From assembly GCA_973895155.1 (NCBI GenBank), contig OZ316893.1, forward strand, positions 19,596,857 through 19,660,856: a stretch of 64,000 bases of DNA. The letters run 5' to 3'. A model generated the notes under the pieces. The model worked only from the letters and a program-made list of their open reading frames with translations. It made no database searches and was not told the DNA's origin. Source of the stretch: Marsupella aquatica. Lineage: Eukaryota > Plantae > Marchantiophyta. Shown here one piece after another: positions 1-64,000 of the stretch (position 1 is its first letter; every line of letters begins with the position of its first letter). Both the position numbers and the translations under genes were made by a program.

Positions 1-870
1 CGAAAGCCTTCCTCAAATGGCACACTGGGGCACAGGACAAAAAACTAACAGCCAACATGCGCACCACAAAGCTGGAAGCTGGATTTGAGGTGAGGTGAGG
101 GGGGCATGCAAATGGGACACTTTCCGTTACCGGACCAAGAGAGACATCGCACAACAAATTGGATCCTCGAAAGGTACTTTCTACTTCCCTGCATGGATAC
201 ATGGACACTAAAGAACTGTCTCCAACTGTGATCGACAGGGATTCATGGCGACTCAACAATCAAGCAGCTAAACTGAGATGGATACCTAGTCATGACTGTT
301 ACTGGATAGACGAACTCCCTGAAAGACTACTGGGACTTTCTCTCCGTGGGCCAGAGCTCCCTTGATAATGCTGTAGATACTGTCCACCAAGTATCCGCAG
401 TCCAACGTTAAGCAGTTCAAAGAGAACTATAAATAGCCAACAGAATGCTCCTGAGAGCCTACGTGGAAGGAGATTAGTTCTTGAAAGCCGTGCGGTTTGC
501 ATTGAATCACCTCGAAGTCCTCTTGCATTATCTCAGAGAAGAAATGATTAACAATAACATGGTGTGCCTCTCATGGAGGCGGTGGGGAGCCTTCAATTAA
601 GTTTCAGTGGGCATGAGATCAAACCTGGTAGTCGAGCATAAAACGAAATTCCCAGAATTTCTTTCTGCTTGTTTCTCGCATTTATGCTCTCGTACTTGTG
701 ACCCCATTCTAGAGTACAAACGACGTCCCCACTTTCAGGAGCATCGACTAATAGTTGAACCTAGAATTGTTTTCATGCAAAACTCATTTAGACACACGGG
801 GAAGCCCGGTCATTCTTTCCAAAAGAAGAATTCTATTCACAATTACTTTGTTCAAATAAAGCATCACAAA

Positions 871-1896
871 TCACTTGCCACCCCTCATCTTGTTGAGCTG
901 GTTTAAAGCGGGTTGGAGGATGTTGAAAAGAACCCATCCAACGGCTGGGAGAAGGACGACAAGAAGAACTAACGCTCGGGAATCGCTGTCAGCCAGCTGG
1001 GCGATCTCCTGAGCAGCATCTGCCTCATTAGCAACAAGGAGAGAAGCGGCTCCACCGAGCCCAATTGCTCCAACCAGACCTTTCACACCCCTCATCTTGT
1101 TCAACTGGTTCAAAGCGGGTTGGAGAATGTTGAAAAGAACCCATCCAACGGCTGGAAGAAGGACGACAAGAAGGACCAATCCTCGGGCATCATTGTCAGC
1201 CAGTTGGGTGATCTCCTGTGCGGCATCTGCCTGATTGGCCACAAGAAGAGAGGCGGCTCCACCGAGTCCAATTGCTCCAACCAAACCTTTCGTGTTCGTC
1301 ATCTTGTTCAACTGGTTCAAAGCCGGCTGCAGAATGTTGTACAGGACCCAGCCGATGGCAGGAACAAGGATTCCTAGAAGGACAAGACCCCTGCTGTCAT
1401 TGTCTGCAACCTGAGCGATCTCCTGAACAGCTGCCTCAGCCTGAGATGAGAAGGCAACAGATCCCACAGCTCCGAGCCCGAGTCCAGCGATCAATCCCTT
1501 CGTGGCCTTCATCTTGTTGAACTGGTTTAATCCAGGCTGCAGAATGTTGAACAGGACCCATCCAAGGGCTGGGACCAAAGGAATCAGTAGTGCCAGAGCA
1601 CGGCTGTCGTCATTTGCAGCAAGTGCCATCACCTGCTGGGTAGCCATGGCCGAGTCAGAGGTTGCCATTGCAGCAAACAAAGCACCTGCGATTGCGCTCG
1701 CTCCTTGAGTCAGTTCATCTGTAACTGGAGATGTCTCCAGCTTGTTCAATGCAGAAACGGTCAGCTGCTTCTTCAGCGAAGTCCTGGGCGTGCTCACACG
1801 CAGACGCTGAAGATCCTGGCCCCATACCCGACTGTTCTTTTGCACAGTCGCTACAACACTCAAACTGCTTCCAGCTAGTGCTGTCGCCATTGCCAT
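871..1896 (-). CDS. psbY: Photosystem II PsbY polyprotein precursor with four PsbY units
   Basis: Single-exon ORF. First ATGs are at 1896/1890 (the 1941 start in the track is TTG). A Ser/Ala/Arg-rich transit peptide is followed by four copies of D-x-R...P(A)xGWVL(F/Y)NILQP(A/G)LNQxNKM. Each copy is preceded by a hydrophobic thylakoid signal ending in AxA (AMA, AEA, ADA, ADA). Repeat period is 207/207/210 bp. Confidence 0.95.
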   Translation of the reverse strand: MAMATALAGSSLSVVATVQKNSRVWGQDLQRLRVSTPRTSLKKQLTVSALNKLETSPVTDELTQGASAIAGALFAAMATSDSAMATQQVMALAANDDSRALALLIPLVPALGWVLFNILQPGLNQFNKMKATKGLIAGLGLGAVGSVAFSSQAEAAVQEIAQVADNDSRGLVLLGILVPAIGWVLYNILQPALNQLNKMTNTKGLVGAIGLGGAASLLVANQADAAQEITQLADNDARGLVLLVVLLPAVGWVLFNILQPALNQLNKMRGVKGLVGAIGLGGAASLLVANEADAAQEIAQLADSDSRALVLLVVLLPAVGWVLFNILQPALNQLNKMRGGK

Positions 1897-1918
1897 TCGT
1901 AGCTTCGAAGCTGAAACC

Positions 1919-3008
1919 CTGCTTGAGCACGCGAAATCCAAGGTTACTACATCAATTCTCAGTAGAATCTAACACAGATTGTGGCCTTCCTCACATTCTC
2001 CCATAGGCCCAAAATATCCAATGAAACTTCTATGAATGACTCCAGTCCTCATGACCACTTCAGGTGAAGCGAGAGCCTTCCTTCGTGAACTAACCAAAAT
2101 CTCCACCCTGAGATACTAGTGTGAGCGCCAGGATGCCAGATAACCTGCTTTGATAACTGAGTTGGCACTCAGATGATCCACCAAGCACGAACTGGGGTTC
2201 ATAATCCACGAATAGCAAAGCTAATCCGGGCTATGTGACTGGAACGGGGGACTCCCTATTGACTATCGGTGAAACTAGAACGGATCGGCTGACATCATCT
2301 TCTGCTGCATATCTCATATCCAGCCATAGCCATGGCCCAGTTCTAGACAAGACTAGATATAGTTCCACTTTTTACAAAAAGCACTCACTGCGCCATCAAT
2401 CAGCTACCACAACAAGGATCACATGGAATCTATACGAAATGCAATACAAACCAATGACGGACTCATGAGCACCGCCCGGACGGCCGGCCAGACATGCAAA
2501 AGCATCCGCCCAGAACACAGACACATCCTTCAACGACAAAACCAAGGATACTTCGACTCATCGAATTAACATTAATGAAATGTTTTCATTTCGCACCCTG
2601 GCCATTCTCTTATTCGATTTCCCAAACTCAGCATGAATGCACCCTTCGGGCAAAGCGGACCGGAAGACTCTTATTACACCCATTCTCAGCTCACACTACA
2701 GAATCGAGGAAGGGAAAGTCCTTCTGCACTTGATTCTGCCGCATCCCACTCCCTTCCTCTCGTCACCGCGGTCTCAAATAACAGACCCATTCACCTCAGT
2801 GACAATCTCTCCATCTCTCTGGAGGCTCACCCTCGAAACCAGTCATTCAGTTCATTCATTTTCTTCATCACCAATCCCTACAAATTCAGCAGCTACTCTC
2901 CTTTCTCTGTGCAAGCAATGCGCGACGAAATTCCTAATGTGCATCGACTGACATCGGCATTGGGAGAAACCGAAAACAGATCAGCAGCAGCAGGGGAGAG
3001 AATTTCAC
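1919..3008 (-). other. Probable 5'UTR intron of psbY
   Basis: On the minus strand, donor CAG|GTGAAA at 3008 and acceptor AAGCAG|GG at 1919, just upstream of the ATG. A CT-rich leader lies at about 3010-3270. Inferred without transcript data. Confidence 0.5.
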
Positions 3009-3420
3009 CTGGTCAAAGAAAGAGACGACGTCGAGACGAGCCGAGACGAGCCGAGCCAAATTCAGTTCCCGACTAGTACAACCCAAGGTCTTTTCCGATT
3101 GCGAGCTGGGGGGTCCTGGAATGGCAAGAGTGCGCGAGGAATAGGCAGGAGGAAGGTTGTGGCGAGCACGAGGATTGTGGTGGGCAGGGAGAGGAGAATT
3201 TTTTTGCTTGCGAGGATGTGAGGATGGAATGGACGAACGGATGAAGCAAGAGAGAAGCAGAGAGGGTGAGGTCGGGGGGTGTGGGGTCGGCTCGGGTCAG
3301 GTTCGGGATGGTGGCTTTGGTGGTTGGCTGGTTGGGAGCTGGGTGGGGAACACCACCGGTCCACCGGACCACGGCTATGGTAAGGGGGGTACAAAAGGTA
3401 GAAGGGCGGGATGAGAGGGC

Positions 3421-3446
3421 GGATAAGGCGCGGTCGGGTGGCCAAT
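3421..3446 (-). promoter_or_regulatory. Light-responsive promoter motifs of psbY (I-box GATAAG, SORLIP1 GCCAC, CCAAT)
   Basis: GGATAAG at 3421-3427, GTGGC (GCCAC on minus) at 3438-3442 and CCAAT at 3442-3446 cluster just upstream of the CT-rich leader of a photosynthesis gene. Confidence 0.4.
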
Positions 3447-3929
3447 GGCTGCCCTGGAAAGGTTGGGCCTTCGGCTGCCATTCCTTCTTCTTCGCATGTC
3501 CTAGGATCATCCCATTGAGTCCATCCCATCCCATCCCTCCCCCTCCCCCTCCCCCTCCCCATGGGTCCCATCCCTCCGTTGCTTTTCACTTTTCTGATTT
3601 GTCTCTTGAAGGACTCTGTTAGCAATTTTGGGGTTGCAATGTACCTGGCCTTGCTGCCCATGTACCTGGCCATGCTCACACCCAACTCGCATGTGGAGGG
3701 TACTAACAAATGTGGCCCTCAACTTGAGTCATGTGAGTATGTGTTTGAGCGGGACTTTTCTGGCATAAGCCCCTCATGCACAAGGCTTAGTCTTGGTGAA
3801 ATTTGCTAGGTTTTACCTCTCCAAAAAGTTTTAGTTCCTCTGGGCTAAATTTTGATATTCCAAGCTAGCCACAGGTACAATTAGTGAGGATCTAATGGTC
3901 ATGGTCTGACTGTGGGGAGATTTGACTCT

Positions 3930-4085
3930 GAGAGTGTGGACTATAATCAGATAAGGAATATCCCTAGCATTTTCTCCTTCACACAAGGTGACATTTGCAA
4001 TGGTTGTCACAGACTGTGAAGTATAATCATATAAGGAATAGTCCTAGCATCTTCTCCTTTACACAAGGTGACATTTGCAATAGTG
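3930..4085. repeat. Two-copy imperfect tandem repeat (~81 bp)
   Basis: tataatcaNataaggaata..cctagcat.ttctcctt.acacaaggtgacatttgcaat occurs twice. Confidence 0.75.
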
Positions 4086-5339
4086 GCAAAAAAAGGAAAA
4101 CCTTAAAGATGATGCTCCTGTTGACTATCTAGGGGATTTCTTTAATGGCCTTGCTTTGGAGGTCTTTGGTACTGTATGTCCTATCGTTGACAGTCTGAAT
4201 TTGGACAATATGTTAATATACTCTTTGTATGAAATTCAAAATCTACATACATATGATCATGAATGAATTGGTTTTTGAAAAGAAAACTGGATGGATGACA
4301 AATTTTGACCATGTAACTCAAATGGATCTACCAGGTTCTGAGACCCAAAAGTGCCAAACTAGGATAGTATCTCAAAATGCTCTTTGTACGTAAACTCACT
4401 GTTGAAACTCTGGATACATTAAAAAAGTATTGAAAAAGAAACCTGGATGGATAGCAATGTTTGACTCAAATGGTGAACAGAAGGGTTTAATCCCCAAAGT
4501 GTGACCATTTACACTACACTTCTCAAGGTCGATGCAATTTTTGCAGGGCCATAGGCTCTACTGACCAGAAAGAAAAGATCTCATAGGTACAAAGGTTCGA
4601 CATAATCGTAGGATAGATTCACAGAATTCCTAGGGATAAACCATTATAATATTCTATGATGTGGTCATTACAGTTGTTCCAGATGTGGTCACTAGTCTAA
4701 AATCTGGTTTGCTCAAAATTTCAATAATAATACAATTGGCGCCCAGTGCTAAAATTTAACCTCCCAAATACAGTGTGCTAAACAATCTGCAGGCACTTTC
4801 AGGCAAGTGGGGAGGAAACTAAATCTAAGACACAAGATCCTACAAAACTGCCTTGGTTGAAATGCCCCCGGAAGATGGGGCTATCTGCTCAAATAGGTTG
4901 CAAACACATGTTTTGGCTAGGTCAAACAAAGGGCTATCTCTTAGAATAGGCCACGAACACATGTTTTGGCTAGGTACAAGTGAAAGCAAAATGCAAGAAA
5001 AAGTGAATCCCAGATGGACCACCATGTTGGACAGAGTGCTCCCGTGGAACACATTTTGATTGTCCATAGGAGTTTGGGGATTATAACTTAATGATTACTA
5101 GTCTTAAAATAATTTTTAGTTTTTCACCTGCAAGGCAACTAGAGAAGGAGGAGACACAAAAACACACAAGCCCTAATATTTCATAGTAACAAAATACAAA
5201 TTAATCTAATAGAATTTACCCCATAGCATTCCATGATGAATAACTCAACCAAAATGGCCAAAAATTCACTGTCACTTTGAAAGAAATATTTGAATTTATA
5301 AACACCAAGTTATTACAAAACAAAGCCCGGATGGATTGA

Positions 5340-5387
5340 GACATTGTCCCTGCCCATCCCCATGACATTGTCCCTGCCCATCCCCAT
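5340..5387. repeat. Perfect 24-bp tandem duplication
   Basis: gacattgtccctgcccatccccat x2. Confidence 0.8.
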
Positions 5388-6122
5388 GGTTTAAAAGTGA
5401 CAATTGCTTTAAACCGAAAAAAATGAATCCGTCACGGATTCCAGCTGACGATTGACTACCTTGGGGAGAAAGCAGTCAAGATATCATAGTGATTCTGAAT
5501 AATGGTCTTGATGTCTTTTAGGTTCAAGGTAATCAAGTTACCAAGGAAGCCAGTTCAAAAATGTAATTGAAATTGGCTGACTATAAGGAGACCGTTTACA
5601 AATCACATTTCAATCAAAAGTGCAAAGAGTGTATCTCAGTCAAAATGCTCTTTGTTTGGAGACAAATTACAATAGGCACCCGTGAATGTCCAGAAGCGTG
5701 TAATACTACTGTAACTTTTCGCCATACAGAATCGCTAATCAAATTATGGCATGGTTGGAATTTTGTCCATGAGAGTCTCCAGAAGTAACCTTTGTGTGTC
5801 TTGGGGCTTTACTATTTTCCACAAGAAAATTGTCTCGTTGAAGAACAACGAAGAGAGCTGCCACTGAGCTCTCACATCCATGGCGGAAGCTTAACAACGA
5901 AGAAATCACGACGAAAGTAGAGAAGAGGGCGCTCACTCAGCTCTTATATCCATGGCGGAAAAAGCTTAACCACGAAGAACACGAAGAAATTACATACACT
6001 CACAGCAACGGAACGCGAAATGTCGGACCCTAGAATGTTCCTTGGAACTCAAAATTAGCCTTAGGGTTTCATGAGGTGACGAACGTGAGAGAGAAGGCAG
6101 TGGACGAAGAAGAGATTGGCGA

Positions 6123-8963
6123 ATGAAATTGCCCTGCTTTCTCAATTGCGCGATGTTCTTGTCGTCAATTCATCGGAATGATATTGTCGACGTTGCGATG
6201 AGGTCTGTCTCTATGGATGACATTGCTCAAAGTGTGGCCCATCTGACCGACCACATTCTCTCCACTCGTTCCCTCCCCAAGACATCCGGACCGGACCTCG
6301 TCACAGTACAATGTTGCACATCTGGGGGTGCCGGAACTTCGTCTTCGTTTTCTCCTTCTGATGTCTATGAAGGAACTCTAGGATTCACTAATCACACCAA
6401 ATTCCTTCAAAATCTCTGTGGTGGACCGAAAAGCTGGAGATTAGGGAGGCAGTCGTCTCTTCCGTGGTTACAAGCACGAGTTCGGTCTCCTGCAGCAGAA
6501 TCGAAGGAGGAAAAGTCGAGTAAAGTAAGGAACGACCGAAATTTACCAGATATACAGGATGGGTTGAAAATTGAGGCGGTGGGGACAAAGATTGAATCGT
6601 TGGCAAGTGAGCAGAATCGTGTGCAATTCGAAGGATTCCCCTCCGTTGAGAGCGCCAGCAGCTACGGCAATCCGAGTGAGTCCCTGTTGGAGTCTGTTTT
6701 GAGCAATGAGGTGAGACTCACCCCTTTTCGTTCCACCTCGCTTGTGTTTTCTTGCTCTTCCCTACTGAATAACTGTCTCTTGAATTTTCATTGGCACTCT
6801 CTGTTTTGTAGCAGGTGAATTCTGGATCTGCGGTCTCAAAAGAAGATCTTGGACGAGCAACTTGGACATTTCTCCACACACTAGCTGCCCAGGTATTCGT
6901 TCCCATAGTCTTATCTAGGCAATGGTATACTGTTGGGACGTATTCATCAACAGTTTTATGCTTCTTTGAGTATTCCGCCGTTCTTGTTTTCACGTTTTCT
7001 CATCTTTTCCCTTCCTCTAGGTTCTGGTCGCGAGTGAGATTTATTTTGTTTGTCTGCGCTCAGCAATTGCCTCTATGTAACCAAGGAATTTCTTAGTCGA
7101 TTGTTTACAAGTTCTAAATAAGAGGGGAGTAGAGAGTTCGACTCGACCGGTCATTTATCCCCACCTGATGGTTGGCTTTCTGTGTGGGCTCATTGTAGTT
7201 CCCTGAACACCCTACGAAGCAACAACAACGGGACGCTAAAGATTTGGTAACAATCTTAAGAAACTTAGGAGCTTGAGCTACCTGTTTGCCCTTGAAAGCT
7301 TTCCACAGCAGTGTTGGCTCCTGAATTCGCGCAATCATTCACGTAGAACTGAAGCAGTACTGTTCAAGGTTGTGCAAAACAGACCAACCCAAGCCTCTGA
7401 ATTTGTTTTCCGTGTTGGTGCAGATGGGAATTTTATCAAGAATCTACCCTTGCAAGGAATGCGCAGATCATTTCAAGGACGTTCTCAAGTAAGCGTCCGC
7501 GCCCCCTTGTTCGTCTGTCCTGTCACCTTTCGAATGCGAGACGTTTTTTCATCTGCTCAGTCGTGAGATTAGTGTTTGAGTGGAGCAGGACTTCTCCACC
7601 AGCAACGTCTTCGTATGCCTTATGAGCACTATGCTGAATGCTTGTCGTCGGCTCTTGGTGTGTTTGGGCAGATGTCTGGCTAAACCCTAAACCCTAAACC
7701 TACAATGTGTCATTATCAAACACTTTACTGTATGCACTTTAGGGTGAGCAGACGGAACATTCAACACACACAATCTAGCAGAATTGTGTCTGGGACATTG
7801 CTCGCTGTCCCATTTTGTAGTCCTTCGAGTTGCCCAACGAAGGATTGGCGGACTCTGAAATGAATTCTTTCAATTCTATTCAACTCTCACGAACCCATCT
7901 CATACTCTGGTGATCTTTGCCAAAGCCCGTGTCTGCTGTGGGCATCAGAGAAAATCTATATATTCCTCTGGCTCTCCATGGTTGAAATTTCTAACAACGG
8001 CGGGCTTATTGAATTCGTTGCCCTCAGTCGGATAGTATCCACCTATAAATTTGTTTGGTACTGGCACCCAGCAACCTAAAGATCCCTCCAGGCTGTTTGC
8101 AGTGCTCAGCCCAAGATAGAATGAGTAGATTGTGATGCCTCTCCACGGGTCTCCTCCCGTATAGCATATTTTCAACTCAACTGGGAGAATGTACGGTTGA
8201 ACTTGACCGTCAAGGATAGCAATTGTTCATTACAAGTGGTTATTGCTTACAGGGAGAAGATCAATTCTTCTCTTTTTAATACTCGGTGGCAAATGTGCCT
8301 CACGTTTAGAAAAGAGACAGATCCCTTCGATTACTGTTATACGGAACAGAAACAAATTTAATCGCCAACGAGTATATAATATGGTACTTTTCATTTTAAC
8401 AAGACTTTGCAGTTGATACCACCTTTCCGATATGCACGTCCTACCACACTATCTTTGATGGCAACATTTTTTAATTGAATCCTGCGTCAGCAACGTTCAG
8501 AAGTGTTTTTGACATTCGTTTAGGAATCCCTGTGCAAGGGACTGAAAGTGTTCCCAGCGAGGAGTGACTGAAAGTGTGCATAAGTGCTTACTCAAATTGC
8601 TGTTGGGCTGCTTCTTTACAGAGCACATCCCGTGGAAGCCAAATCAGGGGAGCAGCTAGCTCAATGGATGTGTCGTGTGCACAATGTGGTCAACAGAAGG
8701 TATACGCTGTGGACAGTGAATATATTTTCCTGAACTTTCAGTAGTATCTTGGTGAAATAATAAAGTTGGGATACTTGCGAGTCTTCACTGCTAATGGATA
8801 GGGATCTGAAAGTTAAAAGGAGTATCCTTGTGATGAAGTGTTTTTCTTTGCGTGTCGCAGTTTGGGTAAAACACAATTTCCTTGCCACCGCGTGGATTTT
8901 AGATGGGGTGAACTCGATTGCAATGGAGGCGCTTGTGATCTGCATGGAAGATTGTACAGGTAA
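6123..8963 (+). CDS. ERV1: FAD-linked sulfhydryl oxidase ERV1 (Erv1/ALR family, mitochondrial intermembrane-space disulfide relay)
   Basis: Exons 6123(or 6198/6213)-6710, 6815-6892, 7199-7246, 7424-7488, 8622-8699, 8861-8963, all GT-AG with consistent phases. They give KEDLGRATWTFLHTLAAQFPEHPTKQQQRDAKDLMGILSRIYPCKECADHFKDVLK...WMCRVHNVVNRSLGKTQFPC...WGELDCNGGACDLHG. This includes the redox CxxC (CKEC) and the plant-type C-terminal CX4C (CNGGAC). Start codon uncertain. Confidence 0.93.
7681..7700 (+). repeat. Short interstitial plant telomere repeat/telo-box (TAAACCC)x~3 in ERV1 intron 4
   Basis: taaaccctaaaccctaaacc. Confidence 0.6.
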
Positions 8964-9601
8964 GTAGCCTTCCATGCGTAGCCCAGGCAGCAGAGATGTC
9001 ATCCTCCAGGCAAAGCCAGTGGTGACAATCGAGTAGAACTATCACGGCAGTTGTAAAGCTACCATGAGCTATGGTTAGGATGTAGAGGGAGGCGGGACTT
9101 GCAAAACTGGATCATTATAGGGGTAATGATCGCATAATTTCAAACGACTGCCTTACACGTTCCCAAGGAACTTATTGTAGATCTATTGTTTTGGAATTTA
9201 ATTATACTCACCCTTTGAGGAATAGTTCTGGGCTTATAACCGAAATTGCCTACGGCTAGGTCTGTACTGGATAATGAGTTTGTGAACTAAATGTCCAGAT
9301 TACTTGCAATGCTAGCTCGGTAGTAGAATTTGGCTCTTCTTCAACCAAACTGCTAGAGGGTCGATATGTTTCTGGCATTTCCTTTAAACTCAACGATGTG
9401 ACACACATGAAACCTACATGGGGGACTCTGGGTCGTTATTATATATGTATGTACATGAGACTAGTGTCAATGTTTTGTAATATAGGCCGGACACAGATGG
9501 CCAAGGTTTCTTGGACCACCAGAGACTAGTAATACCGAAGTAAGGAAATGGGAGTTCCTAAAAGATTATCAAGGAGATATCTCTTAGTCATATCAGTAGT
9601 C

Positions 9602-11572
9602 TCAGTGAGGTTTGTCGCCAGTAACAGTGGCGCGGTACATAATTCTGGTGTGAGGCATGTAATCGGCTGTGGCATAGTGCTGTGTCACTCGGTTGTCCCA
9701 AAACGCAACATCATCTTTTTGCCACTTCCAGCGCAAGAAGTACTTCGGTTTTGTCGTGTGCTCGTAAAGGAAATCGAGCAACGCATCACTCTCCGAGGGC
9801 TTCATTCCAACAATGCGAATTGTAAATCCCTTGTTCACAAATAGTGCCTGCGCGGAAACAATTCCACTAAAACTCAGTATCCTGTCCAGAATGTCAACCC
9901 ACATTAGCATCGGCCAGATTCCAAGGCAGCAAGTGCAAGAGAGCCATATGGAAAAACCTAGCTAACACTAGCCCTATTCTCTCACGCGCACAGGGAGATC
10001 CAGGACTGCAGGAGAGAAGTCAGTCCAAGCGCTCCCGACAGACAGTTCACTGTTCCGAAAATACCAAATTCAGTGACCCTGAAGGAGAGTCCTCGGAAGA
10101 AGACTTGAGCATATGGTGAGTTGAAGAGATGAAAGACGGAGTCGAGGTGGTGGTTACCTTCCGACAGCTCTCAGGATGGGTCCTGACAACGGGATGGACA
10201 ACAGGAGGATTCTCACGAACAGCCTCCTCCCATCTCTTGTTGGCGTCCCAACTGGCTTGCTCGTGGAACCTCGGAGCAGGGAAAGCCTTCGTAATGGAGT
10301 GTTCAGCACTCAGCCCGAGCAGTAACGTTTGCATAGGCTCAGAGAGAGCCTCATACGCTGCAATTCCGCTTGCCCACAACGTATCTCCTCCTAATGGAGG
10401 GAGGACTTTTGCTGACAGTATTGAGCCTAAGGGAGGGTTGTCCACAAATGTAACGTCAGTGTGCCAATTGTGGTCCGCTTGGTCAGGAGAATTCTCCGCA
10501 TCAAATTTTAGTACCATGATTTCTGGCAGCTCCGGGCCCAAGTTGGGATAAATCGGGTGGACATATAGGTCGCCAAAATTCCTGGCAAATTCGCGCTGCT
10601 GGTGAGGCGTCACTGGCTGGTTCCGGAAGAACAGTACCTAGGAAAGATATTACAGTAGAAGATTCAAGTTAGACAATTTCATCAGGTAAGGGATAGCCCT
10701 GAAATCGTTCCCGAAGATGAATTACACCGGATGCTTTACACCATTTGCGCGAGAAATCAGTCAACATTGTAGTTGGGGTCTAAATGACACAGAGATAATG
10801 GGTAGTTAATGGAGAAAACTAATTAGACAAGTAAGCTCCACAGAATAAGGCCGGCGACCTTCTTCATCGGCCACAGCAGAGGCAAGAATCTACTTGACCA
10901 TCCGCAAATGCTGGCATCCATCAGTAACAAAGGCAACATAATTATCTACTCCGTCTTTTTGACCAGCTAACTACACAGCTCAATCCGTGATGGGTTGACG
11001 GTATTCGGCTTGTACATTGAGCTTCTACATTGAGCTTCTACATTGATGCCATGCTAGAGTACGACATAATTCACACCCTGGTATATATTTCAACCTCTCG
11101 AATAGACCCATTCGGAGAGAGGAGGAAGACATGGCTCGGGGGCCCAACGAAAAGAGGTCAGCTAAGGTCCCTAAGTTGCAAGAGACTTCAGCGGTGCTTA
11201 GGTGTGGACAATTGCGGAAATCGGGGATAAGCATAGAGGAAATCAGGGAAAACGGACAAATCCAATATCTGATGAATGTAGAAAATTGAGAAAATTGCAA
11301 CAGAGGAAGAGCGAGCGAAGAAAGTGAAAGTGCACCTGAAACTTCAGCAATGCTGTTCTGATCTGCTCGCGATTCCGCGGCGACAAGGTCTCGGAGAGAG
11401 TCAAGCCTTCAACTGTGGCTCCGATGGCGGGGGTGAGAGGCTTGATTTTGAGCGAAGATGCCGTCCACAAGCCAGGGGCGGAAGGTTTGCACGACAACGC
11501 CACTCCTTCTCCTCCCGCCCCTGGAAATCGAGCCAGTTGCTTCGGACTGCTACTTGGACTCCCTGTCGGCAT
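9602..11572 (-). CDS. tauD: Alpha-ketoglutarate-dependent taurine dioxygenase (TauD/TfdA family), bacterial-type, 3 exons
   Basis: Exons 11572-11336, 10637-10158 and 9847-9602 with two phase-0 GT-AG introns, about 320 aa. Motifs include IKPLTPAIGATVEG, FQ|VLFFRNQ, FGDLYVHPIYP, NWHTDVTF (HxD iron ligands), GGDTLWASGIAAYEALS, HPVVRTHP, ALFVNKGFT, WDNRVTQHYA (third His ligand) and RIMYRATVTGDKP. All are colinear with E. coli TauD as I recall it. Confidence 0.93.
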
Positions 11573-11887
11573 CGAAAATTGCAACTCCGGGAGACTGAAA
11601 TCTCCGCTCTTCAGTTTCAGCAGGACAGCAACGATGAGAAGGGGGATGATGACTACGATGCCAGCTCCGTCCAGTTGATCCCAATGAATTGAATAAATTA
11701 GACGTGCATCCCAGCTTCCACTCGTGCATCCAGGAATGCAGGACCGAGCTCAGCTAAGCTTTGGGAACAGTGCCGGTAGAAGATAGCTAGCTGTGCGTAG
11801 ACAGAGAAGAATTATTCCTAGGACGACTGTGTCTGAACTGCATTCCTGATTTGGGGGTTTGGGATCATGATGACCGTGTCTGCCCAC

Positions 11888-11993
11888 ATCAAAAATTTGC
11901 AATGGGGTTGAAGAAGAACTCGAAAACCTTGAGGAAAACGATCAAAAATTTGCAATGGGGTTGAAGAAGAACTCGAAAACCTTGAGGAAAACG
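11888..11993. repeat. Perfect 53-bp tandem duplication upstream of tauD
   Basis: atcaaaaatttgcaatggggttgaagaagaactcgaaaaccttgaggaaaacg starts at 11888 and again at 11941. Confidence 0.85.
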
Positions 11994-12016
11994 GGAATGA
12001 TGTGAAGAGTAAAGCA

Positions 12017-12192
12017 GTGTGGGTCTCAGTGGAGGGCTCGACTTCTGTTTTACGCACAAACATGTCACACGAGTTGAACTGTCACACCATAAGGTAGACT
12101 AACGTGTGGGTCTCAGTGGAAGGCTCGACTTCTGTTTTACGCACAAGCATGTCACACGAGTTGAACTGTCACACCATATGGTAGAATAACGT
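12017..12192. repeat. Near-perfect 87-bp tandem duplication upstream of tauD
   Basis: gtgtgggtctcagtgga.ggctcgacttctgttttacgcacaa.catgtcacacgagttgaactgtcacaccata.ggtaga starts at 12017 and 12104. Confidence 0.85.
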
Positions 12193-12699
12193 TTCTTATC
12201 GGGAAACAACTTTATTAAAAGGTGCCTAATAAAATACAATGGAGGGAAATCAAATGTGGTCATAGAAGTGAGAGGTCACAGGTTCAATCCCGGCTTGACG
12301 CGCAAGGGGTGTGGAGGGCATGCGTGTGTATGTGTGAGTGAGGTCTAGTAGTGGGAGTCCTGCTTTCTCTGTAGCCATTGGCTGGCCCGCCTTGGGGCCC
12401 TGGTTCAACCCTGTCTTCCCCCTGGTCTGGGTCCCTCTGGGATCCCTGGGTATCTTTCCCCCTTGCGGGTTAACCCTACAGTTATGCATATTTCAAGGCA
12501 GAAAAAAGCAAATGTGGTCAAGAGAGTATAAACACCAATAATTTGGAAGAAGAAGGGTAAGTACAAACCTGGAAAGCCTAGAAAGAGAAAAAAGCTAATG
12601 AGTGTAATATGCAAGTTCTTTCTTTCTCATGGCCTATTTACAAACCTTCATCATTTTAGGCCTGGCTAGTTCTTTCTTTCTCATAGAGATTTTACAAAA

Positions 12700-13880
12700 A
12701 TTATTATGGCAGGCCTGATGGATGGACTATGCCTAATTGTGATATGGATCTAAACGTGTCATTGTGCACCTTTTTCATACCCGACCCACCATTTTCCTTG
12801 TAGCTTGCACACTTCTTGAAGTTCACTTGCCAGGTTGACTCACCGACTCCCCATAGTGTCCCACTGCCTGAGCATTTCCACTCAGCATCTCCACTCAACA
12901 TCACTATCAGTGTTGTCTATAATATTGTGCAATGCAGATGCATAAGTCAAAGATAAAGATCCACATCTAATGCAAAAGTGCAATGAGGTAATGGTCTATA
13001 TACAGTGTTGTAACTAAGTTTGCAAGTGTGACATGATGTAATCTAATGGGCAGGCCTCTTCTGAGGTGCACTAGTTCTCATGGCTAGAGATCTCCAATGG
13101 ATCACTCAAGCTTGACCATGTTGCAACGTCACTAGAATCCACTGACAAAAGTGTATTGTCTAACAGATAGTGGTGATCTGATCAAACTCAACCGTGCATC
13201 AATGTCTTAAACTGCCTGTTGAAGGAGCCTATTGAGCTGATGATGGAGTCTCCAAAATTTCTTAATATAGCATGCAAGGGTAAGTTACTTGATGCATCTC
13301 AAGCTGCATATTTAATCTCTTTTGCCTATGTCCCCCATGTCAATGTTGCCCCTACCTATCCCAATGATGTCTTGATACAAAGGGTTGGCCACCACAATAT
13401 TAGCCAAGGTATGACTGTCCATTTTGTACCATGGTAAGATATCGTGCACATACACATCGCTACACAACATATATCGCGTGTCACACACATCCAAACATAC
13501 ACGCAAACACACATAAGAGAATGAGATACAAGTGAAACTTTTGTCCACACATGTCCAAAACTCACAATAATCTTCACAAAATTGAACAATGATTGTAACC
13601 AACAATACACAATCATCACAATCAATTTTATCACACACGTGTGTCAAACCCAACGCACCTTTCACTCAAGGAATTCACATTCATGTGCATACAACCTGGT
13701 TGGCAACACCATAGCCGCCAAGCCTCATACTTGGACTCTCAACATCAAAAGATGAGGCCTCCAAACCACCACAAAGGATAACAATCCCTCCAAATGTGAA
13801 CTGAACCCTGTCCGCTCATATAGCACACATATGAAAACCCTAAACTCATACAACACTCATACTCTAATAACACTCATAAT
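12700..13880 (-). mobile_element. Possible highly degenerate Copia gag/PBS relic
   Basis: A stop-ridden minus frame TWGT*AKEIKYAA*DASSNLPLHAILRNFGDSIISSIGSFNRQFKTL loosely resembles Copia gag. actctaataaca at 13861-13872 resembles the reverse complement of a Met PBS. Weak. Confidence 0.25.
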
Positions 13881-14477
13881 GGTGTGACAAAAATAAACAA
13901 GTAATCTTTTCAGTGGAGCACCAGGCAAATTTGAGCATCAGCTTTGGCGGCCTTGCATGTGCCAGAATCCTAGAGAGGATCTGATAAATAGTATCCCTTT
14001 ACAACATCATGAATAACTATTGTCTCTCCCCCTTACAACTACACTGAAGAAAATGGATCCCTCTATGATCACAAGGCTTCCTACAAGTGCAAGAAATAGG
14101 TAAACGCACAAGAAATGGATGTGGTAACCCCATGCCAAGATGCATGGCTGTCTGGATGGCTGGTTGGCTCTGAAACCAACCCAAGAGCACCCTTCCTCCT
14201 GAAGAACCAATCTGGGCTGAGTCTGCTATAGATGTCTTTGCAAGCAGGTTAGACACAGGGAGAATTTTGCCACATCTCATGGTCAGGATCCAACAGCCAC
14301 AACTGATTTTTACCATAATGCAAGTGTTTACAGGAGACGTAAGCAGGATCACTTCTTATATAGAGTGTTGTAGATATTGTGATTACTAAACATGTTGTGC
14401 TCCATAAACTAAGCAAAGACCAGTCGCCACCTCCTCTCCTGGGGTCGCCTGCAGTCAGGAGGGTTTTCACTATTCAC

Positions 14478-14825
14478 CACTCATCTAACTCAAATAAATC
14501 TGTTCTATTAACCAAATCTTCTGATATGACTTGTTTCCAGTAGCCACCAAGCCCTTATGCATGGAAACTTTTTGCTTGTTATTCAGCCACTCATCTAGAG
14601 TAGCTCACCGAAATCTGTCCTATTCACCAAATCTTCTGATAAAATTTGTTTCCACTAGCCGCTAAGCCCTTATTTAAGGAAACTTTTGCTTGCCAAAACA
14701 GACTTAGTCCCTATTCATGGAAGCGTTTGTTTGCCAAAATGAGCCCCAGTCCTTGGTGATAAAGCTTTTGCTTGTCAAAAGCAGACCCTGTATTGTCATG
14801 GAAGCTTTTGCTTGCCAAAAACACC
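14478..14825. repeat. Degenerate tandem repeat block (~110-bp unit plus repeated ggaa(a/g)ctttt(t)gcttg(c/t)caaaa motif)
   Basis: cactcatcta...aaatctgt.ctatt.accaaatcttctgata occurs twice; the gcttttgcttgccaaaa-like motif occurs about five times. Confidence 0.6.
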
Positions 14826-16256
14826 CTGGATGGGGAAGAAATCACCACCTTTAACAAGCGATGTTTCCACCTCCTCCTCAGGGAAGCCAGGGCTGTGGCC
14901 ACCACAGCAACTACTTGTCCCACACGTTGAAACGAGTGGTGTCCTGTACAGGAAATTTACGGAGTCGAATTTTTCGCCTTTCTCCTAAAACCTTTCGGTT
15001 TCCCCTTTTACTCGGATCCTTCTTTTCCTCATTTGTGGTTGTGTTGTTGCTCTCAGACCTCCTTCTGGGAAGGTCTTAATTTCCTGTCTTTTCGTCTACC
15101 GTTCATCTCATGCACTCTTACAGAACAAAAACATGGTTTAGATTATGAGATGATCGGCGGCCAAAGGATGTCTTCCCCGTGATGTGGAAGACGAAGAATC
15201 TATGCCAGGGTTTAAGTTTCATCCTGTCAAAAGCCCATAAAGCGATGAGTACATATCTGCGTGAAAACGTTTCCTCGAGGAAGACGGCAAGCTGCCGTCG
15301 TCAAATAATCAGGTGACGTTCTTCCAAAATCACCCATCCGCCCATGTGTGCGTCAGTCATATAACGAGCTGAAGATCAATCCACTTACAAAGTTCAAATC
15401 GCCCCTTCCATCTTGAGAACGTCTTGTCCACCACAATTTTGTTTCTCAGGAGCTGGGAAAGATTAATATATGCTGAAGCTTTTTCAAATCTCGTGACTCA
15501 AGGCATCACAAAGTTGCATGCCGTTCAGTGATTCCGGTGGCCTTTATAAGCTTCAAGGACAACTCTGCAATCACCAACTATATTGCTTCTCGCCTTTTCG
15601 TCTTTGAGAGAGTGCTCTGACCCTGGAAAAGCCATTGCAACTTCACATCAACTCCATGTGCCAAAACTGTCCTTTGGCGAGGATAATATGATCCATGATC
15701 CCTCAATATTCGAAGAATTCTCTTCCGTTTAGAGAAAACAATAGACACCGAGTCAATTCAAAACACCGTGTTCAGTTTGTCTGGCTGAAAGGGGCAACTT
15801 CAGCTTCACCGTGGGAACGTGTCCCTTAGTCTCTGATGCATCGGATTCAGCTGACAATGCTCTAAGCGTTCAACTGCAGCGATTCATCAATCCATTCATT
15901 TGATTCCTTAGGAGACGCATGCTCTAGGAGACAATCCCAAAATCCTTCTACAATTCATCATCTTGAGCCTCCAAACGCTCTGAAGCCATACTCAATGGTA
16001 AAGGAAGCAGGTTGGGGTAGATGGCGCACCACAACAAGGCTCATCCGCATAAGCTTTATTAAGCATCTGTTGTCCCCATTTGAACAAATACATCGGCAAA
16101 ATTGGCTGCTAACGCGATTACTGTGGCAAAGCTCATTACTTAAAAAACTGCACTGGCCTCTCAGCCCGGATGATAATAACACACCCCATACCACATAAAT
16201 AGAAAAGACTTTGATCCAGCATACATGCCATGGGAAAGAATCTAAAACTATCGGAC

Positions 16257-19200
16257 TTATTCTTTGAAGTCATCCTTGTCATCAACGGGAATAGGTTGGT
16301 TCCTCCAGTAAACAGCCAGCGCACTGCCTCCAAGCTGTACACCAGGAAAATTTTCACCAAGGTTAGATCTTATATTAATATTGTTACTAAAAATTTGCTT
16401 TTGCCCCAGATAGTCACGTTGCTTCGCCTGAAGAAATATGGCACAATTTTTCCGAGGTACACATGAACACAGAACACGAATAGATCCCACAAGGAACAGG
16501 TCCCAATTACTTACCGCCATGCAGACAACACTAACAGCAGATGGTACAGCGACTAGAGGGTTGCTGAAGTGCTTTTGAGCTAACAAAAATCCAAGAGCAG
16601 AACTCTGCACAATCCCCAATTAAAAGGCTCAGCTGTTAGCTATGGGCATCAGTATTTCAAACGTTCATAAGCAGCCTTAAGATAATTCCACCTTGGATCC
16701 GACTTCACTGTCATGTGATAGGCGGTGGTGATTTCACAGGCAAACTGGTGTGCACAAACCTGAGCCAAATTGTTTTTACTACGTCTTGAGATCTAGTAAT
16801 AGTAGTAGCAGAAAAATTTCTTTCCCAGATAAGCATAAGAGTTCTTCAAGAATTGTAACTTGCCTGCATGCCACACTCGATAGATATTGTCCGACAGGTT
16901 GTCTCGCCGAAATTGCAGAACTTAGAGAGAAAGTAGCCTAGAGCAAAAGCAGCAGCATGAAGTAGTGCTACAGGGAGAATCAGTTGCGCTCCCTGAGCAA
17001 CCAATACTTCTGAGACTTGACCAATCTGCGATTCATTGCACCCTTCTTAGGATAGAAATCGACAAAAGTACTTCAGGATTGTCTGCATAGCCATTAAGGC
17101 CATAGACCTCGCATCCTGGAGAAATAGGACGTCAACCATTTCAAACAAGGAGGCAAAAAACCGGTAAATTGACTCGGAAATACCAAGTGAATTGTGGAGC
17201 AGAGGAGAAGATGCCTGCGAAGCAATGATACTTACAGGACTTGCGCAAAGGAGGGTTGTCAGAAGAACTCCGATCAATGGAGTCACTACTATAATCTTCT
17301 CTGTAAACTTGGGAAAGTATTCATGTGCCAGGACTGCATCCATTAAGAAAAGCAGATAGTCAGAGTACAGTGTGTAGAACACCTTGCTGTAATTGATGCC
17401 ATAGCTCGATTATCTCGAAATTGGCTCCAGCACTTTCCAGATACTTCTGATCCAGAAATCATTAATCAAGAAACAGATTACGAAATTAGTTTTAAGGTTT
17501 AGAGCACCAAGAAAGCACCTCCAAGAATTGTGGGTAAAAGGACCACCTGGAAAGTACTGATCGCCAGCCCCTACACAACAATAGAAAGGATCATTACTCG
17601 TGAATTAAGGCTTTAAATGCTCAACCTCAAAATACTTTTGACATATAATACTCATGTTGTACTATCCACTTTTAACCAAGAGATATTTCTACTTCTTGGC
17701 CCAATAAAAGTGTACGACCAGAACGGAACAATCTTTATAAACCATGCTAGAATGAAATGCCTAATACTTAAACACTAGAATCCGACCATACCACTCAAAA
17801 GTTCAAGAGCTCTACAAGATTCGACACTGACCACTGCATCGACGGGAACCAGTTGTCCAGCCAGAAGTTTTGTCAAGAGTGGTGTCATAAAAATTGCACC
17901 AATGGTAGACGCACTGCAGCAAGAGAGACATCCAGAGTATGACCGCCAAGAATGTTAAACAATGACCAAATACCAGAGAATATTGTAAAAGGGAATCCTT
18001 TCCACATGGTTTGCCACATCAGTTCATTGATTCTTCGGAAAAAAGTTCTCGCAGTGTGTATGCGAAGTGAGAGGAAAACTCATACGTCGTCATGAGGACT
18101 GAAAGAGCTACATTTCCCTTGGAAATGTAAGTCGCGACATTCGAGGCTTGACCTCCTGGGCAGCATGAAACTAGGATAAGCCCTGTGGCAAGAGGTGCTG
18201 AAAGTTTCAAACCCTGCAACGAACAGCAAAGGTAAGGCCAAGACAACCACTTGAATTTCAGACAACATGAAGTCAGCATTCTCAACCTTAAGCAATTACA
18301 GATTCTGAATAAAAAAGGTGCAAAGGGTTCCCCATATAATGCGCACCCTCGTATTTCTACACAAACCCCACAAAATGACAAGCAAAAGCATGACGTGTAT
18401 ATACCAGAGCAATAAGGAAACCCAGGATGGGCTTCACACAATATTGTGCAACAAATCCAACACCAACCTGCAATAGGAGAATAGAGCAAGGGTCAGATGA
18501 ACCTGATCGAAACAGTTGAGACATAGCAATCGAAGGACTGTTAAATGTAAGCACGGTATAAGTACAAAGAATCCTACGACAAAAAGTTGATCTCAGTGCT
18601 CAGTGTGGATGCACAAATCTGAAACTTGTTTTAAAAACACACCGTCCATGGGTTTCTCAAGCATCTCCTGAAGTCGTCAAAACTCAAGGTTAGTCCCATA
18701 GACAGCATGAGGAAACCCAGAGCGACTGTGAACAGATCTGTCTGTAGCCACGTGACCTGTGGAACAAACACAATGCAAAGTTAGCAATCCAGCAATGACT
18801 TAGACAAGCTCGGAGAGTGACATACTTTAGACAGTAAGCGCAGACACACCTCCTGAGCCAAAATTGTTAACAGCATAACAAAGGTGACAGTGTCTGGAGC
18901 TTACAGCAGATGGCTTGTAGATGCCGATAACTGTTCCAAGAATGACCTGGAAGCCCACACGGAATTGAACAGTAAGGATCGTGCGGTGCCCGAACAAAAG
19001 GAAATGAGATTCGACATGGCAAAATGGGTACAAACGCCAGACGCCAAGATTGGATCACATCAATAGCATTTGTAGATGCCAACAGTATTTTCGACTCTTG
19101 GTGCCGAGTTGAAATACCCGACTATGGTAGCATGGCGATCGTGCTAGTTTGCTATAATTGGATCAAATCAATAGCAATTTGTACGTGCCAGCAGTGCTTT

Positions 19201-20913
19201 CAAAAACGTTTGGAGCAGAGTTCATATACCCGCTCCAATCCTTCCCACAAACCCAGAGAGTTGTGTAGATAGTAAATCTCACCCAAACAGGGAACAAGGT
19301 GGTAAGTAATTCTACGAATTTCTCAAAACCGGAGGATTCCTTGGGCGTGGCATCCCCTCCAGCTGGCACTTCAGCCGCGGCACTCGCGTCAGCTCTGCAC
19401 TGGAACTTCCTCCTGTGCCACAGACAGAAATCCCAACAATCCATACTTCACAGTAAATAAGTGACGCCTACAGCAATTTAAGTCGATAGCCAATCAACCA
19501 CACACATTGCCGCCACTTGAGCCATTCATGCTGAATAAGCGACACTGTCATTTTCGAGAATCTAGTGGAAACGGAAACCAGCACAAGACTTTTCCCTTTT
19601 CACCGGAATCGAATTAGCTACCGTCCACAAAATCGCCCAATTGAGCTTCCATACGGCAAAACCATTCCAATTATGTAGTTACCTGGGAGAAATGGGCAAG
19701 AGCGGAGAGAAATTGAAGTTCTTCTTCCCACCAATAACAGAGCCAGGACTGCACGATACAGCATTGGGGACGGCTCTGCTGCGCAAACCTGAAAACGAAG
19801 AACTCCATTTAGTCACCATGAGTAGAATGACAACCAAACTTTCATGTATCCCAAAATAAAGTCCACACAGCGAGTCGATCGAAATAGCACAAGTACCAAA
19901 ATCTGAATCTGGGAGCAAACGACAACTCTGCGACGCCCTGTATCAGAGAGATAGTTATATCTGGATATTACGCAGGCCCCCAAGATGTATACGGTCCCCA
20001 CAACTAAGCATTTCCAGGTTACAAAAAGGACCAGTGCACGAATGCAGGCAGTGCATAGCAGAAATAGGCATTATGCGAGTTGACATTGAATCATTGAGAC
20101 ATTCCCGACCATCGGCATATGTCTTGAGCATCAACAGTGTCGACTCATCGATAATATCCATAAAACCCTGTCCATCCAGGGATGGGAAGTCAGATTCCCA
20201 AACTATCCTCCCAGCTCCAGAGCAAGAAAGCGTACGTGACCCGCAATTAGTCTGGACTGAAAAGCCCACGTTGCACTCTGGGGCTCAATCCTGCCAGGCA
20301 CAAAAAACTCCGACCGGTGGCAGCCTTTGAGCTCTTGGTGACTTTTGAATGACCTCGCATTCGAGCCCCACGTGAGCGTTCAATAGAGTGCACTGATTTC
20401 ACCCCAATGCACATAGATTCCATACCCGTATCCTTCGCCTTCCCACATCGCCGATCCCTAAACTACACTGGCCTTGGTGGACAGACGATTCCATGAGATC
20501 AGACTAAATAAATAATGCTCCCGGCACAATCTCAATAGTGACCAAGAATTCCATCCACATACTGAAAAGCCTCCGAGACCTATCCAGCTCTTCCGACACT
20601 ACAAGAGAAACTGAAGATGTGTAGATGATGCTTAGGCCTCGCTGGCCGACCCTTGACAGAAATACGGAAGCGAGCTCCGGGGCACTTATTTATCCACAAT
20701 ACTGTAGAAGTCCTCCGACACTCGACGTCCCCAGCAGACGATGAACAGAGAGGGAAACATCATTCGATGAGACAGAGATGAGAGAAGAGAAGAGAAAGCA
20801 CCAGCTGGAAGTAGAGTGGCAATGGGATAGTTGCAACGAGTGGACCCGACGGTCCGCTGCTGCTGCTGAATGCCGAGAGCTGGAACACAAATCCGAGCTG
20901 CCATCGTTGCCAT
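16257..20913 (-). CDS. BASS2: Plastid sodium/pyruvate cotransporter BASS2 (bile acid:sodium symporter family)
   Basis: 13 exons: 20913-20802, 19788-19683, 19412-19283, 18946-18905, 18756-18643, 18467-18405, 18213-18086, 17913-17832, 17570-17519, 17333-17236, 17025-16864, 16604-16515, 16334-16257, with consistent phases. Motifs: [105 protein letters not shown] and the C-terminus DDKDDFKE. The first exons encode a transit peptide and are less certain. Confidence 0.95.
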
Positions 20914-23374
20914 GGCCCTCGTCGCTGGTATGCTATATTAGCGAAAAATTAGTGTAACAAATGCGTCCGCTCGTTGTCCTTCTGTGTCTTCTTCCCTCCG
21001 TACCCGAACGACGCACGATCAAGCTCCCTCGGACGACTTTGGTAGTAGCGGTGGATAACAACACGGCAACAATAAATCGAATCGCCGGCCCGAAGCAGAA
21101 ATCTGCAACTTAACAGTTGTACAACCCTCGCCTCGCCTGGGCACCGAATCTCATCACATCTCAAAATACCATAAAATACTTCGGCAGCTAAAAAGCAAAT
21201 AGCCTCGACTCAGCTCACCAAAAAGAAAGACGTTGCTGGTGCTGGCCAGTCGATGGATGCTGCGGCCCTCAGAGTTCTGTCACAGTGTCACAGTGTCACT
21301 CCACTTTACTACTGCCAAACTAATCCCATCGACCGCAGCGCAGACGACGGAGCAAACAGGATCGATTCTGGATGCGAGCTCCGGAATTGGACCGTGCCGG
21401 TCGAGGAGTCAGAGAGCGAGCAGAGTCCAGTGGCAGTGGCAGTAGTGTCGAGTCTAGTCTTTCCATCAGTGGACTGAAAGACTACAGGACTGCAGAAACT
21501 TTACTCTTCTGGAGTTCGGGTACCGTTCGAGAAACTCTCGTAGAAACGTACTGTACACTGAAGTAAAATGGAGACAATTGTCCGACACGAAAATAGGTCG
21601 GTGAGGCGCGCAAACACGATATATTCTGTCTGGTGGAAATATCAGACAGATATGTCTTGTTTGCGGTACTGGAGGAGCAACTACTGACTGGTTTGCGGCA
21701 AGGAAAGGCAAGCGTTATCCGTCGGGGTCCGGCGCCGATTCCGTCTTTAGTCGCTGGTGCGGACAGGAGGGGGTCTCATCCTGACCGTCTGTCTCCCACG
21801 GTTGCGGAACATCTGGCCGTCTTTTTGTCGTCCGGAAAACGGCAGTCCAGACGGCCGACGGATGTCGAAATCTCCGCCCGCTCCTCGCAAAACTCTCCAT
21901 TCTGTGATTGGCTGAAGGGGGGGTTTTGGGGGATATTTCTAAAGGGGAAATCTGGCTTGAACAAGCTCCAGAACACGCATTTGACTGTACTGAAACAGGT
22001 CAAGTCATAACCCATTATTTTTTATTTTTTATTTTTATTTTTGGTTTGTACTGAAAGAGGTCAAGGCATAACCTACATGATTAGATTCACATAACACATG
22101 GTTTGACACCAAAGTCAGAGCTGTAGGGTCAAATGCACCTGTAACCTCTAAAACCTTGAAAACTAACAAATAGGGGTTGATTTTGGAGGAATGGTTGTTA
22201 GAATTGCAGACAATCTCTAATGAGAGAACTGTATTGAGAAGGCCAAATAAGTAGAGGGGAAAGGAGCCTTGGCGGAAGATCAAGGGGATCTCCTTGGTAA
22301 CTTAAGATCTAACTGCTAAGTAGTTAACTGCAAATAATGCAATACAGACACACGACTTTCTGATCTCTGCCTAATCCTAATATGATCTATAGCTAATCAG
22401 AGTCATGATGTGTTGCCTGATTCTATTGCTACCTATATAACTTACTAGTAGCCAGTTAGTTCCGACAATGGTTTCCCACCAGTGACCCCTATCCCTAAAT
22501 TATTGGCATTTGGCCTACATTTTCACAACACCTGACCTCCATATTTGGTAGAAATGGCAGCCAGAAAAGAGACCTCTACCCTAATGTCTATTCCCATTTA
22601 AGTCAGATTCCACCACATGTCACAAAATCCTAGATATGATTGAGAACTTGAACCTAGGTATGCCAAGGCATCATTTTGGAGTGATAGAGGTCAAAAAAAG
22701 GGGTGAACTGCTGGTGACTGGACTCAACATGAGGGCTTTTGTAGTTTCTAGGCCTCTAAATGATGAGCTACATTTTTAGTTTAGAGGTCATCAGCCCCTA
22801 AACCACTGGAGATGCTCTCATATCAGGGCATCTCAATACTTGGCTGTACCAGGATTACTTTTTCAAACTCCCATCCAAGTTATGGAAGCCAATCTTTGGC
22901 TATGAGAAGGAAAGCCCACGGGGTCAACACAATCTGTGACTTTCCTTGCAACTCTTGGCACAATCCAGAAATTGGGAAAGCCAAGACTCTGAAACTCTGG
23001 AAAGCTGCAACTGAATGTACTTGGGCTTTGCGCATGATGTGGTGATGGCTGCTGCATTTGAGATGGTGGCTGATTGAGAATGAAGGGAAAATGATATGTG
23101 CTATGAGACAAAGGTGAGGCCAGAACTCCTGCCTGCCTTATGGGGTTGCTTAAGGCTACCTCCCCCATTTTTTAAATTCCCTAAGTGGGCCGTATAACCA
23201 GAGTTACATGATGGACCACAAATCCGTAACTAATCCACAAATCTGTAATTGAATTAAAATACCCCTAATGCTTTTCAACAAAAATTTTAAAGTCTTCTGC
23301 TCAATTGAATAAAAAAACCTTTAACTTATTCGCACGCAATGGGTCGGAAGAAGCGAAGCGAGGGCCTGGGTTCA

Positions 23375-23740
23375 CAACTAGTTGCAAGCCAAACCAGAGG
23401 CCACGGTGAACAAATCAAAGGATTCTCTCCAAGAATCAATATTATGATGTTCCCCCTTAGGAGTCAATGGAGTATTATCCACATAAAATTGTTGAGCTAA
23501 ATATAGCCCCGCATTTGGAGCCAACTTCTTCCAATGGCCTCATTGATAACTTCTCAGTTAAGAGACAATCCAAACCTTTGATGGCGATAATGAAGAAAAT
23601 CCCCAAGAAAAGCAAAGATATCGGGAAAGATATTGGGCGGCCTTGCCTAACTGAACAAGTAATGTTGAATGAGGCCATAGCTTGTCCATTGGTCAAAATA
23701 GCCAATGTGGAATTCAAAGTATTGGCACAAAAGAAATGAG
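23375..23740 (-). mobile_element. Degenerate LINE (L1-type) reverse transcriptase fragment
   Basis: AILTNGQAMASFNITCSVRQGRPIS (RQGxPLS motif), then after frameshifts QFYVDNTPL (degenerate YADD) and ASGLACN* (SGL-x-IN motif). Confidence 0.7.
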
Positions 23741-23777
23741 GAAGAATTTGACAAAGCCGATCCTAATATTCAGCATA

Positions 23778-24238
23778 TGGGATTTTACTAGACTACCACT
23801 CATGTTTGGAATTATGATACCTTGCCACTGATTTTTTTGTATTACAAATGAATGCCACTCTTTTAGTTTTTGGGTTACTAAAACTAGTAACGCATGTTAG
23901 TTTCCCTCACACCCAATTTCATGCACACTGCCTAGGTCTCTTTCAAGGTGACTTTGACCATCCTCAGGAGGACACGGACAAACTTTAAGGCTATGCATAG
24001 GGACAGGCTAACATTGGACAGAGGCCATGTGTTGGACTGGACCACTTTACCCACCCCTCGATCAACTGAGGGCTGCTTGATTACAAAAGCAGGTGTGATG
24101 ATAGTCATTGGACGTGAAGGAGCTAATTAACCTAGGTTAGTTTTCTTAAATAACAAACAAAACCATTGTAATAAATAGAAAAAATCAGTGGCAAGGTACA
24201 TGCTACGCCAACAAAGAGTGGTACTCTAATAAATCCTA
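23778..24238. mobile_element. MITE/foldback-like element with long imperfect terminal inverted repeats
   Basis: Left arm ggattttactagactaccactc...accttgccactgattttttt..tattaca pairs with the right arm tgtaata...aaaaaatcagtggcaaggt...gagtggtactctaataaatcc. Similarity extends about 150 bp per arm. Confidence 0.6.
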
Positions 24239-25533
24239 GATTTATGAAACTACTAAAATTGCCATTTATTTTGTTGCATTATTGATATGTAACTTTTATG
24301 AGCTTGGGGCTATTTTGAGTGGTTGTTGTTGCAACCTTGGATGGACTTGCAATTCTGTCTCCTGGTTTGTGTTCTTTTTGTGCCTCATTGGCTAGCCACA
24401 ATGGTCCCTGCAATACATTGGGCGCTTTGTCATCTTTATCTTGTCCCGCCTACTTGTTTTGCTTGTCTTGTTGCTCATACACTATCACTGCTCATTGTTC
24501 TTGTCCACAAATAAATTGTGCTTGAAATGTGCAAGAAAATGAAAGGTGAATTCAAATTTTAATTAATTTTTTTGTTGATTTTATGGGGATAGCTCTCATC
24601 AAAGGGAATAAAATCACTACCAACTGATTAAGTATTAATAAAGTTATGATCATATTTGATTTTTGATTTCATCTTCCATCTCCCAACTTCCTGCCCATTT
24701 TAGCAATGATATGTTTTGGCAAGCTTCGAAGACCATGTCCATTAATACATGACAAAATTCAATTTCCTTGACTGTTTTGGAAAGCTGTTGTCTGGGCAAG
24801 TTAGATTGATCTCAGGCATTGCTGAAATGATATATGGAGAAGCAATATTTTCTATTTTAATAGCATTTTCCTTATCAAAAACAGTTCAATTGGCCCTAAT
24901 TATATTGCTGTGTGAGATGTTTTCGATTTTTTGCATACCCTTAGCATGCCAGACCTATTATTTGCCCCTATAGCTTATCTCAAAAGTTTTCAGTTATGCC
25001 CAGCCCATTCTATCATGAACCAAAAACATGGGACATTATTCTATCCCCCCCTTCAGCTAGTGCAAAAGACAAAAAAACCTTAAGAAATTGCATCCACCTT
25101 GGAAGGCTCTAACGTCAAGATATGCCATGCTTGGAAGGCTCTACTTCAAAATATGCCATGCAAGCCGATTGGGAAGCCCAAATTTTCCTTGCAGCTGATT
25201 ATTTGCAAAGATGTGTTGATGGAAGATGAGCACGAACTAAGATTGCACCCAAAATGATCACTTTGTACAGGTTGTATTTGTTCTTGTTCATAAAATTTGA
25301 CCAAACACAACCAAAATTGCAAACCAGAAAGAAACGTTTAATCACCGTCAGTTGCACTTTTGTCGAGCAGAGAATTGTTAAGAATGAAAATTTGAATTAG
25401 CGCTATCACTGTGCTCTGCAATTTTGTAAACTCACAACGAATGAGAGTGGAATGTCCCAGGGTGACAATTGAGAATGGAAATCTTCTCTTATTGTAGTCC
25501 AGGATCTGTTTCTCATTTGTAATGTGATCTATC

Positions 25534-25535
<2 letters not shown>

Positions 25536-25607
<72 letters not shown>
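25536..25607. repeat. (GA)36 microsatellite
   Basis: Uninterrupted GA dinucleotide run. Confidence 0.97.
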
Positions 25608-25609
<2 letters not shown>

Positions 25610-25749
25610 TGTCACTCCATCAACAACGGCATGAAGATAATGTTGTGCATCAATTCCCACAAATTCACGGACGAGAGGATTTGTGGATGCAACAGATGAA
25701 CTGTTGTTTCTTCACAATAGCACAACATATCTCTTTAGTTTTGTGAGAG

Positions 25750-27600
25750 CAATTGTAAATGGGCACACTTACAGAATCCCTCCAATGCCATTTCACAATT
25801 GACAAACAAACCATTTTCTACAAGCAACCGCAATATGATTTCAGGACGCAGCTTTCACCAAGCAACCCACCAAATAACCACCAAATAACAGTGAAGGTGT
25901 GCTTACACGTCCCAAAGGGACTTAAAACACAAGCTTTCCAAACAAGTACATTCGAATGTTCTATGTATGTGCGGAGCTCACTGAATTCAGATCAGGGTTC
26001 TGCCAAATACTTCAGAGTTCCTTACATGCACAGGTGTTACTCAAAATAGCGGAGACACTATTGATAACAGTTACCCAGACTTTGTCCAGCGAACGTGATG
26101 TAACATTAAGATCGGCCAACATTTGTACGATACACAATTTTCACAGATCGCAGTCACTGGTGAGATGACATTGTAGACTCAGTTTTGATTGACCTGGATC
26201 GCAGGGAACATTTGTGAGAGGTGCGTTGATAATTGTTTATGATGTGATTCCCCTAGACCGAAAATTCTGTGTTCAAGGTATGTGAGCAACCTTGACATTG
26301 AGGGCAATTGCTATCATATATGTGTGTACTTCTCCTAGGATGGTTCCAACAGCAAGCTCCTCAGAATTTGAAAGCCTAGTTTACTATAGAGTAATCCGTA
26401 TATGGATCATTCAGACTTAGTAAAGAAGAAAACATCAATATTCGTGTCTGATTTCACCAAAGACGAACGAGCTTTATAGTAAGCTTGACAAGAAGCATCC
26501 AGAAAGTTCGATGTAGCTGCCCAGGACTAATCTGTAACTTTGCCGACAAAATCATAGAGGAGATCATCACTTATGTAGGTACCTGAGAAAGATTCGTCAC
26601 GAATGATTCATGGTGAGAAAGTGATATCAGACTCTTTCCCCTAGAGATTTCCTTCTACACTGCATCGTAGAAACTTGAGAGAATTTCATGAGGGACAACA
26701 TCATCGCTACAATTAATTTTTCATTCATTGATTGTTTGAAAAGTTGGCGGTACCCCTTCGCGTCCATCAAGAGACCCAGTAACTTTCCATCAACAAACAT
26801 GTCGAACACTTCCAAACTATGCAATTCTTGAGTAAGAAAAGTTGTTGCGCGTGAATTTAGTTCATGCATAACGAGAGATGGTACCGAGGTAGGTACCTTT
26901 TGGATTGTGGTCAAGAGGCCCTGTGGTTTGTGGCTGAGGTGATCCAACCCAGGAAATCAAGTGGTTTACAGTCCGTTTCTAAGGAAGTGACGACCTTAAT
27001 ATGCTTGTCATTTTTGACCTTTACGTGATCAGCACTGGCAGCACATGTCCTCTCAAGTGGCACACGAAGGAAATGACCTATCGCAAATAGTCCCAAACAG
27101 CCTCCAATCTATGTGGCGAATTCCAAAAAAAGTAGGCGTTCCAACGCGGTGGAGCGTTACCACGGGACAACAGAGGAGAGATGCTCCCGACCAAATGTCG
27201 TATGCCGTCTGGTTTATGCGCATCAAGACAACGCATCTGCTTCCCTCAGATGATGTCAATGAGTGATGGCACCCCCCCCGCCCCCGACGTTACTGCAACA
27301 GGAGTACACTCGACTCCGGAGACCATGCTCTCCTCAAAGGTGTTGCACCGAAAGGGTGCGCACTGCATTGGAGACGTGTCCAAACAACCTCCTAAGAGGT
27401 CCCGTCCCGGTGGTACACGGGGTCCACCACTAAAGCTGTTGCTGAGCAGCTCTTTCAGGACGCCTACGCTAACACAAAACGAGGATTGGACCTGAGTAGT
27501 CACATTATTTGGTGTGGTGAAACTTATGGTCTTTCTCATTACCGGGTGCAAACATGCGAAGAAAACGGACATTTTTGTCATCAGTGTCTTGTCAAGAAGC
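25750..27600 (-). pseudogene. Fragmented coding-like relic, possibly a Mutator/SWIM-type DNA transposase
   Basis: Several stop-broken minus-strand ORF pieces (27581-27246, 27259-27053, 26947-26627), followed by VYNVISPVTAICENCVSY and CVLSPFGTCKH, reminiscent of a SWIM finger. Flanked by repeat arrays. Family assignment weak. Confidence 0.3.
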
Positions 27601-27690
27601 GGTTTCCAGTCGACTCTTCGTCGGGTAACAATGCCTCACATTTTTGGTCACCAGCGCGAGAACGCATAATGTAAGGAAGAAAGCAAAACA

Positions 27691-28030
27691 AAGGACAGAA
27701 AGAATAGCCCTCATGGAACTAGCTATTCCGAGGTGGAAGTCCAATTGATCCTTCGTTTAGGGTGAGAATGAGATCGCACACTGTACTCAACATTTTGGTT
27801 ACCAGAGCCTAACATCGTATCAAGCAAACTTGCAAGGACAGAAAACAGCGCTCTCACTGAACTAGCTATTCTGAGGTGGACGTTAAATTGATCCTTCATT
27901 TAGGGTAAAAAGGAGATCGCATACTGTACTCGACATTTTGCTTACCGGCGCGTGATATCGAGCATAAATGCAAGGACAGAAATGAGAACCCTAACTGAAC
28001 TAGCTATTCCGAGGGGAAGTCAGATTGATA
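27691..28030. repeat. ~140-bp tandem repeat, about 2.5 copies
   Basis: aaggacagaaa...gaactagctatt(c/t)cgagg-like units start at 27691, 27834 and 27972. Confidence 0.8.
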
Positions 28031-28657
28031 TACACGCAGAAAGATCGCTTGTCAATGATTGATACTAGTTTGGTCATCGGTGTTTATTTGCAGCGCGATC
28101 AGAAGCACAGACCTCCGGTAAAATGCCATTTCTTTGTCTAAAGCAAAATTTACAGAACACAACAAAACATACTCAATGATGTTGAACAATGAAGATGCAG
28201 CAAATTCAGGAGATCCTTACCAAAGAGACTATCTCTATGCCGGAAGCACAATCTTGCGCAATTGAAGAAAGCATCTCGATCGATCCCTTCGTTCAAAATG
28301 GCAATGGACGTTTGCCTCAAAGCCTTACTCTCCTTCCTCACCCAAACTAGTTCAAATCCTTTCCTGTCTACGCCATTATTAGGTGATGCAGCACAGTTTG
28401 AGCAACTCCACGACGCGCTGCAGTACTTTCTTCGCAATCGCAGATTCGCAGTGAACCCTGCTTCAACCCCAATTTCGGACTGATTACTCACCATAGCTCA
28501 AAGCTTTTCACGCCCAACTGGCCACAAGTTCAATCCCCCTGGGGCATCCCCTGCATTTGGTTCTGTTCCTGCTTATTTGACCATTCCCCTCAGTCCGGGA
28601 AAAAGAGTAGTCCATTGAGAAAATGGCATTGTCAGCCAGCAATCCCCCAAAATGGGA

Positions 28658-29310
28658 AGGATAAAAGGGTGTGTCAAAACACGGTCATAAATAAGACAGG
28701 CAGCCAAAATCTACAACTATAATATCCACGGTCATAAATAAGACAGGCAGCCAAAATCTACAACTATAATATCCAGTGTTTTTTTAGTACTTAGTCCCAA
28801 TACAAAAAACTTCTGGGCACTAAAGATCCACAGCAGTTGAATTATATTAACTGTTTTCCCTGACCTTAGATGGAGAAAATGTGCACCCCTGGCACATATA
28901 TGCTTCTCGCTGTCCCATAAATACCTTGGCCCAACTCTCCATGGGCCGGTCCTCCTTCCACAGTGCAACGCACTGACATAGAGCTCGTGTATAGGATAAT
29001 AGGGTGTGTCAAAACAAGGCCATAAATAAGATAAGCTACCAAAATGCATAGGATAATAGGGTATGTCAAACCAAAGCCATAAATAAGATAGGCCACTTCA
29101 ATAAAATAAAACTATTTTATGGCCACTCAAGAAGTAAGGAGTTAAGGGTTACCTAATTACCAGCCCTATAAAAATATTACGCCTATAACACATTGCTTAC
29201 AAGAGAATGGCCATAAACAGTTTTATGGCCATGAAGTAAGGAGTCAGGCGGCTACCTAATTACCAGCCCCATAGAATCTTACACCCATAGCACTTGGCTT
29301 ACAGGAGAAC
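28658..29310. repeat. Cluster of short tandem repeats (47-bp x2, ~57-bp x2, ~105-bp x2)
   Basis: acggtcataaataagacaggcagccaaaatctacaactataatatcc x2; ggataataggg..tgtcaaa...gccataaataagata x2; ttttatggcca...aagtaaggagt...acctaattaccagccc x2. Confidence 0.75.
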
Positions 29311-29543
29311 ATTGACAGGCGCTAATGAGTATCTTGGCACTAACAGTGTGTCCCCAAAGTGAAGAAAAGTTGAGCTATGGTACTTGCAAAACTTTTTGGA
29401 GCATTCTCAGAGTAGGGCTTGGACTAGAACCCCAACCCCAGTCGTCCTCATAGTTCGTAAATGTGGTATGGGAAAAAGTTTACGATCACCAGTTTCCTGC
29501 CAAGAGATTTGATGTAAATAATAAAGACACTACCAGTAACCTA

Positions 29544-29738
29544 TATTCCTTTATTCCATATCGCATTTACAGACCCACCAGTAAACTTTATTCCGTATCG
29601 CATTTACAAAGCCCACTGCGCCTTGCAGTCACCAAAGTTCTGTATTCCTTTATTCCATATCGCATTTACAGACCCACCAGTAACCTTTATTCCGTATTGC
29701 ATTTACAAAGCCCACTGCGCCTTGCAGTCACCAAAGTT
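29544..29738. repeat. 99-bp tandem duplication
   Basis: tattcctttattccatatcgcatttacagacccaccagtaa...gcccactgcgccttgcagtcaccaaagtt starts at 29544 and 29643. Confidence 0.9.
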
Positions 29739-30543
29739 GAGCCCCGGCTCTGCCAAATAGTTTCTCCAGACTGGCGGTCATGGGCTCCAGAAGGGGCAGC
29801 ATGATGCAGCAGGCAAATGCCCTCCTCTGACTGAAGAGTCCCAATCGCTGGATTGTGCTTCCTAGGGGATGAGGTGGGGTGTTGAAGATGTTTGTTTGGA
29901 CCTTCTGTGGTTCCTTGCTTGCCAAAACTACTCAGTGGAAAGTGTGTAGGGTGTGGGTGGGGAACCCAGCCCTACCCTAGAGGGCCTGGCTGCGGAAAGG
30001 ACCCTTCACACTTTTGAATCTGGATATTAAGATACTAGATGCACTTTCTATGAAATTAAAGTTACTTGTCTAAAAGTGTCATCCTAGATAAAGTGAACTC
30101 TGCTGTACATTGTGTGCAAGCTAAATTATGAATCTTAACGCTTGCAAGCAGGGAGAAAAAGGACCAAGAATTGCTGAAAAGGGCCAAACAAGGTATGTGA
30201 AGTACAATTAAACCGGGTTTAGAGGGCAAATGGAAACTCCCCAAACCTAGAACGAGGAAACGATGAGAAATCTAGAAATGCAGTAGTGGATGAGTCTAAC
30301 CAAGTCTGCAAATGGGACATGGATGTTTTCTAAGGGGCCAAGCCAACTAAAAGGTGGTGCCCTTCACCTAGCATTCCTGCTTTTGACACCCTCTATTGTC
30401 ATGTGGCCAGGGATGTGAATCATGGCATGCTTGCTTGAAAAGCATGGTGCATGGTCCCCGTCAAGGTCCAATAATTGATTGCAATTGGCCGATGAGCCCG
30501 TCCATATCTTTGAAAGGAACCTGGATGGGTACTACCTGGAACC

Positions 30544-30754
30544 TGTTGGAACTTTGTAGAAAGTTCCTGCCGTTACGAGGAAGATCTGATCTTGTCGTGT
30601 AGCGCGTATTTATCGGGCTCTCTCTCTGCTGTCGGATTTAGGGTCTCTCTCCTGGACGTTGATTCCCTTCCTTCCCGGCTGCAGCTGCCGCTACTTATTG
30701 GTTCATCGTCTCTGCACCTTTAGTTCATATTATGGTATGTTCATGTTTTCAACA
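30544..30754 (+). repeat. 5' LTR (211 bp)
   Basis: TGTTGGAAC...TTTTCAACA. By eye it differs from the 3' LTR by one 8-bp indel (gctactta) and one T/C substitution. Confidence 0.97.
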
Positions 30755-30766
30755 TGGTATCAGAGC
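30755..30766 (+). promoter_or_regulatory. Primer binding site complementary to initiator tRNA-Met
   Basis: TGGTATCAGAGC immediately after the 5' LTR. Confidence 0.95.
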
Positions 30767-30926
30767 GCAGCTTTGCTCACTCTCAATAGATTAGATTAGT
30801 AGAGGCGTAGTAATCCAGGTAGAAAAGTTCCCTGGCCTCTTACTCTTGCATCTGAAGTCGCGACAGTAGTCCTGAGTGAAAGTTCCTCATAGCACAGACT
30901 GTAGCGACAGATCGTGTCATTCAGAC

Positions 30927-33900
30927 ATGGAATTGTTAAAGTGTTTTTCTGAGAGTGACAAATTAGAAGGATCCAGCAATCATTTAGCGTGGACCATCCT
31001 CGTCAAGAATATGCTGAAACGTGATGAACTCTTCACTGAGCTCAACTTTGGCGTCAAGCCTGATGCCAATGGTCAAGTCCAAGATGGCGGAGCTCATCTC
31101 ACTGCACGTGAGATTGAAAAGAAGAAAGTATGGGCCACTTCGATTCTCGCTGCTACAATGAAAGCAAAATACCTGCCGACAGTTGATAAGTACTCAGATG
31201 ACCCAGCCAAGTGCTGGGACCACTTCCAACAACGATTTGGTGGTGCTCTTGTGCAAAGACGATTAATGCTGGAACAGAAGCTTGCAGACATTCGCATGTC
31301 TGACGGCACCTCTGTGGAAGACTTCATCAACAACGTTAACAATATTGCTGGCCAACTGAGCAGCATTGATGCTGAAGTTGCCGACGACAAACTGATTCAC
31401 CTGGTCCTTCGTGGACTCCCCCCTAGCTGGGGTTCTTTCGTGTCTGTTTTTTCTTCTGACCTCTCTCGCAACCCTCCTCCTCAGTTTTCCACTCTCATTG
31501 AGCGTATGCAGGCTGAAGAACTCTGGAAGAAGAACTCTCAGCGCGAACCTGTTGAAGAGGCACTGTCGGTCACTCGGTTTACCAGACCAAATGGCCGTGG
31601 TCGTGGAAGGTTTCAGCCTCGGCCTTCCTTCTCTGACCCTCCTCGCTATCCCTCTTACTCTCGTGCTGCAGGAGGACGTGGGATCCGCCGCAACACCACC
31701 TGCAACTACTGCGGCAAACCTGGACATTGGGAGGCTGACTGCAATCTCAAGAAGGTGGATGAGCAGATTGCTCAGCTACAACTTAAAGCTGCTGGCTTAC
31801 GATGCTTTCGTCCTCAAGCCAACGTTGCTGAGATCTCTCATGAGGACGAAGATTTCTACGAAGAGGAAGAAGAAGGCGAAGGCGAACCCAGTAACACTGC
31901 TCTTGAAGCCAATTTCACTGAGATTCTTCCTAGTCGCGAATCTAGTAATTGGATCTTAGACTCAGGAGCTAGTGTCCATGTCTCTGGCGACAAGTCTGTC
32001 TTCTCTGGACTAAATCCGTCTACTAGCTCAGGATCGGTCGCCACTGCAAGTGGTACCAAACTTCCTGTTGCTGGACACGGTACTGTCAACATTGATACAA
32101 ATAAAACAGTCCGCAATGTTCTCTATGTGCCCGGTCTTTGTCGTAATCTTATGTCCGTAGGTAATCTCACTGATGCTGGTCATAATGTTATGTTTAATTC
32201 CAAGTCCTGCCTTGTATTCGACAAAGATAACCCTCACAAAATCTTTCTCCGCGGCACTAGGGACCCCGCAAATCATCTATATCGGTTAACCCAGTCTCTC
32301 CCATCTATTCCACCCTCATCAACCTCCTCCCGCCTACTACCTCGGGTTCTATCTCAATCTGCACCTGTACTTAGTGTTGAATCTTCTCCCTCAGACTATC
32401 CTGTCGATCTATGGCACCGACGTCTGTGTCACGTGAACTTTCAAATGGTCCACCATATGTCTCATCGCGGTCTTGCTCTCGGTCTTCCATCTTTACCGAG
32501 AGTCAAACGGTCTTGTGAAACTTGTACTGTCACCAAACATCATCGCGACAAGACACCCAAGTCGTCTGCTACTCGTACTTCTCGCCCTTTGCAGATTATT
32601 CACTCTGACCTTTGTGGTCCTTTTCCTGTCTCCACATCTCAAAAATACATACTCACGTTTATAGATGACTTCTCTCGATTTACCTGGGTTTATTTCCTTT
32701 CTAGTAAAGCCGAAACTTTCCAACGTTTCCAGGAATTCAAGCTTCTTGTCGAGAAGCAATTCTCGCTTCCGATCTCATGTCTCCATTCTGATCGCGGAGG
32801 TGAGTACCTATCCACCGAATTTCTTGCCTTCTGTCGACAACACAGCATCCGTCGTCAGCTGACCGTGGCTCGCACACCTCATCAGAATGGAGTGGCCGAA
32901 CGAAAAAATTGTACCCTCCTTGAGGGCACCAGGAGCATTCTCCTCAGCTCTAATATTCCCATCTCCTTATGGACTGAAGCTGTTCGCACTGCTAACTATA
33001 CACAAAATCGTTGCGGCACTCGGGCACTTCACTTGCAAACCCCATTCGAAGCTTTACACGGTAAGAAACCAGATCTTTCACATCTCCGTGTTATTGGCAG
33101 TCTTGCTTATGTTCTTGTTCCTCCTCACTTACGCACTAAACTCAGCGCCAAGACCCTCCAGACTGTCCTGCTAGGATACGATGAACAATCTAAAGCATAT
33201 CGTTGCTATGACCCCTCTTGAAGACGTATTATCATTGCCTCCAATGTTAGCATTCATGAGTCTATCCGTGGGGACTTCCCCTCTAATCATGCTGCTGTCA
33301 CCAAGATCTTTCAACACTTGCTTGGTGAACCTTTTGTTGGTCCTCCTGACCAAGAGGGGGTAGCTACCATCGACAACTCTGCTGCTGCCCCAACTGATGA
33401 CAACTCTGTCGCTGCCCCTAACGGTGTTGAGCTCGTTCCGCCTGTGCCTCCGGATGCTGACATCGAGATTCCTGACTACACCAAGCTCCCCGACTCTCAT
33501 GCTCCTGCCACTCGTCATTCTCTCCGTGTCAGACGCCCTCCATCTTGGCATAACGACTATGACATGACCAATCGGGCTGATCAGCTTGACACATTCCTTG
33601 TGGAATCCTCTCAACCTGAGTCTGACAACATCAGTGTTACCGAAGCTCTTGCCCATCCCCTATGGCGAGCAGCTATGAAGGAGGAATTTGATGCGCTCAT
33701 CAAGATGGGCACATGGGATCTGGTTCCACTTCCACCAGGTAAACGTGCTTTGTCTGCTAAGTGGGTTCTTCGCTCCAAGCCATGTCTGCATCCAACTCAC
33801 TTCAGGCTAAAGGCATGACTTGTTGCTCGTGGTCTCGAACAACGTTATGGTGTTGATTATTTAGAGACTTTTGCTCTCGTTGTAAAATGGTCCACCCTAC

Positions 33901-35243
33901 GGACTGTTATCGCTCTGGCTGTGGCAAACGGCTGGGACCTACACCATATGGACGTGATCACTGCCTTTCTCAACGGCACCATCACCGAAGAGCTGTATAT
34001 GCAACAACCACATGGATTTGAGGTTCCCGGGCAAGAACATCTGGTCTGTCGTCTTCGCCGCTCCCTTTACGGCCTCAAGCAATCACCCCATGCCTGGTAC
34101 GAAGAAATAAATTCCTATCTGATTGCTTCCGGATGGACCAGGAGCATGGCTGACAGCAACTTATACTTCCTTCGTGAAGGCTCATCTATTGTGATTCTCA
34201 TGCTCTACGTGGACGACCTCCTAGTCACTGGTAGCAATTCGGAGAAAATTGCTGAGATCAAATCTCAACTCCACAATCGATACGACATGAAGGACCTTGG
34301 TCTTATCCAAAAATATCTGGGCATTGAATTCCAACGTACGTCTGCTGGGCTATTTCTACACCAAACTTCCTACTGCCAACAACTTGTTGCTGAATACGGC
34401 ATGACCGGGGGCACACCTGAATTTATTCCTCTTCCTGAAGGCCATGTTCTCACGTCAGACACAAATACACCTCCTGTGGATGTCTCTGATTATTGTCATG
34501 CAGTTGGGAAACTTATATTTCTCACTCACACTCGTCCCAACATTGCCTATGCTGTCGGCATCGTTAGTCGCTACATGACTCGGCCTCAACAAAGTCATTG
34601 GGAATCTGTCAAACACATTCTTCGCTATCTTAGTCACACGACTGACTACGGTATTCATTGTCAAAAATCTCCCTGCCCTCTTCTTACTGGCTTTACCGAT
34701 GCTGATTTCTTGGGCTGCCCTGAAACTCGTCGTTCCATTGGCGCTTATCTCTTTCAACTCGCTTCGGGCCCAATTTCCTGGTCTAGCAAGCAACAACCTA
34801 CTGTTTCAGACAGTACCACTGAAGCGGAGTACAAAGCGCTCTCTGAGGGAGCAAAGGAAGGAGTCTACATTCGTCGTCTACTCTTTGAGCTCAGCTCCGA
34901 CTCCTCTCTCCAGGTTCCTCTTACCTTTTCCAACCCGTCTATTCAGCAAGATCTTTCGCAAGCAGCTATTCCCTCTGCTCTTGACCTTCACCTACACTGT
35001 GATAATCAAGGCTCTATAAAACTCGCTCGCAATCCAGTTTTTCACGCCAGGACCAAGCACATAGAGGGGAAACACCATTTCATTCGTGAACGTGTGCTTG
35101 AAAGGGAAATTTCACTTTCTTACATTAATTCTGCTGATAATCCTGCTGACTTGCTCACCAAGCCACTAAGTCGCCTCAAATTTGAGAAACACAGAACCTT
35201 TACTGGAGTCAAATCAATTAAAGCCGCTCTCACTGCCAACTAG
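30927..35243 (+). pseudogene. Copia Gag-Pol polyprotein in a single frame, interrupted by two TGA stops (33219, 33816)
   Basis: The three ORFs in the track share one frame. Zinc knuckle CNYCGKPGHWEADC; protease WILDSGAS; LWHRRLCH..C..C; integrase HSDLCGP/FIDDFSR/SDRGGEY/QNGVAERKN; RT KA*LVARG, MDVITAFLNG, LYGLKQS, YVDD; RNase H DADF, TEAEY, CDNQG, HARTKHI, ADLLTK. Confidence 0.95.
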
Positions 35244-35291
35244 CCTACTTAACTGCCTACTTAACTATCTATCACTTTCTTATCCCTTCTG

Positions 35292-35954
35292 CTAATGCTC
35301 ATCTATCTCATACTCTACTGCTCTACGATGATACCTCATAAACTGCTCCGCCTCTACCAATGTTCTAAATGCCTCGTGACAATTCCCTGAATAACCCGTC
35401 ACCTGCATGCTTGCATCTGCCCACGATCCATATATTCCAGGTACTCGACCCACTGCTACTGCATAGTACTTCTTCGGCGCTACTCCTCCAGCAACCCGGC
35501 TCCCCTCTCGCTCCTCCGCCCTCTGCTGAACCCTCATCTTACTTGGCCATCTCCTCAGAATCGACGCTGCCGCATACTGTTGCTCCTTACTACATGGTTT
35601 CCATTGCTGGTCGACTTCCATCTCCTCCTGTGTGTGCTTCTTCCTTGGAGTCTGCTCGGACTCAGAGGGGGCTACCAGCACACTCTTCGGCACTTTCGGT
35701 GGAGAAATCCATGCATCAGAGGGGGCTTCATCTCCTGCTTCGCTCTTGCCACCTGCCACTTTTTCGATCTCTTCATGACCACAATCGTCTTTCGGCTCCA
35801 GTTCTCTCACCAAGCGCGCCAACAGCTTCACTGTCTTGTGGGCAATTTGGAGCAGCAACCCCACTGCCTCTAACACTGTCCATAACGTTCTTAACACTGC
35901 ACGACACATTGCCCGTCCTGTCTTGGTCTTCATTTCTCCTGTTTGGATCGACAT
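35292..35954 (-). CDS. Antisense accessory ORF of the Copia element: 220 aa with a C-terminal RNase H1 N-terminal / caulimovirus viroplasmin (Cauli_VI) hybrid-binding domain
   Basis: True ATG at 35954, intact to its stop. Residues 161-207, KKYYAVAVGRVPGIYGSWADASMQVTGYSGNCHEAFRTLVEAEQFMR, match the RNase H1 hybrid-binding consensus (YYAVxxGRxxGIYxxWxxCxxQVxGxxxxx(Y/H)KxFxTxxEAxxF). The ORF fills the space between the pol stop and the PPT. Confidence 0.85.
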   Translation of the reverse strand: MSIQTGEMKTKTGRAMCRAVLRTLWTVLEAVGLLLQIAHKTVKLLARLVRELEPKDDCGHEEIEKVAGGKSEAGDEAPSDAWISPPKVPKSVLVAPSESEQTPRKKHTQEEMEVDQQWKPCSKEQQYAAASILRRWPSKMRVQQRAEEREGSRVAGGVAPKKYYAVAVGRVPGIYGSWADASMQVTGYSGNCHEAFRTLVEAEQFMRYHRRAVEYEIDEH

Positions 35955-35986
35955 CCCTCTCAGACTAAATCTTCCTCGAGAGGGGG

Positions 35987-36189
35987 TGTTGGAACTTTGT
36001 AGAAAGTTCCTGCCGTTACGAGGAAGATCTGATCTTGTCGTGTAGCGCGTATTTATCGGGCTCTCTCTCTGCTGTCGGATTTAGGGTCTCTCTCCTGGAC
36101 GTTGATTCCCTTCCTTCCCGGCTGCAGCTGCCTTGGTTCATCGTCTCTGCACCTTTAGTTCATATTATGGTATGTTCACGTTTTCAACA
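35987..36189 (+). repeat. 3' LTR (203 bp)
   Basis: TGTTGGAAC...TTTTCAACA, preceded by the PPT and followed by TSD GAACC. Confidence 0.97.
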
Positions 36190-37427
36190 GAACCCTGGCT
36201 GGTGTAGTAAATCAATCTCTTGCCTCAAGTTCTTTCAATTAATTAAAGAGTGCCAGAATGGCCCTACATGCAGCACTGCTGCAGGAACGGAAGCGTAAAG
36301 ATTTCATGGACAGCCACACCGCAGGTGCAAGAGTCTTGAACAGACCATGGACATAATACAATCGTAGCGATGTTCGGTGACTACTCAACTCAATCGCCTT
36401 AGAGGCCAGTCGAGCACGTTCAATAGAGTGATCCAAAGTGAGAGCAACTAAGACGTACCCCACTTGCGGGCTTGATATTACAAATGCAAATGATGAAAAA
36501 GGTGACTAGTAGTCATATGAGATTAGGAGGACGGAGACCCTGCATGAGGCTAACTGGACGGGGGACAAAGTGACTGAGCTCCTTGGCAAATTAGATGAAT
36601 GTTTATCCACTTTTCGCGGCAGATACCCGAAAGCAGCTGACAACGATATATGGTAATGTTTAACAATAAAAACGCATTAGAGACTTCTCAATGTACGTTA
36701 AATAATATCTAGCTCTTGCCTTGACCTATTAACGAGAGCTCAGGCAGCTTTTCTGGGCTTGATAATATATAATATTAAATTATACAAATTTAACTGCAAG
36801 GTCCTCGGTCAGATCTGAGGGCTATTTAAACAGCAATCATGTAAATACTAAATAAGCTAGTACTAACTCTATGATCTGATCGAGGTCATGCATGGCCACA
36901 GCCTTCTCGTTTAGAGCAGGAATTTAGGAATGGTCAGATGATCGATCAAGTCCCAAGACTGCCTGACCTGACTCAATCATCTATCGAACAACCAGACTAC
37001 GTACTGATCCTCTGACTGTGAAAATGCAAAGGTACGATGGTGCGCAGCCGAACGCATATTATACACTATTTACCTAGACGCATGCCTCCACGTTGAACGT
37101 GTAAATCAGCGCGCTGGAGTGTATCGAATTTGAAGATCGGTAGCGATCTCGATCTCTCTCAAACGAGGATGTCCAAGATTCTCTCCTCGAGTCCAAGACT
37201 CCCTCCTCAAGCGAGGAATCTCGTTGTATGACCTTGACGAGGCTGTTATCCTACACAGTATAGTAAGTACACAATGAACGGCACGTTAAGGCTTTCAATT
37301 CAAACATTCTCTGTTCTAAACTGGTTTTCATTGTACAAGCAGCCCACTCATCATAATGAAAAGAGTCACCAGCATTAATTATCGACCTTGAAAAGACCCT
37401 GCAGTTAACGAACATTTGATGACTAAC

Positions 37428-40400
37428 TTAGACCATTCTAATTGCACCAATGGTCATATGAGGAAAAGACCAGGACATTCTGCATCTTAATATGAATTCC
37501 GGTACGGATCTCCTAGATATATAAATCACTATACCTTGGGCGACAAATTCATGCAGGAGATGACTGGTACTAAGTCGATTCCTCTGCTTCAGATCTTCTT
37601 GACCGGCGTCCAGATGTGACACCGGAAGTTCGCTGTGCACATTATCAATGTTTCTGACCGCATCATCTTGATCACCAGAGTCAAAATGATCTTTCGGTCG
37701 CTGAGAATTCGGATGTCCTTGATTACTATACTTTCGTTGTGGAGCTGCTCCTGGAAGTGATAAACCATCGGAATGCCTTAACCCTAAGGTTAACGAGACT
37801 CCACCATTTGCGGAAGTTGTAGCTCGAGAAACAAAGTTAGATCCTGGATATCCAGTTAAATTGCCTCCCATGTAAGCACCAAATCTTGCGCCATTAGCTG
37901 CTAGAATATCCTGATGTTGACTGTAATCTTGATCAGCAGAGCTGTTATAGTTGCCATCAATTCTACAAGGATCATGATATGGCCCATGTGAAACTGTTTC
38001 AATGTCCATACCCATGATCGGAGAACCCAAGTGATCACTGGAGTTGTGAATGCCATTTCTAGCTCTCTTAAGGATACCACCCCTCTGATCAGCATCAAAG
38101 TCTACGCTGCTTGAGGTTGAGGCATTCTGGGTCGCACCATGCGCACTTCGCAAGTTAGATTGAGTATACATTCCATCTCCACTTGAAATAGTGATCCTCT
38201 GCTGCTTTTCTGCTCCAGTCTCGGTATGTGCATTTGAGAAACTAGCGGCGCCTATATTAGGATCATCGTAATCCAGGGCTTCATTCTCTCGTCGACGTTC
38301 CTTAGAAGTTTTTTTCTCTGCAGAGCCACCCTCATCCGAATTGCTAAATTCTTCCAAGTACATCTCTTCTACCATTGGTTTCCACAACCTCACACGGGCA
38401 TTGATGAACCAATTTGAGACCTGTCACACGAAGGTTGAAAGCAAGTTATTGTTAACAATTTTCAGGTCCACGTCAATGAGAGAATTTTCCTCCTGTAACC
38501 TAGTCAAACGATTATATATCAGATCAGAAGCCTGTATTCTACTTACTGGAGCTCAGGATGTCTAGCTAGTAGTATAACTACAGTAAAAAGGGCCTGCCCA
38601 CCTCACGCATCAGCATTTATATGCATATGTGCTCAATTTTAATATATGTCTCATACTTGGTACTGCCGACGCTCTAGATATGGAATTCCGGTACGAGTTA
38701 ACGAGAATTTACCTGGCTCCTAGTGAGCCCAGTCTGTTTTGCTAGGAAGAGTTTGTCCGAGTCCTTGGGGTACCTGCATGGGCAAAATGGAGAGCGATTC
38801 GAAGTTAGCACTAGCTAGTTCGAACCAATATATATATGAGAGAGAGAGAGAGAGAGATTGCAACGCAGATTTATGATTGTTTAATGTGTAACCCAGAGTC
38901 CGGGACATGTATGTCGGATAGTTGACGACAACGGTAGGACGTGCTGTTTCGAAGGTTTTGCACGAATGCAGGCCTATTAAAATATGCTCGGTACCTAACG
39001 GTTGTAAAGTACTTTTTCCCTAGCAGGCAAATTTGACGAAGATCAATTTCGTTGCAACGATTTGTCAGGCCCAAACTAAGTATTCGAATTACGGCTAGTA
39101 GACTGGCGACAGAATTCCATCTGATTGATAATAATGGTATTCTACCACTGACTTCAGGCCCAGGAATATATGATGAGGTATGCTCTTACGGATGAAGGAA
39201 GTGCTCAAATAGCCAAGACCGCAAAACTGAGACTGCTCGTTCTGGTAGCCCTCTCTGAGGTCGCCAGGCGTGTTGCTGAAGCATGCCCAGTTGCTGCAGA
39301 GTACGCTGCTGTCGCAGTTGTTGATCAACGAAACGGAGCGAGGAGAGATCTCTTCCTGCATATCCCGGAGATGTATCTTGCTCTCCCAGTGCTCTTTTGA
39401 CTGCTCTGAGCTGCGCGCTAATGGCATCTCTTAAGCATCTGAAGTGTCTTGACATTGCCTGCAATGCCAGAGCTGTGTATGGCGTTGCGGCGTCAGGACC
39501 AGCTAATGCGTTGAATTGATTGACGATATCCATCATATTCTCGCCATAAGCCCGGTACCTTCTGTCAACCTGTAGAAAACAATCCGTCCCCGCCCAAACC
39601 CGGAATCAATTATCAATATATATTTTGAAGGAATTCATTGATCGCAAATCCATCCATTATCCTTTCATGGATGTTAGTGGCAGTTCATGTATCTCACCTT
39701 CGTCCTCCAAAGAGAATTATATGACTACTGTGAATGGGAGTAAAGCAAGTGAACTCGTGCAACTAGCCTCGATCATTGGACGTAGAAAAAAACCTTTTGT
39801 GGCAAAAATTGAACTTTTAAAACATAAAATGACATAGATACAGTACAAAGTAAGGAATACCAGAGCAATGTTATATAACCCTTCGTGACATAATAAATGC
39901 ATATGTATCAAGGGAACAATAAAAATGGACAAAGGAAGAGATAACCACGGCAAATGAATATGACCAGTCTTTTTAATAAATCTCAATCATGCATGAACGA
40001 TACTTTGCTTAGGTGCTGCTTCTGTAGGTTTGAATCTCCCGTTACCCTATCTAAGATACTAGATCTAACGACGCCACCTGATCGGCGTATCTGTCCGTTT
40101 GTGTTTAGCGAAGTTCATTGTAAGAGACGAAGCGAACCTTACCTCTTCAAGATAGGACTGCAACCTCATTTTTTTGTTCTCCAGTTCATCCCTGCTTTCA
40201 GACTGTCCATGTGTCTGAAACATAGCTTCCCGTCCTCGTGCCTCCGCAAGTAGTGAAGACGAACTACCAGGAAGTACGGCAATGTTCATCATGCTAAAAT
40301 CCTTTCGAGTGGAGTCTGCACCTACAGGGTCTCTATTGGCATGAAAGCTGGCAAAAGTGTTGCTCGCACTGGCGGACGATGGCTGATCAGTGCTCCAAGT

Positions 40401-42692
40401 TGAACGTTGTGACCTCAGATGGTCATTATTGACTCTTCTCTCATATCTTCTAACGACACAAATCTCATTGAGAAGAAGTTGACATAGTTTCAGGTACTTG
40501 CTGGCATGGCTCCCGTATGGAGCATGGGGGTCAGTGCTAGGGTTGACGAACAGACCCTGCTTACCCTCCAGCGGCTGTCCATAGTTGTTAAGTCTTTGAG
40601 CAGCTGCAGACATGGCCAAGTCGTGATCATCTCTCTGAGGGCGAAATCTGCTTAGTATCCCATTGTACCTCCCCTCGGTGCATTCCATCCTCTTTCCTTT
40701 GGCCTCCACAGAAGCTTGAGACATTACAGTTGCGAAAACATCAATGTCTGCCTCATGAGTTCGTCCATGCTCAGGCAGCTGCAACTGAAGAGCCGAAGGC
40801 TGCTGGGATGACAGGGATAGCGAAAGGCCTTGCAATTGGCAGTTTCCCATCCCAGTGGACGAATTTTGACCATCACTATTTTGGAAAAATGAATTGTGAT
40901 GGAGTTGATTGACTGAGGACAAAGTGGATGTTCTCCTTGATCCAAACTGAGATATTCCAAGCTCAGCTTGCTGTAGATGGTCGCTCAGTTGACCTGCAAA
41001 TGGTTGACTGTGCACCGTCGAATCACTTCCAGGAAGAAACAGAAGCTCATTTCCTCCATTTCGCCAACTATTGTTGTATCCTTGATTGCCGACCATATGC
41101 TGGCTCGGTACAGCAGAAGGAATTCCCTGATGTGCTAGCAGTTGAGAGCGTTGGGCAAGGGGGCTCTGTGCGAGTGCAGCTGGGTGAACCGGGATGCTAA
41201 GAAAACGCTGTTGGTTATGACTGGTGTTCAGTTGGTCGACCCCTGAATGCGACATGAGAACCAGATTCCCAGAGGCTGCAACGGATGGTTGAGACTCAGC
41301 GTTAGGGCCCCCGAAACTTGGATTTAAGCACAACTGCATGGCTTCAGTTTGCGTTTGTTGCGGGGAGAAATATGTTGTCCCATCACGATTGGGAGGCTCT
41401 TCATGACTATAAGGATCATTGTCTTGTAGACCTTCCGAGAGCAGAGAGGATACGGGGGTCCCAACGATAGGTGAAATCGCTTGAAGATTGCTGTGGACGT
41501 TGCAGTCAAGAAGGGAACTGTTGGCATACTGCGGAGCAATATTCGTCCAGCTCCCTTTTAGTGAGGGAGTACTATATCCGCGGAGTCTCCCAACGAGATT
41601 TTGATTGGGGTACAGTGCTCCAACATTCCCAAATGGAACAACTTCATCAGGCACACCATTCGAAGCAGACCCACGGGATTGATGACTGCTAGAGTGTTGC
41701 AGTCCGAGAAGCTCAGCTCCGGTTGAGAAATTGTAAGAATCGGATGACATTAGATTTGTGTTGTACGAAGGAAATATCTCGGAGACGTTTGACTGCGGCA
41801 CATTCTCCTCGGGGTAAACCTGCACAGATTCTGCAGCGGTATCTACCATGTCATTCTCTGAATGCTGCTGGTTGAACTTCGACTGCTCTTCTTTGGACGG
41901 GTTCTGGTCTGAATGGAAAATCGATTGGCCATTTCCAAGCTGATGCTCATGACTAGGTCCTGCTGACTCGTGAGTTCCAGATTCCGGCCTGATTTTCTCA
42001 TTCCTTTCATCCTGCCCACTGTCAGCTGGGTGCTGCTGTATCATTGACTGCTCTTCAGTAATGATCACCGGCGCCAATTGATTTCCACCCCACTGCTCAG
42101 TAGCGTCGGTCGATGGATCTGAACCATTAACCATATTTCGGTCGTGAACCCGATCGTGAATAGCTGCTGATGTTGCAGTGTGAAGTTGGTTATACGAAAA
42201 ATCATCTTTTTCAGGAACTCCTGTGCATTGACGTCCACCGTTACTAAGTTGAGAACTCCCCGCAGATGTACCCGAACTTTGGGTGTTGTTGGTATCAGTT
42301 CCAGTCGACTGGAAGGATGATCCACCGTGCAGCAACTGTTGGGAAGCAGCCTGAGAATGTGTACTCGACAAAGATGGGTCTTCGACAACAATCTCTTGCG
42401 GCCTCGAAGAAGGAAAGAATGTATTGACGGTAGTAGAAGCAGGTACCTGGCAACTTTCAGACTTCGAATCCAAGGCTGGGCTCAGAAATCCATCTCCCGG
42501 AACATTGTACGTGAAGGGAGAGCTTGATGTTCTAGACGTCAGCTGTGTTGAGCTCTCTGCACATCTTGTGGTCATCAAGAAAGGCATGGTACGGGTTTGA
42601 GATGATGATGTTGTTGGACTAAGAGGTGGTTCTGAAAGAGATCCCATTTGATGCATATGGTAGGATCGTCCAAGGGCTCCACCCCTTAACAT
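37428..42692 (-). CDS. BELL: BEL1-like (BELL/BLH) TALE homeodomain transcription factor
   Basis: Exons 42692-40143, 39569-39190, 38773-38713 and 38420-37428 (alternative end: donor at 37534 to a mini-exon 37398-37379). Motifs: [20 protein letters not shown] (SKY), LEEV|DRRY...[16 protein letters not shown] (BELL/POX), [26 protein letters not shown]|[20 protein letters not shown]|[28 protein letters not shown] and LLHEFVA. Confidence 0.96.
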
Positions 42693-45600
42693 GATCTGAT
42701 CCTTGTCTCCGCTCACCCAGTGTTCAATTTTTGCTGCAAGCACAAAGATAAAGCATCAAAACACTGAATTCCGATCTTCTATGTAACTGCAGCTTAGAGA
42801 ACTGCCGAGTTAAAAGAAAACCATTTGAAAAGGTCCAAAGACTCAGATTTGTAGTCTTTGATAAATAGTTTTGAGTTTTCGTAGCTACTCGTGTGGTCTG
42901 GGACTCACTTGTTCACAGATAGACTGATTCATCTTGGAGATTAGTCATTGGATCTTGCCAGATTTATTGAGATTATCTAAAGTCTATGTTACGTCAAGAC
43001 TGTCAATTGAATCATAGTTTTATGCCTCAGCTAGATTGCTGTCATATGCAACATAAGTTCACTGTCTCATAAGCTCGTAGTTTCAGTCTCTTGGATACAC
43101 AGCTACAGCTTAAAAGTTTAGCTTGAAAATTTGAAAGTAGGGCGATCCGTCAACTTACTGCATGAAAGTCACGTCAAGACTCTGAAGAACTTAACCAGTT
43201 AGAAGCTCAGCAACTCGGCTGGAACCAAATTGGCCGTAGTAACGTGCTACTCCGCAGGGACTCTTTTGTATTGAACAATGACATTACAGCCTCCTCCTAG
43301 TCACTGGCCAACAAATTGGAAGATCACCAGAAAGTGTTATTTCCTCGATCATTTCCCAGTCGAATTATCAACAAAAATCAACAATGGCTAGTAATAAGAC
43401 AAGAGGTGTGGGCTGGCTTAAAAGTTGCTCAGGCTTGCATGGGTGGAACGAAAGCTGCAGTCAGACCGTGAGTACACAACCTCAATCTATTCGTGCCGAA
43501 CAATATGTCAATAGAGCACAACTGCACAACCCTAGGCCTTGAGCTGTAACTGTCCAAATTACAAGGTCCACTGCAAAGTTTTTGGATCTTTCAACCAGCT
43601 TACGGAGCACTGCGGGACGCGATTGCTCTCGCGTTCCCTCTTGGATTGAATTTTCATCAGATTGAGAGGTACATAATTATACCAGATAAGTTCAGAAAGA
43701 CGATGCATATGCACATTCTGAAATGTAACGACTTGTAGAGACCATTGATCATATATACCTGTGTGTGCATCTCGATTTTCATCTTTGCTCGATATTCAGC
43801 AGCACCCGGATATGGGCAGGTAAACTTGGGCCATCATATCTATTCCTCGATAGTCCGAAAGCACATAAGCTGGTAAGTATTTTATACTGCACAGACCAAC
43901 AAGAGTATCAGGGTTCATATAGAAGTACTTCAAAATCATCATGTCTTATCTTGACATGCAGCTTCATCGATGTAACAGTAGCATCTCTGAAAATTCCAAG
44001 GAAACAGCAAAGCAAAGGAATTCCCAGAATGACACCAAGCATTGACGATTGCATCCAGCTGAGCTCGAAGTAAAGCGTAGAAGTCCATCCTTCGCATTGA
44101 TGCAATCCTAAGGTCTGCGGATAGAAAACGACTGGGATGTCCGGATTCAACCAGTTTGTTCGATTCAATTGATACATCATATATGTGCCTCAGATGTTCC
44201 AAAGATATTCTAAGTTTGTCTTCATCTAGGTGGTGCGTGGTTGGAATATTTCTTCATAGACTTTGTCTCTTTCTAGATCCGACCAAGACCCGATCGATAC
44301 CCGATCCCCGTGATCTCCAAGAATTCACGTTCGGATTCCAAAGGAGTAACGCATGGTGTCTGCTATTGTTGGAAGATGATAGGCGTAAGCGATTTTTACG
44401 GTGAAATGCCGTGAGTCCACCTGGCAGAAGTGTCAAGGGCCTTGTGATCGCCATTACATCCTCCCTCGCTGTGGTATCATGGCTTCTCTCGCTAGTTCAA
44501 TGAAGGTGATCTACAGGGCCATGCTGATAGATCTTGAGAGCCCAGGCATTCTTGTACGCGATCACCTTGCCTCGCAGCGGTATCCATCTCAACAGTAGGT
44601 TGCGAAGATCTATTACAGCAATTGCTGCACGCAAAACTGGGAGCCACGAACTATTTCTCGCCGTGACTAACCGTCGAGTAGATCAGCTTCTCATCAGACT
44701 CTAGTTTTTAGTTAGAACGCGGGCTACTCTGCATTCCGGAAAACCCTGCAAAACTGAAGCCCAACAAAATTTACAGTCATGAGGTCCAGAAACAGTTTCA
44801 AGCCTGCGCAAGCTGTGAGAGCTGGAGCCGCGACAGATGTATCTCCTTCTCGAAATCTACTCAGGTGTCCCGGGGTTGACAGATGAATCATCAAACGGTT
44901 TACTATGACGGCTTCTAAAAGTAGTCTGAGTCCGTTTTAGGAGGGGAGGAAGCGCCCGTTGTTCACGGAGCGAATGGACTACATGGGAAACACACCATGA
45001 CGCGTTTGGCACTACTTGGGGTTCGAGAAACTTTTTGCGTAAAAAGCTAGTCAACAAGGCGTTGATAGAAGTGTTCGGTCGGCTTTGATGATATCGTCAA
45101 AGCTTGTAGGACTCCCCTCATCGAGAATAATGAAGTGCCTCCAGTGGCTTGGGTGGTCATTTCGCTAGAGACTCTTCCCTGGCAGACAGCGAAAATTAAT
45201 TTGTAGCAAACACTGGAGCACACCATCTACTTGTAGTCGAGAACGTCCTGCACAGAATTGCCTCAGCCCCCGGGCCAGACATTTCGGAGGCAACAAGGCA
45301 TTCTCTGTTAGAATGACAGAAGAGCGGAACTCTTCAGACGCTCCCAGGTTGAAAGCTAGATCCTAGCACCAAGGGTGCGCTGCAGCGCGCGTGAACGTTC
45401 CTGAGGTGAACTTTTAGTCAGCTCAGCTCGATTCTGCGTCGATCGTTCGCGCGTTGATGGATGTCGTTGTTGGATCGAGGTTGTGGCAAAGCAAAGAGTC
45501 TGAGCCCTGGGTTCTTAACGTTAACTCTCAAGTGAACCAGGTATGAGGGATTCCGAAGCTCCGTGCATGAAGAGCATAACCACAATTAACAGAGGAGCTC

Positions 45601-48600
45601 GTTGACGATTCCAAGTGTACACCCTGCTGGCTAGGTCAGGAGTCAGTACGAGTCATTTCTCGCAAAAGCGCGCACCGAACAAGGTGTATACATGCAAGCT
45701 TCTAGCCGGGAACACCTTGAAGGCACATTAGCCAATGTGGATCTCGACGCTGCTCGTTTCATGACGATCTCGAGAGAGTTCCGGGTTTAGGAACCTGCAG
45801 AACTGGCAAAAAACAGTTGATTGCGAACAGGTTGGCAGATTGGATCCATTTCACACTACCTACCTGTGGATTGATTCGACATATGGTGAAAGGTCACAAG
45901 CCAATTCTCGAGGTCAACAAGAACCAAGTCCTGTACAGCCGTGGGAAGTCAATTCGGTTTTGATCGCCCCACTCAATCAACCCTCGCATTCCACCGGTCC
46001 GTCCCAAGTAAATTCTGCACCAAATCCGCGCAAGGTCGACGTACATAGTTCCTGCTACGTAACCCGTCGCCGATCACCAAAGGCCTTGAGTTCTCTACGT
46101 GCTAGATCTATCCGTCAACTATCACGCATCATCCCACGGAGAGAGAGGGGGAGAGAAAGCTTCGCGCGCCGGAGGGTAGCGTTTCCGAATGGACAGCAGC
46201 AGCAGCAGTAGCAGCAGCAGGACAGGGAAGACGGAACGAACGCGAGTCGCTACTGCGCGGTGCGACAGCGCAAAAGAACAGTGATCGGGGCGGGCAGTTG
46301 TCCAATCAATCAGACGAAAGTCTCACCAAGGCTCGAAGAAGGCGGTGCATGCATGCCGGTGAGCTATCTAAGGGGAACTGGTGCAACTGAGGGATTCCAG
46401 GGATTCGAAGAAGATTGCAGCCCGACGAGAGAAGAGTACTAGTCCTCAAAGGGAGGTCTCCGTCGTCGGAGAGAGACGCACGTAAGGCATGGCTGGCTTG
46501 CTGGAGAGAGATAGATGAAATGCATATGAGGTGAGATCTTATTTCCCTTGGCACTCCTGCTGCCTCTCTGCCTAGTGGTTTCTTCATCTGCTGTTCGATC
46601 TCCCGTCGCGTCGGCGGCCATCCAAACTAACCGTCCTCCAACCCTCTCAGCAGCACCCCGACCCAGGCCAGACCTGCACGCAGTAGCATGCCTTCTCCAC
46701 TTCACTCGAGCTAGCTCCCTTCTCTGCGCTAATGCAGGAAGAATTACGCCAAATGCTGCACGATGATCACAAAATCAGAGTCTGCCTGGCTAAACACACC
46801 GTCGTTCGTCGTTCCCGCATGCTCACGCCCCTCAGTGCTGGGCAGCATGCTGAAACAAAACCTTCCCCCAGATTCCCTGTACTGTACATTCTCTACCGAT
46901 ATCCCCGAAACTCACTGCATCCTCCCATCAGCTCAGAATCGTCAGACACTCATCACATTCCCTAAAACCTCGAGCAATCAAGCCAGCAAGGTGCATTCCT
47001 CGAAATCGATCTCTTCGGGTACTGTAGTAGCTGTCCTTCTCGACTGACGGGCACTTTTCCCGATTCATTAACGTCCACTATGAATGTGATGACTGTGTTC
47101 TCCACCATCTCATCAACTCCTCTTCTTCCCCGTCGGGCCTTCGCTCAATCGCTCCCTCTCTCCCTTCCTCCCTCTCGCTCTCCTTCCTTCTTCTCGATTG
47201 TCGCCTCGACTGTGCAGAAGCAAGCATTCGGGCAATCTCCCGCTTTCCGCGGTGTTCCGCAATCGAGTGCTACATGAAACGCAACCATCGCCCCGGTACA
47301 GTAGCTGTCGACCGACTCCGCCCGATTGGTAACTCATCGCGTAACCCGGATTGCGAAGGCAGTAATCAGGTCCCTCAAAGTAAGTACGTACGTACGTACG
47401 TTTGCACGTTCCCATGTACAGTACGTCGGAGCACAGACCTACCGACGACGGTACCCATGGCTGATCCCGTAGAATGCTACAAACGATGGATACCGTATCT
47501 TCTCAGAGCCGTTGTACATACGCTCGCGTCTCGGCCGCGCAAGCAGCGAAGAGCCCCGTTGGTGTGGTACTAAAATATTCGACATTGATTTTGGGGTGGG
47601 ATTATGTAGACCAGGCAGGTATATCCCCCACACCACATTGGTACGTTTGAGATTTCTGGGTCATATCCCCAAGTTTACCACGTTTGAGATTTAGCGGGTT
47701 CACTGGTAGAAGTATGATTATTTTGTAGAATTTTATTAGGTTCAGTGGAAATGATGGAGGTCCAAAACTGGGTCCAGAATTGTGTTGTTCGATATGACCC
47801 CAAAACGTATGGTGTACTGTATTTTCAAAACCTTATTGTACAGCCTAGTGGGACCACCTACTGTAAGTTTCGTCACGGGCCTGGTGGTATCGATCAAGGA
47901 ATTATATTCCTGTTGCGAGGAATACACTTTCTTGCAATTATCCCACACTGTTTTCTCTAAGCAGGAAAACCCCCTAAATATCCACCACTTTACTAGTTGC
48001 TGGATAGACAAAACTTAATTTAATATACATTTATTTTTCATTTTTCTAGAAAACCCAATTTAGTGTACTCCTTTGTTAGCTACCAAACTTTCTGACCATC
48101 TGAAGTCATACACACACGACAAACTCTGTAAATTCACACTAAATTTGAGGAATTCAGTGACTTGCTAGCAATGGGATTTGCCCTCTAGCATACCCCTGGC
48201 TGGCACAAAGTACTGTGTGGTCCATCTCCTAAAGCCATAATTATGGCAACCGGATATCACTGGCAACTGCAATGCTGTGCATCAGTTTCACATCAGTGCC
48301 GAAAAGAGAGCCATTCTCTATTCATTTGAAAGGGTCACCAATATGCTTGTCTATAATGTTTTTTGTGCTGCTATATTGAAACATGAATTCCTGACTTTTC
48401 CTCATTTTCCCTGTTTCCAATGCCCAAATGTTTGACAGATCCAGGAGCCGTCAAAGCTTCCACTACCACTTCATATGACCGTGGCACCCCAGGCTGGCAT
48501 TACAAAGAAATTGCATTGGGCAAACTTGTGATGTTTTTCACCAGTGCAACAGGAGGGCCACAGACTTTTGTTTTAAAGGTAGAGTTTAGACCACTAATTT

Positions 48601-51452
48601 TTTTAAATGAAGTCGGGAATGGAGCTCAATAAATGCAAATCCCTTGACAGAATTAACGAGCCAAGTTTAGATTGATCCTTTTGGCACCCATTGGGTTGAA
48701 GGGGATAAATGTGGGAACATTTGCTACTCCCTTCTATTTGAACATTTGCAACATGACATGATATATTTGAGTGATATGTACATCGGGAACAGAAAACTAA
48801 AAGATCTTGAATCCAGGGACAAGATTATTTAGTTTTCTTCGTTATGGCAAGGCTTCTGTGTCTTCGTTTCACTTGCTGTCCCATTCTATTTCTTTGGACA
48901 TGGACCGCATACATTCTACCAAATGGAAGTTCCAAGGAAAAAAAAATATTCATAAAATCCTTGACAGTCTATAACAAGGAGGGAACTATCATGTGGTGGA
49001 GGCTTGAGTGGAGACAACTTTTGACTCAAAATCATCCCTGACTATTATTGATAGTGCCACACATGTAATAACAAGGGATCCTATAGGGACATGAACTTGT
49101 AACATCCTTCTTTAATATAGACACTATAGATCTATTAATATTTTTCTCATTAATTTGCAGTCTTCACTTTTTAAGCTTAACATTTCAATCTGGTTCTGGA
49201 AACTTTATTATCTTACTAAAATACTAAAGGGTGCTTTTCCAAGCTGTCAAACTTTTACTTTTGGTTTCTCAGTGACCACTAGCAACTAGAAACATCTTAT
49301 AAGTAGGTTTAATAATTAATGTAGCAAGCAAATTGCCAAATCTAGGCACATCAAGCCAAAGTAATCAGGATCATTCTTTGGTGTCACAATCTTGGGGGCC
49401 TCAAGATGATCTGCGTTAACAAAACCATGAGCAGTTGATCTTGGGCCTCATTAATGGCCTGTGGGTTGGGAAGATGACGACTTGTGGGTGGCTGATCTTG
49501 GCAACCAACAAATGCCTGTAGAGCCCGATGCCTATGTTGGGCCAGAAGTGTGACTGATACCCAAGACTTCCCCACATTTGTATTATCCCTTGAACAAACT
49601 CCATTGATCTACTGTAGTTTGGCCTACTCAGGCACTAGTGCATCGAGATTCTGTGAGGGTCGGAGCCAGCATATTGTTCTTTCCAAAAATGAGCCAAATT
49701 TGATCTAGCTGAAACATTGTAGGCCACTCTTTTTGAACTGAATCAGCAAGATAGGTCAGGAACATTCTGAATATCTTCGCCTTCACACAAGGCAACGTTT
49801 GATACCTTCACAAAAAAGGTAAAAGCTTGCAAATTATCCCAGTTGGAAGAAGAATTATTTTTCTCCATGGGAAAAAACTTGCCAGCTTCTATCTCGTGGA
49901 AAAGTCTGCCACTTTTGGTTGCCACCCTATTATTTGGATTAGCCAGTTCCCCGCCTAGGCATAGACTCCATCAGCCAGCATCTGCCTGTTACTATTAAAT
50001 CTAGGGACATCTAAAGGTCACAACTTAATCTAGGAAAATTAGGCAAGGAATCCATAGACTTCTGTTCACGGTGAAAAAGAAAAAACGTCAAAAAGTTTTT
50101 GTACACACAAGGCCACCAGGTGAAAATGAAAATACGTCAGAAGAGTTTTAGGAGCAGGAGACTTGAGACGAGAGTCTCAGCGTCTCAACGACATTGACCG
50201 AAAGCTCGCTGCGTTTGACAATGAAGCCCTTATTACGGTACACAATTTAGGGCGTACTGTAAATCTACTCTGTACTTGAGTCGTCTCTCTTGAAGCGACC
50301 GTAAGTAAAACCCCCATATTATAGTAAGCAAAGCGACCCGACCGGACGTTGCCCCAGCCCGCAAGAGGTCACCGGCAGTTTCCTGGCAGCAACAAAGCCC
50401 CCGACAAACGCGTCCCAGAAGTGACCGGGGACAGGCGGTAGCGTCCAACGCCAAGGGGGGCGACATATCGCATCACCCGCGGGAGTTAGGAAGGAGTTGG
50501 CCCCAACACGCCTCTCCTTGGCTTCATTATTTTCCACAAACGACGACGGCGACGACGGCAGCTTGGCCTCGTTCGTCATCCACTACTACTCTGCTCCGGC
50601 CCTACGCGGGCCCTCGCCTCCGGCCGAGGCCCAAACGCGCGGGTACGGCGTTGACAGATTACGGTGACGGGGACCCCCGCGCTTGTGCCTGCTGCCCCAT
50701 CCATGCGTCGTGGCCTTCCTTGTTTGGACTGTGGTCCGTCCCAAGAACCGTCAACGTCGTCCGTCCGTGCCCACTTTCCGCCCTTTCTTGTAGTGGCTTT
50801 CGTAATCGAGGGCTCAGGTGTGCGTGCCTCCGCGCCTGCCCGCCTTCCACCACCTGCCTCCAAATGTGCATCATGATTTTATTAATCTGTCGCTTGCTCT
50901 AGCCCGCTGCCCCAAAGTGGTTCCGATCAGATTCGCGTATGCGTGAATAGTTACTATTCTTTCATGAATATAAGGGGGGCTTTACAAGAACTTGGGGGCA
51001 GCCATTCCATTTTTTCTAAGCGAAAGATGCAATCCTAGCCATTCATATGTGGGAACTGGCCACACTTCACTTTACATGAACTTGGGGGTATAATGAACAA
51101 AAAGCATTACCTAACCTAGTCATCTGTCAGTGGGCCCCTTGTGGGTCCCTTTTTTTGGTGAGGTGTGCAAGCTTTTTTGTCAAAAACTTAGACCTCCTCT
51201 TGAGGTGGTCTAAAAACTTGGAGCAAATGGTCGCTTGTTTTAAGGGAATTGCATTGATTACTTCCAGATCTGACACATTTTGGCTCAGGCATTTTAACTT
51301 TTGTGGAATGAAATGGCCATCAGCTTTGCTCTGGATGAAGAGAGAGTGAACGGCCCCCACCGTCTTGTAAAGCCCCCCTAAGAGCTCCATTCTTGTGCCT
51401 GGCATGTCTCAAGGAGAGCCCATGGGCATTTATAGAGTAGCATGGGGAAGCT

Positions 51453-51625
51453 CATATGTGCCACAGGTGCTAGTTTACTCCATCAATGATCAAAGAAAAC
51501 CAATGATCAAAGAAAACAGTCAAACTAATTCAATGGCTGTGGATATTTCTCGGGGAAATACATATGTGTCACAGGTGCCCATTTACTTCATCAATTGTCA
51601 AAGAAAACAGACAAACAAATTCAAA
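51453..51625. repeat. Two-copy imperfect ~108-bp repeat
   Basis: atatgtg(c/t)cacaggtgc...tttact(c/t)catcaat..tcaaagaaaac...caaac.aattcaa occurs twice. Confidence 0.6.
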
Positions 51626-54600
51626 GATTGCTAATTTTTCTTGTCTAAGAGCTTTTTTGTATTGGGACAAAGGACTAGAAAACACAGGATCCCTTATTAT
51701 AGTTGTAGATTGCTCTATTTTAAATTGTAGCTTTGCAAACACTGCTAAATCAGTATTGAACACAAAAATACTTAGAATGTTTCTTAGTTTCACAATTTTT
51801 GTAACTAGTTTCTGTACATTTCCTTTTGTTAAAAACATCAAATCAATGTTGTAGTCAAGAATTTTAGGGAATGAATGTAAAGTATATCAAGAACTTTGAT
51901 TTTAACATATTCGGAGCAGTTTGGGGAATGGGGAGTAAATTAAATTCCAGACATGCCAGCATGAAAAACATTATGATTATGTGGCAAAATAACCCAGATA
52001 ATGTGCATCCTTTTATAAGCAAAACGCCGGGAAAAGTAGATGGAAAACTTTGTGCCTGGGAAAATAGAAAGGGCCACCTTTGAAACTCTGGAAACAAGTT
52101 AGAATAATTTCTTGCTATCAAAGTCACAAGGTTGGCCAACTTAACCAAGGTAATCCCAGGGGCCAGACCAAAAACAGAGCCAGGCCAAAAACAGACAAGA
52201 TGCATGCCACAGAAAGAAGCCCCGGGAGGTCAAGACTAGGTCTTGATCCAGGAGTGGGTACTAAGCAACCACCTAGATGTGGACAAGTAGTAAGTCGAAA
52301 GACCCTCTTTGTTTCGTCTCCTGAGTGCTTATTTTGCTTTAATATTTTGAGTTATAGTTTACAGAACAAGCATTTTGATATTTGCTCCATGCCGCTACAA
52401 ACCATTTGAAAAAAGTCTATTTTCAAGATAATTTCACCTACTGTGCCATCCCCTGTGCCATTTCAACTCGGTACCAGCGTTTTAGGGTAAATAGTAAGGG
52501 TGTTGGCCAATGGAATATACATCAGGGGGCACCACTCAGACATGATCCCCACCTATTCTCACATGTGAAGGTTGTCGTAGCAGCAGAGAATAGTACAACG
52601 ACGATGAAATGGCACAATGCAACCATTCCAGTAGAATTATGGCAAGACAGCGCACAGGACAACTGCGCACGCAAGTCTGGCATGCCGGGAAGAAAATCTG
52701 GTCGGTTGGGAACACTGTAAAGTGAAAATGCCCCTCTTGGCCCTGGTCTTCCGTTTAGTGGACCGATTTGAATCCTCTTACCAGGCTTTTCAGTTTACTG
52801 TTAGAGTACTGCGTTAGGTCCTTTGAGATTGTGTGGATCTTTGTTTGGGGATTTTCCCTTGTTTTCTCTCCTTAGTTGGGTCCAGGTTTGGCGATTTTTG
52901 TTCGTTGAGAGTGTGATGTACGCTTGGTGTGCTGACTGCCATGTGTCTCTTGGGGGAGTAGGTGACTGCTTGTGGCTCCCTCCTCCCTTGTGCCAGGAGC
53001 CCTGTTTTAGGTAGACCCAGCTCAACTACATGCTTCCTCAGTTTGCTTGCTGGGAACAAACTTTCTAGTTCCCTAACATTGCTTGCATAACCTTTTTCTT
53101 GGACATGTTTGTTGTGTGAATGTATATCTCGATCAAAAATTGCATGCATTGATTAAAAGTTTCCTGCAAGTCTCCACGTTTCCACCAGCTACAGGCTGAA
53201 TTGAGAAGAAAGCAGGTTCCATCCTGCATTGCATTAATGGATGCCATTGTCACAGACCTAGACCAAGACACATGAGCCAAGTGTGAAACTTTTTAGAACA
53301 TTGGAACCTCGATTGAAGCACTGTCACTTTCTTGGTCCATATCTGACGGACCAAAGTGTGTGTCGTATAATTACGTCCAAGAGCCTCAGTTACTGGGCCA
53401 CTCCTCTCTCAGACATTATTAGTACTACGAATCGATCTATTTGCCCAAGGCATTACTATCCTTCTCGAATATGATTATGCTTGCTTTGATTTGATATACT
53501 TCAAAGGGCCTCAGTTAATTCGAAAACATCATAGTGCACAACTGAAACATAGCTTCAGGCAAGAATCGAGCTCGCAGACTACTTCGTTAGCCAACGAAAG
53601 GTTTTATCACAATCATTTCAGAGCATTAGCAACAGTTAGATTCAGAACACAGATTCCGCTAATATTCTGGGGAGTAACGTTTGGGGTTACTTTGATTTAG
53701 CTAGATGAATGTCACCGTTGTACAAATCCGTAGCAGCCCGACTTAGATTCCTTTGCTTGCGATTGCTATCATCAGAACATCAACCTCCAATTCCAAGTCT
53801 TGCAAAGTAACTTGGCATGGCACTGTCGTGTATCATTGCTAGCACCTACAAGAGTACTACCGCCCTTCTTCGTGCCCCGCCTTGCCTATGGCTACTCTGG
53901 GTAGGTGATATTATTGGGAACTTGCTGCCATCCACCTCTGATTTGACATATTAACGTTGTCTGCAGGACTACGTATGAGTCGCAGTTGGTCGATCGAGCG
54001 CCACACAATCCCCGGCTTATACAGTGGTACCGACCGTGGACGTGGACGTGGATAGACTAGTGCTCGATCTGGCTAGCTAGAAAGCTAATATTTCTTTACG
54101 CATTCGTGATGTGAGAGGTACTTAATTGGCTAGCTTCCGTTTTTTTAATAAATCCATGGCACCGCTAGGGCTAGAGCGAAGCGTCATTCCTTTCTTTTGC
54201 GACTACTGTAGATCATTGAATTTGTAGACAATTCAAATTATTAAAACCTAGAATAAAATACTCAGCTGGTTCGAGCGGGATAAGATCGAGCTTACTTGTA
54301 CTCACAAATTGATGTGTCTTTCAAGTTAGGTCAACATTGTTTTATATCTCTATTGACCGCGTAATAGTTCATTATAATTATTCATTCTATGTGAATTTGA
54401 AGATATGCTTGCCGACAGTTTCTGTGCCTAAGGTACTCAGTCAAGATCAAATACTAGACCGGTCCGGTGGTCGACCTGTTCAAATTTCGAATGACGTTAA
54501 TAAGTTCCGCTCTGGGTGCTGCCCAGCTTGGGAAGAGTACTTATTTAGCGAGAATGGAGCTAGGGCAGACAAGTTTGTGGCCTGAATGCTTCGTATCTTA

Positions 54601-57600
54601 ATTGTTGAGGCGAGTGTTGTGGACGAGCCTAGTCAATTGATCGATCTCGTTGTTCTCGAATTGAATCGGACTGCAGTGAATGAGGCATGAAGAAAGTTAC
54701 TGTGACCAAAAGCGTCAAGTTCTTGAAATAAAGTGTTCGATTTTCTGGTGACCAAATCCCAGTCCTCAAATGAATGATAATAGCGCGCAGGTGTATCGAC
54801 ACTCCTCTACTGCCCTCCTCCTTCACCTCGTCTATGATCGTGATGTTCGGAACTGAGATTTAGCTGTTCAAAGTATGTACTTGATAAAGAGTTTTTCAAT
54901 TTGTGGCGTGGTCAATGGCTCTTCAGTTGGAGCAAAAAATGAGGAGATTGGCCTGTCTCGATTCCACAAGGTCGTTATACATTTCAAGATCAATGTACGT
55001 CAGTATCAGTCACAACCAGCTTTAATTTCGAAATACTTGCACGTAAATTAATTAAGAAAACAAATTTACAGCGTTTTTTTCACGGGCGCGAGTGTAAACG
55101 TCCCTGCCTTATGTTAGGCTTGCAGGATCTTATGCCTCAACAAGCAAACAAAGCTAGAAGTATTTCATCTCGGGTTCATTTTGCAGTCGAGCTGTGATCC
55201 GACTGCAAAATATATACGTACTGACGGACGAAATCTATAAATCTAAACTCTGTGCCCGAGCTCTAATTCGTCTCCGAGACAGATTTTCGTCAGGGAAACT
55301 TTCCCGCATTAATTAAGGAGCAATGTTCCCGCATTAATTAATCTCCAGTGAACCGTAGGAAAAGTTGACATATCATGTCGCGCAAACTGCTCAGGTGATT
55401 CAGAAGGGTGAGTCCGACTTAAATTGCTTTGTTCAGTTATTTCTCGTTCCAACGGCAGGGAACCAGGAACGATGACCGCTGTGCGTCCTCCAACGTGAAC
55501 TGAACAGAGTGTCAGTCAATTGCTTTGGACCCGGATCGCGAGCCTCCCAGGCACTTCGGCCGAACTCAAGACTGCAGTCGCACCCATAAGGTCCGATTCA
55601 GGAAAAAGGCGAGGCGAACAAAGTACTATATAAGAGTAAGTTGTTGGGGTATTGAATAGCAAGCGGATTTCATCAAACTTATTTGTGATTAAAACGAAGT
55701 CGAGATCTCAGTTACCCATATATATATACCATCGGTTCGGGACAAACACTAAAACGGACAGTTAAGATCAGTAAACGGACAGTCCGTAAAAGCAAACAGC
55801 GGACTACATTTCTTATGAGAGTCCTTCATTGCAATTAGAATGACAATCTCCCATTATACAATTTATCTACTGCATAGCGCTTGTAGCAAAAGGACAGAGA
55901 AATTAATAGAAGAAACAATATCTGGAGGATAACCCATGCATGCATCGATATCCGATTTCTGCTCACTGGGAGGAATGGATGAGTGAATGGATCCTACGCG
56001 CAGCGATCGGCACCATTCTAGGTCAATCGTAGCATCTTGCACGAAGTATTCAGCTGTCCTTGTTCGACGTATCCCTCTTAAAATTGATCACCTAGCTTGA
56101 TGACTCCGTCACTCAGGCTGTCGTCTCATGATCAGCTGACAGGTTGTGACATCCACGACAGGGCCACAGCGATGGACGACGTCCACCTAGCTAGCTATAT
56201 CAATCAACAGGTTTATCACAGAACATGGGACACGTATGCTTGCCTTACTGCAGCCCGCCTGCCTACCTTCCTGCACACCGAGAGAGATGGGGGGATGGAG
56301 AGAGATCATAATTGCAGACTGTGGTCTATCCTACCGTATTCTAGGCTCTAGAGGCTGATGAGAGAACTTTTACTCTCAATATCGGTCAAGACTTCTAGGC
56401 GCCAAATGATTAGTAAATTGAAAGTCCCTCCCAAACCATGACAACGCCCTGCGCAATTGCAAGAAAATCATTTCCCTCTTTCCCGCGCTGCCCTCCAGCG
56501 ATTGTAATGCAGAATATCTTAACTCTACTAGCTTGTACCACGATCACTGGCTCTCCTCTCTACGGGAAAAGGATTTTCCTCCGATTATGTCCACAGCCCG
56601 TGCTGTCGAAAATGATCAATATCCTTTGGAGATTTCGAAGCTTTAATTTGTAACGTTTCAAACCATCTCCACCGAAAACCTGATGGCAAAGATTGATTCA
56701 CATTTCACATTAGGCGACATTTGCTTCCTGGAGATGGGGGATTCCTGACGAGGCTAGTGCTACAGTTGCTAGATGTAGGCACTGTTGAGGATACAGACAA
56801 CTTACGGCTGTACAGTAGATAGATAAGCATGTTCGAGTACTGTCTTACTTTTTACGCCACAATGTCACATCTCGATCGCACGGTCCAGTCCGTGCAAAAA
56901 TACGCATAAAGCAATGGTGTGACCAGTACAAAGATGATACGAAATACAGTACATGATTGGTGCCTTTCCTTTCACTCAACCCGAATGCGACGCTGTTGTG
57001 TTGTGTGTCTTAACGGAAATACTAGTACTAGAACTTAAGTCCAGTTAGCGACCTGAAACATCACATCGATCTGTGGCTATTGCTGTCTACAAAGACTCTC
57101 ACTTTGGAACGCGAAGAGTCATATATATATTGATGCATCGATCGATGTCTTGTAGTGACCATGACTTTCTAGGAGTTTTCGCATTGGGATGTCTGATTAG
57201 TACTACTCTGTCTCATACGTTTCATTGCAATGGAGTGGAATGTAACTCAAGTCCTGAAATATGCTCGATTGTCTCGATCCACCCAGCACTCAGCTTTGAC
57301 TTCACTTTGGAATATTACTCGCTGATATATACACCAAACTTCGACCAAACTCGTTAACTTTAGACGGGAGCTAGCTGGACAACATTTGCACAACTATAAT
57401 TTGAAAGCTGAAAGCAATAATGGAAAGGCAGCTGCCTGCAAAGATTGGCACCGGGCCGCCTACCCGGCTGGCTGGTGTGGACTACTTTGAATACTTGATT
57501 CAAGCTATTCCTCGACATGTTATTCGGACGGTCCATGAAACCAGTCTTGAAAGCTATTTGCATGATCCTTGTCAAGACAGTGCGTGCTGCCAGGTCAGCC

Positions 57601-60394
57601 AGCGATGCACGCACAGACCAATCAGAAAAAGAGGACGTAGGAACTGGGAGAGCGATGGACTCGTGTATTGAATCTTGTGATAGCTACGGTCTAGTGCATG
57701 CTTGCCCAAACCCAGCTCTTTGCTGAAGTGTTTCTCAATGACAGATCGTCCATACGCACCGTTGTACAGTCAGTAGTTCGATCGAAATCAAGAGGATGCT
57801 AGTAGTTAACGTCTCCAACTTGACACAATAACCTGGAAAGCGCATCTTGGATGTTTTAGCCGTGTTTTGGCCCTTGGGGCGCCACAAAGGCCATCATGCA
57901 TGTTTTGCTAGGTACTGGCCTATCCGGACATTGATTTGAGAGCTTTCAAAACATATAAATGGTGAAAATTACTTATTAATTTACTCAGTTTTGCAATGTA
58001 ATTTAAATTAAGAGGGCCTCAGAATGAATATTCATGGAATATACATTTCTAAGTGGACAGTTGATTGTAAGGATCGATCTGAGATGCTCTGACTAGGGAC
58101 ACATGCAAAAAGATCATTGGGCAAGACGCATGATCGTTCAAAGTAAATGTCAATCGGATACTGTGTACCACCAATTGGAAACTCGTCAGTTAACCGTTGC
58201 CAGTACTTAGGCTGCTATGGGTTATCAAAGCGGTACTCTGTGTGTGAGGTCTAGCTTTGCGCCCGTCTACATTTGACTCTAAAGGTTGAATTGAAAATCA
58301 CTTCGATAGTTGACAATGACATTGCGCTATTGAAGACACTATAAGTTTTCTACCTAAATAATGTAATGAAACAAAATAATACTGGCTCTAGTAGTACAAT
58401 GTCTCCATCTACTGGGGCATGGTAAGTACGTAAGGCCTGTATTGTAATGTGGACAAGAGATCAGGGGTTTAATTGGCACGGCCTTCGTAGCCCTCGAAAG
58501 GAGCAATTGCCAATGAAAGCAAGGACACGGCGAAAGAGAAAAAGAAAAGGTGAGGGTCTGCCTGAAATCTTCGAGTACAGTATTGTACTGCAGTCCTCAG
58601 ACTGTAAATAGACAGGCCCGGGTGGTCCCTTCGCTGCGAATAGTGCATAGAAGGTACCCACTGAAAGCTGCGTGTGATTATGTAAGCCCTGGAACAGTAT
58701 CACTCACATGTTCCAAGTTGAAAGCTAGCTTCAGATTTTCCGTGTGCCACGTTCTTGGAGTTTGGAACCAGTTGACTTTACAAGGGGGTAGTTTCTCTTT
58801 AGGTAGTAGCTCTTTGACGCCTTGTGTTAATTATACATGGCTCACCACTGGGCAGGGTCAAATAACAGAAATCAAGCTAGGAAGGACCGTGCTGCCGACT
58901 CGGACATTCTTCATTTGCTCTTTGAAATCACTTAGTCTTCATCTGGTGGAAATCAAGCACGATAACAGGTTTAGGAAAGACGTTGCAGCACGAAGATCGG
59001 AATAGAAATATTCCTCCAGCGAAGTGCCTCTAACCGTAATGTATGTTATCGGCATCAGACGAATCAGTAAAAGATTGGATCAGTCCAAGCGACAACCACC
59101 CACACTTCCTATTTAGATGGATTACAGTTTTTTCCCACCACTGAACTTGCCATCAACAGCTCGCTATGAATTGATGGACTAGCTTAATCATTTCTTGGTG
59201 TCGATCTAGACTGATGGTCCAGTGTATTCGTTTCCTAAAGTTTTCAAACTGAGACGTACGTACAAACTGATCGAGGCACGAACATTCGTTACACGGAAAT
59301 CAACCATTTCTTCGAGTCCACATGATGACGTACTATTCTACTAACACAGCTGAATTGAATTTTCTTCAAGGGTCGTTGAATTGATGGATCTACGACCTAC
59401 CAAAACCAATTACAATCGTAGGCATGCTGATCGAGTACGTACAGATGACGTTCCGTAGCGCTCATCGGCGTTCATCGACGACGAGTTTGGAAATTGGGAA
59501 GAAGGCACTGTAATCTCAGATTGTCATATTATCATGTCCACTGATTATCATATGTTTCTGTCCTGTACAATTACACATACGGTTCTCTACGATGAGGTCC
59601 ATACGGAATCGTAGGAAGCCCTAGGGAAGGTAAGTGGGTACGGACCGTCAGATACTTGCACCACCCACGAGATAACGACTCTCATCACGCGGGAACATAT
59701 TCACTCTTTACAGTAAGCAAGCAAGTCAGGCTAGGACGTAATGCTACGGCCAAGGTCCCTTGGAACAAACTATTAACGGTAATGTTTAGTGGCCTTTTTG
59801 GGCTTATCAATCTCCAAAATTAAGGACGGTCTTGTATGTGCAAGAGTCCTCACAAAAGCAGCCCTTACCAGTCCAAAATAGCCCTTACCAATCCAAAATT
59901 GTAGTGAAAGAGTGAGATCTCAAATGTGCACATAATCAGGGAAGGGCTAGTGTGCAGCCCACACTCATTTGCATTTCTTTGTTTACCCTGCCTTTTTGTC
60001 TTTTTTTTGCCTTACAAAAGTCGGGAAGGCAATTAGGGCTGAGAACTTTCCAGCCCTTGCCATTGGGACTCCTTAAATATAGCAGTCAGGACTGGGTCTG
60101 GAGGGGGGAATGGCACAAAACACTCAAACCACACCTGCCCCTATAAAGGACTACGGGAAACCTGTAGCTCTCATTCTAAGGAGTAGAAGTTTAGAAATGG
60201 GCTTTGAGCTCCACAAAAGGTGCTGGCTGCAAAATCTTTTTTTGGCAAGTACTCCACAAAACGTGCTAGTGTTCACCCTTTTATGGTGAGTAGTGAGACA
60301 TAGAATGAGGCTTTTACAGTGGCAGGTGTGGTTCAATTAGTCCAAAGTTGCAGCCTGGTTATTTAAAGGGCCTGGTTTTTCAAGACCCTAAGGG

Positions 60395-60580
60395 TGGTTA
60401 ACTAAGTTGCCAGTTCTGGGTTATGGTAAGGTCCAAAGTTAACAGCAGTTTAACTTATGAGTTATGGGTTACCTCCAAGACTCATAACTCATTGGTATTG
60501 GTATTGAAGTTCATAACAATACCAATAGAGGGTTTCAAGCCTCAAATTTTCATGGACCTTAACTTAGTAGTTAAAGGTTA
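60395..60580. mobile_element. Small foldback/MITE-like inverted repeat
   Basis: Central stem atgagttatgggt / actcataactcat, with outer arms aactaagtt..taaggtcca / tggaccttaacttagt. Confidence 0.35.
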
Positions 60581-63500
60581 ATAACAAAAAATTAGTGTAC
60601 TACCAAATTCATGATCCAACTGCTTTCCATAAAGATCAATGCAGAGGCTACTGAAATCAAAAACCAAGAAAAACTCTTTACATAACCCTGTGAAAAAACT
60701 ATGGACATTATTATGGCCAAAAGCCATCCTCCGTAACTATGAAGCTTTGCATCTTAATGGTTTGCAATATTTTGTTCGTATTTGCTACACACAGTCCAGA
60801 AGACACGACTGTAAGGACTTTGTAGGCTGGATCTATGACAAGAATAGTTCTGGCTGCCGTATAATTGCTCCCTGAATGGCTGAATTGCTCGATTGGGGAA
60901 TGAAGTAGACATCCAAATTTAATTAATGGCCGGGTTTGTTGTGCCACTAACGTCACAGGGAAACTAGAATTTGCTGGCGAGATGTTTAATTAAACCAACC
61001 TGCCAAAAGGGTTACCACCAGGACCAGTCTGTAAGTTATTAAAGAAAGTGCCCACATGAGACCTTGTTTTCTTATCCTCTCCTTCCCTTCCTCGGTACTC
61101 TCTACTGTAGCTTGCCTCTTGTTGCTGCATGATTTTAGGAATTTTGGATTATTTTACAACATTGCCATTGCTTTTTGGGGCTAAATCCAAACTTTGCCAT
61201 TTTGATTTCAATTACCAGATTGGCACATTTTTTGTTTGTCAGTTAACTAAACCACGTACCTCAGGTTAAGACTACAGTGTGATCCAATAAATCACATCCT
61301 CAATCTAAACCCTCCCTCTCTCACTAACTTGTGGGTGGGTTGCTTTGCCACTAGGCTGCCCTGCTGTCCCACACTGCTGGACCCCTATTAATATTGGGAT
61401 TCATTGATATTGTATCAAATCAAATTGGTACCAACCGAGAATTAGCTTGAACAGGAAAGCTCATTCAATTCTCTAAACGAGAGTTATGACGGGTTTGCAG
61501 AGGTTGAGTGTATTTGCAAATTTGACTGTGCAAATTTGAACCGAAACACAGGAAACGCAATGGCAATGGACCCTTGGTTGTTTATTTTGGGAAGGATCGA
61601 TCTGTCAAATCAAATTAGAATCAAGATGATTAAATTCTCTGACTTTTAAAAGAGATATCGTGAGTCTTTAGACATTGAGCATTCCTTTGAGACATGTTGT
61701 TTGCAAATTCAGGCAAAAACCCAAGAACACGCACAGGGGAGGGCAAAAGGCCAGGCAAACCGCCCCTCCACTCAAGTGAGGGAAAATTAGGCCAAGGGTA
61801 GCTAGGTTAAGGTGAGGATACTGTGATTATGTGAGTCCTAACCAAAGGTGGTTAGATAAGCTTACAAACGAAAAGGAGGTATTAAGTCTCATAATTAAAG
61901 GAAAAAATTAAAGATGGCAAAGTTATTTAAAAAAAAAAACATGGCCATGTAGTAAATCCGAGTTTAAGGCAACTAATAATAGTTGGGTCTCGTGAGTATA
62001 GTTACTTCGAATCTCTGGTGACACGGGTCATTTAAAAGTATAGGTAATCAGTAAGTCTCTCTAGAAACCAGGAGATACTGTCCAGATACTGGCTTACCAA
62101 GACTATTTTTTCTAATTATTGTAACTTCTAGACTGACCAGAAGTGTAGAATCCTACACAAGGTGTCTACCACAAGTTAAACGACGAGTTCTCATGTACTG
62201 TGACTGGGGTTGTTCTAGACAGCACTCATTTCATTTCATAAATTATATAATCATATATGCAAAACACAACATACTATTTTGAGTATCAATGTCACCTCAT
62301 TAGTTCACTATATGGCATAATCTGAGCATCATCTACTCTCTAAAACATAGTTCTCACGAAAGTTAAGCTGGACCAAGGGATGCCCATCCCTGTGTACTGT
62401 GACACATATTGCTTCATTTCACATGCAAATATTCACTCTGATTGACTAGCTTTGGAAGGATGCTTCATTTTTAAGGATGCCCCAAGTAATTTTTCCAGGT
62501 GCCCTGACCAACTGTAAAATGCGAGTTTAAATTTTGCATTTATTTAAGCAACTTTCAAATCTTCACTAAGCTCAAATGTTTCCAGCCTCTTTTCTGATGT
62601 CAGTCCATTACCTGACACACTTTACATTTTTTTAAGATGATTTGCTCCATTGCCAAAGAGTGGTAAATGGTTGAATCTTACAAACTATCTGTAAGTGGAT
62701 GCCCTGAGTAATTTGGGCACAAGCAACCTGGCACCTTGGGGAAGGCTTCACTTTTGTTGAGGACACCCTCAGTAATTTGTGCATGAGCCTCAACTTACCA
62801 CCACATTATCTAATGGAAATCAGGTGCAAACAGTCAGTAGCCCATTTACAGGACACATTTTGGTCAAAACTCTAAAGTGTGCTATTAGAATATTTCTAGA
62901 TGTTTTGAGTCAGTCCATCCCAGCTTTGAAAATACATGGGGGCTTCACAGCAAACCCCTGGGTCCATCCAGGGTTAACATGCTAGTTCTTGGTGACATTC
63001 TTACTTCACAAAAATCGAAAAATAGTTCAAAGTTTTTAAGTAATCACCAGGGCCTGTTTCGTCTAAATTGATGCAGTAAGTCACAAAGCTAGTCTCCGAG
63101 CTTATATAGTCTCCTTCTGTTTGCAGGGCCTGCTTACCACTAGTTGTAGATTATCCTTTGTCCAACAGGGTGCCCAGTGGTATCGATTGATCACATGGAG
63201 AGACCAATGCTTCGAAAATTCTTCATAAATTGAGCACATACAAATTCTTTAATTTAGACATGAAGAGGGGAGACTTCTGGAGACAAAACTCGAACATTCG
63301 ATCAGCTGTCTACTCAAGATCGCATTGTGGCTCTAGCCTAAGATAAGCAGAGTTGTATACGGTATTGAACCTAGCAAAAAACTTTTCGTTGATTACCCAA
63401 GCGATATATCCATGACATCACAGAATTCATTTGATTATTAGCTGTCAAAAGAGATGTGAGATTGAAGTGCATTTGGGTCTCAAAACATTGGAGAGTGATT

Positions 63501-64000
63501 TTCTAGAATCACAGTTACTACAGTATGGTAGCTCCCAACGTCCACAAATTCTACAAGGGAAAAAAGATAACTCCATTCTTCATACCGGGACAAAGCCAGT
63601 TTTTCCTGTGACAATTTTGTCATAGAAATTCCTCGACCCAGAACCCCCAACATCGTGAAGCTCACTGGATGTCCAAACAAGAATCGAATAAGCAATCCTC
63701 AAAGTGAGCAATTGGGTGTCCGAGGAGATCAAATACTGGTACTGAAACCAAGTGAAAATACGAGTTATCCAATTGAGCATGGTGATCAATGACAACATAA
63801 GATCAATTATGTGTGTGCAGGATCTGTGGCAGGATTCAACATTGTGTGCGGTTTTCAGCCCAAATAGAACAAATTGTATGCCTCAATTAATCCAATCATG
63901 ATGGGACCGATCTGTACGTGATACCCGTCGCCTGCCAGCCCCCATATCCTCATGACAAAACTCACACTGTATGGACTGAAGCACAGATAACTCATCAATT

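Follow-up and report, generated by a model that had tools for sequence, protein, structure and literature searches.

An antisense open reading frame in a liverwort Copia retrotransposon encodes a stand-alone RNase H1-type hybrid-binding domain

The window analysed here, a 64,000-nucleotide stretch of Marsupella aquatica contig OZ316893.1, contains several protein-coding genes and a Copia retrotransposon. The genes include one for a PsbY precursor that lacks introns and has four PsbY repeats (871-1968, minus strand), a TauD-family dioxygenase (10047-11749, minus strand), an SBF transporter and a BELL-type gene with POX and KN-homeobox domains (37428-42755, minus strand). Two-copy direct repeats of 74-99 bp are found at 3931-4084, 12017-12190, 14486-14687 and 29541-29738. 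The BELL-type gene is transcribed towards the 3' LTR of the retrotransposon, and its last long open reading frame (ORF) ends ~1.2 kb from that LTR. Read-through from this gene could give antisense RNA, at this copy alone.

The Copia element is 5646 bp long and is flanked by a GAACC target-site duplication (30539-30543 and 36190-36194, plus strand, as are all parts of the element described in this paragraph). Its 5' LTR of 211 bp has TG...CA ends (30544-30754) and is followed by a primer-binding site (PBS; 30755-30766), which we take to be of the complete initiator tRNA-Met type. Gag, protease, integrase, reverse transcriptase and RNase H are encoded in one single frame (30927-35243), with a zinc knuckle between gag and protease and with two in-frame stops in the pol of this copy (33219-33221 and 33816-33818). 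A polypurine tract (PPT; 35975-35986) precedes the 3' LTR of 203 bp (35987-36189). The LTRs are identical at 202 of 203 aligned bases and differ further by a single 8-bp indel. This near-identity, together with the GAACC duplication, indicates a recent insertion. The acidic motifs of the native RNase H were found by eye and the domain looks intact. A 12-bp tandem duplication lies directly after the pol stop (35244-35267) and is missing from several contigs in all four sequencing runs considered below. The 3' LTR contains a TATA-like, AT-rich 7-mer (36050-36056), which by eye is plausible on either strand. An earlier note made from the sequence had described a Copia element bounded by a target-site duplication, and the LTRs, 5-bp duplication, PBS, PPT and gag-PR-INT-RT-RH order are indeed all present.

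The liverwort Calypogeia fissa provides the nearest named relatives of the pol protein (52-53%). In a tree of the query and 61 of the 120 listed relatives, composed without REXdb reference sequences, pol and the C. fissa elements fell into one clade of 20 rows with a support of 98. An insertion of ~20 residues in the RNase H domain (34890-34990, plus strand, limits approximate) precedes the CDNQ motif and is common to a clade of Calypogeia and other pol proteins. The insertion is possibly the hallmark of a bryophyte Copia lineage that has no name yet. The PBS, as assigned above, argues against membership of the Bryco lineage. Bryco elements have a PBS complementary to half of tRNA-Met in 100% of 6 elements, according to the part of the REXdb paper available to us (PMC6317226).

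A gap of 743 bp separates the pol stop from the 3' LTR, and most of it is occupied by a stop-free ORF of 220 aa on the opposite strand (35292-35954, minus strand). The earlier note had reported such an ORF filling ~740 bp, and this was confirmed. The note had also placed the start ~30 bp inside the LTR boundary; the ATG does lie close to the boundary, 33 bp away, on the internal side of it and not within the LTR. When the gap was resampled by dinucleotide type, an ORF beginning with ATG reached 220 codons or more in 1 of 3000 resamplings and 199 codons or more in 7 of 3000. The length of the ORF alone is thus moderately unusual, and it is the PF01693 domain match described below that decides. 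An overlapping sense ORF of 199 codons (35369-35968, plus strand) was considered and rejected, as it has no Pfam match and only 4 of 19 variants are synonymous in it; it probably just mirrors the antisense gene. An Rfam search gave no match. A promoter scan, using a bacterial model on this plant host, also gave none.

The predicted protein has three parts. A long amphipathic helix is predicted at aa 10-52 (35799-35927, minus strand), with a central Glu common to homologues; the earlier note had proposed a helix for aa ~16-52. A low-confidence linker, probably disordered, spans aa 56-137 (35544-35789, minus strand) and differs in length among homologues. The earlier note had drawn attention to a PRKK patch in this linker; the linker itself stands, and the patch is not kept among homologues, where basic residues directly before the C-terminal domain are kept in core members. 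The third part is an RNase H1 hybrid-binding / Cauli_VI domain (HBD) at aa 162-205 (35340-35471, minus strand), and the ORF stops 15 residues past it. In an AlphaFold model built from a 6-row alignment, pLDDT was 72-88 for the helix and 82-90 for the HBD, and the linker was of low confidence. No catalytic RNase H domain was found in the same chain, and PF01693 was the sole domain in all 9 members of the alignment. A transmembrane helix is not favoured for the N-terminal segment, given a best 19-residue hydropathy of 1.5-1.7 in the query and nearest clusters and the central Glu; the value for the N-terminal segment of the homologue P0249 was 2.2. A wide structural search with the model returned generic long-helix matches only (Z at most 4.7).

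The identity of the C-terminal domain, which the earlier note had recognised as an RNase H1-type HBD, was established by profile and structure searches. PF01693 matched over its full length (model positions 1-44 of 44) with an E-value of 7.4e-17 and 61.8 bits against a curated cut-off of 21, and it matched 9 of 9 alignment members. The yeast HBD (1qhk) was also matched (E 2e-5). The top Foldseek rows for the model were the human HBD (3bsu), with an rmsd of 1.2-1.3 Å over 44-46 columns. The E-values of these rows were only 0.02-0.3 because the HBD makes up one fifth of the chain. The top viral fold matches were TAV proteins.

We then compared the binding surface of the domain with that of the human HBD, which consists of W43, K59 and K60. 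W43A abolishes hybrid binding and K59A/K60A lower affinity ~10-fold, as reported in the part of the source available (PMC6846478). The W43 equivalent was kept in 9 of 9 family members, the Y29 equivalent was invariant in the family, the F61 equivalent was kept, and the net charge of the domain ranged from +1 to +6. At the K59 position, the query has E, and Q or E was found in 7 of 7 intact core members (from 4 independent clusters) and also in P0332. The F58 equivalent was H in 7 of 9 members, the query among them (H193), and a new Arg, R197, was present in 8 of 9. As a reference we surveyed 469 HBDs from the matches, 227 of which were classed as RNase H-linked by a rough catalytic-motif rule. 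K59 was K or R in 208 of these 227, and the K60 position was naturally variable (K or R in 55 of 227). The retention of W43, Y29 and positive charge alongside the changes at K59 and F58 suggests a domain that is selected yet altered. Since the K59-equivalent lysine is Q or E and F58 is mostly H, classical RNA:DNA hybrid binding may be weakened, or its specificity shifted, possibly with compensation. The earlier note's reading of hybrid binding in the manner of RNase H1 is weakened by these changes.

Three to four further sequence clusters (P0193/P0284, P0238/P0372/P0373, P0249 and P0295) have the same layout of N-terminal helix, linker and C-terminal HBD. Among the best 150 of 1963 matches in a representative protein library, the best HBDs were those of P0193, P0249 and P0238, with 60-68% identity to the query HBD. 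These three proteins have 154-163 aa; each begins with a hydrophobic segment, continues with a linker and ends in a single HBD. The helix pattern of the query with its central Glu is common to three clusters, and P0249 instead has a shared linker motif. Four homologous clusters begin near Met16 of the query. A profile search added P0295, whose similarity ends midway through the HBD, and P0332. Membership of P0332 in the family is doubtful, as its layout is similar but neither tree places it within the group. P0295 and P0025, the latter being the sister of the query pol, each lie on one Logan contig, which is 1775 bp long in both cases. This agreement in length is circumstantial; it is suggestive of P0295 and P0025 belonging to one element, and the Copia context of the database homologues is putative.

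No family member with its DNA context turned up in the locus scans. A single-sequence homologue search found 12 RNase H-type proteins only. A metagenome scan with P0001 gave a family member with DNA context in 0 of 86 stretches, and one with A2 (best 80 of 231 matches) gave a Copia pol in 0 of 80 and an RNase H catalytic match in 66 of 80. Three scans of viral contigs gave no family member, and a scan of prokaryotic genomes gave none with DNA context and two short, distant Copia-like contigs. Trees of the HBD were built from 47-49 columns, without host-plant RNase H1 and P6 sequences. In FastTree the 7 core domains formed a clade with a support of 0.25, and in IQ-TREE a Xylona domain fell inside the group (99/69). 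The nearest HBD in these short-domain trees was ascomycete, with weak support. The matches also included P0201 (772 aa), with two HBDs and, by eye, Cys/His knuckle-like motifs, and P0236 from the diatom Attheya, with an HBD similar to that of P0201. These two may be further retroelement proteins that carry an HBD. In P0134, eight HBDs follow one another in tandem.

Four sequencing runs from two studies contain the region, and one of these runs is possibly the window's own source. A 169-bp stretch of the HBD matched 8 contigs in run X1 and 7 in run X2. Besides the type of the window itself, these comprised a close variant, a collinear copy that has diverged, and four types matching inside the HBD only. 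Two of these four types are linked to Copia parts. A contig of 1416 bp is collinear with the window at similar spacing across RNase H, where it differs at 31 of 175 bases, the HBD, where it differs at 12 of 69, and the PPT/LTR start, and its linker did not align at 80%. A contig of 2810 bp, matched between two comparisons by its depth of 16.2, links the HBD to the PPT/LTR start. Further contigs join RNase H to the PPT and have no 80% match to the ORF. Five loose contig ends on the HBD, translated by eye, had no stop in the ORF frame, and 31 of their 48 residues were identical; one loose end was identical to the query at 16 of 30 bases, yet at 7 of 10 residues. A 1267-bp contig is decaying, with a 1-base loss in pol, small linker insertions and changes at S177 and Y175. 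P0295, with its similarity ending midway through the HBD, also counts as a decaying copy. Decaying copies are normal for transposons. At least four diverged HBD-coding types thus recur in the contigs of two runs, and at least two of them are joined to Copia parts, so the ORF is not a one-off capture.

To assess selection, 19 ORF variants were classified, 12 coming from one comparison and 7 more from a second, represented by 40 of 248 rows; a variant at 35924, carried by all covering contigs, was left out. In the ORF frame 12 of the 19 listed variants were synonymous against 5.4 expected (P 0.001) under base-matched random placement, these counts being of positions and not of independent events. 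Within the HBD this was true of 9 of 14 listed variants (null 4.2, P 0.007). In the other five frames, the number of synonymous variants was 2-4 of 19 in four and 10 of 19 (P 0.04) in one plus frame. As a control, 22 of 27 pol variants were synonymous (null 7.8); by comparison, constraint on the antisense ORF looks weaker than on pol. The earlier note had asked whether the ORF is retained in relatives and under purifying selection. The diverged HBD-coding contigs and homologue clusters speak for the former and the synonymous bias for the latter, and we consider it very probable that the antisense ORF is a selected gene.

What might such a protein do? Our leading reading, which we hold about as readily as we doubt it, is that the element encodes a trans-acting, non-catalytic duplex-binding protein that self-associates via its helix and protects dsRNA or RNA:DNA intermediates of the element. 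The protein would be translated from a separate antisense mRNA starting in or near the 3' LTR, and would act in trans because it is not part of Gag-Pol. It may self-associate through the predicted N-terminal helix, so that several weak HBDs would gain avidity and offset the lost K59. The assembled protein would cover the duplex RNA or RNA:DNA intermediates of the element itself and likely shield them from host silencing or degradation. The element would make its own dsRNA problem, because an antisense mRNA is fully complementary to the genomic RNA, and a binder that leans towards dsRNA would suit that problem. The points against this reading are the loss of K59, the decaying copies, the partial variant lists, and the intact appearance of the native RNase H, which means that nothing needs replacing. 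Tentatively, a bryophyte Copia may have taken an RNase H1 HBD, perhaps of fungal origin, and made of it a minimal P6-like silencing suppressor or replication-body nucleator. As part of that tentative proposal, the P6-like design of helix plus dsRNA-binding domain would have arisen in Copia independently, in convergence with caulimoviruses.

An unlikely alternative to duplex shielding is that the protein is a replication cofactor, which sits in the particle or docks on RT-RH, holds the hybrid and aids reverse transcription or RNase H processivity. Hybrid holding is the canonical role of the HBD in cellular RNase H1, as far as the available part of the source goes (bioRxiv 10.1101/572842), and Tat elements have gained an extra RNase H, again from sources seen in part (PMC4408406, PMC10508981). 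The ~20-residue RNase H insertion could, speculatively, serve as the docking site, but it is found in many pol relatives without a known extra ORF. The ORF is moreover separate, antisense and without a link to Gag-Pol, and K59 and F58 are altered. Rather less likely still, the HBD fold may have been repurposed to bind proteins such as host translation or silencing factors, like the MAV region of P6, with nucleic-acid binding being minor. The family-wide change of K59 to Q or E and the newly conserved H193 (7 of 9) and R197 (8 of 9) would fit such a module, as would the binding of ribosomal proteins and eIF3 by the TAV region of P6 (PMC7102451, available part). The retained W43, Y29 and positive net charge speak against it, and with one gag-pol frame reinitiation is not obviously needed. 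It is improbable that the protein is a nuclear reader of R-loops at the integrated element or target chromatin that regulates transcription or steers integration. The conserved basic residues just ahead of the HBD in core members and the nuclear antisense protein of Grande (PMC7264820) favour this idea, which has a single insertion site as its basis and is countered by the unconserved PRKK patch and the altered hybrid-binding residues. That the ORF is a passive captured fragment whose selection signal reflects its donor gene, or a cis-acting RNA element that overlaps it, is very improbable: broken copies exist, and stand-alone HBD genes are common and captured by other transposons, such as the Pleurotus Helitron with capE (PMC4289320, consulted in part), but the synonymous bias lies in the ORF frame among copies, the HBD is conserved as much as RNase H while the linker diverges, and there is no Rfam match.

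What antisense extra ORFs do in plant LTR retrotransposons is acknowledged to be an open question, and reviews see no clear similarity between the encoded products and known proteins (PMC7264820). The HBD in the M. aquatica element is small, with solved structures and known binding residues, which makes the question of function directly testable by standard assays. The K59 change, being family-wide, is a naturally occurring variant in which specificity for dsRNA as against hybrid could be studied. If the P6-like reading is true, the element would provide a retrotransposon accessory protein with recognisable, testable biochemistry.

As the earlier note had supposed, no Copia with a PF01693 domain was found in the literature covered, most subscription journals lying outside that coverage; within it, PF01693 is named in only 2 papers. 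In the available part of the REXdb paper, PF01693 is not listed in the table of extra-ORF domains and 3'-reverse ORFs amount to at most a few percent per Copia lineage (PMC6317226). According to the same part of that paper, REXdb counted ORFs of at least 250 codons and domains in at least 5 elements (PMC6317226), so it would miss an ORF of 220 codons. A Copia antisense ORF bearing PF01693 is apparently undescribed so far, and antisense 3' extra ORFs are hereby extended to Copia.

Among known systems, the ORF resembles antisense ORFs known from the Retand, Ogre and Tat III elements of Gypsy in its position between pol and the 3' LTR, its orientation and its retention across copies (PMC7264820; also PMC11963269 and PMC4408406, in the parts available), and these are features of a conserved antisense 3' extra ORF (aORF-3R). 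It differs from those ORFs (Grande gene23, TRP28, plant mobile domain) in superfamily and domain, and its gap, at 743 bp, is short. The captured gene capE of a Pleurotus Helitron likewise places a PF01693 HBD inside a transposon; that is, however, a DNA transposon, and in the part of the paper available the gene is described in one long copy and not lineage-wide (PMC4289320). With the RNase H1 HBD (PF01693; 3bsu, 1qhk) the domain shares a full-length Pfam match, the fold and the equivalents of Y29, W43 and F61. Unlike RNase H1, the antisense protein has no catalytic domain, carries its HBD at the C-terminus behind a long helix and linker, and shows F58 changed to H and K59 to Q or E. The caulimovirus P6/TAV protein also belongs to a reverse-transcribing element and combines an N-terminal helix with a PF01693 domain that follows it and is not catalytic; in P6 the helix mediates self-association and the PF01693-type domain binds dsRNA, according to the part of the source available (PMC5670102). 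P6 has ~520 aa compared to 150-220 aa in the present family, in which the HBD ends the protein and the gene is antisense. D3, D4 and the zinc finger of P6 are absent from the antisense protein, and fold similarity beyond the HBD was not supported (TMq ~0.2, with high rmsd in long alignments). Because the similarity ends at the HBD, the antisense protein parallels part of P6 but is not a P6. The comparison suggests that the same domain has been recruited more than once by reverse-transcribing elements.
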